Shown: positions 1 to 64,000, counted from the first letter of the stretch. The stretch: DNA of 64,000 bases from Balanoglossus misakiensis (GCA_040954595.2 CM082581.2:11654286-11718285); one strand, 5' to 3'. The notes: generated from the letters alone by a model not told the origin. Made by a program: numbers and translations.

Positions 1-899
1 GTATCCGTATGAGTTTATTAAATTGCAAGGCTTTGTCACATGATACTCTCAAATTAAAGCCACCAATATTAAAGGCATCTGTTACCATGGCGACTCACTG
101 AATAAAAGTAATTAAGAAACTAATCACAGTCTAATATGTGCTTGTGGAATTTTAAACCCAAGAATATAACTTCCAGATTCTTCTGTGGGGTAGATAGGGG
201 TCCCAAAGTTGGCATTTAGTACATTACAACATATATGTAGACTGCAGTCTCTTTCTACTGTCTGTGATTACAACCAACAGTTCTTGTCATTGTGACCTTG
301 TCACTGTACACTGTGTGACCTGGAGCACACAGTGCCATATAAACCTTCTTTAACTTTATACCGAGTTATGAATTCGGCCAGTAATATCTCAAGCAAACTC
401 ATACAAGATGAAAACTGACTTTATGTACAGAAATAACAGTGGGTTTATTTTATCTTGTAGCATAAAAGTTTATATATTTTGCTAAAAAAGAAAATTTGCA
501 GTTTATGTAAAAAGTGGGTCATTGTGTCTCCTCTGACAAGAATGTGATAAAGTCCTTTCCCATTATATTCAACAATGGTCACCATTCAAACCATGGACTT
601 CAATTCTCCACCGATTTTTTAACTGGCAGTACCTTCATCACGAAAAGAACATAAAAATACTGTGTGGGTGTAATATGTACCATCAGTAGGGATCTTCTCT
701 AGAATAGTTTTGCTGTTATTATTGGATATGACAAGCAGATGAAAAGTTGGTTGTTGCAAAAGATTATCATTAAAATGATCTGACTAAACTATTGACACTA
801 GAACTGGTTGATATGATTTTGAAGTGCATTCTGCAGAAATTGAAGGCTTTGAGTCAGGCTTTAACTCCAAATTTATTTGTTTTTCTTTTGTTTTTCCAG

Positions 900-3800
900 G
901 GAAAACCTACAGTGATGCAGGTGATTCTGCAATCGGCAAAAGTGACACGGATGTGGACGTCATGGATGCTGCTCCATCAAGACGCAGCCGCAGCAAAGAC
1001 ACCAGGAAGAAACAGGAAAGAGATCGGAGTCGAGGACGCAGCAAGGACAAATCCAGGGCCAGATCCAAGGACAGGAGGGCTGGGTCTCTTGACAGGGAAG
1101 AGCTCAAACCGACCATCACAAAACCGAGACGGAACAGTGTGGAGGAAAGTGCGGAGTTGAAAATGATGATAGCAAGGATTAACAGAATGGCAGCTGCGTC
1201 AGGTAAGAAATAATTAGGCTGAAACTTTAGAAGATACTGTGTTTTTATATAGCATGTTCACCTTCTTGATTGGGTGGGTTTTATTACCAGATGCAGACAT
1301 ACTGTATCGTTGACAGAGTCAGTGTCAATCTCTCAGTCAAAACGCCAATGTCATGAGAGACTTGGTAATAGTGTCAACTCAACCCTGACTTCATTCCAAC
1401 CACCACAAATAACCACGACCAATGCAGAGCTAATGTTCCAGAACAAATGTTTACCCCCCAAAAAACAGAGGCTCCTCCCAGTTAAGAGACATGTTTTTAC
1501 GTTCCACTTGATGGGTTTTTGCAAGCTGCAGATGATTGGTCATCACGTCAGAGTTTGTACAGGTCATAGGTCATTCATTCTAATGCAAGTGGGCCATAAT
1601 TAATGATCTGGTAGTCAACTGTGATTTGTGTTCTTGAAAAAAATGGGATCTCAAATTGGTACTTGAAAGGGACCACATTTTTTACGTACCAGCAAATACT
1701 TTAAAACAACTGGTGATTCAGTGTGTTTCAGTTAGTTAACAGACCAACATAAATGATCGTTTTACATGAAACTAAAAAGAAACCAAACCATAACCAAAAG
1801 TGAGCAACTTTGTCCTTTTAATTCACACATTGTCAAGTCAACTTCTGTATTTTGTGTTTGTGCATGTATTTCTTACTATTTTGCATACTCTGTGTTTGTG
1901 TCTTTTTCTGGTTTCCATGACAACACTCCAAAACAGGTCACCGCAGCAGGAGCAGGTCGAGGAGTCGAGATCGTTCAGAGCTTGTACTACCGCCACGCAA
2001 GCACCTCAAGAGTATGACAAAAATTTTCTTTGTTTATTCCCATAATGTCCCCCCTCCCTCTGTAATCATATGTTGTAGTCTGTTGTTACTGTGACAATGT
2101 GTTTTTGCATGCTAGTCCCAATGCAGTCGCTATGGCAACTAAATCCCCAGTGCTTGGCAACATTGCTGCTTGGAAAAGTCTCATAATTCCCTCATATCTG
2201 TGACTTAATTGCAGCGTATATACCAGCATCATCAATTGCCGTAATTGCATGCGCCTGTTTCGCATACAGTACATAACTTGTAAACATATTTTTTTGCCAA
2301 AAAAGCTTTACTCTCACATCCAGCTCAGCCACAACAAAGTTTGCCAAATCAAAATGGGCCAAAATTTAGCTTACTTACTGAAATTTTGTTACAAAAAGCA
2401 ATGACAAGAAATACATAGATACACCAAGCATGCGCTAGCATCAAATGTTGACTTGCATGGAGTTTCTTTTCCCCCCACAAGTGTATTTCGAAGATTTTCT
2501 GTAATGCATCAGAATCACAGCCATTTTTGCATCTGTGTCTATTTTAGGTGCTAGAGAGTGGTTATGGGCAGATCTTTATCCCTCTGCAGGTATAATGTGT
2601 AATAATGATGAAAAACCTACTTTTTAAACAAATATTGCTGCATTTATTCTCAGTACAGATACCAGAGATTGTACTGGAGTAAATCTGTTATTACATGGAG
2701 AGAGCAATTTGGAGGAAAAGGAAGGAACGTTTGTGGGAATTAAACAGTAGAACTGTTTAGTAGAACACTCAAAAAAATAGTTTCATTTCACATTGTGTCA
2801 GTTGAAGGAACACATCATTTCTGAGAGACAGTTAATCACCCTGTATCAAAATGTTTTATGGAAAACCCCACTGTTCATTTCCTCCTCTTCCGAATTTCTT
2901 CTCTCTGTTTTCCGCAGTAAAGGTAAACCATACCCTCCTCTCCTGTCCTGTGCTGGTGATGGTGTTAATGTATAATCACTGGTGTTGGGTTTGCAATAGA
3001 CGGCATAGGATGTCATCCACAGTAGATTTTAGCTTCACAACCCCACAGCTAATTCTACCTACCCTCCCCTAATAATCTCTCTCCACTATTGAATTATGGA
3101 CTGACCCATCCCCTGTGTTATAATGTAAAATGTACTAGTCTGCATTTTTAGAATTCTTAACTCTTGTAATTGCATAAAATACTCAAATTTACATTTCAGC
3201 ATTAAATTTCAACTTACAGGTATAAACCCTCTTCCTCAAGTTTTCCCGCCTCGCATTTGTTTGTCATTTTGTCCAGTGTGTTTGTGTGTATTCATTCTGT
3301 TTTTGTCTAACCAAACATTTTTTGTGTTAATGTGAATATTTTGGTAAAATGAAACAAGCAAAAATATGCTGAAAAATGTATATGTAAAGTAAATTTTGGT
3401 TCAAACAGAGAAATATTTTGATATCAATTGGAGTAAGTGTTTTTGAAAAGCATATATTTTTCTTCCTTTGGGTGTTGATTCACATTGTTTAGTAAATGAT
3501 ACAACTTTAAAGAAGATAACCATGCAAAGAACTAACATTCTGGTTGACTTTGGGTACTGTCTTTGGTTGTTCACTTGGTGCTAAAGGTGGTTTATGGGTT
3601 TTAGGGTCTTTGAAAGTGGTATAGTTATTGCCGGCTAACTTCTGAAAGGCTGTAAACAAAAGATTAAAACTACTTAAAATGACCTTTATGGGCTGTGCCT
3701 TGTTAATCACAGGTGATGAAGACATAAAAAGAGAAGGCAGTATTGATAGTCAGTCAAATGCTTCATCCATGGAATTCAACGGAATCAGTGCTACAAACGG

Positions 3801-5598
3801 ATTTGGATCAGATGGAAGAGTTTACAGATCCAGTAATGAGAAACAACTAGTGGAAGAAATCGGGAAACTCAAGTTTGAGTTGGCCAAGTCCCTGGATACC
3901 ATTCAGTTGCTACAACAAAGAGAAATTCAGCTGATGTCCAAGTAAGCATATTAAAATTGCTGGTTTCACAGTGCATGGTGAAATATCTTCAAAATCTCCA
4001 TTTCAAACCATGCTGGAGTGAGTGAGTTTAAAGTTCCCTGGAATTGTAAATTTGAGGTTTTAAAAGTCAAACAATGCAATAACCATAGGTTTTATTAGGG
4101 ACGCCAAATGGCTGAGTGTCCTGCTGGGACTGTGTCATTAAACATGTTAAAGTGATTCTTAGAATTCTCACAGTGAAGAGAATAGATTAAAATTCCATTC
4201 CGTTGGACCAATATAATGGAATCGTCCATTAATGGAGGCTAGGACTGACAACTTTCCTCCTCATTGGATACTTATACTAGTACAGTAGCTGTATATTTAA
4301 ATTGTAACAATTTGTGACATTTGTCTCTGCAGGATGCCAAACATGCATTTTTTCACTGACTTTTCTTTGGTTGCGTACATCTGCAGATTATCAGAACAGA
4401 ATCAGAAGCATTCTGGGAAGACAGAGAAACACCCAATAGCACTCATCCATGCCTACACGAAGTTGTACACAGACGCCAGACAGGACGCCTTAGACGCTTT
4501 GGACGAGATGTCTGATTTGGAACAATTTGATGATGCTGATGACATCAAGACAAAACTTCTGTTCTCAGTCATTGTGGTAGGTTTAGCCAAAATTTTATTC
4601 TGCAGTTTTTTTTGTCCTGAAAAAATACAATTCAAGTGTTTATCGTGGAGAGATTTATCTTGCAAGACATCATCAGTAAATAAAAACATCAGTCGTTTTT
4701 TACAATGTACCTCAATGATTAATATGCCACAAGAAAGGCCATATTATAATGCACTTAAAAATCTTTTGTCATGTTTCTTTCCCCCAAATAGCTTTCTTTC
4801 CGCTGTTGTCAAGTGGAGGTTGAAGAGATTCTGGGTGATCTGATAAAAGCTGCACATGTTCCAAACTCTGGGGGCGCCATACAGTCCAACCCACACAGTC
4901 ACTACGTCAAGGAGATGGAAAGTGTCACCATGAAGTATCTCTACAAGACATCATCTGCCTACGATACCACTGTCATTGTTGAGGTAGGTACAATAGTTCT
5001 ATCAAGAGAGCCAATAAGGAAAACTATACTTGTGTAAGGAGAGCATAGTAATAATGTGAAATTGAGCAGATTTACAAAAATGAAATGCTTTTGATTTGCT
5101 GAATTTTCAGCTGTTTAAGAGTTGTAGTTTCATCCTGCGAATTGGGTATGGTTTGCTTGTGATATTAATTTATGGTACATATCAGAAGTTATGACATATT
5201 GTAGCTTATAAATATAATTCTAAGAACTTATTTATACTGATTTTTCCTTTACGTTTTGAATTCTCGTCATTTCACAGAAAGTCTGTGGCCACCTGTTCAA
5301 CACTTTACACGAATACCCCAGCCTGAGAATGTCATCCTCCTTGAAGACATACATCACCACCTGTGTCCGCATCGCTTGGCAACTGAGCACCCACACGCCG
5401 TCTTACGTCATCGACTATGACAGCAAAGAATTCAATCAGGCATTGCACCAAAGATTCCATCGGGACGACTCCTGCAAGAGAATCAAATGCTACCTGTGGC
5501 CGGCTTTGTTGGATGCCACTACTTTGAAGTGTGTTCACAAGGGAGTTGTTATCACAGAGAAAACAGAATCGGAGGAATATGGCGACACTAAATTGTAA
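900..5598 (+). CDS. MIEAP/SPATA18-like (mitochondria-eating protein family), 3' part; 5' exons lie upstream of the window
   Basis: Phase-consistent GT-AG exons: 900-1202, 1937-2011 (probable cassette), 3713-3941, 4387-4576, 4792-4983, 5278-5598 (TAA). Arg/Ser-rich region, then a coiled coil (EKQLVEEIGKLKFELAKSLDTIQLLQQRE), then a MIEAP-like C-terminus (KLLFSVIVLSFR...YITTCVRIAWQLSTHTPSYVIDY...FNQALHQRF...CYLWPALLD...CVHKGVVIT). Orthology to SPATA18 itself is not certain. Confidence 0.8.
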
Positions 5599-5686
5599 AC
5601 CCATTCTTTCACCACCATGGTTCAGTCCATTGTTTTCTATGGTATGGTTGGACCTCAAAAGAGGGAACTGGGGGTGAAAGGATTAA
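5596..5686. mobile_element. Short (~90 bp) MITE-like element with TTAA-type ends; related copies near 14623-14650, 34470-34528 and 40141-40201
   Basis: Inverted ends CTTTCACC...GGTGAAAG followed by TTAA. The core CCATGGTT-(x)-CCATTGTTTTC-(x)-GGTTGGA recurs, diverged, at 34470 (TTAACCCTTTC...CCATGGTTTGGTCC...CATTGTTTTC...GTTGGA) and 40141. The 14623 copy keeps only the TTAACCCTTTCACC end. Confidence 0.5.
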
Positions 5687-6697
5687 ATGAAAATGTTGAT
5701 TTTTTTTAAATGTCAATATTCCCAATATTTAAAAAAAACTGAGTCGTTTTTTTTTTTCTTTCAGCGACTTTTTCCTGTGTTTGTCAGTTTTAATGATTTT
5801 TATTGCAAGTGCACTGCCATTTATATAACATATGCCGGGTAGTACTTGTGAAGTTTATATTTGATATGTACAGTACAGTGACTATTTTAAAGAGTGAATG
5901 TAAGGTAATACATTTTGTATGCACATCAAAAATCCATATTTCTCGCATTTTGCTCATAGATTATCCACTTAAAATTGAGAATAAAAACTGGTGGTCACAG
6001 TGAAATTACTGTTTTACATGGTGATATTAAATTATGAAGAAATAGATATTTGTCATGTTTTGAGGTTGTCAATTAGGTGGAAATAATTATCTTGGGAAAG
6101 TTTAAATTCCATAACTTGGTGTGTAACAACCAAAGTTAGAATAAACAGAATCTTGTCTTATACAGTATATTTTCATACGCATATACTTTAAACTTATCAT
6201 AATTTGTAATGAACTGTTTTTAAAAGAAATGAAATATTAATGAAATCCAGATAGTCCTAAAATTGTAACATAATGTTCTCATGTTCATATAAATCATCAC
6301 TTTTCATGTTTGCTGTACATGTCATATGTTCATAGGCATTCACTGTAATTGTGAAATTAAATAATTCCTTTGGTAAATAAAAATAAGTTCACTTCAGAGT
6401 GGTTCTGTCGTTCATTACTGAGGACTATTTTGCAACATGTTATTTGAAATACAACTGAAAATCCTTTGACTGAAAATCCGTTTTTGTGATTTTTCAGATT
6501 CATTAAAACGTATTTATGAACAATGATGAAAGGTTTTCTTTTGGGGTTACCAGTAAATCTTAGTAGAGGCGATAAACAGAAAAATGCAGAGCCTCTTAGC
6601 TATATCATGTGACATTTAAAAATACGGATGATCTGTCGCACCAACTTATGATTTCGTTGAAAAGTCAAAACAAAACGTTCTGTAAGTTTATAAAGTA

Positions 6698-6861
6698 AGT
6701 TCTCGTTTCCGTTCGAGTTCCCGGGATACATACTTAGGTAGGCCAAATCGAAAGTTTCCCCAAGTTAAAGGGTACTTGAACTTTGACACAAACAAAGTTG
6801 ATGAAGGAAGAGGCTCCAGGAGATTCGTAAAATCTGACTGAAACAGTGAAAGGCAGAACTT
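6698..6861 (+). promoter_or_regulatory. Distal promoter and non-coding first exon candidate with ISRE-like, GAS-like and kB motifs
   Basis: AGTTCTCGTTTCC (6698-6710, ISRE-like), TTCCCGGGA (6718-6726, GAS-like) and GAAAGTTTCCCC (6750-6761, reverse-strand kB-like GGGGAAACTTTC). Strong donor GTAAGT at 6862. Confidence 0.5.
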
Positions 6862-7196
6862 GTAAGTGATATTTTGTTTAATTTTTGTGTGCCCATTGTC
6901 CTTGACAACGGCTGGATGATTATGATTTTGTTAAAAGTTAATCAGAACTGTCGCGGGGCTTGAATATCATGTACAGTGACTCATGATGTCAGTCAAAGAT
7001 TGACATACATGATACAGATCACCATGCATCCTTAGTCATTGTCATGATGTTGCTTGTCCTGGATCGACAACCATTGCTTATAATTATACGACAACATTCC
7101 CCAGTAATTTTATCCGAATCGAGGTCATTCAATAAGATTAACATAATAACGAAGTTGTATATATCATATATGTACAAAGTACCCGCCATTTGACCT

Positions 7197-7266
7197 GGAA
7201 AGTCCCGTGTCATAATCAGAGATGACGTCAGGGGGAAGCCCCTAACAGAATTTCCAGAACGAAAGC
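7197..7266. promoter_or_regulatory. Clustered NF-kB / CRE(ATF) / IRF-like motifs upstream of the helicase gene
   Basis: GGAAAGTCCC (7197-7206) is the exact reverse complement of the canonical kB site GGGACTTTCC. Also a perfect CRE TGACGTCA (7223-7230), kB-like GGGGAAGCCCC (7232-7242) and IRF-like GAACGAAAGC (7257-7266). An AP-1 site TGACTCA lies at 6977-6983. Confidence 0.55.
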
Positions 7267-7549
7267 TGTGCGAACTTATATACATTTCGTAGTTTGTCGT
7301 GTCCTTTATATTCGTATACGGCCCTGAAATCGCGACCACAGTTTTGTTTCCCGACAATGGAGTGTGTAGTGTGTTATTGAAAGCGCGACTCAACCAGAAA
7401 CAAAATCGACGACAACATCCTTCAGCTGCAGCGCGGAAGTATCGACCAACCGTGCCCGTCCCCGGACTAATTAGGTCAGTGAGCGAAGTGTTTAAAAAGA
7501 TCGCTGATCCTCGAAGAGTTTTCATCGTAAAACTTTCTAAACAGTGGCC

Positions 7550-10500
7550 ATGGATCATTTCCGCTGTAAGATCTGCGAAGTTGACGTTTCAGGGGAACGC
7601 AACTACCAACAGCACTTGGAAGGCAAGGCTCATGCTAAAATGAAAGTCCGTATGGGACATTCGAATCCGCCCACTTCCGGGAATTCAGCGACACCTATGC
7701 CAAGTATCACGGCTACATATTTGAAGAGAAGCTTTGAACTTGAGCCATGGGAGCTTCATGCTGGGAATGAGCTCTTCTGCGAAATCTGTCGGGTGCATTT
7801 GACAGGATCTGAACCAGCTGCCCAGCACTATGCTGGTGCAAAACACAAAAAGAAAGCTGACCAAGCAGTTAATTTTTCATCAATTGTATCTGAACGCCAG
7901 CAGAATTCACAAGAAAAACCCCACAGCTACGACATCCAAAGTATCTTTGCGTCAAAACTGAAACTGATAGAAAGACAGCGTAACATCTGTTCAGAGAAAT
8001 CGGATTCTGAAGTTGACTCTGCACCAAGTGAAGATATCCAGCTTAGTGCAGATGATGAAAGTTCATGTAAAATCTGTCAGGTGTCCTTCACCGGCCGAGA
8101 ACCAGCTGTCCAACATTACACTGGTACTAAACACAAGAAGAAAGCTGAAACTGTCAGACTAGCATCGATTAACCGCCTACCAGGGGTGTACTGTGAGGTG
8201 TGTCATATAATGTGTAACACGCACCAACAACTACATATTCACAAGCAAAGTACAAGACATCTGGAGAAGGCTAGCGGACTTAGTGGAGAGTTGGATACAC
8301 AGCAAATATCAACTGATATTGATGAGGGGATTTCGTTTGACTACACCGAGGAATCCTGTGATCTCTGCGGCATTTCCACTTTCACTTCACAACAACACCT
8401 GCAAGACCACTTCTCTGGAAAGAGGCACAAACAGAATGCAGCCAGACAGAAACTGCTGGGCAGTCTACCAGCCGAGAAATACTGCGAGCATTGCAAAGTA
8501 TTTTTGACGTCTGAACAGCAAGCAGCCGATCATCTAAGCAGCCCAAAACATAAGAGTAACGAGGCCAAAGGTAGAAAGGCGCCAGAGAAATCCCTCCCAC
8601 CAATCACTGTTGAAGAGGATGTGAAGTTTGATGGAGCATTGACTTGTAAATCACCCAGGAGTTACCAATGGGAACTGTACAACAAAGCAATAGAGACAGA
8701 TTCAGTGATATTTCTGCCCACTGGTAAATATTCCTTATCTTTGACCTTTGACACATTCTTTGATAACCAATCACATGATTCTCTTGAAATGTGAAAAAAA
8801 ATATGTTGTGACTATATAATATGAGAACAACTGACAACTAAATTTTATATTGATCAACAATGTATATTTTTTTAGTGAATGCATAACAAATTGTCAAAAT
8901 TTTATATCTTACAGGGACTGGGAAAACACTCATTTCAGCAATGGTAATTAGTCACGTCTTGCAACAGAACCCCAAACGACAGATTGTGTTCTTGGTGGAC
9001 CGTGTTTTACTAGTTATACAACAGAGCCAGGTTTTGAAGACAGAGCTGTCTCATCTGTCGATCAATGATCAAAGTGTTCACATCGCAGCCCTCTGTGGAG
9101 AAAAACAAAACACTGGCTCATTACCTCTTCATGAACATCACATCCTGGTCACAACAGCAGGTAAGTTTATGCTAATTATCAGGTGACTACTTTCAGCCAA
9201 TCAGGAGAATGATCTCTTTTGTTACCTTCCCCATTTCCAGTCATATTTGTATTACGTTATGATGATAGTTCATACAACACGGAAAACATCAGCAATCCTA
9301 AAAAAATTATTGATAATTTGAAGATTTCATCCTTATATATAAAGTTAATATCCCAACCTTGTCAGTTTTCTCATCTTTTATGTAATAATTTTATTCTTTC
9401 ACACAGCGTACTACATAAACTTGTTAAAAGATGACGTGATTCGATGGGAAGATTTGTCTCTCGTTGTATTTGATGAAGCTCACCACTGCACCAAGAAACA
9501 TCCTTTCAATGTCATCCTAGAAGATTATTATAGTGAAGGAGAACACAAACCCCGACTGCTTGGTTTGACTGCATCACCAGCAGGCCAACAAACCGTCAAG
9601 AAGACGTACCTCATGCTGCGACAGTTGCTGCTGAACTTCGGCGGTGCCAAGCTTGCGACGGTTCAGAAGACCAAAGATGAACTCCTGCGCTTCAAGACGC
9701 AGGCAGAACCTGTCATCAGGGTTGTGAAGTGGGATAGGCATGAGAATATTTTGGATGAAGAATTACAGATGTATCTGCTGAATTGCTATCAGGTGCTTCG
9801 TAAACAAGCTGATTCTCTCAGCATGTTTGTAGATCTCGATGGTGTTAGTGAAATCAGCAGTGAGAATCTGATAGAGTTTGTAAGAGCGGTCGATCAGTTG
9901 AAATCATTGTACAGGCCAGAAGACACATTTTATCAGTTCTTGAGTCATATCTTTGCCATCGGAGAAGTTCTGGAAACACTGCGGGAGACTGGGCTGGAAT
10001 TTGCGATCGCTGATCTGAAGGAAGTTTTCAAGAGGGACTTGAAGCTTGCTCACAGAATGAAGATTCTCTTGAGCAGCGGTTTGCAGAAGCTGCTGGGCGA
10101 GTATGTGAAGGGAAGCAACGAAATGTCCGGCGTTCATCAGTTACTCAACGAGCTTGGTGACCACATGAACTGGAGCAACGGGATAGCGCTAGTTCTCGTG
10201 AAAATGCGCCGCACTGCACATGCCATCACAGAATTCCTGAATAAATCGTCGCTGGTGCAGGATAAGCGTTGCGAAGCTGTGTGCCTGGTAGGCCATGGTA
10301 CAGGAGGCAAAGATGGCGGCGGCATGTCCGTCAACAAGCAAGGCCGCACGATCCGTCGAATCTGGGAGAACAAGAGCGTCATCGTCGTGGCAACCAGCGT
10401 GGCGGAGGAAGGGTTAGATCTGCCTGAGTGCGATTTAGTCATCGTCATGGACCCCCCATCGACGGTGACCGCTTTGGTCCAGATACGAGGCCGAGCGCGC

Positions 10501-10650
10501 CGGAGTGGCGCGAAGTTCATCGTTCTGTGTCGCGGAAGTGGTCAGCGTGACAGCATGCATGAGTTGTTGTTGAGGGAGAAGAATATGGAAGAAGCTGCAG
10601 AAATGGTGAACAAGGAAACCAGTCCACGTGATCTTGTTTTCATGGAATAG
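7550..10650 (+). CDS. Six U1/matrin-type zinc fingers fused to a RIG-I-like/Dicer-like DExD/H-box RNA helicase (no CARD, no CTD), 887 aa
   Basis: Exons 7550-8723, 8915-9160 and 9407-10650; both introns are phase-1 GT-AG; total 2664 nt. Six CxxC-x12/13-H-x5-H fingers. Helicase motifs: Q (PRSYQWEL), I (FLPTGTGKT, rebuilt across intron 1), Ia (VFLVDRVLLVIQQ), II (VFDEAHH), III (LLGLTASP), IV (LVLVKMR), V (VATSVAEEGLDLPECDLVI) and VI (VQIRGRAR). Confidence 0.93.
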
Positions 10651-11258
10651 TTCTATGTGGTGTACTGACACCAGCCTCATCAGATTAACGCAGATTACTA
10701 GTTTACAAACTTTGTTTGATTCAAAGCACGTTAGATTCAGAATACAGTAGAGTTGCTTAAATGTTTTCTTGACAAAAATAATATGATGCCTGGTTGATTT
10801 TATCTGATTGAACCAAGTAATTCCTTGTGGGTTTTCAACAGTCTTCTTCCCTTCACAAGTAGACATGTATTTACATTAGATATTCTCGTTATAGGATTGA
10901 TATATCTAGAAATGTACTATAAAATAGAATTATGCATATCTGTGATCTGCAGTGGATGTATGTGTACCCATCACAATGAACATGAGAACGATAAAGGTGT
11001 GTTCCAGTTGGAAGTTCATATACACAGTACAAGTTGTTTTGATTCACAGTTATACAAGATTATTCACGTGAAGCCTGTTTCAGTCTATTGTAACTGTAGT
11101 TTGACAGTTTAGCAGATGTACTGAAAATTTTTATCGTCAATAAATATCTGATGCTGACATTATAGCATTACTTGTATATTGTATATTGTTGAAAAAAACC
11201 CTGAATTTTCTGTACCATCCTTCATTGAATTATCCTTCACTGTTTCAGGCTGATCACC

Positions 11259-12819
<1,561 letters not shown>

Positions 12820-14072
12820 ATGTAGAAAGTCTCCTGAAAAAAGCAGATGTAATTTTTTTTTCTGAAGAGCAATTTTGTTTTATATAATATTAGTGCACTA
12901 ATTTATTCTCTAACATGGTGAACGGGTACTAAATGTTTTTTTTACATGCCTTTATAATGGACATCGTTATGCTTACAATATAGTTCGATAAAGCTCTGTA
13001 GAAATTTGTATATGGACAATTTTAACCTTTCATAATAGTGACTATTTGAACGCATTTTAGATGTCTGATTGTATGTCTTGTATGATTTTTTATCGTGAGC
13101 AGGTTCTCAAAATAAAGCTTCGACTTTATTGAAATAGTAATCAGTTAGTATGAGTGCGATATGATTTGCAAATGATGTGAAGGACAGTATCTGTTTTAAT
13201 CAAACTTCTCAAAATATATTTCAAGGTTTGGACGCCGCCCTCACAGGTAAAATGTTCATGCTATTGTTTTTGGCACTTATATGGTGTCGTAAGGTCAGCA
13301 AATCTAGTTTGTTCATAGTGTCATAATGCAGCATGGAAAAACGAAAGAAAACAAATCCAATTCTGAAAATTGTTTGTTAATTCACCGGGCATATATCGCC
13401 AAGACGTCATCGTCAAGAAATTAAATCACGGGATAACCTTTGACCTTTTGGGGTCATGACCCCAGTGTGAGTAATGACAACAACGACAACAGACGAGCTC
13501 CGTCGCTTAGGCGTGACTGTACGATTGCCGTGTGTATGTTGGTTGATTTGTGCCGTTTGACATCAATATTTTTCCAGAAACTGTGAGTAAATATAACACT
13601 TTGTTCCCTGTTATCATACAGGCTGACGGTACGCCGCCTGGGATACATGTACCCTTCCCTAGGCTCTGGTCCTTTGGGGTGGGCGGGGTCGTGACCAAAC
13701 ATTCTCGAAGACACTCGCCACACTTTCACTGGTAATCATGATATAAACAAAGTACATTCTGGTTGACTCTCCAGAGTAAAACGCCGGTTCAGTCCAGAAA
13801 AGAAAGTAATCCATTGAAAACGACGGTTTTCTGCAGCCCAACAATCACCACATTCAGCCATAGCTGGCTTATCTTTTTTTCATTGCACAATGATTTGTCA
13901 TTGCTATTTATAGTACACCTTCACAAATCCTTCCACGGTGGACAAGGATCGATATGCAGGGTAAAGCACGCTTGGCTAAGAAATACCTCAATGTTGACTC
14001 ACCCTGTAGGTGATGATGTAAGTTGAAGTCAACTTTTATTTGTGATTCCAGTCATTCAGATTCTCTGTGACC

Positions 14073-15116
<1,044 letters not shown>

Positions 15117-16265
15117 AGGTTCAAAATGATGTGAAAAATCGATGAGTGTCGTCAGTCGGCTAAAGATATGGAGAAGATAACAATTGAATTCCAAGATCAA
15201 GTTTGCTTAAGGTGACTGGTCAGTATTGTTTTCACTGAAACAGTGCATTTTTAAAAAAAAAATGCTCGCAGATGTATCTAATAAAAACACCGATTTTTAA
15301 GTTTTGTTCATTTTGTCCTGTTGATTATTCAATCATGAAGGCGCCCTCATACAGACACATTCAAGTGCTTTTGTTTTACATTTCTCAGACCCATAAGAAG
15401 AAAGGTTTCACTCGACGAAGCTTACTAGTATTTATCTGTTTGTCGGTATTGAGGGACAAGTGAATAGATATACACCACTTGGTATATCGGACAGTTAAAA
15501 TTAGGACTCTGTGAGTAAAATTTATTCATTTCATGGAAATATGTCGAATTCATAACTTATCAGAAGAACATAAGTGCATAGACCACCAGGGCATAACTTT
15601 GTACAGCAAAATATACCTTAGCATCTGCCACTACATGGACCTAGACAGAGATCTGCACCATACATAAGACACTCCTTTTAATTCGAGTGTCGATACACGT
15701 ACCCGCACCTTGCAAACAACAACCATAAAATGTAGATTCGTGTCATACTCTTTTGACTGAATACACATCATTTATGGGTCCCTGGGTTTGACATGTCTGG
15801 GCACGTGTTGACTAAATCCCATAATCCCTCAGTAAATCACAACTCTGTCAATCAATATGGCACTGCTTGGGTCAAAAGGTCAAAGTCTTGAAACCTGTTG
15901 AGTGTGGTACATGCCACGTCGTCGTTCCTTGCATACAGGAGCTGATATATTTGTCGGCTGTGGACCAACGTTAACTTTTCTTGCCATGGCAACTGAGAGA
16001 AAATTCCTGTTTTTATTTGATTACTTTAGTGGCGTACTGATGGAGACGTGGCAAAGAAAAATAGAAGCACGCGTAAGGTCACAAAGGGGTCATCAATTCA
16101 TAGAAACGACCAATTTTGCGTGCACAAACATGCCACTTCATGTAGAATTGCCCTAGGGTTAAGTTAGGTGATTATCACAACGATATCGTGTCAGACCAGG
16201 AATTGATATACCGCAAATTGTAGATAAAATGTCATATCTTTATCTTGCCATTCTGGTTCATGCAG

Positions 16266-16399
16266 ATGTGTAACCATGGCCACCGATCCTGATTCAACAG
16301 AGGCTCTAGCTCTTTGACCACATTGGATGAATTGGCTTGGATGCCAAGAAACCTGCCCCACCCGAAGGGCGTAGTGACGAAGAAGACGAAGTGCGGCAA
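16266..16399 (+). pseudogene. Decayed first coding exon of a third DUSP copy
   Basis: CCATGGCCACCGATCCTGATTC resembles copy B CCATGGCAACCAGTCCTGATTC. It reads MATDPDSTEALAL then an early TGA. GACGAAGTGCGG resembles GACGAAGTGTGG (DEVW). Flanked by an acceptor AG and a GTAAGT donor; no later exons found. Confidence 0.6.
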
Positions 16400-19300
16400 G
16401 TAAGTGACGGTTCTTTAAGCTCGAACTTTCTCGTGAATATTAATAATCAGTTTGTTAATATCTCACTAGTCATGCGTCTATTTTTAAAATCAGATCAGAA
16501 TCGTTTAATGCGAATAGGCGGTGGAGATGACGACCGACCGTACGTATTACATGTGCAGAAAAGCATGCGAAAGTGAATGGAACGGCGCCCCTTTCGAGAT
16601 TTTAAGCAAACCCTTTTGTTTTACCCGTACTCTGGCGCGCTCGTGCTTCAGTACCCGGGTCAACTGAAAGTTCACGATCAGGGACAAGAAAGAAAATATT
16701 GAGTTATTCCTGTCATGTGTATATTTAGGAACATAACTATCCCACGGGAAAGTTTTTTTTAAAGATCACTATTTACAATGGCAATATTTGCCAGTATCGC
16801 CATGCATATTTCATGAGCGGAATCACACAACTTCTCGGCCTTTGAATGCTTTGGTGTGTGTCACCAACGATACTGATTCACGGAATTGGATACAGCGTCT
16901 CGCGAGAGTTTGTGTCAACAAGACTGTTTGTTTGATCGCAAACCAAATGAAGCTACTATAGCGAGCAGTTTCTCCCGATGCAATTTCCTTTCACCGGGGC
17001 CAAGTCGTGTGTCCGCATCTGTAAATAGTCCTGGCGGTGTCTTGTTGACATACCGACACAACCATGGTTGCTGTTTGCTTTCACCGATTAATTGCTCAAA
17101 TAGACAAGAGTTTCAAACGATTTGATCACTCGTTGCTGACAGAATTATTGACTCTTGTCATTCCTAAGGCCAACCCACCTTTCCCAGTAGCAAACGATGT
17201 AGGGGTTGGAATTAAGTGGGTGGGAGCCAACGGTATTTTGGCACAGATTCTGGGCTAGTATACTCCGTGTGAAAAATATCAGATTCTAGGTTATCGTTTT
17301 AGAAATTGCTTGTGAGGCTTTCGACTGTTTTCATGCGAATATTATGTCTACATTTTAGAAATCTAGAGATTATCAGTGTCTCACTAATAGTTTATATAAT
17401 TTTTACGGACCAGTGAATCTGGCTTAGAGTCCAGTGAGAAAACATTGGGTACTTGGGGAAAACGCCTCAGTAAACGTCTATTTGATCATTTTTGTGCATA
17501 AAGTGAATTTTGAGGAAATGGCTTACATCCGCTTGTCTGTTAGAGTAATGTGCATCATCTCGGCCGTAGCGGAGCCTTCAAGGTAATTCTATTTCTCGCG
17601 ATTTTTTAATCAAATCTTGCCGGAATTGATCGCCATCCCTGATAGGCGTCGTATATCTGTTCTGTACCTATTCCACGTTCATATTGTCTCGTTCACTGGG
17701 CAGACGCCGAGGCGAAGCGAGAGATAAGAAACAATAAAACCTGTCATCGCTCTCGTGATTTATGCACTCTATGGTGTCACCGCGAGATTGGTGGCTATCT
17801 TAACAGAGATGATCTACGGTTCAATGAGTCGACGCTTAAAATGAACGCCATAAACTACAGACTTCTTCACAGGGATGTGTATAAAACGTCACTTTCTCTG
17901 CGACACTTATTTTCAAGGCGGCTTTTTATGGAAACGATAAAGTGCAATATTGATGGGACGAAACCCTGTTGTGATATTTTGTTTTCCTTTCAAGCTTGAG
18001 GATGTTATAAATTCTGAAATAAATCGTCCGATTTTTGAAATAATCACCAGCAGTTTGACACTTTTGGACAATAGTAGCGACTGGAAAGGACGGTGCTTTC
18101 GCTTTTTTAGAAATACCACACTATTTTAGGATAGGTAGTATTGGCGTTGTCATGGAGATTTTGGCACTACCTGTCTCACATGTTGAAGTGACTTTTATCT
18201 CTAAACACTGGAGGACAATGTGTGACAGTCTATATTGTCTGGAATCGGTAAATACAGTATTGATTCACTGCGTCGGAATGTCATCTTAGATTTCACACAC
18301 CTTGTCTTAAAAGGCTGTGCTTTCGCTACCTATACTCGCCCACGTGAAAGTCGAGTACATGTAATCCCGTCAACATTTTATACCAATTACGTCATCCAGA
18401 ACTCTTTGTCAAAACCACCCCTGGTCTTTTTATTCCACACTGAAAAATAATCTCATCCGTAGATCTAATAATGACACTGAATGAAAAGGGTTACACTTTT
18501 GTAGTTTCGATAATTCTCGGTCATAAATAGTGATGGTTTGACTGGAACGACGTGGTTTTTCAATACATGTAGTAACAACGGCAAAATAATACATACTGCG
18601 GTAGACACTTTCTTGATTCGTTGTGTAAACAACGTCGAGGGAAGGTGTAATCTCACCTAATTATGTAGTTGACAAAAACACCAACAAAATAAGAAACTAA
18701 CAAAATAGTGTTGAAAACGCGTGGAAAGTTACTTAGAATTCCGTCTTTGGTTGTTACAGTGGCTTTGGTGGGATTTAAAGTATTTGTATTTATAAATGCC
18801 ATTTTATTGTGGATGTGAAGATTAACGGGGAAAAATATTCTTATCGGCAGAGAGAAAGAGAGAGAATGGCTGGGAGCCAAGAAAACATCTTATTCCGGGC
18901 GATCAAAGTTTTTCTGCTATCAGTCGGGTATTAATTACGCAACTCAAAACGGGGAGTGATTGTTCCGAAAGCCGAGATATATTTGCCGAAGTCTGTCAAT
19001 ATTTTCTCACTGAAGGCGGGGTTTCTGTCAGAAGGGGTACCCGGTCTACGAAATTTACCCCTGGGGTGACCAGCTTAAGGTTTGCCCGTGTACTGTCCAC
19101 AGGGGTCGGTTGGCGGTCTTTGGACTCGTGTGCCTTAAAAACCCCTCATTGTATAATGTTTGCGCTGCCCTTTGTTGATGACACCCCGGGCTTAGAGTCT
19201 GTCGTTTGGTTGTCCGTACACGTCGCGGTTATGAATAATCAGATCATTGCTACGGCGTTGAGGTATAGACAATGTTGATATCGCCAGAAGGCAGTCTCGA

Positions 19301-21954
19301 CTCACGGCCTTGAAGACTAAACTGCTCTTGGGAGGTGAGTGCACAATGAATTCCTCCAGTGTCTTTCCAGCACAGCCGAAACGCAATATTTTGACATTTC
19401 TTTATTAGTTTGATAGCAATATCTTCAATCTTATATAGTGACTTCACCAGACGCCGGCGACCAGTCCATTGCACACCAAGCACTTGTTTAATGGTAACCA
19501 TACGTACAAACGCACTGAATGCGCAGTTATCCTCGGTAAATAGTCGACGATAAAAAGAAACTGAAGTACAAACATAATGAGAAAAGGCGCTCCCCTAGGA
19601 GATAATGGAATATTCTTCAGGTACAATGTATAATAATAGCCTGGAATTCCAACTCCGCATATTTTCATTTCATCCCTGGAACAGTCTATTGTTTGGCAGC
19701 TGAATAGGGTTTTATTGTGCCATCGATACGAAATACGGAGATCCTACCACGATCCTACCACGGTAAAAATGAATCACCTATGCTATCTTCATACTTTTTC
19801 CAGTTTGGTCCAAAAACTCATATATGTGGCCCTATTTTGATTGCACAGTCAGATAAGTTAAATTCAATTAATTGTGCACTTTACAGCCTTGTTAAATTCC
19901 GAACTATAGCCCATGGGCACACTTGCTCGCTCTTCTTCAAGACACAGACGCTCACCTCTCGCACCCGGAGCGATCCGAGAGACAGGCATAGACATGTCCG
20001 AATCTAACGCTTGTTCGTAGATTCGATTGTCCAATATTAGCAATAGCTGTTGAGTCGACGCAAGTGTTAGTAGCACGCCCGACACGAGGCGTCCACCGTT
20101 GGTTGCCCCGAAGCGCGTGGCAGACATGCGCCGTTAGACTTTGTGGATAGGCATCGAAGTTTAAGTGCCATTTCCGAGTGTGACTTCCAAGCTTACTTTT
20201 GGCAGTTTGTGGGACTGTAGGCGATCGATAATTGAACTCAAGAAAATATCTGACCATGGAAGCAGAACGATTGACTGCAGGCAGCATTATTTCCCTCCCG
20301 CACTAGTACTGATAAATTCAGAATTTGACAAAAAAACTATAGCGCTTTCAACTTCCTTACATAAAGTTTGCGATTATATCTGATAGCCGACGCGTATTCC
20401 AAATTTCTGCAAAAGTTGTGAGAATATTTCGTGCTGAAAACTTGAGTGAGTTTTGTATCACACTGGGAAATCTTTCCCGGGGCTATTTTACTTTCGGCGT
20501 GTGAGGGGGTTGGGTCGTGTTCATCCAGTTCTGACGCGTGAAAAAAAATGCCTTCCAGCAAATTCTTGCAAAGCAGACTATCTTCAGACTCGCGCGTAAA
20601 TTTATGGCACTCTATCAAAATGCAGACTTTTATAGAGTTTACAAAACTCCAATGAGTGGTTCCCTTGAAGTGTTGGCCATCTCCTCGAACCCATTAAGGC
20701 ATTCTAGTGCGGCATGCAGTGTGTAATGAGAAGACCATCCAAATAGATCGCTAACAGCTGACGTAAGACTTTTTTGTGCAGACTGACTGTGTTGTTGGCC
20801 AATGCAGGTATTTACTATGCAGTTAGCGGACGGACGGCCGCGCAGCTGCCCCTTGAGTACTGAAAAACACGTGATGTAGGCAAAACATGATAATAGGTGC
20901 CCCGGCTTATTATTACACATTACAAACAGTCTGGACGTCAACATACTGAACCTTCACTCGAGTACTATGGACATGTCCCGCATTCATTCCCCAAACTGAG
21001 TCGCATAGTGCAATTGCCACTAGCATAGTCTCTCGGTCCAAAGCGTCTGTGGGTCTCTGTGACTTTTGGTCAAAACTGCCCCCAAATACCAATCTGTGGC
21101 TTTCAGTGGCTACGGGTAAGTTGCCTTTTTGTTTTTGCCTCTTACGTTTCAACACGTTTCCTCAAGTAGACCTCGAGTATTGTCCCAGACTGTGTTTTCA
21201 CAGTAACTGAATAGACCGCAAATTGCAGTAAAAGCGAGGACCGCACTTAGTGTGTGGAGCTGATAGACGGTGACACCCCCACCGTTTCCTCCTGATTGCC
21301 AATGCGAACACCGCACAGAAAATCACCATCGCCTCTCTTGGCCATGTTGGAACAAGGTCTGTGCGCGCAGAGGAATAATCACGCACGTCGTCATAGCGAC
21401 GGCTTTGTCCATCTTCTAATCTTTGAATGTAAATTTAAAATTCATTTCTCCCTGATCTGTGGGGTTTTGTTTAAACTATGTAGAGCATGTCGGTACTTGA
21501 AAGTGGTCGGAATTCCCGTCTGTCGTAAACCATTTGTAGTTTAAATACATCTAGCAGCTATTTAAGGAATCGGGCGTATGTCATTCAAGACGTCCCAAGA
21601 CGTATAAGACGATAGCTGGTCGTTCAGCTGGTCTACCGGGCCGTGCACGGTGCCTCCAGCTGCTGGTGACGTCCATCGGTGGGTCTATTCTTTCCTCTCT
21701 TTTTTCGTCTTTACGCGACCCATTGTTCTCGGCGTATATCTCTGGTTCAAAGGCAACCATATCGGCCAGCGGATGAATAAGCTAGATTTCGATAGCCCGG
21801 CTGTGCGAGTTGTACTTTGTGTGACGACCCAGGTCGGCCTACAGGAATAACAAAGACGATAATGCGAGGAAAAAAAGGTTAGGAATGCCTTAGGGCTAGG
21901 ATAACAGTAACAATGCGCTTGAGAAAGTGTATTCTACCGTCTGACTCGCCCGCC

Positions 21955-22180
21955 ATATAAATGGATACCCTTCACGTTTTTTTCGGCGCACAAGAGACGG
22001 TAGCAGCCGACACCACACTTGAAAAGTGTGCACATCTTTGTCACGTGACTGACTGAACTTTGTCTATGCTAAACGTACCACAGCGGCTTGTCCTTGGATG
22101 CGACGTGGTGCCGTTAGACTGGACCCTGGTCTCGCAAAACCACACTCTGTAGTAGCACCGAACCAGACGGCGAAAGTCGC
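21955..22180 (+). promoter_or_regulatory. Candidate TATA promoter and non-coding first exon of the FGFR-like gene
   Basis: GC-rich element followed by ATATAAAT at ~21955-21962. Strong donor GTAAGT at 22181; pyrimidine-tract acceptor TCTCTTGCCTTCCAG ending at 24861, upstream of ATG 24950. Confidence 0.35.
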
Positions 22181-24949
22181 GTAAGTAAGCCACGTATTTA
22201 CACTCAGTTATCTCGTCGGTCGCAATGAGTGAAAAATGTTCAAGAAGAAGTATTTTTCACAGATAAGTTACAGCTTGCCGCTGTTTTTGTTTTGTCTCCT
22301 CTGTCTTTGTAGTGCCTGCGAGTCGACGTTAAGGTTCATTAACTCTCGGGCGCTGGACAGTTACATATAGAAAATTCTCGTCACCGCTAGCATGCAGGTA
22401 TGCGTGCATGCATGCCTCGATAATTTCGGAATACTTAGAGCCGTTAACCCATGGCTGTTCAGTTTTACGCCAGTCGAGGAATCGATGACACATTCCACTT
22501 TTTCATTCATACAAACTCCGAGATCTTTTGTTTTACTTTGTTTCAAGTCATTATGGATGTTTAGTGATGTTATTGTCAAAGGGCATGACATTCCACCTTT
22601 CGCCCGTGTAAGTTCAGTTTACGACTGTCTGAAATTGTCCGCTGATAAGTTCGGTGCCCTAGGGGCGTGAAATCACGAGCATATCACTGGCTTCGGGCAA
22701 AACACCATTATTGCTCATTTCAGTGCTATCAACTGAATCAAGTGCCGTTGCAGTGGCATGGTTTACAGCACAGTGGAACCCTCAGCGTTCTCCGTTCATA
22801 TACCCCCGATCCTTCTGAATTTACCAAAAAACTAGACATACTCAGCCTGAATTCGTTCCTGCAATCTTCCTCTTCAGAGGCCACCCCCCCCCCCCCAAAT
22901 CGACCCTCCCCCTCTCATTTACGCCAACTCACAAACCAATGGCTCCCATCTTTCACACCACTACCCTCGATCGATGGCGATCGATACATTCAAGCGGCCT
23001 AATAAAGATTCTAGGAAGTAGGGTCATTTAGAGCGGGTAATTAGAATTGTCTGCCAAATAATGGAAATAGTTGGACCAAGAGGCTTCAGTGTGGACCTCC
23101 AACATTGTCCAGTGTCATGGTCAATCGATTAATCGCTATAAGAGTTAATTCAATTACAGCCAATGCGACGACGAGGACATTTCTTCCGCTTTCGTGAGTG
23201 TGGAAGAATTATTCTTTTCTTGTGACTTTCGGCATGTAAATATCTGATGCGAGTGTCTTGAAGTGCACAATTTTGTATTCTCTGTAGGGTACACGGCCAC
23301 AGAAGGTAGTCGCGTGTGTGGTTCATACATCCAAGAGGAAGCCAACAATTCTTCTGTTGCGCCTTTCAAATCGTAATTGTACTCTGAAGCAGATGCAAGG
23401 TTAAGCCCCACGCGGTTGCACCAGCGATCAACATAATCTCGATGTGGACACAGGCGTTTATCAAGCGTGATTTACTGCCGCAAATGCCGTTAAATATCAT
23501 ATACGGTGACTTCAAAGTATATGGGGCGCTTTTTTGTCGACACACGAAGTTGCTGTTGTAGGGTTTCTTTGTGTGTTGATATCTTTAATCCTACATCAGA
23601 ACAGGGGATTTATCGAGCTGTATTGTTATCCCTTGCACGCATGCGGGTTGACATCCAATGACATGCTGAACGGGATCTCTGAAATATAAGAGAAAGACCG
23701 AATAGACGTCTGATCGATGCACTGACGCGATGGGTTGGGTCCGGCCACTTTTTTCTCCCTTTCAACGGCAAACTGGTTTTCAAGTGTCTTTCCAACCCGT
23801 TTGGGTCGATTCTCCCGCCCCCGGAACACTGGCAATGATGACAAACCGTCACCAGGCCTGAGACAACAATGCGTTTTGGCCACAAACAATTGCAATACCG
23901 TTGCAACGAGTTACAAAGGGGGTTATTTGCTCCTATTGTGCGTGGTCGATGGTAACGTGGATGAGAAACGAGCGCGCTGGTCATATACGTGCACGGTGGT
24001 GACGTCGCCCAGTCGTAACCAGACTGGGAACATTCCTGGCTATTCAGCCCAGGTATAAGTGTACGGCGTTTGTGACACACACACTGGGTAGAACCCAACC
24101 GGTGACATTTAACCCCGGCGACTTTCGCAGTACTTTGGACATGTTACCTGGCTACCCTGGTTCTTTCTTCAACCCGTCTGCCGGGGGAGTTGTACACTTT
24201 TTGTTTCATGCCGTCTACATGTATTTGCAAACAGCCACAGCAAACTGAGTGACAGACGGTGGGGGAGAAACTCGACTCGGCCGTCTCAACGCCAGGGATC
24301 ACCCACTACCTCGGTGATTGAACTGATCACCTTGGCGCGTTAGTCGGGGCAAAGGTAAATGCATGAACGATATGGAACGCGGCAGTATCTCGCCAGACTT
24401 TATTTGTATTCACGCTCCCTCCACGAGAGGGGCACCCGTGGTGTATTCTTAGCTCATTGTGGATCTCTGTTCATGAGTAGCGTAGGTTACAAATGACCTA
24501 AATAGCCTCTAAAATATGTAGCCAGCTACTTGGTTTGTTAGAAACACAATACCTGTACTCATTTTCAGGTGATACGGAGTTTGACAGCGCAGTTATTTTA
24601 ATGACGCGAACGCCTCCTTTTATTTGACAATGATGGTGTTGGCCACTTGACCCGCATTGTTCATGTACATAGCTAACAGGTATGGGCATTGGAACCCACA
24701 GGCATCGAGTTACAGAGAGGTCTTTTTATTGCAGGCGCCTCTTTAAAAACGTCCCGGTAAACTGTCCAGTCAATCTGGTGGCGTGAAAATGCATATTCTA
24801 TATGTAGATTTTGTTACGCAACGGTTATAACATTATCAATTAATTATCTCTTGCCTTCCAGCAACGTTATGACCGCCGGCCAGATCTGAAAATTCGTTTC
24901 AAAATTTTGGTGACGCAACTTGTAGCGTTTCTGGGATACCGTGAAGACA

Positions 24950-27900
24950 ATGGGGAGAAGAAAGGCTGTCGCTGTCATTGTTGCTATAGTCGTGCTAATT
25001 AACAACTCCAGCAGCGTACCCGTGAAGAGAGCGGCCAAAGAAACAGAAAAAGGCAAGTTGGGTCACAAATTGAAACTGTTCCCAAACATGTGCCCGGATC
25101 TGCAGTCAAACGTCCCACATAATCTCCACTTTCCCGCGATGGTCTACGTACTTTTTAAAGTGCCAATTTACTGCCTTTGGACTTCTTGTCGTTCATGGGA
25201 ATCACAAAGAGCCACCCGTCAAATTTTGCGAGAGCTTCTTTGATAAAATGGGGCAGATCATGTCGTTGTTTTCGTTTCAAAATTCTGACGTCGTGGGAAA
25301 GTGAATGCGTAACATGACGTAACAATTTTAATAATGCATATTTAATTTCGTTTTGCGGCCAGAACTTTCAAAAACATGGTCGCGCTGCACCAGAAATCAT
25401 TATGAAGATTGGAGTGTCCGTACACGCGATGTGTGCAAAGACAAAACTTGTCGCTTTGCATATTCTGTGCCGTAGCGTTTTCTTTTTATGTTTTTACCAG
25501 AAGATCTACTGCGTGATCATTCCGCGGACCTTGGCCTTGACCTTCACGGTGACAAGTAATTAAAATTGCAGAGAAAGCGGAAAGTGACAATTGTTATCGT
25601 GTAAAAAAAATCTCGTAGTACATGTCTTGCCAGGTTCGTTTACATTGCTTGAAACATGTTAGTTCGGATTGTGTCGTCAAATCCGATTTGTCCGATACAT
25701 CAGTTGAGAAGTAGGTTTATCAGTCAGTACATCCTACTGGAATGCGGTTGGGTTTAGCCTGATTTAGCAATCAGAGCTATCGGCTCTAAATATTTTACTT
25801 AATGATAAAGACAATCGGAAAACAGAATTCTCGTATGACAAGACGGTATCAGAAATTGCAGTCTCGTGCTCTCTTGGGTGTGATTGCCGCGTTACCTGTC
25901 GGTCGCCGGCGTCGTCAGAATGTCGCCATTAGCCCAATCATCAAAAAAGCTCGCATTTCGCGATGTTTATCTCTGTGCTAATTATCGCCAGAGTGTAATC
26001 TGTTCCTTTTCTCTTTCAATCCCAGAGGGGAAGCCGTATTTCACATCGCCCCAAAAAATGCAGCGCAAGTTCGTCGCGGAGCCGGCCGGTGAAAACACAT
26101 CTGTCCGATTCCACTGCCACGCAGCTGGTTCTCCCACTCCTGAAATAGAATGGCTGAAAGACAGGCGCCCCCTAGACAGCGGTAATATAAGATACGATAA
26201 GGTAAGGAACGACACTTGAGATCATGTCGACAGAAATTCTTGCAGAGAAATCGAAGGATTTGTCGAGCTTCTCGTATCCGCCTTCGCATCAGCTCAGAAC
26301 CATGGGAAATCATCATAATAGTGGCATGCCTGCTAAGATAAATGCCATATCAATTTGAGCAATCGCCTATTAGCAGCTACCTCTCCAGTACTTCCATTCA
26401 GTCGGACCAATTAATGAGCCAAATTAAACTTTAATAACCTCTATATATCGATAAAAGCACACACGATACAGATCTTTGCAAATATTTTCTCACCGTGGTA
26501 CCTTGACCTGTTTATTGATCGGATTACTGAGCTGTGAAATACGGGATTATGGACCACTTCGTTCTCTGCCATTTATATAGCGGGGTGATTTTAATTGTTT
26601 GAGATATTTCAGAGATGTGTGAATATGTATACAGTCATTTGATACGGGGATGTACTATAGGAGTCCCTAACATGAGGTATTGACAATGTTTACAGTCACT
26701 TCGAAAACCAACAGACGAGGAGAAAAAAATGAAAGTAATGTCGTCTCCGGTCTGCGCAGACGTATCACAGTGTGCACTGCGGTTCGCATCAACAGGTGGT
26801 TACGTGCAATCTTGCCTATAGAGGGCTTACCGCAATGTGCAATGTTTAAAATCTCGCCGTTTCTTTTACTTTTGTCAGGTCAAAATTAAACAATGGACTT
26901 TAGTGTTGGAAGACTTGGTGGTTTCCGACAGCGGCTCGTACACTTGTGTCATCAGAAACAAACATGGTTCAGTCAACGCTACTTATCAACTCGAAGTAAT
27001 CGGTATGTGCTAAGCACTACATGTATGGTGTATGCTTCTTTGGTGGTAGTGAAAAAAACCCCGAAGTTATTAGGTCTACTATTATTTTTAAAAACACATC
27101 GGTAGCGTGAAATATATCTTTTAACCGTTTGTGTGGTGATTTGTTGACAGCGAGGAGATTTAATCCTCCCAGTTTGAAACCAGGGCTCCCATTGGACACT
27201 ACGGCGTATGTAGGCTCTGACGTCACTTTCAGATGCCAGGTGATCTCGACTGACTTCATCGCGCACGTGCAGTGGGTGAGACAAGTCGCCAACTTGAAGG
27301 AACATCAATTATCTGTGGACGATCCCTTCGAGATAGTGAAGGTATGTTTTTTCATAAACCTTTGGCCTATAGTCTAAGTTTACTAAGTGCTTCGCCTTTC
27401 TGTCTGTCAGCCAGTCTGTCTATATGTGTGTCTGTCTTGAATGAAATATTTCTTTGCTTATAACATGGGTCCGTCCCAAATAATCTTGCTTGTTTCAGGA
27501 GGAGTGGCCCAGAAGGCCAGACTGGACATGTGACGCTATGGTCAAAAATTTGTTCAAAAAGCCACCGTTTGAGTGTATTGAGGTAAGGACATGTCGCAGC
27601 TAGTCAAATTGTATCCCATTATACTGTTAAAGTAAAAGCGCAACACGATCGGACATTAGCATGTGAATTGTCGTACACCTGGGCGTTTTCTTTGTGTCGG
27701 AGTCTCAGCGGTCAGTAATGATGTTCGACCTGTATACATGTACAGAAAACTGCAACTCGAACTCACACCCTAAAGTAACCCATCTATACCCACCTCGTTC
27801 CCAGCTCGACTTCACCGACGGCCAACATCCCAACCAAGAGAAGCTGGATCTTTTGAACGTAACAGTAGAACAAAGTGGAACATACACCTGCCTGGCCAGC

Positions 27901-30900
27901 AACGCGATCGGTATTGATTATCGAAGTGCGGAACTCAAAGTTAAGAAATTACCACGTAAGTGATATTTTTCTTACATTGGGCAAACAGAGGGTACAAGCT
28001 AGTGATTTTAGATACAAGAGGTTGGTGAGATCCACCGCTCGGGGCGCTCTCTACAAGTACCTCAACAAACTTTCACATGCGCTTCCGCCCGTTTCTTTTG
28101 ATTCTGAACCAATGCACATTGTTAATATTTTTACTTTTTGCTGTCTTCTTGCGAGTGAAACCATTTCGTCCGCCAATTAATCAATTTCCCCCGCATACTT
28201 TCAACAGTTGCCCCTGCCTTTACCGAAGTACTTCAAACCAATATTTCGGCCACCGTCGGACAAGACGTGCGGATCAAATGTCCAGTGAAGGGAAGTCCAA
28301 GGCCTTACATCACCTGGATCAAAGATAGCAAACCCATCGTGACCGGTCAAAAGTACTTACCCACCAGGCAAGGTTTGAGAATACTGAACGTGATGTTTGA
28401 GGACAACGGAACGTATTCCTGCAACGTGAGCAACGAACATGGACAGATCACGGGCAATTTCACCCTCACAGTCAACGGTAAGACTGATGATTTCGATGAT
28501 CTTTCAAAACATACAGACAGATAGTCTTCGTGCGCGCTTGTTGTCGAATTTCAAATAGCACCATCCGTATCGTGAGTGCTCATATGAAACGGTGATCAGT
28601 GAGACATGAACTTTCTTGTTGTATGGGGAGAAAAGTGTCTTGTACTAACGTTCTGGTGATCTTAACAGCGCATAATTGATTTTGTTCCGCTTCAGAAGAG
28701 CCGCCTGTACCAAGTTATCTATCGGACGCCAGAAAAGTTGTAATCATTGACCCCGAGCCGCCATACTTTACTGCGGCGCACAAAATGTTGGCAAACGTCA
28801 CCAAGACAAGCGGCGGTTCCGTCAGATTTCGGTGCAACGCCGGAGGCTCTCCTCCCCCAGATATCAAATGGTTTAAAGACGACCACGAGATCAACGTCAA
28901 GGACGTGATGGCTGGCGAGGTACGCTGCTGCGTGGTTGAATGGATGGATGAATGGACGGATGGATACCATTAGGTTTTAGAATGAATGAACGAACGAATG
29001 AATGAATGAATGAATGAATTATGAACATATAATTATAACGTTCACGTATCCTAGTACGTATAGTAACAAATGGAATTTATTTCATACCAACAGACACGTC
29101 ATAAAAAGTGGATTCTTGCCCTAGAAAACATCCACCCATCAGACGAGGGCTTATATACTTGCATAGTGAGTAACCAATACGGGCAAATCAACTACACCTA
29201 CCAACTCATCGTCCAACGTAAGTTGATCAAGCGCTTTATTTAGGCAATAGTATAGCTTTGCTTAAATCTTTACGCTTAGTTTTTTCGGCAGTAAGGGTTT
29301 TAATTAAATGTATTAGTTTTGGAATGTAGAATAGAGGCGAAGGGCTTTTTGTCGAATTTCACGCATCATCTTTGTGAGTTACGTCTTCTAAGTTTGTGAT
29401 AATTTTATACTAGTCTTCTTAGCTTGTTGGTATGCTTCTTAAAATAGGACGTAATATGAATAATAAATCTAATTACTGAGATCCTTCGAGTAGACTCGGT
29501 TCTTGTTACTGATATGTACAATGAGAGAGGAATTATGGTGTGTTCAAATTTTCATGAATACATTGGAGCTGGCAATTTAAGGGAATAAAGTATGTATGCT
29601 TTGACTTTTATTTTAGCGCCATTGATTCTTAAGCCGGGTTTCCCGAGGAATAAGTCGATCCCTGTTGGTTCGCCTGTATCGTTTAAATGTGACGTCATCG
29701 CTACTGACTTGCAACCGAAGATTCAGTGGTTGAAACACGTCACGACAGTTGGGGATGTGGAAAGTGGTGACGTCATCACGCAAATCAAGGTAAAACAGTT
29801 TCCGATTGGTTATGTCAAGTTGTACTGAATGACGATTAAATTTTTTTCCATTTCATTTAATAGTAAACAGTAACGCAGCTTTTACAGTAGTATTATAAAT
29901 CAATGAATGGATCACACATGGCAATTTTTCTCGTTTGATACTTAGAATTTGTCATATTTGATTGTTGAATACAGGACAAATGGATGAACCAGCCGGAGTG
30001 GACCTGTGACGTCATGATAAAGATGCTGTTTCCACGTTCTCCACCCGTTGAGTGCATGGAGCAGGTAACAAGAGTGTTTTATGTGGACACTGTGGGTTTA
30101 CTTTCCAACCTAGCAGGCTTTTTTGCACGCATATATTACATGTCTGCCTTTACTAACAGATAGTTTCATTCTTGCAGCCAACTGTCCAGACGAACGATAC
30201 GACGACCAGCCCAGAGAAGTTGCACTTGTATGACGTCAGTGATGACGACTCGGGAATGTACACTTGTTTGGTTCTAAATGGAACTCAAGTTAAAGCTCAC
30301 CGGAGTGCCTGGCTGTCAGTCATTCATGAAGGTAAGTGTGCGCGTGCGCTAAGGTTTGGACAAGATGCTGCCATTTTCTTTATTACCCTATTTATTTGTT
30401 GACATGGTGAAGATTTGACGGAACGTGGTTGCAATGAATTTGGGATGGGGGACAATGCACAGGAAAGCTTGAGTTGATTTAATTTTCTCGTGGTTTGTTC
30501 AGTTTTAGAGACAACCGAAGCGACCATTTCATTCGAATCGACAAACACCACAGCGGAACCGGAACTCACTCCCGAGACAGCCGCCTGGAAACTAGGCACG
30601 CTTCATTTTATCATCATCGGTGCGGTCGCTGGTGTCGTCGTCACCCTCGTTCTGATGATTGTCGTCTGCTGCTGCATCTGTCGACGTAGGCGGTCACGCG
30701 ACATTTCCCTCTCCGAGTCAAACGGCGTCAAGGAATCTAAGCCCGTGAAAACGCAAAAGGCGAAAACGGAGAAGAAAGGGAAGAAGCGAAATGAAAAGAA
30801 ACAAAAAGAAAATATAGAAATGACTTACGAAAAGGTGAGCACAAAGGGGGACGATGAGATTAAAGAAACAAAAGTTGACGACGCAATAAATGAGGACAAC

Positions 30901-31110
30901 GCGTTGCAGAATGACTCTGGCGGCAGCGTTCAGGAGAGAAATGAAGCGTCCAATGAAACGGAAGAAAACGATCCACAACTCCAAGATGATGACGTCACGC
31001 CGAAAGGAAGGGGAGCTATCGCAGAAGAGGAGACGTTGAGTTCAGATTCTGATTCAGCGGAAGATCCGATGAATCCGGAATCCACTTCGGAACACTCTAT
31101 CGACCTTTAA
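24950..31110 (+). CDS. Kinase-less FGFR-like type I membrane protein with five Ig domains (D2-D3-D1-D2-D3), ~823 aa
   Basis: Exons 24950-25052 (signal peptide, GC donor), 26026-26201, 26879-27002, 27151-27341, 27499-27582, 27805-27955, 28208-28477, 28696-28919, 29094-29217, 29617-29789, 29975-30064, 30178-30331 and 30503-31110; all phases are consistent (2472 nt). FGFR D2 signatures (PYFTSPQKM..., WTLVLEDLVVSDSGSYTC) and D3 signatures (LKPGLP..., IQWLKHV). TM segment FIIIGAVAGVVVTLVLMIVV, then a Lys-rich and acidic tail and a stop, with no kinase. Confidence 0.88.
28980..29019. repeat. (GAAT)n microsatellite, intronic
   Basis: Imperfect GAAT/GAAC tandem run. Confidence 0.85.
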
Positions 31111-31737
31111 GAAGTAACGTTAAAGTTACTATTTAACACAGTATTATTAGTTGAAGAAACGAAAAACATATATTTTATTTACTTGTAAATATGTTACTGT
31201 GGGCATAATACATTGTACTTCTTTTCGTAGTTGAAAAGCAACTCTTTTTGTATATTCAAAACTTACAAGTTGCAAGACAAATCTACCTCAGTGCTAAAGC
31301 TCTCGCCATGGTTTTTCTTGCCATATGTATTTGTCATTTACGAGTACGTCAATCATAATACATCGCAAGTGATATATGAATACAAGCTGCTTATTTATTT
31401 ACATTTTTTGTGCCATGTATCGCATAGATTGATATGTATTTACTAAAGTGTACATGTGGCTGTGGCTTGAAGCTTTTTTAATAATGCGTTGTTAGTTGAT
31501 GTCTGTTCGGGTGCAGTTTGCTTGGGTTCGAGCAAGCTGGTCAAGCAACTCTTTGATCTGAAGACAGGCGGTGCACGTACTAGATCATGTGCACGACAGA
31601 CTGTTCGTCATACAAAGAAAGTATTTCTCGGTAACGAATGACTGCAAGGTTCTCAACTCTTCGACAATTTTTATTGTTTTATAGTATCTGTTGATATTTT
31701 ATGTTATCAATTTTAATATGAAACATATAAGCAAAAG

Positions 31738-31869
<132 letters not shown>

Positions 31870-32105
31870 CTGTTACTTACACACACAACATTCAAACATA
31901 CAACTCAACTCTTAACCTGTGTATGTTGTCTTCAATGATATCTACTGGGCATTGAAGGTTTTGTCGGGGCGATGTAAAGGCCAAAATACAAGTTTATAAT
32001 TAAAATCAACGGAATAAGCGTACCTGGTCGTAGTAGTGATTTCTTAAATAATATTCTCGGAGCCAACTATTCTGATCCACGTATTATTATGCATGTACAT
32101 GTACA

Positions 32106-32193
32106 AGGAAGTGGAAACAAAAAAAATCTCAACTGAGTGCGCCCCCAAACGATGACGGTGAAAAATGTTTGTATACATTTGTACAAAATGGCG
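32106..32193 (+). promoter_or_regulatory. Housekeeping-type promoter motifs of ARH3
   Basis: ETS-like AGGAAGTG at 32106-32113; YY1-like CAAAATGGCG overlapping the ATG (32184-32193). Confidence 0.35.
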
Positions 32194-35100
32194 ACCCCGA
32201 TTGTAAGTAGTCTGCTGTCCAGGTTCCGCGGATGTTTGGTGTCTGCAGTCGCTGGAGACGTCCTTGGTTCTGACTTTGAAGGGATGAGCAGAATACATCT
32301 CGGGTCGGCGGTCCAACATGTTGAGAAGTTCAGCAGTAATGTCGAAAAAGGTAATTCTTTTCACTTTCTTTTGGCGAACAGCTATATGCAGTGTAAATAA
32401 GTCGTATGCTCTACTACACAGACTGGTACATGTACTACATGGTTGATTTGTTGGGTAATTAAAGCGTGTGTAGATTGATGTGATCGCGTAGGCTGGTGAG
32501 GTCGCGGTCCATGATAACCTTTCTACCACGAACAAACCAAACGTCGCGTCCCAATGTGCGGTTGCCATGGTGACAGTAAACAATGCTACAAAACTGCAGA
32601 TTTCAACCCAGCATTGATTATGCGTGTGAACCAGTCATTCTCTCTATTCTGTGAAGAATATTGAGGTGGAACTTCATGCAGTATTACATGGCCAATCGTT
32701 GTGACTGTGAGTGCTGCTTTACTTTCAATGTTTGAACAGGATTCTGCCACAAGTGTTGTTTCCCACAATGTCAGATTGAACAAGTTCATTCCTGCGTGCT
32801 TAAATATCATTTAATAAATTTGTCTTGATTTTCTATAGTTGTAGCACAACAACCATTTACTGATGACACAGCCATGGCCAGATCTGTTGCAGCTTCCTTA
32901 ATCGAAAACAAAGGATATGTTGCCAAAGATATGGGCCACAGGTGAGCCTTACACATTTATTTATAGCTCTGATAAGAATTCACATATACTGGGGGAGGGG
33001 TAATGAATTTTGAGAAGCACTTTTGTGTGGTCACTGAATGCAACACCGCCCTCTGTGGCTAGATACAGTATAGATATGTGATCACTGAGCCAAGACACAG
33101 TATTTTTGATCATAATATCAAATTAATGCGTAAGTAACATTTTTTTCTTTCCATGTTTGTGTTGAACAGGTTTGCAACTGAGTTCAAGAAGGAACCACAT
33201 CGAGGTTATGGTGCTAATGTTATCACAGTGTTTGACAAGTTGTTAGATCCATCTTTAGATGATGTGTATAAACCAGCCAGAGAACAGTTCGACGGTAATG
33301 GTTCCTATGGAAATGGAGGAGCAATGAGAATAGCCCCTGTAGCATTATTTGCCTACAAAGATTTCAGTGAAATGAAAAGGGTAGGTCAGAGGTCATGAGT
33401 TTTAGTTTCGGTGTGTGAAATTACTTTCACTGCGGAGAGATTATTCAGATCTTAGAATGCATGCTATGCCTGGCTTTAATACATTTTGTAATCTTTGCAT
33501 AAGGTGGAATGCTTGTTGAGCTCTAGACAAATATGTGGACAAAATACATGAAATTCGTTTGTTTTTGTCTTGAGTTAATGCCTGTGGGTGTGTTTGCATG
33601 AAAACAAATATATTATAGCCTCAGAGAGTAAATATAGTGTTGGTTACACAGTCTGAAACAGAATACCTCAATATGGGGTATCAGTTACTGTATTCGGTTG
33701 GGTGTGACATTTAATAGATCGACCCTTGCCTGTCTTGAAGGTACAATGTACATGTCAGGGGTACATGTGTTACAATTGTCACATGACATTGCAAAGCATG
33801 GAGAAGCTCGCCCTCTACAGTCCACATCAGATATACACGATGACCAAAATGCAGAGTCATTTACTCAAACATGTGTAAAGCAAATTTTCACCTCTTTATG
33901 TACACATAACTATATATACAGCGGTTAAAATAAGATTTTGTTTGAGTAGGCTATGCTTTGTTTAAGTATTTCATCATGATGTTTGCAAACATTTGTCCAA
34001 TCTGGATGGTATTTGGGTGGTCACTCTATTCTAGGGTTCAGATCAGAGCTGTTTCAGTGTACTTGGGATATTATGGCAGCCAATTTTTGTTCATTTTTGT
34101 TTTTGAACAAATTTTTGGACATTAATGCAGTAGTTGCAATATAGTGTAGTTTGTGGGGTGCAGACATTTGCCCACCTCACCAAAAAACATCGTTCTTTGA
34201 TTGGCGTATTTGAAAGTACAACAGATGTTCTAATATAACTCTCTCTTGCTTGTGTTTTTGCAGATTGCAAAAGAGAGTACTCTTCTGACACATTCTAATC
34301 GCCTTGGTTACAACGGAGCCATCCTAGAATGTGCTGCAGTACACAAAGCGCTACACAGCACACCACCGTTGGATTCTCAGAAGTTCATCGATGAACTCAT
34401 TGAAATCATGAAAGAGGTGGAAGAGGGGGACACGCAAGGAAACAAGAAGCAAAAAATGTAAGTTTCTTTTTAACCCTTTCAATGCCATGGTTTGGTCCAA
34501 ATTCATTGTTTTCTGTGATGAAGTTGGATTTCATGTAATACATGTAATTTTATTGCCAAATCTTCATTCCTGCACCACAGAGTAGGGCTGACTACATTGC
34601 CAATTGCAATTGTTCTGTCATCATTCGATTTCAACATTCGCAGCATAATCCGCCATCGACTTCGAACTGCAAAGCGAAATCTTTCTTTGACTGTCCCAGT
34701 TTACAGACAAGAACCAGTGTTGCTGTCAGCGTAAAGCTCTCAGGAGCCGGGCCTTGTCAAGCGCGGCGGTACTAGTGAAGTCGTTGCCTGAAACTAGGAT
34801 TAGGATTTCCAACAAGTGGTACATTAAGCCTGTGCATTGCGGCAGAGGCGGGCGGACGGGTGGCGGGTCGTTTGGAGTCTTGTGTCTGTGATTGTTTGTA
34901 TTCGAGTGGTGGCGTCCGGGGCAACAGAGACTGAACGACCCACTGACACATGTCTCACCATATGTGTTTGCATTTCACCTCGAACAATGCACTGTGAAGG
35001 GCTTAAATTGGAATCAAAGGGAACTTACTTCACCGAAAGTGTGAACATGTTACAAGCTTTGCTGAAGTCTCAATGAAATTAGTCGGATAGCTAAGCGGTC

Positions 35101-38100
35101 ACTGACCTTTGCAGCCCCCCTTTCTCCCCTCAAACCAAATGCAGAGATCCAACTTTACTATTAAAAATCTACATTATACGAAATTGTGACAACAAATAGG
35201 TTGGCATGGCAACAGTCTTGGGTTATAAATATGTTGTCTTGTACTAAATTTCATTTCTCATATTATTGACTGAAAGAGAAATTGGAAGTTGTAACAAAAT
35301 AATTTCTCAAAAATGTTTGGAACAAAAAAACAAAACTGGACACTGGATATGTTGGCGGGAATAAGCAGTTGTCAGAGGAGTTAAGTTCAAGTGTGACCTT
35401 TTCACACACTGATCCCAGGATTTTGAATTTCTTATTTATTAGAGAGGATTTTGGTGCTGCTTGGAGGTGCTGCTTGCTAGTCAAGTAGGTGACAGATGCT
35501 CTATAAGCTGGCAATTCCTTTTAAAAATCTGGTAAAACACTGCATGTCATTGACATGAAGAATAAAAAAAAACACCCAGGTACTCAGCCTGATTTCTAAT
35601 CTCTTCCTGGTGACTTTCAACAAATCTCCCTGAAATGGCATTGTTGTTTTAACAGACTATTGGGAAGCTAACATCTCCTTCAGAACTTGTCTATATTCAC
35701 TTCAATCAGGCTGCATTGAGAGAGGTCTTCTCCACCAACAACAGCAAGCCTTCTACTTCTAGCAAACATGGGAAGAATATACAGTCAGGTCCCAACAGTA
35801 TTGCCTGTTGGTAAAACATTTTCAAAGTAGACATTCTGTTAGCAGAGAACTCGGGGAATATGTATGACCCAGTCCTGTGTGCAGTTTTGCTATCCGCTAC
35901 AAGTGGTCAACTTTTTACCCAATATGCATTGCTGTATCATCATATGACCCCCTGGCATCCATAAAGTATTAATATGAAACATCAAGGTGCAGTGAGGCAT
36001 TTAATGCCAAAAGTGCAAAATTGACTGAAAGAAAATTATGCTGACTTTTATTAATGTTATTGCGACATTGGCTTCTTGTCAAGAGAGCGTCTGTTATAAT
36101 AATAAGGATATGTCTTGGACTCTTGCAGTGATGTGTGCCAGTCTGCCTGACGTTAAGACTATTTTTGCTTTACTTCCACGTCTGACCGAAAGACTTTGAA
36201 TGCGCGTCAAAAGGTCACCTTGCCAAGTCTTGTCTGTCAGTCCCTTGGGACTGTGCCTTGACTGCCCTGGCCCGTGAAAAAAGCCCTTTATGTATATGTG
36301 TGTATTCAGGTGGGGCTGTGAAATGAGTGCGGACGGTCTAAAAGTTTTAGAATAAAGCAGAAAAAAAGTCCAGTTGAAGACGATGACCTGACTGCACATT
36401 TGCTGATCTAAAAGGTGCCACTGTGGTGACATGGCAGAGTTTCTAAACAAGGCAGTGGTCTGTGTAGAGGGACCATGGCAGTGGTAATTGAAACTTGAGC
36501 TCTAAAAATGAAACAAAAGATGTTGTGTGTTCTCCATTGAAATTGGGATTAGAATAGTGTGAAAAGAGAAATTGCTGCCTGGGGAATTCCCTGCAGGCTG
36601 TGCTGTAACTAGCCCCTTACTACTTGTTTTTATGGTTGGTGATTAGCACTTTCTCTGACAGCTGCTAATTGGTCATTGAGGGTGAAACAAAAGCAAGGTC
36701 CCAGAGGTCATGCAAATGAGCCACAGAGGATTGCTCTTGCCCTGGGATCTCTTGACTATTGGGAACTTTTGTGAATTGTAAACGACAATAGTGTGTTGGG
36801 AACCCAGCTGTGGGGTTTTTGCTGAGTTGTGAGAATACAGATGAAGTGAACATGAAAAAACATGTGTGGGTATTGTCTAGCAAACATGAAATTCACTGCA
36901 GATGGCCCGAGGAAATAAATCTAGCAGAAGTATGTCAAGTACTAGACTCTCTCACAGTCCCTAGTTTTTCTACATTGGTCTGATTTGCTGTTGTACACTG
37001 CACTGATGCCCCCTAGCGAGGATGGAGCCAGCATTTGCAGAGAAATCAGCCTCTTGCCAGATACTTAGATTGGCCAGCTGAGCTTTGGCGGCTTGCCTTA
37101 GTAAAGAAGGATAAGGCGTTTGAGAAACCATCTGAGTTTTGGGCTGTCAAGGGTCTGTAGTCAGAAGAAGGCATTGTGAAGTGTGACCACAGTTGTACAA
37201 CATTTTATATCACCACGTTGAAATTGAAGAATTCTTTAAGTCCAATAGCTGCAGTGATATTAACACCCATGCAAGAACAAGAATTAAAACAGTCTACATT
37301 CTACTTGTCTGATTTTATTCATGGAAAAATCTAATTTCATTTCTTACTTATCTCTAACCACAAAACAAATACTGGTGGGTTGGTGGATGTTTTCTCCGAA
37401 CTTTGTCATTTCAACCGCTACATGTACTTCTATCAACTCTCCATGAAATTCCACCAGTAATTCTCAGACTCTGTGACTGGAGTGTGTGTCTCTCTGTCAT
37501 GTCCTGGAGGGGGAAATTGTCTTGTGTTTGTATGTTTGCACTCAACCATGATTGACAAACATGTTTGTGTGGTTTCTGTCAAGTGAGAAGCTTCCTTCAT
37601 TATGGCCAGTGTATTACCAAAGGGGATACTAATTACGTTTCAGCGACAGTCCCTGTGCTATTTACTTGTGCATTCATTAACCTGTCTATAAAGGCCAGTT
37701 TAGGAATGTCCCTTGACTGGCCACTATAGGCAGGTTCCACTGTATTACATATCACAGATGTCATTGAATATGAAAATTAACAGTTTGATGAAGTTTTGAC
37801 ATACATTGACGTATGTCAATGATATGTTATCCATCTATAGATAAATGTAACACTGTCTTTATTTTCTACCAGTGGGAATGGTGATGAGGATAATAAGGAA
37901 CCATTTGATAATAAACCTTTCTGCAAGCATCTCAATGAAATTAAAAAATTGTTGCAAAAGGAGGAAGCAGAAACAGAGGAAGTGGTTGAATGCCTTGGTA
38001 AGTGACTCTGCCCCTTTAACCATTGTTTGGTGATGGAAGCTCATTCTTGACTTTGGGATAAGACTCTTCTCCTTTAACCCTTATAGCACCTTGCCTGTCT

Positions 38101-39434
38101 ATATACAGCCTAGCTATTTGACACAAGCTGCTCTTAGACAACTATCATCTTCCAGAACCTTTAGCATGCAGCTACACAAGTCAATTCATTCTGTATGCTT
38201 ATTACACTATTCTCCTGAGAAAATGAAGTGATATAGTGATATGTATGAGGTGTTGTAAGTGTTCATGATGAATTTATAAATAATTCACAAAGAGAAAGCA
38301 AGTTTTTAAAAGAAATAAATAGTTTTTTTGTGTGTTATAAGAAAATCCCTTTGCCCAAGGGGTCCATTGCCATAGAGACTGTAAGGATAAACCATGTTTT
38401 GTGTTAGAAGTTCATTCTTAGCCTTCGGTTAAACTTGATAGAAACCAACCTCTCATTGATGCTTTGAAAACTCATTGTGTATACGAGTGTGAGAATAATC
38501 TGGATGCAAAACTTACTTCAACAGTCAAGTGAAAGATGCCTTAGGTGTTCCATACAGAATACAGAATTGTAGATGTGAAATTTTGGAAGCTATATCCCCT
38601 ACCCACCATGTCAAACATAAAATGGATTCACATACTTTATCCATAGGAAACCATCCTTCATGGAATATTACTTTACACACAAAGTAACGTGTTTGGATTT
38701 TCACCTGATTTTATCTATTTTACACAGTTCACATATCAATGAGAAGGGAGTGGCCAGTAGACTTTACACCATGTGTTTAGCAGATTTGATATAAAACGAG
38801 AACAGTTTCAGGTGTAGCATTATTAAAGTACAAATGAACAGTATGTCGTCTGTTTCTGGGCAAGTTGATGTTATAAGCAAAGTTTAAGCACTTAAACCAC
38901 AAGTAGGTTTAGGAATGGGCATGTATGTTTCACCAGGTGATCTAGAAATGAGGACTTTCACTGCATGTTGATTCAGGGATGAACTCGACAAAATGTATGT
39001 TTCTCTGTGATGTGATTGATTTAGAAGTTAGTATCAGGTTTGTGTTTCAGCACAAGTTAGTCAAGAAATGAACACAGTACATGTACATGTATTTTGTATG
39101 TGTCACTGTCATTTAATTTAGACGTGAACATAATGTTATATCTTTCACTGCAGGTCATGGCATAGGAGCTTTGGACTCTGTACCTACTGCCATTTATTCA
39201 TTTGTGCGTTGTTTGAAACCAGTCGCAGGGACAACTGACAACGGACTGGTGCGAACAATCATGTATGCCATCTCTTTGGGTGGTGATACGGATACCATAG
39301 CAACCATGGCCGGTGCTATTGCTGGCGCCTATTATGGGATGGAATGTGTGCCGGAGAGTTGGAAGACTAGCTGTGAGGGTGTCAGTGATGCAATCACTTA
39401 TGCTGATCAACTCCATCAGCTGGTTACCGAGTAA
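32188..39434 (+). CDS. ADPRHL2: ADP-ribosylhydrolase ARH3 (ADP-ribosylserine hydrolase), 358 aa
   Basis: Exons 32188-32350, 32839-32941, 33170-33380, 34264-34457, 37873-37997 and 39154-39434 (1077 nt). Motifs SRFRGCLVSAVAGDVLG, FTDDTAM, PHRGYG, FDGNGSYGNGGAMRIAP, LTHSNRLGYNGA, SVPTAIYSF and AISLGGDTDTIATMAGAIAGAYYG. Confidence 0.96.
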
Positions 39435-42400
39435 TCATTTCTGTCACTTTATTTCATCCAAATTTGACATTCCTGCTTCTCTTAAAAGAGTGCTTATTTC
39501 CAAAACACAATGACAGCGAAACTAGTAGTCATTGGCTGACAGCACTCAATTAGAATATGCTAATTATCATAACAAGGGACTAACAACTCACAGTGTGAGA
39601 TATTATGCTTGATTCCGGCTGAACACACAGTGATGTTTCAAACTGGTAAGTCAGTACTCTCATAATCATGAAAATTTACAAATTGAAAGGTTTTAAAAAT
39701 ATATGCATCAGTCTTTTGTTAGGCAAGATGTGTTTTACTCATCTAGATGTTTAGTACACAATATTTCAAATGAACTAAATTTTATGTTTTTCTACAAACG
39801 ATGCAAAATTGAAAACACAGCCCTTCATGGGATGACTGTGGGTTATTGTCCTAATCTGCAAAATGGAAAGTTTAATTTCTGTAATAAAAGCTTGGGGGAC
39901 CAACTGCAGCACTTCCTAAATTCCTCCGTACCCTGTTCGCAAATTATTTTCAAACTGTGAAGTATTTATTTTGTTGGAGCTGCTACTGCAAAATACACAC
40001 AATGCAGGCATGACTCATTCCCTAAAACTGGTTGCAAACACTCTGTGAAGATTTCCAGCCCTGCTGGCTGATTACCTTCACTTTCTTGTGTATTGCAACA
40101 TTCCAAACAATAAAAAAGGACTTTTTAAATTCTGTCTGTTTTTACCTCCTCCATCACCATTTGGTCCAGTCCTATTGTCTTCAGTGGTATGGTTGAGTCC
40201 TTCTGTTTTGAGAGGTGCAATTTATGGGTTGGCCCATGACGCCATTGGATCGGTGTAGTTGGATGTCTCTGTTTGTCTAGGTTGTACACATGCCAGTTTT
40301 GTCAAGTGACAAGAAATCGCACTTCTGCTAATGATGGAATTAGTTAGCAGGTGCAAGTCTGTAGTCTCCTTCCTTCTAATTAGCAGTCCTGCTTTTTTTG
40401 TTTGAGCCTTGCTGACTTCACTTTCCAACTCCCGTCTCCAGGGAGAAGCAAACGTCAATACCGGTTTGCGCTTGCATCTCTTGGCTAAATCTATTCTGCC
40501 GCCAGATGTTGAAAAAGCCCGTGTTTGCTTGCATATCCTGCCTGTGTGTATTTGGAAAGGGGAAATCCCATACCTGGGGGTGATTAAATTTGTGAAACAG
40601 ATTTCAGGGATTTTCTTGCTGGTCATTTTGTGAAAATAGGTGTGAGCCCTTCTGATCTGTGTTTCTATCCGTGTATTAAAGGGACGCTATCCATATTTTA
40701 TTGTGATCATTTTTACCAGCAGTTTTGATTTGTGAGTACATGTATGCTGATTTTTCAGTTTTTTCTGTCTTCAGTAGAATGTACTGAAAAGCTCAAAACT
40801 TGGTGTGTCACAGACTGTATCAGGGCAGAAGCTAATCTCTGTGTACTTGATACAGTACGTATAACCATTAAAGTGCAAGTATACAGAATATCTTGTAGAT
40901 CAGTAATATTGTACCAAAAAGAACATCATTGCATCATGATTTATGTTTTGACAGATCAGATACTTGTTCAGATCTGTCTTGTAAAAAAATAGATTGATCG
41001 AGAAGTAGGTTGATACATGTATCTGTTTGTGTGTGTGCTTGTGTGTGCAAAACAGCAGCTATGCCTTAATGCAGCATTTGAGATTTTGACTGGCGGTTAG
41101 ACAATTGCTAACATACCAGTATATTATTTTGTAACCATGGTTAATTAAGTAAAGTGGTGATTACACAAGATATTAATCTTGACACATGATGTGTGAACAA
41201 TCAGGATGATGACTTTATTTTATGTACTAAATAAATTACATGGGTACATCACTATCTCTAATGACAACAATGGAGAACTTGTCAACGAGGTTGAATGTCT
41301 TTCATCAGTATTGTCTATGTCTACCAGCTTCCATTTTTTTATGAGAAACATCTTGTCAATGGTTTTTGTAAATCAATCAATCAATTAGATTTGCTGTCTT
41401 ATTTAATTTCCAGCAGATTTCTCAGTCAACTAATAGGCATTCTTCAATGGATGTACCACTTCCTAAAAAAAAAATTATTGGTCCTTTTTTCATTCTTGTG
41501 TATCACATGTACTTAATTTTTATTGCTGCATATCATTTTATGTTTGGAGTTGCGTACACAGAACATGACTAATTCAATTTTGTTACCCCTTCTGTGTGTA
41601 CATTTTCATATAATTTTATTAAAGCTACAACGGCTCTGAAATTCAATACGATTTTAATTCAGTAAAACTCAGTTGTGATACTTTTTTGTTCAGCTGCAGT
41701 GTATTTTGAAGCACTGGCGATGAAAGTGTCCAAACTAATCTGTGTGAAAATATTAGTCTTAGGCTAGTCTTTAAAGAATAAACCATCTTGATTTTTTCCC
41801 CTTCATATTTTTATAAATTCCAGGTTATTAGCCTGCCCTCTTGAGGCTATAAGGGGCACATGAAAGCTATCTATATTTGTAATCAAGTTTTCATTATAAT
41901 GTGTGTTTATGTGTCAGTTCCAAACTGAATAATCACAATATAGGATACCCATTTTATCAAATTGTGTAGGAGCTACTCCTATTGAAACTTTATATATATA
42001 CAAGGCTTCAGAGTTTTTTTTGTAATCAAAATCCTTCTGTTAACTGTAACCAAATTGAAGAGATTGCAAAATACAAATATACCGTATGTAAGTTTTTTGA
42101 AACATATTACAGAATTGAAAGACTGATTATACACAGATGTTGACCTTATGGAACATGGCTGTTCATAGACATTATTCAAAACCTTAATTTCCATATCATA
42201 TTGAAGATGCTGCCATACTTGATATAACTCAAGTGAAATGTAAATTTTTGGTTACATAGCTTAATTAAATTCTGTAATACAATCTGTGTGGCCATACTTG
42301 TCTGCAGAAAGTTTTGAGTGTTTGCTTTTTAATGTTTTTGGTAAATTAAGCCAGATTTAAATTTATATTCTGCATTATGAACAGACCAATTGCAAACATT

Positions 42401-43948
42401 TGTTTTTAATTATGCATGCTGTTATGTTGAAAAAGTCACCATACTGGATATGTTATAAACATAAGAGTTTGAGAAATTTGTTTTCATTGGCTCAAGCAGC
42501 AGGTGTACAAATGATATCAAGAGTGAGAAGAGGCAGCGTGTTTGTTGAATCTGTTCCCACGACGTGATTTCTGGTACAAGCACAGTTATCAGCGGGAAAT
42601 GTCAGTGTAAGGCGAGGGAAAACCGTAGAGTCATAGTGGGAGTTGGCCAAGTACTGTTTGATGTATACGATAGCTGTACCAGTAACATGTCAACGATTGT
42701 TTTTTAAGCAGCGTGCGTGATGACTGACCCAGATACTAATCAAAGGCTTATTACAAACTGCATTAGAAGTTCAGGGTACACGTCTTGTCATTTTTTTTCT
42801 CTCTCTCTCAATCTTGATGAATTCTTTTGGTTGATGCAAATCTGGCGCTTCTGTGCGCGCGTTGATTGGCTCGTCAGGTGAGTCTCTCTTTTGGTGCGGC
42901 GTTGAAAGGTCATGACCCTAAACCGAAAACACAATGCGGTTCCATTTCGGAGGTTTTTTGTCGCCACCAAATGGACGGGGATGATGTGGAGTCTTAGCTG
43001 AAAGCATTAAGGGATTATGGGTGATTTATCAGAGTGTTTGTGAGAAGTAAAATTATGGAGGGTCAGAACTTCCATGATGACTTGCCTTGGAGAATAGAAG
43101 AGCCTTTTGGTGGGGACCGACTTGCCGTTTTCAGGGCCATCCACATTTCTTCAATAGTTTTCCTCTTTTTTATTCGGTCTTTTTGCCACATCCTTTGGTA
43201 AAAACAATGTTGAATTGTCCGTTCTACAGGGCTGTAGATGGTAAAGAAGTTATAACGTGGGTCATATCACAGAAGCCTTATATTTCCCCGGTAGAAAACG
43301 CTTCCCGAACTCATGATAAATTATTTTTTATTGGCCTAGATGCAGACGCAATTGCTTCCAATTTTCTGAGACTGCTACAGAAGAAAAATTGATCCAGCCG
43401 AAACCAATATGTGCCACCATCAAACGAATCCAAAATTGGGTCTGATTACGTTTGGCACTAGCTCTAGGGGTGCCGCGCAACGCAAGCCCAGCCATGGCTC
43501 GATTAAAAAAAAAAATCTGTCTGCGCAAATCATCTCTCGACTCACGGTACACTAAACGAAACCTTTCACATATGGAAAATTCATTCACAAGTTAGTGTGG
43601 GATTTATAGCAAGTGAATACGATGCAAGACAGATGGGAAATATTATATCACCTTTATCTTTATGGCTATTTAATAACATATGACTGTCAGATAGGGTGAA
43701 ATTGTGTAGCTGTACAGAAATAGACCCATCAAATATCATTTTAATGATGTAGTTCAATGAAGCTGGTTCCATCACACGGCTGTTACGTTTGCCGCGTCCC
43801 TCCCTCTGGAGTGTAACGCAACAGTGCAGGCAAACCAGACTCTCTCTGGTCATGAGAGCTGCTTGTACCGTTCTAGCCTGTCTTCATATCGTGTATTAAA
43901 ATGTATCATTTTGAAATTGTAACTTAAATTTATCGGAAAATATTTTAC

Positions 43949-44060
<112 letters not shown>

Positions 44061-47000
44061 ACGGGATTCAAAATTGCAGTTGTCGCCAGAACTTTATTCC
44101 TGTCATGTCTATGGCAGTATTCATGACTGCATTCAGTGGTATCTAGGAGGAATGATCATAAACCGTTCAGCTAGTCGTTAGTGTGCTGAAGTCCGATGAC
44201 TGTGGGATATATCCCGTGTAGCTCTACTGGTTAAAAATGTTGCCCTGAAAGAGAACAGAGCTTGGGTTGAAGGTGACATATCTGCACCCATAATTCCAAT
44301 CCTGTTGCGCACAGTAGGCATTTTAATCACGTGACAGGAGCCAAAGGACCCATCTCCCTCGTATTTCTAAAAGAAATGTAATAAAACTAGACATGATTTA
44401 ATACGCGTTACCATGAGGCACACAAGTTTTCAGTAATTGTCTTGTTTTACTCGGTAATTGTATGATTAGGAAATTTAGGGGACAGGTTTGGTTGGTTGTG
44501 TGTCAATTTGCATGTCTACCCCGACTTACAAACTTCTTACATCACTTTTGGTCGAGAAGGGAAAATGGTGTTTTGGTGTGGACATTACGATAGCACATAT
44601 ACATCCATGCTATGAGAAGGACTATAGTTTGCGTGCCGCTGCAGACTCATCCGGGATATTGCCACGCCAGTGGGTTGGTCAAAGCCTATGTCTAGTGTGT
44701 ATTTACAGATGATCTTACTGACATATCAGCCAAATAATTCACTAAACAATTGTAAACCGTCCAATGTGTGCATTCTGTCGATGAAGGGGTGGGGGTCACA
44801 CTTGAATATTCCACAAACACGATGGAATATTGGAGAGAAATGTCGTTGAGAAACACAAGCGAGCATGGTAGGCGTGAACTACACTCGAAATATGCACCTG
44901 GTCATTTTGAAGTCGGCTGAAATCTGTCAGAAATGCACTGACCAAAGAACAGATGCGAGTTGGCCAGTGTCTGCGTTCCAACAGATGTCCGTTTAGCCTT
45001 CTTTTAACACACGTGACAGAAGCTGTATTGACCAAGCGCATATGGACTGTCTTAGCGGCATGAAAAGTGGAATTAGTTTGGATTGAGCTTAATAAACAAA
45101 AACATTGAAAGTGATTTTGTTAAAAACGGGCAAACCACGTGGGTTTTATGGAAGCTTAGCGACACGAACGATAAAACATGGCGAGGCTTGCAAGCGATGT
45201 GTTTTCCGTCGTAAACACATCTGTCGCCCACCCCGATAACTGTTCGAGTGCCCCATTTTACATAGCTTATCAAATATGACATTCTTAAAACCAACATAAT
45301 TTACTGCGTGAGCACTTCATAGTGCATACAATTAGTAGATAACAATTCAACTGGAATATATTATTACAGTTGTCTTAAAATTTTAAGGTATTAACAATAT
45401 CAAATAAAGTATAACGACCCCCAAAATCCGCAAACATGCATGATACAGTTTTCACATTAAAGTGCCACATGTCGCTGCCGTTACAATGAATGGAGATAGA
45501 AGCTAAAAGATGAAAAATTATCATCGTCGACTTATAGTTAGTTATTGTACTGAGTCGCGGTTGATTTATTTCCCAACCAAGATTTGTTCCATTTTCCACG
45601 GCGGTGGAAAGTGGCGCGCGATATGAAGGGTTGCGGTGGTTGATTGATCCAACTCGCTTGTATATATATATTTACGTCATTCCAAATATCTGGTAACAAA
45701 ATTCACGTGGACGCCATGCATTCCATCTCTTTTGTCGGGCTGTGGGCCGATTTCTAAACTGGACTTTACACAAGGACAAACCTGTCTCACCACCAATTGG
45801 CTTTAGTCAGCTCGCTCGCTCGATCGGTCTGGGATAAAAGCGAATAGTTCGGACTGGTTCTCAAGCACCGCGTTAATAAACTGAGTACTTTTCAAAACCT
45901 AACTATGTCCTGACAACGCACATTAAAAGATAAACTCCAATAAACTTTCGTAAGTGGTGAACAGTTTGAATACATTTGCGCGTTTTGTATTTTGCTTTCA
46001 AAGGCTGTTGATTAAATCCTATAAGCTCCCAAAGTGATAAACCCTATATTGTGCAACACTTAATATTGTTCACACGGTCGCAAAACCTGTCAATAAGGTG
46101 GAACGAGTTTTTTGGACTGTTTTCGTTTTCAAGACGAGATTATTCTTTGAATATATCCCATACAATATGTTGTCATATGTTTAGAGTGGAGTAGAGAAAT
46201 GTACTTTACTGGAAACAGAAAAACTTTGCTTGTTTTAACTTTTTCCCGGGTTCTGACAACGGTTTACAGCAGATCACAGAACATCAATCACAAATTCGAT
46301 CGATGACTATGTAGAGCACTGCCAACTTTGCCTTGAAATGCGGCAAAATTAAACGACACGGAACGTTGATGGTGGTCGATGATTGCTTCTCACGGTCACG
46401 CTGTATTTAAGAAATAAGCAAAAAGGGAAGGACAAAAATGTGGACCCTTTTATACACAGTTTACATTATCGCGACATAGTCATGTATTGTATTCTGTTTA
46501 CCCTGACACTTTCTGATTCCGAAAAAAACATGTTAGCCGTGTTTGTTGCCCCATGGTGGTGTTGATTACAGATCAAATAGTAACGTTTTAATATATCAAT
46601 TAAAGACGACGACGTGTATTGGAGGTACCGGTTTACATGACTTGGTAGATATGAAAAAAAGGGACTCGAAAGTCTAGATCTGGTGATAGGATTTGGCAGA
46701 CGTGAAAAAACACACGAAAAATGAAGTAACTGAAAGTAATGATTCAGTACATATTTTACAATGTTAAAGGTCACCTCTCCCCCATGTCCCAAAGCTTTGA
46801 AGGTTTACTAAATAGCTACTGGCTATAGTTTGGTTTTATTGTCATTTTTGGTTTCCTTCTTCAATAACACGGACCCTATGTATGGCTGTGAGGTCTAATA
46901 TTGACACAGTCTGTTTATGCGTCGAACAATGTAAGATGCCAACCCACTCCCGAAAAATACTGAATTCAATAGGAATGGTCATGTGCGGTGTAAATTGAGT

Positions 47001-49525
47001 CGCTGGAGTGGTCACAGGGTTAAAGCCCGCATATCGCAGTGTTTAAAAAGGTGGTCGGAAAAATACCTAAGAATTTGTAGCAGCGGTGACCTGGTGGATT
47101 CGTTTCAAAGGGAATGCATTTCACAAATCTCAACAATGACAGACAAAGTAGCACCTGGAAAGAAGCTAATTTGTCATTCACCCATCCCTGTCTTTCCTTA
47201 TAGTCGTGTGCATCATCATCCAACAATTTGGTCCTGTACGAACACTGAAGTGTTTGGGCGCGCCCGTTCCCGGCGCAAAAATGTTGGAATTCTGTGATTT
47301 GGCGTTTGATTTGAGACTCGAAGTGGCAGAATAGAGACGTTTCATGGTAGACTTGGAACCGGAACTGTTAGAGAGAGAGAGAGGCGTGTACTCTCTGCCG
47401 CCAACTACTCAGTACCCCTTTTAGAGAAAAGAATTTACATGCATGGCAGCAGGGATAACAAAGGAGTATTAACTGAGTGGACGGGTGTTTAAAAGCAAGA
47501 GCAAGCTATGTAACATTGAGATATTTCACATACTATTAGACTCAAAAATCTGACCCATTTAAAGTCCTTGCAGTGACTGTATCAACAAGGCACACCGGGA
47601 ATACATTTGATGCATTCCATCGCGGCATTTTTTGTCGGTTTCTTTTTGAAATTTTTGACGACACTGACTTTCAACCTCGTCCGCGGGCTGGTTGATAACA
47701 ATTTGTCAAGTGGTGAAAGTGCCGCACAGTCTGGGGTGCTCGGACTCAGAATGCTTCCGTAAATCTGGGCTAATCTGCACAAAAAGAACCTACTTCGAAT
47801 TAGGAATAAACATTTATGTTAGATGGGGACAAGCGTCTAATACATTTTCTCTCTCATCATCAGATCCAGTTTCATCCCTCGGGTGAATTTCAAAAACGAA
47901 ATGATTTAATTTGGAATACGGAGAAATTTCTATATTGACCATTTCCTCGGTAAAAAGTATGGTTACTGGCCAAAGAATTTTGCAGACTTAATCTAAAACC
48001 CGTATATATTGGGGAAATCCAATAATCGATCAACTCAATCATGCAACATTTTGATAACCTTTCTAAGGTTGTAATGATATTTTCCTAGTGACAATGCAAG
48101 GTAATAAAAACATTGGCCAGTATACGACAGAATTTTTTTGTTCAAGCACACTATACATAAACGAGACTTGTCCCTGAAATTATACTGTAAAGACGACGTG
48201 TTAGCCTTAGGGGGAATTATTCTCTGCTGTCCTCCAGAATTTCATTTACACCGATTGCCCGAGGAAATCATCCTTGAGAATCTATCTGAAAAACAGGCTA
48301 CATCTGTTTCGGTGTGTCGACTCAGTTACTATTCTTTGCAAGAAGAGATAGGTTGCATTCGCAAAATATCATGGATTTTGTGATTTCGCCAACCCCTCTT
48401 TTAACCGTGGCTTTAACCGAGTCGTATAGTCATGATCTTAGACCTGTACCACATCTCAAGCGCTGAAAACGAGGGAGTCCGTTGGACCACGGGATCAACA
48501 CGACAAATTGCACGGTAATTGGTTGAGGGAATTCACCAAACCGTGAATGAATGATGCCTGAAAAAAATACCGGTGGATAAAACAAGAGATTGTTATCGAG
48601 TGAGGAGAGAGATTAAATTGAAAGATATATGTGGCACTTTACGCTGCTTACAAATTCTTGCGGTAAAACGAAGAACGGTTTACAATGCATTTACGTGTGT
48701 CTTGTGTAAACCATTAGACTTATAATTACAAAATGTGGTGGTTTCTTGAGCCATACAATACAACTCATGACCGTGTATTCACTGAAATGTACTTAACAAG
48801 TTCATTGATTGAAATCTATTGATATTTTATGATTTTTTTTCGGATAATTAAGACTGAGAATCTTTCTCGCGGACGAGAATGGCGCATTTCATTTTCTTTT
48901 CCCTGTCAGGATTTGGAGCATGAAGTCCAAACAAACTTGTCTTGCTTAGGGTAATTACATGAAATAGTGCAAATAACGTTGTTTTTTCTTCAACTGGATT
49001 TTCAATGGCTTGATTCATCAGGGAAATCAAAAATAAAATCCCAGCAACAGATGTCCGGTCCAGTAAAGATCGGGCGGAAAGCGGCAAAGTGAATTGTCCG
49101 ATAGAATTTGGTGATGTTGTTTCAACCATTGCAGGTTTCTTATGATCTTGCCGCCCACAAAGGGCCCAGGATTGGTCAGTTTATATCTTAACTGGCAAAA
49201 TATGTTCCGTTTTGCTTTGATAAAAGAGTTGACGTCATTACTGGGCCGGGTTGAATAGTTTGTCATTGATACAAAAGCGCTGCTACACAATTGAGAAGGG
49301 CCATTTAGGTGCCTATTTTGTTCAAGAGAATAGTGACCAGCTAAATGCACTGCCGGGTACTGGCAATTACAACTGTCGAGGCGAAGACTGCACAGTGGAA
49401 AAGAATATTGAAGATTGTTTGCTTTTTTAAAAATTAAGCCAGGCGTCCTTGTTATTTCTGCTCTAATTGTGTTATTGTTGTTCATGTTTACGGTAATGAT
49501 GGCAGTGGTTGTAAGCAGCCGTCGA

Positions 49526-49593
<68 letters not shown>
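49526..49593. repeat. (GAT)n microsatellite, ~22 units
   Basis: Perfect trinucleotide run. Confidence 0.98.
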
Positions 49594-49594
<1 letters not shown>

Positions 49595-52500
49595 TCACCA
49601 AGATCGGCGCGTTGCTGTAATTCCACAACAGAATATACACCGAGTCGTCAAATGAAGCTGGGTCAACAAATATCACATATTTATTCAAAAAAAATCGAAA
49701 GAAAATGATACCTCTAAAACTGATCGATAAAATATTTATTCTCTTCTTGTATATTTTTTTTAATTGGAGTAACATTATTAAACATCACGATCTTTACTGG
49801 AAAATCGATGAGAACAAGCGTTCCCTCTGAGGTTTTGAAGAGGAGTTGGTACGGAATGGCTAAAAAACATTTAACAAAAATAGAAAGCTTTTTTTGCCGT
49901 AGGCTATGCACAATATGTTTTCATACCAACGCAAACTTATCATCATGTCTGCCACGTCGACTGTTTATAATGAAGATATTCCCGTATCAGAGGAAGCCAC
50001 CTTGATACTTGTCATTTTCATGTCTAATACTCGTGTGGAAAACATTTTGTCTTGTTTTTTTCTGACATTGATCATGTGCAGTTTCCATCTCCAACGTCTG
50101 GCCAACAGAATGTGCGCACGAAGAGCCTCGTTGGCGAATCACGTGACCGATCGATCTCAACATATATCGCATCGCTTTCGGCAATAATGCATATTATTAA
50201 GCTAACTTAAGCATATGTCGTTCGATTTTCACGATGCAGAAAACAGACATAAAATAACACTGAACAACGATGAGCCGTCGCGAACTGCCGTCTTACTTTA
50301 TTAAAATTCTGAATGTAAATGAGAGACAGACGTTTGGGCTTGGTGATGTTTGAGACAATTTGAGATGAAAATAAGAGCGGATGTAATTCTCCTATGTTTC
50401 GTGACCCAACATTCATGTCTCGCGTTTGCTTTCTGTCCATTGATATTCTCTTTTCTCTTTCCTTGCCTTGTGTGAGGTGAAAAAAAATCGAACTTTTGCA
50501 GTAACAGTGTGCATTTTGCAAGACAGTGTTAAAAAGACAAATGTTTGTATAAGTTCACAAAGCGGATGAAAATGCAGGGCCGTGGTTGGTTCCCTTCTGA
50601 ATGGGCTCATTATGGCTTCGATACAGCTTTTGGAAACTAAAGAAACCTGGCCTCAGTAACTATTTATACTTCGTCCCATAGCCCTTCCAGCCATTTTCCT
50701 TGAGACAATATTGCATTATACTTGCCATAAAGGCCTCGCCTGCTCTACTATAGAGCGAACCAACTCGGGTATTCCTAAGTGTATTTATATTTTGAGATAT
50801 TTTAGAATTCACTTACGGAATTGCTATTTGAGAGAAGGAACTGCAAATATCTTTTGTGGGTGGTTAATTGTAGAATTAGACGTTGTAATAACATGGTGGG
50901 AGTCGCCAAGAGACTGTGTGAACAACAATATTAGGGAAAGGAAGGCCAATCTCCCATAACGCGGCACCAAGAAGGCTAAATTGCGGGAAAGACGTTTTTT
51001 CTGGGCCTGGTCGGAGTCACAAACCTCGTTGTAACAGTTGTTATTAATATTCCACCGTCTGCTTTGAATCATTAACGGAAATGATTTCGATTGGTCCCTG
51101 GTGATCATAGCTGTCTCCCCCCTCCGTTTTAGTGTAAAGTCCACCCCTATACATGTCTTCCTCCCAGTGGAAAATATCGCAATGAAGGACTGCTTGGCCG
51201 ATTTGAATGGGCCGATCCGACGCTGAAGAGCCATTGGGTTGAACACAGTTGTTCTCATTGTTGGTCAATTTGGCAGGCTCCATTTAGTACCTGGCTGTCT
51301 ACAGCTCGGCAGAGGACGGATTTAATGCAAGCCGGAATCCAGTCGGGCCGGTCGCTCTGAGTCGCTTCAATTTGTCTTTCAAAAATCCACCGCGCACAAA
51401 GGACGCCTTTTAAGAAGTCTAAAGGTTCGATTTGTTCCGACTGTTGGCGGCGAACAATCGTTGTTTTTTACTACCAGTCATTTAAGCACGTTGAGGACTT
51501 CCACTTGCGTTGTATACGCAGGGATCGTGTTGCTGAAAATCGGAGGATCGACTTTTACACTCTCCGAGAACAAAACCACTCTCAATTTGGTGAGTCTGTC
51601 GAATCATTTTTTTTTCTTGTTTAGTTACTGGTATCATGTAATTACTCTCATTAGTTAACAAATAAACATCCTACAACGCGCGAGAAGATAAGCTCGCCCC
51701 AAAACTAACCATTACACAAATTAATTACAGGCCTCCTTATCGTCGAAAATTACCGTTTAGTTAAACAAATTTTAATGAAACGAAAATACATGGCAGTAAA
51801 AACCACAAATTTATCTGCTTCGGTACTGATAAATAACCACACGTATCGGGGCTATCGGAAATATACTGATTTGGAAGTGTGATTTAATCATTTATCGTAT
51901 TTGGCTCCAGAAGGGTGGGAGAATTTTATCGCAGTGACGGCGAGCGATGATTGTAAGTAGCGCGTCGTTGTTGTTGCTCACTTGATTCAATTTTAAATGA
52001 TATGACGATATAAAATTGGGTACTAACCGCTCCAATGGTGTCGTAAAAGTTACGCATGGACAAACACGAGACGATGTCTTATAACCGGTATATTAGTCGC
52101 TTGTTACGTTTTATAGTCACCGGTCGCTAGTAAAATACACTACAAAACCCGCACTACAGTGACTTATTGGTGGTAAGGGTCAGTGGTATACTAATAACAA
52201 GGCATGTCTCGTGGCGTTGTCATCGAGTAAAAAGACACTATGGGTTTCAGGAAATTGGTTCTTGTGATGATGGGCTTGAAAAAAGATACCAAGGCTGTGC
52301 AGGACAGACCTGGCTTTCTGGCTGCTCTTAGAGGCGCGGAACACACCCCTTCTCGCGGGGTTTTAGCGTGAACCAGCGACCTGGTCAGGGTATTCTCTAC
52401 TCAATTTTGGCAGAGACGTTGAAGTATGCGGTGTCATCGGCGAACCCTGAACTAGTAAAGACTTCGTTGTAATTGTTTCCAATCCTACTGGGACGAGAAA

Positions 52501-55500
52501 GAACGGGCCGTGTGAGTGATTTCTCAAAGAAGAATCAATCACGGCGCTTAATATGCGTTTTTTGGATTCTGGAGAGAGAGAAATGACCCTTGCTGAGTGT
52601 GGTGACATTCGTTAATGTTAAAATGTGACTCATTAGGCATGATAAATATGTTTCTATTGAGATGGCGGGCGTATTTTATTCCGAACAAGCCAGACTTGTT
52701 GTCAACAGTCGCGCTGCAAATGATCTTCCCCCGAAGCACTACACAAATTTGGATACCGCTTGGATTCCCATGTGAGTCGCCCGCACTGACAAACGTTTTC
52801 GACAGCCAAGATGCTGGGCTCTCTTTTATTTATTTATTTATTGGGGGACCAGTAATGGCATGAGTATGTGTATGCAACTTAAGATTATCTTTATTTAGTT
52901 TGTCAGTTTGCCCAAAGTATGAACAGATTTCTAGAGGGGCCGAGTACCTCCTGATTAGCATACACAATCATGCACCTGCCCTGGCTCTACAAACCACCAG
53001 CTTCGGGGTTGGGCTGTGAAAGAACGATAACTCCAAAAAGTTTCTTAACTTCTTAAGAGAGAAAGAAAAAAAGGCAGACAAAAAGGGGCACTGTGTAATG
53101 AATGGTAGCTGATTAGGTCCATAGCAGCGTAGATAGCAATCGTAATAGTATGCCTTTGTAAAAATCCACTAATATGGAGTAATGAGAATCATCGTGTATT
53201 GTAGAGCTCATTAGCGCCTATTTGTTCTGCATTTACCACACACACACACCTGTATAGAGAGGCCTTCTCTAATTTCTGCACATGCGCTAACAATTCTGTG
53301 TTCAACTGGTTGCGTCGAGCCTCTGTTAACGCGCATTTATTTACATTTACCTTCTTGGCACGCCGTCATTGAATTTTAAAACAAACTTTTATTCTGTCAT
53401 AAAAAGCGCGCTCGACCAGAAACCAAATAAACTGTGTCCAAGTAGAGTTTCTCGGGTGGGCGATTGTTCGAACGGGCGCCTTTGCGCTATCTCAGTCTAA
53501 ACTAGATTACTCCTTCCTTCGTGTCGGTCGACAGATATTAAAGCGGCTACATTAATTACTGATTGGAAGGGAGGACATCTCATTAACGGTGACAATGAAG
53601 TCAGATTTTCTCTATTGACTTATCGCATTTATGTGCCACATGTGGGAGGGGTTTACATTATTACATCGTCCATTTAGTTTTCCTGTTGTGACGTTTGTAC
53701 AAAAATAAACCACCGGAATGGCCGACCCGTAGAAAAGATTCTTCCAAATTGATGGCGCGGTGACAACATGTAAGGGTTGGTACATCAGCTTTACCATACC
53801 CTTTACTTTATTAGACTCAAATGTGATTAAACATCATAATCGATATTCCATTTTGGGAAAGAATAATAATACACGCACACACTATAGTGTCAGTAGTGAC
53901 GTCAGAATCGTGTTATATGGTTTCAATCGATAGAAACATATAGGTGACAGGACACGCTATATGATCGTTACTCGCTGATATTATAGACGTGGTATTGTGT
54001 GGAAATTATACAGAAGGAACGAATGGATAGGCGGATATTAAAACAGCTTTCTCGACAAAGGTGTCGCAAAGATGTTATAGGGCTTCGTAATACGGTCTTT
54101 GTGTCACGAGCTTTTTTTCGCTGCGGTCACCTATGAAATTGCAGCAAGTGTGACTTATTTAAAAAGCAGTGCTTTTAAACCAAACACATAAAAATAATTC
54201 GCATCCGTTTGGAATGGTAAAATATAGTGTATAAAAGACCCGATGGGTTTTAGCGGTAGATTTTTAAATATAATTACTTTCACGGGGTGAATCTAGCGAA
54301 TGTCAACATTTTAGTCGAAGTTCCAGTGAAATTGAAAGTTGGTTGTGTCTCTTTCATCTATTTCAGTTTCAGCTAGAGATATTAAAATTGAAAAGGGGGG
54401 ATTTGTCGTCTGTTGATTTATGTTTGCACATGTTTTTCTTTGATAAACAGCATGAAAATTGGTGATTTTTAACATGCTGTGCAAATTTTGAAAAACGAGT
54501 GGTTTCCGGAGGGGCGAGTATGTAAGGTAGAAGTTCGTCGTACTCATTTGTGATTGGTTGAATTGTGCGTTTCCCGTGACACTTCCTGTACTCTAATATT
54601 TTGTAGCGTTAGGTGAACTGAGCCCTGGCACAAAATTAGCACATACTATTTTCCTGTTCCTTTTGCGACACGCTTTCATGACCGTTCTGCTCTACTGAGT
54701 CGCACGCACTTTGCCAGAAAGACGGCCTTTGATGGGCCCATCATCTCCGTTTCCCCTGCATTGTTCTGTGTACAGCTAGACCAACGTGCAAGGCGGGGTT
54801 TGAGTGCCGAGTTTCGCGCCCCTCGAAGCACAAGCAGTTTTGAAAGCCTTCCGCCGAAACCAGACCCGGTAGTTGCAGATCTTGCACAGAGATCTCTCTC
54901 AGATGGGACTAAGACAGCTGACCGACCCCAGCGCGTGTTCCTCCACTGTGGCGTTTGGTCTTTGATCCGTTTATGGAGCCGTGATCCTTTATTACTGCTT
55001 GTTTTGTGGTGTCTAGTCGAGTCTGCCTACTCACTCTTTTGCAAGCAACTCCGTAATTACACAGAAATTTTATTAACATTTGAATAGAGGACACCGACAC
55101 AGACCTTTTTAACAGCGGGGGAGATTCCGGACTAGTGAACACAGCTCTAAACTCGCCAGAAGTTCGTGTGATCCCGTCGCCGTCTGTGGAGAAATATACA
55201 CATCTCGCGTCCAACAACATAGTGTCTATATTTGCAGTGGAACCGGTGTTGCTGGCAGCTTCAATCTTATTCAAGGAGCGCATGGTTTTGTTGCCGACAT
55301 GAAATACTTGAATTACCGTCCTTTCTTGGCAACAAAGAGACACTGTGTTATTGTATAGTTGTTTTTTTGCGTCCATAGATGTAGTGTTGGAGTGTAAAGA
55401 GTGCACAATACGTGGAGAATTCGATGTGGAAGACCATCCATTGAGCAGCCAGCGACCAGCAGCGTTAATAAAGAGAGCACACAGTAGCAAACGAGTGAAG

Positions 55501-56192
55501 CTTGGGACACACACCTAGTACACGTCCCTAATTGACCGCTTTATTACTTTGAGACAACATCCCAAAAGCGGTGTTTATGGCTCAACGAGACATGGAGCTA
55601 CTGACGTGACATTGGGGAAATTATATCGATTGACTCGGGCTGGATATTTATCACGAGCGCTTGGACCGGATAGAGTTGTAACGTGTGGACATTTTCAAGG
55701 TGCAGTTGCGTTTTCCTAGGCAGTCTCCAGTGTGGTGTAAAAACACACTGACGCGTGGACATGACTACATTCATGCGAATCTAATGCTCCATTTAGTTCA
55801 TGATTTTCGGGGCAATAGTGCACTATTACTTCCACAGTCACATGTTTGGATATTACTCAACGATGGGCCCGGAATTGTGGACGTACTTCAAGCTATTAGA
55901 AGGAGCTCAGTGTTTTTATCGATGTAATTTTCCAAGACTGTAATTATTTATGTCCCCGACAATCGACTGTCAAACTTCATAACACACTTCTAATGAATTT
56001 AACGCCTTAGTGTTTTGCGTTCATTTAGCTGTTATAGCCAGTCTTTTTATGGATGTGTGTGGTGTTTATCAGTTTTTGTCTTTTGTTCGACGTGATTTGT
56101 ACAACAATAGCGTCATTAGTGTCGTTGTTTTCTTTCCCATAGGGTTTCAAGTAAAAAGCTAAACCACGCTGTTCTGGAGAAGAGAGGCCAAG

Positions 56193-59100
56193 ATGGCGAG
56201 GTTACACGGCCTTCTACTGTTTCTTTCAACGGTTGGATTTGTTCTCACCAAACAGGGTAGGATGACACTTTTAAAAATAGTAGTTCAGAAATGCAGAGTC
56301 GTGTAGTGCGCAAAGTAATGTGGTCTCGGTCGCCAAAAAGACTGTGGTATGAGTGAAACTGGGAATGGCCGCGGATCGATCGCGCTCTGAGCCTTTTCAG
56401 AACCAGCTACTGTTTTGAATTGGTTCTCGCGAGTTCCTTTCGCAGCTCGATCCCGAAGTTGCATTGAATTTCTGTGTGTATGTGTATGTGTGTGATTTAG
56501 CGTGTCCTCAGATGACTGATGTATTCCCCAGACATTCAAGCTCGGTCGTTTTCCCCCTCTCAATTGAGTTCAGATCGCCATTTCGTCTAATTAGCGATTG
56601 ATTTATGTCCCTGCTCGCAGTGTGTAGAATACTTCCATTGTGCAACACCTCCGAATAAAACTAGGTCTTGCAATGGAAGCCATAAAAGTACTACCCGTTG
56701 AGCGCCAGTTTATATTTGACACGGACGTGTTAGCCGTCAATGAGGAATCACTTGTAAAATGAGCCATTTCACATTGTTGGCTGAATTTTATGAAAGATTT
56801 GATGGCGGATGTTTGATGAGAGGGGCTGGCCTTTCATTAGCCGGTATTTATCACCTAGGGGCTAATTCAGCTGTAGTGAGTCTGCAGTGTGTTGTATTGA
56901 AAAGCTCGTTACTCCTTCCCAAACAGTTCATTTCTGGGATAATTGTTTATAGACTGTAGTCTGTAGACAAGGTCTTTGTCTAGTTTTTGGTGCTGTCTTT
57001 TTCATTCCTTGCGGAACCACTTCAGTAGGACAGCCATTTTTGATCTCCCAGTCCACCTAGTTACCGATAGCATGACCGGATAAGTTGACCCGATGTAATT
57101 TATTATGTTTGCTGGGAATATTAACGTGTATTTGGTGTTGTTTTTAAACTCAAAATACGACGTAATTTATGACAACCAAGCCTAGCTGGACAACTGTTTG
57201 TTGGCACCCAGACCCCATTGTTTCTCATGCATATACTGGTCCAGTGTTGTTGCTGTTACCCAAAACTCAGACATACACTTGACTGCACCCCCCCCCCCCA
57301 AGTTAAAATATGACATTTGTGTGTCAATGATTTGCAACTGCAGATAAAAACCATGCAGGTTAGCTCTCGGCAAACACAGTTGTTTGGAAGCTTCTGAAAA
57401 TACCAACATTGCTACTTTTTTTTATTTAGACATGATATGTGCGTGTGTCCATAACTTATGTACAAAGCACCCTAGAAGAAGATTAACTTACAGCTATAAA
57501 GGAAAAATATCATTTAAAAAATAATAGTGATAGTCGAAGCAGTTTTGAGAGAGATCTCAGTGGGCCAGCCAGTGTTACCACAAAGACTTGTACGCCATGG
57601 CCACATTTCATTGGAGGCATGTATAGTAATCCATCAACAGCCTTGAATAAAAGAAACATACTTAAAGCTGCAAGCCCCACAAACAAAGTCCTTTATGTTT
57701 GAAAGAAACTGGAGCTAAAGGAACTGAAATTGTAGATGCAGTCTAAATTCTAGCTCTCACCATGATGCATTGCATCGGCGAGGATAGGTCTAGGGTCGCC
57801 TTAATTATGGAGGATGCCAGTGTCTATTTCTGAACTGTCATGGAACGTGTGGTTTCAGAGATAACTTGTCGTGGGAGAAGACAGAAAAAAAGGGGGCAAA
57901 AAGATGATTAGGGACTGGGTTGAGATAATGAAGCTGTGACCTTGCAGGGAGGAGATGTTTGACCTCTGACCCAAAGATAAGTAGGGACTAGCATAAATTA
58001 AAGTGCTTGCCAGGGCGGGCACCCTTGTCGATTCATTATAATCGCAATCAGACAGAAAGATGGTAAACATGGCAGTGATGGGGGGGACTACTGTGGGAGC
58101 CGATAGCAGCCATGGTTGTTGCATTGTGTTACATGGAAATGCAGCATGGCGGCCCAGGACGCTTTGAAGTTGGTAGACGCCGGATCGAGTTCACCCGAGT
58201 ACCACAGGCAGCCAGTTGGGATAAAATATGTCAGAGTGGAGCTAACTGACAGGAGATTTATTGGGGTCTGTCACAAGCGGCCACAAGGCAAAGGAGCCGT
58301 ACATTGTGAAAGTTGAAATGAGACAAGCTCATTTGCATGGCAGTGTTGCCATTTGGAGTCAAGGCAGGACACTGGCTGACAGTGACAAATTGCTACATTT
58401 CTGCACTAAAGCTCCGACATGTACCGAACCATGTGTTTGCTCGTGTATCTTGTAGACAGCATAGAATGGACGGGAAAACAATCAGTGTTAACAGTCTAAC
58501 ACTTGGCTCTGGAATATTCCAATAAAAATGCCAAAATCTCGGTGTCCCCCCCCCTCCTCCCAAGAAACCAAACCTGGAGCACACATGTAAACCTTGGGAC
58601 TTATTTTGGTAAGACTTGAGGTCAAATAAGAGTCAGCGTTCAGTGTTATCATGACCCAACACTGAAAAACTACAGAATTGTTATCTTTGCACTAATGGTT
58701 GTTTTTCTTGTGTATGCTGGGGGACTCAGGCATGCCAGACTTTTTTTTTTTAACTTGCTGGTCTAACCCCAAATGTCAAGATGAAAAATGGCATCACAGA
58801 ACTTGAGAAACGTGTTTTTTCGACTTCCATGGGAGGAAAAAAATAATGGGATTGAGATCAAGGTCAAGGGAAAAGTTGAGATTGTTGTGGACGCCATTAA
58901 TTTAGTTTGCTTGAAAAGAGGTGTCAGACTAAAGAGGGAAAGATTGTGAGAAACGGGCCGAGCTGTCAGATGCGGAATGTTGGGTGTAGAAAGCCGACGT
59001 ACCGAGAACCAATCGGTAGGAAGCAATCCATCGCAAATGTTTGTGTTGGACAAAGTTGTCAACATTCAGATCTGACAAGAAACAGGAGTCAGTATGGCTG

Positions 59101-62100
59101 CAAAATGAGAACCACACACTTAGTCATGCACATTGCCCGAACACTGTTTACCTTTCCGCGTTTTCTCATGTGATCGTATTCACATTGAAAACTTTTCTCC
59201 CAGAAAGAAAAAAAAAAATGGCGCCGGAGGGGTGACTGGCTGAGTTCTTGAATTTCTTATCCAATGGGCAAAATGCGCACACATTTGGCATTGCGTTACA
59301 AATAATTTATTTAAAAACAAAGATAAATATCATAGGGTATAAAGGAGCAATTAATAGCCAGGGTGGTCGCGATCTGCTTTGTGAGCGAATGACTGGGAGA
59401 AGTATTTAAACACATTTTTCATACAGTGGCAAAGAGGAAAGCAGGTTTACGAGTGTTTTATGTGTAAGTGTAGGTTTTATGATAGTAGGCTATATTTGGG
59501 ATTACGACATATTTTGGCAGCATTTGGTCAGGATTATACGCTGTAAAATGATGATTAATTCATGATAGAAGGCAGCAGAGCATATACAGTTGAATGAATG
59601 CAACCATGTAACTGCCACTCAGCTATGACCGTAAAATATTCACTACTGCATATTACTAATGACCAATTAAATTCCAATAATAGTAACCATGGACAAATTT
59701 GTACTTTCCTTCGATTCAGACAACGTAGACGGGTTGAAAAATTTGCCTACTTTGCCAGCAGCATGGCCGCTGTTCAGTGATTGTAATTCTTCTGGCAGGC
59801 ATTGATGTCTGCTACCAGATTAGGTTTTGCGAATTTCACTTTCCCGTTAAAAATGGGCCTTGCCTTTTTTTGTTGCAGCGTTTGGTTATTGGGTTGTACA
59901 GCACATTGTGTTGTTGAGAAAATTGTTTCCATAGCGAATAATGCATTGCATATTTTGAAGCGCTCAAGTGATGGCCTTTGTGTGTTACGTTTTATCGCTG
60001 TAATGATTCAATTAAAGCACAGCTTTATAATTGAATGAAATTTAGACTTCTCCCCATACCAACGTTATTATTACATCTAAATTAGATCAGACCATGTATA
60101 AATTAATGTATGCCTGTTCCTCAACTGGTGATCGGCTTTCAGACAACTACAACATCATTAATTTTGTCTAAACGTAATTAGAATTATGAGTCAGAGTTAT
60201 GCTATTGTGGTCAGATTTGCAGTGTAAGATGATGCCAAATTTGATTTCAGTAGAGAATCGAGCTTTACATAGAATAAAAAAGATAATTACATTAGTTGAT
60301 GCCCATTGTAATTTTATAATGATAAATATAAGATATAGATTTCAAGAGCCAAATTTTATTACTATCCTGCCATTAATAGCAAGATCGAAATGAGTGTTTT
60401 TTTTCCCCGGATAACTGCACAACATTTTTCCTTATTTTAAATACAAGATCCAGATACTTAAATCATTGCAGAGCTAGTCTTGTGCCCGACAGATCTTACA
60501 TCAGACAGTGATTGCAACAGAAGAGAAATAATTTCTAGTGATGAGGAAGATTAAAAAGATGACCTCATCATTAGTTCATATTTTAATTTCTATTTTCTGA
60601 AATCTTTCACTTTTGACCCTGTTTCTGTGCACAGAGATCCAAGGTGTTGTATAAATTGATGGGTAAGATTAAAATAGCAGTTGTGAAAATGTAGATATTG
60701 TGCGATTGGCAGGTTAGAAGTCGGCATTTTGGGCTGGCTGCCATGTATAATTTTTCTGTCTCCAGTTTCTTGTCATCTGGTCATTAATCCTCTCTTCCGA
60801 ACAAAAGAAGTTTGTTTTCAAATACAGAGATGGTGTATTTTCCCCATGACGACTGATTGTGTTCGATCTAGGTGTTCTCTTTTTTCTGTGCCAGTACAGT
60901 CAGTCTGGTGTTGATTTCTCTGATGTAACTACGAGGAGTTGTGTCACCGTGCAAAATGTCAGGGAGATCTATGAACTGCGTTTCCACGGATTCTGCGTTG
61001 AGGAAGTGATAGTCCATGATAATAGCACCCAAGTTGGGCTCATAAACTGGGTAATGCTAGGAGGCCTTAAATCATTGCATTGTCACAAAGCTATAAAATC
61101 CTAACTGTGTTAGTTTTCCTGTGTTGAGATGTGTCAATTTATGCCGCTCTTGGCTGCTACCTGTTGTAAATCAATACCTCTTGACTTGGTTGACGGTGAC
61201 ATTGAACTGTGTGCACCCTCGTGGTTTTGTGTGATGTACATGGCTTGATGGAAACTATGGTGATATTTTGGCTTCATTGTCTGTTGCCACATGTACAGAG
61301 TAATGAATATATCATCAGTGATAGCGTAAATTCAGTGCCACTGACTGCATTTTCTGTGGTGTGTGCGCTCAATCAGGCCGCAGACTACATTTTTTTTTGG
61401 TTCTCACACGGGTATTTAGTCATCCATCATCACTCGGCCAGCCTCTGTTTGTTTTTATTTTTCCTGCCTGATGTCATGGCTTGATAATCCCTTTGAATTC
61501 CGAGTGGAAACAGTCAGATTGCAATGGAAGGAGCAGAGGGGGTATTATGTCAAGATCCGATGGATTTTGAATAAAAAATTCATTACAGAAAATCTAATTA
61601 TGAAATGTACCCACTGTGAGTGCTGGTAGTGGGATTTAGTAATGCTGCCAAGTCATTCACACAACACACAAGGCATTGATTGAATAAAGAATAGACATAT
61701 ATGTAAATATATAAAAATATATACATTAAACATTCGTCTTAGTAGAAAATTGAAAAGAACAAAAGAATTTGGAAGATAAATCTTGGGTCAGTTTTATTTC
61801 TGTTTATTCTGAAGAAATTTGAATGAAATTGCCACTAGTAAATAAAAATTGAAGAAAATAGAAAGGAACTGAAAATTGCAAATTGAATATTTAAGCAATA
61901 AAACACCCCCAGCCATGGTATATCACGAGATTTTGACCAGTTCACGACATATACGCACGAGCGATAGCGAGTGCGTATATGGAGTTGAACTGGTCAAAAT
62001 CGAGTGGTATACCATGGCTGGGGGTGTTTTATTGCTATTATATTATGCCAGTATATTGAAACTTTGCATAAAACATTTTAAAAAGGCATTTTCTTTAACT

Positions 62101-63738
62101 ATGATATATGACTGTGGTATATGGCTAATATATCACGGTCACGTGTCGTGTCTCGACCAATCAAATAGCGTGATTTACACCATCAATATACTGGTATAAT
62201 ATAATATAATATAAATGAAATGTACATGATAGAGACAAGAGGGTTGTGTGAATGTTCTTTTGAGAGTCTTGTATGTAGAAGACGCTGTTCTGAAGGTTTT
62301 TGTGTGTATAATGTTCGTGTGTGGCTTTGAGAGGCAGAAATGGCCTTAGATCACAGCAACATAGCGAAAACAATTTCCTCGAGATAAATTGGAATCGAGA
62401 TGAATGAGTCGAAACAGGTGATTGTGAATCATGCAAGATGTGAATAATGGAATCGGGGAGTGAGATTGATTGACATGTAGCAGGGTTAGGGGGTTTTCCG
62501 CGCTAATGCCGTACAGAGTCAACCCGGAGAGAGTGGATTCAACACGGATAATACATACAAAGTGGGAAGGGATGGAAATATGAAAGTTCATGGATCAGCG
62601 TGTGGCAGTACAAGTGAGACGAGTGCGATGCCAGAGATACGCAGAGGCAGGCCGTGTCAGCTATGCATTCACAACAGCTGTCTACACAACCGCCCAAACC
62701 CTATTTGTTTACTTTAGCTCCAAACTGAGCCAGGTCCATTTGGATTTTTGTGTTTCCCTTATCCTGGGACTAGAGCGCGGTAACCCCAGAAGTGCTCTGA
62801 ATTCCCAGCGTCTAATTGAAATCAAAATCAATCCAGGTTTTTATTGCATTATCTTGTAAATGATTTCACATCAATATTTCAGAGGGCTGTGCTCATAACC
62901 CAGCCGGCTAGATCGACAGTTGCCATGGTGATTGGTAATTGAGATCATGTTGCTGTGTTAAGTTAACACAGCCATGTTCGTATCTGGAGAACATACAGTG
63001 ATATATGAACGCCCAAATCTTTCGTCTGTTGTAGGCATTTTTTCTCCGGTGATGACCAACTTGTTGGCATGACTTGTTGGTTTGTGAAATGGAGAATTCA
63101 GGGTGACAGTAAATCCTGAGATGTTGTGATGTTTCAATAACACAGTATTTGATGTGACACTTGATATAGTTTCCATGATTTCCTCACTGAAATGTATCCC
63201 AGATATTTTACCCCCAGTCATTGCACTGGTTGCACCAGGGAATTTTTCAGGGGGGTCTTGTATGTCAGGTGAGCCCCTCAGCAGCCTGAAAATTATGCAA
63301 CCCTCACATTATTATACGATTTCTCTGTTACATCCCTGAGATTGTAAAAAATGTAAATAGAGTTGATTGTGCTGTAGAATCTCACCTCAATGTTGATTAA
63401 CAGTTCAGCTGCAGTTGTAAAAATCCTTATTTTAATAAAATTTTCATTTTTTCTCCTTTTTTCAGGACCTCCTAGACTATCGCAAAGAGTCAACGGTTTT
63501 CAGAGAGTGCGGGAGGGTAGAACTATCAAATTATTGTGTCCAGTTGAAGGGGACCCGCCCCTCCTCTCCACGTGGATAAAAGACAAACAAAATATTCTCT
63601 CTGGTTGGAAAAGATTTCATGTTTTGCGGCAAGGATTAAAAATACAAGATGTGGAGCTGGAAGACACTGGACAGTATGTCTGCAAAGTCACCAACGGTTT
63701 TGGAACAGTGACTGTTAATTATTCTCTCACAGTGCAGG
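56193..63738 (+). CDS. FGFRL1: Fibroblast growth factor receptor-like 1, 5' part (signal-peptide exon and Ig D1 exon); continues past the window end
   Basis: Signal exon 56193-56256 (MARLHGLLLFLSTVGFVLTKQ; acceptor at 56141-56142, phase-1 donor) joins in frame to exon 63466-63738 (GPPRLSQRV...GRTIKLLCPVEGDPPLLSTWIKD...SGWKRFHVLRQGLKIQDVELEDTGQYVCKVTNGFGTVTVNYSLTV). This closely matches vertebrate FGFRL1 D1 (CPVEGDPPPL..W.KD...SGW.RF.VL.QGLK...D.G.YVCKATNGFG). The signal exon assignment is less certain than the D1 exon. Confidence 0.85.
61887..62205. mobile_element. Second, inverted copy of the ~320-bp hairpin element, inside an FGFRL1 intron
   Basis: Reverse complement of 11928-12246; only one substitution noticed by eye. 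Confidence 0.85.
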
Positions 63739-64000
63739 GTAAGTGGAATTCTCAAAAAAAAATTTTTTTCCTATCAAATATTTTATTTCTGGATAAATGA
63801 ATTTGACATCAGTTTTTGATGTATTGGTGGACGTGGACAGTGAATGAGAAAATTGGACTTAACAATTGATTTGAGTCCAAGTTTCTATATTCATTGACTG
63901 ATGTCTTCCTTGCTTTTTTTCTTTCTTTGTGACATGTGGTGTTGATATGGGATGGTAGAGATGGCTCGTTGTGGCATGATTGCCTTTGGTGCTTGTGCAC

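What the first reader, a model, noticed from the sequence alone, without database searches (positions are those of the whole stretch)
7550..10650. RIG-I-like helicase with CARDs and CTD replaced by six N-terminal dsRNA-binding-type zinc fingers
Seen: an intact 887-aa ORF over three exons, with six CxxC...H-x5-H fingers (e.g. CKICEVDVSGERNYQQHLEGKAH, CDLCGISTFTSQQHLQDHFSGKRH), complete SF2 motifs Q-VI including DEAHH, a helical Hel2i-like insert, a first pincer-like helix (REKNMEEAA) and a stop about 50 aa after motif VI. Established: RIG-I/MDA5 are CARD-CARD-helicase-CTD, LGP2 is helicase-CTD, Dicer continues into PAZ/RNase III, and widely spaced U1/matrin fingers bind dsRNA in ZNF346/JAZ and ZMAT3/Wig-1. 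Inference: this is a distinct dsRNA sensor or effector in which a zinc-finger array replaces the CTD as the RNA reader. With no CARD, it would act as a MAVS-independent effector, an LGP2-like regulator or a DRH-like RNAi cofactor. I do not recognise this architecture from a characterised protein.
Basis: partly seen in the sequence, partly recalled or inferred. Interest (0 to 1): 0.9.

Follow-up and report, generated by a model that had tools for sequence, protein, structure and literature searches.

The report
Animal zinc-finger helicase related to HelF
An intact gene joins six zinc fingers to a Dicer/RIG-I-class helicase and belongs to an apparently undescribed family found from sponges to acorn worms, which groups in trees with an amoeba regulator of RNA interference rather than with RIG-I and likely grips double-stranded RNA to tune RNA silencing.

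Summary
In detail: three exons give an 887-aa protein with six U1/JAZ-type zinc fingers, a complete Dicer/RLR-class helicase and a 49-aa tail, with no CARD, RLR CTD or RNase III. It is not a one-off. The same layout occurs in named proteins from eight animal phyla, mostly labelled 'uncharacterized', and 37 of 39 readable homologs stop 39-56 aa after motif VI. The 'RIG-I-like' label is the weak part. Two maximum-likelihood trees place the family outside RLRs, Dicers and Hef, beside amoebozoan dsRBD-helicases, including Dictyostelium HelF, and RdRP-fused helicases. AU tests reject union with RLRs only modestly (p=0.037), and animal Dicers, DRH and FANCM were not in the trees. Relatives fill the same N-terminal slot with dsRBDs, an RLR-CTD/Yippee-like domain or Z-alpha, which supports a dsRNA role. 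Best reading: an ATP-driven dsRNA clamp that modulates RNAi as HelF does, possibly NF-kB-inducible. Function is inferred, not shown; no RNA reads were available. Ten literature searches found no description of the family.

The parts
7550..8723 (+). Coding exon 1: start ATG, six zinc fingers, linker, helicase Q motif and first half of motif I
   Evidence: junction aligns to orthologues without gaps
7565..7633 (+). U1/JAZ-type zinc finger 1 (aa 6-28)
7778..7846 (+). Zinc finger 2 (aa 77-99)
8066..8134 (+). Zinc finger 3 (aa 173-195); best PDB sequence match is a ZNF346/JAZ finger
   Evidence: 2mkd, E 0.006
8192..8260 (+). Zinc finger 4 (aa 215-237)
8357..8428 (+). Zinc finger 5 (aa 270-293)
8483..8551 (+). 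Zinc finger 6 (aa 312-334), 54 aa before motif I
8724..8914 (+). Intron 1 (GT..AG, 191 nt), splits motif I
   Evidence: not confirmed by reads
8915..9160 (+). Coding exon 2: rest of motif I, motifs Ia, Ib, start of Ic
9161..9406 (+). Intron 2 (GT..AG, 246 nt)
   Evidence: not confirmed by reads
9407..10650 (+). Coding exon 3: motifs II (DEAHH at 9472-9486), III, Hel2i, IV, V, VI (10480-10500), one C-terminal helix, stop
7197..7242 (.). Candidate promoter cluster: NF-kB-like site 7197-7206, CRE 7223-7230, NF-kB-like site 7232-7242
   Evidence: patterns chosen after seeing the sequence, function untested
7475..7544 (+). Possible 5'-UTR intron ending 5 nt before the ATG; an in-frame TAA lies just upstream of its donor
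   Evidence: read from the sequence; untested
11139..11144 (+). Only AATAAA/ATTAAA in 10401-11400; candidate polyadenylation signal
   Evidence: untested

Best explanation
This intact gene encodes a member of an old animal family of zinc-finger helicases that groups in trees with Dictyostelium HelF and with RdRP-fused helicases, and it likely works as an ATP-driven clamp on long double-stranded RNA that modulates RNA interference as HelF does. Shown here: gene structure, domains, conserved architecture, tree position, intact ATPase motifs. Inferred: (1) the widely spaced fingers bind duplex RNA without sequence preference, as ZNF346/JAZ fingers do; (2) this loads the Hel1-Hel2i-Hel2 ring, which lacks the CTD, DUF283 or dsRBD that its relatives use; (3) the ring hydrolyses ATP and moves along or remodels the duplex; (4) having no signalling or nuclease domain, it would act by changing access of Dicer, RdRP or other dsRNA-binding proteins, more likely as a brake than as a helper; (5) the upstream kB/CRE cluster would make it infection-inducible.
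For: Family: 41 hits down to E 1e-45 before a drop to 3e-35; all 41 carry 1-13 fingers, none after motif VI; none of the 41 has a CARD, RLR or RNase III Pfam entry. Trees: family 100/100 and sister to HelF-type proteins 96/92 (43 rows); in a largely different sample without Hel2i columns, family 100/99 and family+HelF-type+RdRP-fused 94/91 (36 rows); FastTree on 142 rows agrees. P0442 is D. discoideum DDB_G0294407/Q86L44, which PMC4894637 lists as HelF; deletion of helF makes cells hypersensitive to RNAi (stated in PMC2175303). Motif III TASPA: family 30/37, HelF-type 7/8, RdRP-fused 11/16, RLR 0/28, Dicer 1/28. Fingers: best PDB matches are ZNF346 and dsRBP-ZFa; the model shows two-helix fingers, the helix-kink-helix that PMC10957929 says contacts dsRNA in ZNF346; G/S three places after the first His in 97% of 216 fingers and a basic tail. 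Relatives carry dsRBDs, Z-alpha or an RLR-CTD-like domain ahead of the helicase. Promoter cluster unique among 635 overlapping 500-nt tiles (4 tiles, one site) and 0 of 20000 resamples.
Against: No biochemical or expression evidence. The specific sister link to HelF is unresolved in the second tree (open fork) and the wider clade has only 88/84 in the first. The trees hold no animal Dicer, no DRH and no FANCM/Mph1, and the root rests on a long Hef branch. AU rejections are modest (RLR p=0.037; Dicer p=0.032). Foldseek ranks RIG-I and MDA5 structures first (E 8e-26, TM 0.46) above ancestral Dicer helicase (E 2e-22, TM 0.40), and the Atlas structure search also lists RLR clusters first. Identity to HelF over exon 3 is only 27%, so function may have drifted. 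U1/matrin fingers also occur in splicing proteins and need not bind dsRNA (recalled). helF loss did not change miRNA processing. The HelF primary paper could not be read.
Confidence: 0.45

Rival explanations
1. It is an inducible antiviral dsRNA protein acting outside RNAi: a signalling-independent effector that coats or clears viral dsRNA, or an LGP2-like regulator of the host's true RLRs.
For: kB/CRE cluster upstream; no CARD; true RLRs occur in the same species (e.g. Ptychodera P0285, Glandiceps P0260, Lingula P0262); Z-alpha in coral members; fold matches RLRs best; finger number varies 1-13.
Against: Tree and motifs separate it from RLRs; no CTD (0 of 10 family members hit an RLR-CTD profile); promoter motifs were picked after the fact and both motifs are over-represented across the whole window.
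Confidence: 0.25
2. It is a positive RNAi cofactor: the free-standing form of the helicase module that other eukaryotes fuse to RdRP, supplying ATP-driven dsRNA handling to RdRP or Dicer in trans, as DRH-1 does for nematode Dicer.
For: Next-closest proteins are helicase-RdRP fusions; Dictyostelium RdRPs carry the helicase its Dicers lack; RdRPs were probably ancestral in molluscs and deuterostomes (PMC6396948 passage); best profile match in PDB is the ancestral Dicer helicase (286 bits).
Against: The one characterised free-standing relative, HelF, suppresses RNAi. Co-occurrence with RdRP across animals was not tested.
Confidence: 0.2
3. It is a housekeeping RNA remodeller for the cell's own structured RNA (splicing, repeat-derived duplexes), like other matrin-finger proteins.
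For: zf-U1/zf-met fingers; family branches roughly follow animal phylogeny with few copies per species.
Against: All placed relatives with known or evident roles are RNA-silencing proteins; no named hit from vertebrates, arthropods or nematodes.
Confidence: 0.08
4. It is a FANCM/Hef-like DNA branch-migration translocase with DNA-binding fingers.
For: DEAH motif II as in Hef; Atlas feature search lists Hef/Mph1-type clusters first, all at 0.87 or less.
Against: Union with Hef rejected (p=0.012); FANCM scores lowest of the full-length helicase matches (137 bits against 286); no ERCC4 domain; fingers match dsRNA binders.
Confidence: 0.02

Closest known systems
Dictyostelium discoideum HelF (DDB_G0294407, Q86L44) and amoebozoan dsRBD-helicases
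   Same: N-terminal dsRNA reader, linker, Dicer-class helicase, no nuclease, no CARD; sister group (96/92); shares motifs Ia (VD-R) and III (TASPA).
   Different: Readers are dsRBDs, not zinc fingers; HelF-type proteins keep a 130-150 aa tail with a dsRBD/DUF283-like domain; 27% identity over exon 3.
RdRP-fused helicases (Dictyostelium Rrp-type)
   Same: Same helicase clade (88/84; 94/91), same motif III.
   Different: Fused to RdRP; N-terminal domain is RLR-CTD/Yippee-like rather than fingers.
RIG-I, MDA5, LGP2 and invertebrate RLRs
   Same: Hel1-Hel2i-Hel2 fold and first pincer helix; best Foldseek matches.
   Different: No CARD, CTD or second pincer helix; DEAH rather than DECH (0/37 against 28/28), no NEI before motif VI (0/37 against 22/28); separate clade.
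Dicer helicase domain
   Same: Best sequence-profile matches in PDB are AncD1D2 and DCL1; nearer than RLRs in the rooted trees.
   Different: No DUF283, PAZ or RNase III; lacks the LGxW Hel2i motif (0/37 against 17/28); union with non-animal Dicers rejected (p=0.032).
ZNF346/JAZ, dsRBP-ZFa
   Same: Widely spaced H-x5-H fingers; the only PDB sequence matches of the array.
   Different: Those proteins have no helicase (recalled); matches are weak (E 0.006 and 0.008).

Membership tests
RIG-I-like receptors (RIG-I/MDA5/LGP2) | C-terminal regulatory domain (RIG-I_C-RD) | tested here: not met
   No Pfam hit; stop 49 aa after motif VI; 0 of 10 family members hit an RLR-CTD profile
RIG-I-like receptors (RIG-I/MDA5/LGP2) | Hel1-Hel2i-Hel2 fold | tested here: met
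   Model of orthologue P0001 matches RLR structures at E~1e-25; shared with Dicer and Hef
RIG-I-like receptors (RIG-I/MDA5/LGP2) | Helicase falls inside the RLR clade | tested here: not met
   AU p=0.037; DRH not in the trees
RIG-I-like receptors (RIG-I/MDA5/LGP2) | N-terminal CARD or other death-fold domain (RIG-I/MDA5) | tested here: not met
   none in 41 homologs
Dicer | DUF283, PAZ, tandem RNase III after the helicase | tested here: not met
   downstream gene is a dual-specificity phosphatase
Dicer | Helicase inside the Dicer clade | tested here: inconclusive
   Outside fungal, ciliate, algal and unnamed Dicers (AU p=0.032); no animal Dicer was available for the tree
FANCM/Hef | Helicase groups with Hef/FANCM | tested here: not met
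   AU p=0.012 against archaeal Hef; eukaryotic FANCM only compared by profile score
HelF-type helicases | Helicase groups with HelF | tested here: inconclusive
   Sister 96/92; unresolved within a 94/91 clade with RdRP-fused helicases
HelF-type helicases | dsRBD(s) flanking the helicase | tested here: not met
   No dsrm hit; fingers occupy the N-terminal slot
HelF-type helicases | Loss makes RNAi stronger | not testable with these tools
   Needs knockdown; HelF phenotype known second-hand
JAZ/ZNF346-type dsRNA-binding fingers | CxxC..H-x5-H fingers with long linkers and helix-kink-helix | tested here: met
   linkers 18-73 aa here, median 39 over 179 family linkers
JAZ/ZNF346-type dsRNA-binding fingers | Binding to dsRNA | not testable with these tools
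   Needs binding assay

The most novel reading that the evidence does not exclude
Animals inherited a third lineage of Dicer/RIG-I-class dsRNA helicases, the counterpart of amoebal HelF, in which a zinc-finger array took over RNA reading; it survives from sponges to hemichordates, is immune-inducible, and sets the gain of RNA interference in the many invertebrates where dsRNA silencing works unevenly. Its RdRP-fused relatives carry an RLR-CTD-like domain ahead of the helicase, a circularly rearranged RLR layout that bears on where the RIG-I CTD came from.
Probability: 0.35. Interest if true: 0.85.

Novelty: new variant of a known kind. Interest (0 to 1): 0.72.

Why it matters
The animal dsRNA-helicase toolkit is usually counted as Dicer plus RLRs (recalled). 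This family adds a third branch, present in sponges, corals, molluscs, a brachiopod, a nemertean, a flatworm, crinoids and hemichordates. An RLR survey that required the CTD (PMC8998645 methods passage) would have filtered it out, and databases give it conflicting automatic names (RIG-I-like, Dicer-like, DHX58-like, uncharacterized). If it works like HelF, knocking it down could change RNAi efficiency and antiviral dsRNA responses in oysters, mussels, snails and corals, which is directly testable. The swap of readers on one helicase clade (fingers, dsRBD, Z-alpha, CTD-like) also informs the origin of RLRs.

Tried and rejected
No whole genome is held for the window, so paralogues, a host RdRP and synteny were not examined. 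No RNA holder was listed. The VIA-align second look never ran. Popova 2006 (HelF) and Burge 2014 (JAZ) are not held. Ten paper searches gave no paper describing the family; four look-ups of earlier scan findings were empty. One search used a start one base off and was redone. ISRE-like sites: 13 in the window, none near this gene. C-tails of RdRP-fused helicases do not match DUF283 or HelF tails (prob 0.1 and 0.05). Rejected: gene-model artefact or truncated Dicer/RLR (conserved stop); splice-out to CTD or RNase III exons (only donor-like site by my pattern in 10301-11300 is at 10817, after the stop; next gene is a phosphatase); FANCM/Hef. Spongospora P0443 fell inside the family on a very long branch in FastTree but has no finger hit; I treat that as unsure. 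Complex prediction was not used: the open question is RNA binding.

Full report
Observation. The window holds a eukaryotic three-exon gene on the + strand: 7550-8723, 8915-9160, 9407-10650, with GT..AG introns, giving 887 aa and one terminal stop. Six CxxC..H-x5-H fingers lie at aa 6-334; shuffling the exon-1 protein 2000 times gave at most one. Pfam finds zf-met (6 stretches), zf-C2H2_jaz (5), ResIII/DEAD and Helicase_C on the exon pieces, and no CARD, RLR, DUF283, PAZ, RNase III or dsRBD family at E<=0.1. All helicase motifs are intact, including the Walker A lysine, DEAHH, TAS and QxRGRAR; 49 aa follow motif VI. The spliced protein is 60% identical to a Ptychodera flava protein over 892 columns, without gaps at either junction, so the source is probably an acorn worm (inference). 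No RNA run was listed and no genome is held.

A family, not a one-off. A search with exon 3 among proteins of 724-2065 aa (7987 candidates scored, best 120 listed) gave 41 proteins from E 5e-159 to 1e-45, then a drop to 3e-35. All 41 have 1-13 fingers, none after motif VI; of the 39 whose motif VI my pattern could read, 37 stop 39-56 aa after it, the exceptions at 86 and 520 aa (the 520-aa case has no extra Pfam domain). In the 37-row tree set 35 tails are 39-60 aa. None of the 41 lists a CARD, RLR or RNase III family. Named members come from Porifera (Corticium, Sycon), Cnidaria (Oculina, Montipora), Mollusca (many), Brachiopoda (Lingula), Nemertea (Lineus), Platyhelminthes (Macrostomum), Echinodermata (crinoids Anneissia, Antedon) and Hemichordata (Ptychodera, Glandiceps). 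One member is a complete ORF from a transcriptome (P0036), so fingers and helicase share a transcript there. No named hit came from vertebrates, tunicates, amphioxus, annelids, arthropods or nematodes, but these searches are word-filtered and many hits of the exhaustive search (150 of 4285 listed) are unnamed; I looked up 30 of them. Absence is therefore not shown. Several of these species also have true RLRs.

Where the helicase belongs. Next in the searches come helicases with dsRBDs and helicases fused to RdRP. One cluster holds D. discoideum DDB_G0294407/Q86L44, listed as HelF with an N-terminal dsRBD in PMC4894637 (passages). I cut helicase cores with a mixed profile (364 passed) and chose 142 for FastTree, leaving out near-duplicates and fragments; family members formed one group next to HelF-type and then RdRP-fused helicases, apart from Dicers and RLRs. 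IQ-TREE with a mixture model on 43 hand-picked rows, avoiding the longest branches (484 columns), gave family 100/100, family+HelF-type 96/92, plus RdRP-fused 88/84, Dicer 98/92, RLR 98/94. A second sample of 36 rows without Hel2i columns (shared rows: the window protein, HelF, one Hef, and a cluster mate of the Balamuthia row) gave family 100/99 and family+HelF-type+RdRP-fused 94/91 with the order inside unresolved; that group joined Dicers at 99/96. AU tests on the 43-row set rejected union of the family with RLRs (p=0.037), Dicers (p=0.032) and Hef (p=0.012); these are modest. Motif counts on the 142-row set agree: TASPA in motif III 30/37, 7/8, 11/16 for family, HelF-type and RdRP-fused against 0/28 RLR and 1/28 Dicer; DECH 0/37 against 28/28 RLR; NEI before motif VI 0/37 against 22/28 (patterns chosen after viewing the consensus). 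A family profile scores best against the ancestral Dicer helicase (286 bits), then DCL1 249, MDA5 230, RIG-I 227, LGP2 214, Hef 199, human Dicer 185, DRH-1 180, FANCM 137. Against this reading, Foldseek with a model of the Ptychodera orthologue (mean pLDDT 72, fingers 3-4 unresolved) ranks RIG-I and MDA5 first, as does the Atlas structure search; these compare folds shared by the whole class. Limits: no animal Dicer, DRH or eukaryotic FANCM was available for the trees, and the root hangs on a long Hef branch.

The N-terminal slot. HelF-type proteins carry dsRBDs before and often after the helicase; their tails match the Dicer DUF283 region (hhalign probability 90%). An RLR-CTD profile built from 27 RLRs hit the N-terminus of 9 of 19 RdRP-clade helicases and 1 of 7 HelF-type proteins at iE<1e-3 in a 36-sequence set, and 0 of 10 family members; profile-profile probability was 97%. 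The Atlas places this domain among Yippee/RLR-CTD-clan clusters, all under 0.9, so 'CTD/Yippee-like' is as far as it goes. Coral members add a Z-alpha domain ahead of the fingers. [quoted passage not shown] The last finger sits 49-69 aa before motif I in 31 of 35 members measured, which suggests a fixed docking role (inference).

Regulation. Two NF-kB-like sites flank a CRE at 7197-7242, about 310 nt before the ATG. It is the only such cluster in the window, and 0 of 20000 resamples of the upstream 500 nt had it. I chose the patterns after seeing the sequence, and both motifs are enriched across the window (11 against 3 expected; 9 against 0.9), so this is a lead.

Mechanism. Shown: structure, domains, family, tree position. 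Inferred: fingers capture long duplex RNA, load the helicase ring, and ATP-driven movement alters access by Dicer, RdRP or sensors. The nearest characterised relative acts as a brake: helF deletion makes cells hypersensitive to RNAi (passage in PMC2175303; the title of Popova 2006 in its reference list calls HelF a nuclear suppressor of RNAi). I put dsRNA binding with ATPase activity at about 0.85, a HelF-like modulator at 0.45, an antiviral effector or LGP2-like regulator at 0.25, a positive RdRP/Dicer cofactor at 0.2.

Literature. Ten full-text searches of open PMC and bioRxiv listed no paper on this architecture; I saw only listings and abstract starts for most. I read passages, not whole texts, of PMC11103948, PMC9334734, PMC4894637, PMC2175303, bioRxiv 2026.06.03.729416 (58), PMC8998645 (no occurrence of 'zinc', and RLRs were screened for the CTD), PMC6396948, PMC8476169, PMC2686710 and PMC10957929. 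No supplement was read; gene lists in supplements or subscription journals may mention members. The HelF and JAZ primary papers were not held.

Verdict. Real, conserved and apparently undescribed: a new variant of the Dicer/RLR-class dsRNA helicases, best filed beside HelF and not as an RLR. Interest 0.72.

Noticed in passing
P0043, P0044, P0046, P0048, P0163, P0164, P0173, P0207, P0225 (N-terminal ~120 aa): Helicase-RdRP fusion proteins carry an N-terminal domain homologous to the RLR CTD/Yippee fold (hhalign 97%; weak PF11648; Atlas lead): the RLR's reader placed before the helicase instead of after it.
   Followed up: partly
P0167 (Balamuthia mandrillaris, 880 aa): CTD-like domain, helicase and C-terminal dsRBD in one protein without RdRP or RNase III.
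   Followed up: partly
P0147, P0185, P0376 (Montipora cluster and an unnamed protein): Family members with a Z-alpha domain ahead of the fingers.
   Followed up: partly
P0173, P0192, P0194, P0234: Helicase-RdRP proteins with a further poly(A)-polymerase-like nucleotidyltransferase domain after the RdRP.
   Followed up: no
P0358, P0360, P0365, P0366, P0367: Unnamed helicase+CTD proteins that branch at the base of the RLRs; their source organisms were not examined.
   Followed up: no
window 4301-5598 (+): Upstream gene with a MIEAP domain.
   Followed up: no
window 11259-12819 (+): Downstream dual-specificity phosphatase gene; its start codon follows a splice-acceptor-like site near 11249, so its first exon may overlap this gene's 3' UTR.
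   Followed up: no
window 36581-36591, 40559-40569, 29690-30997: Further strong NF-kB-like sites, and five CRE palindromes within 1.3 kb; both motifs exceed shuffle expectation in the window.
   Followed up: no
P0121-P0145 (about 400-450 aa fragments): Many fragment hits begin where the window's exon 3 begins, hinting that intron 2 is conserved across the family.
   Followed up: no
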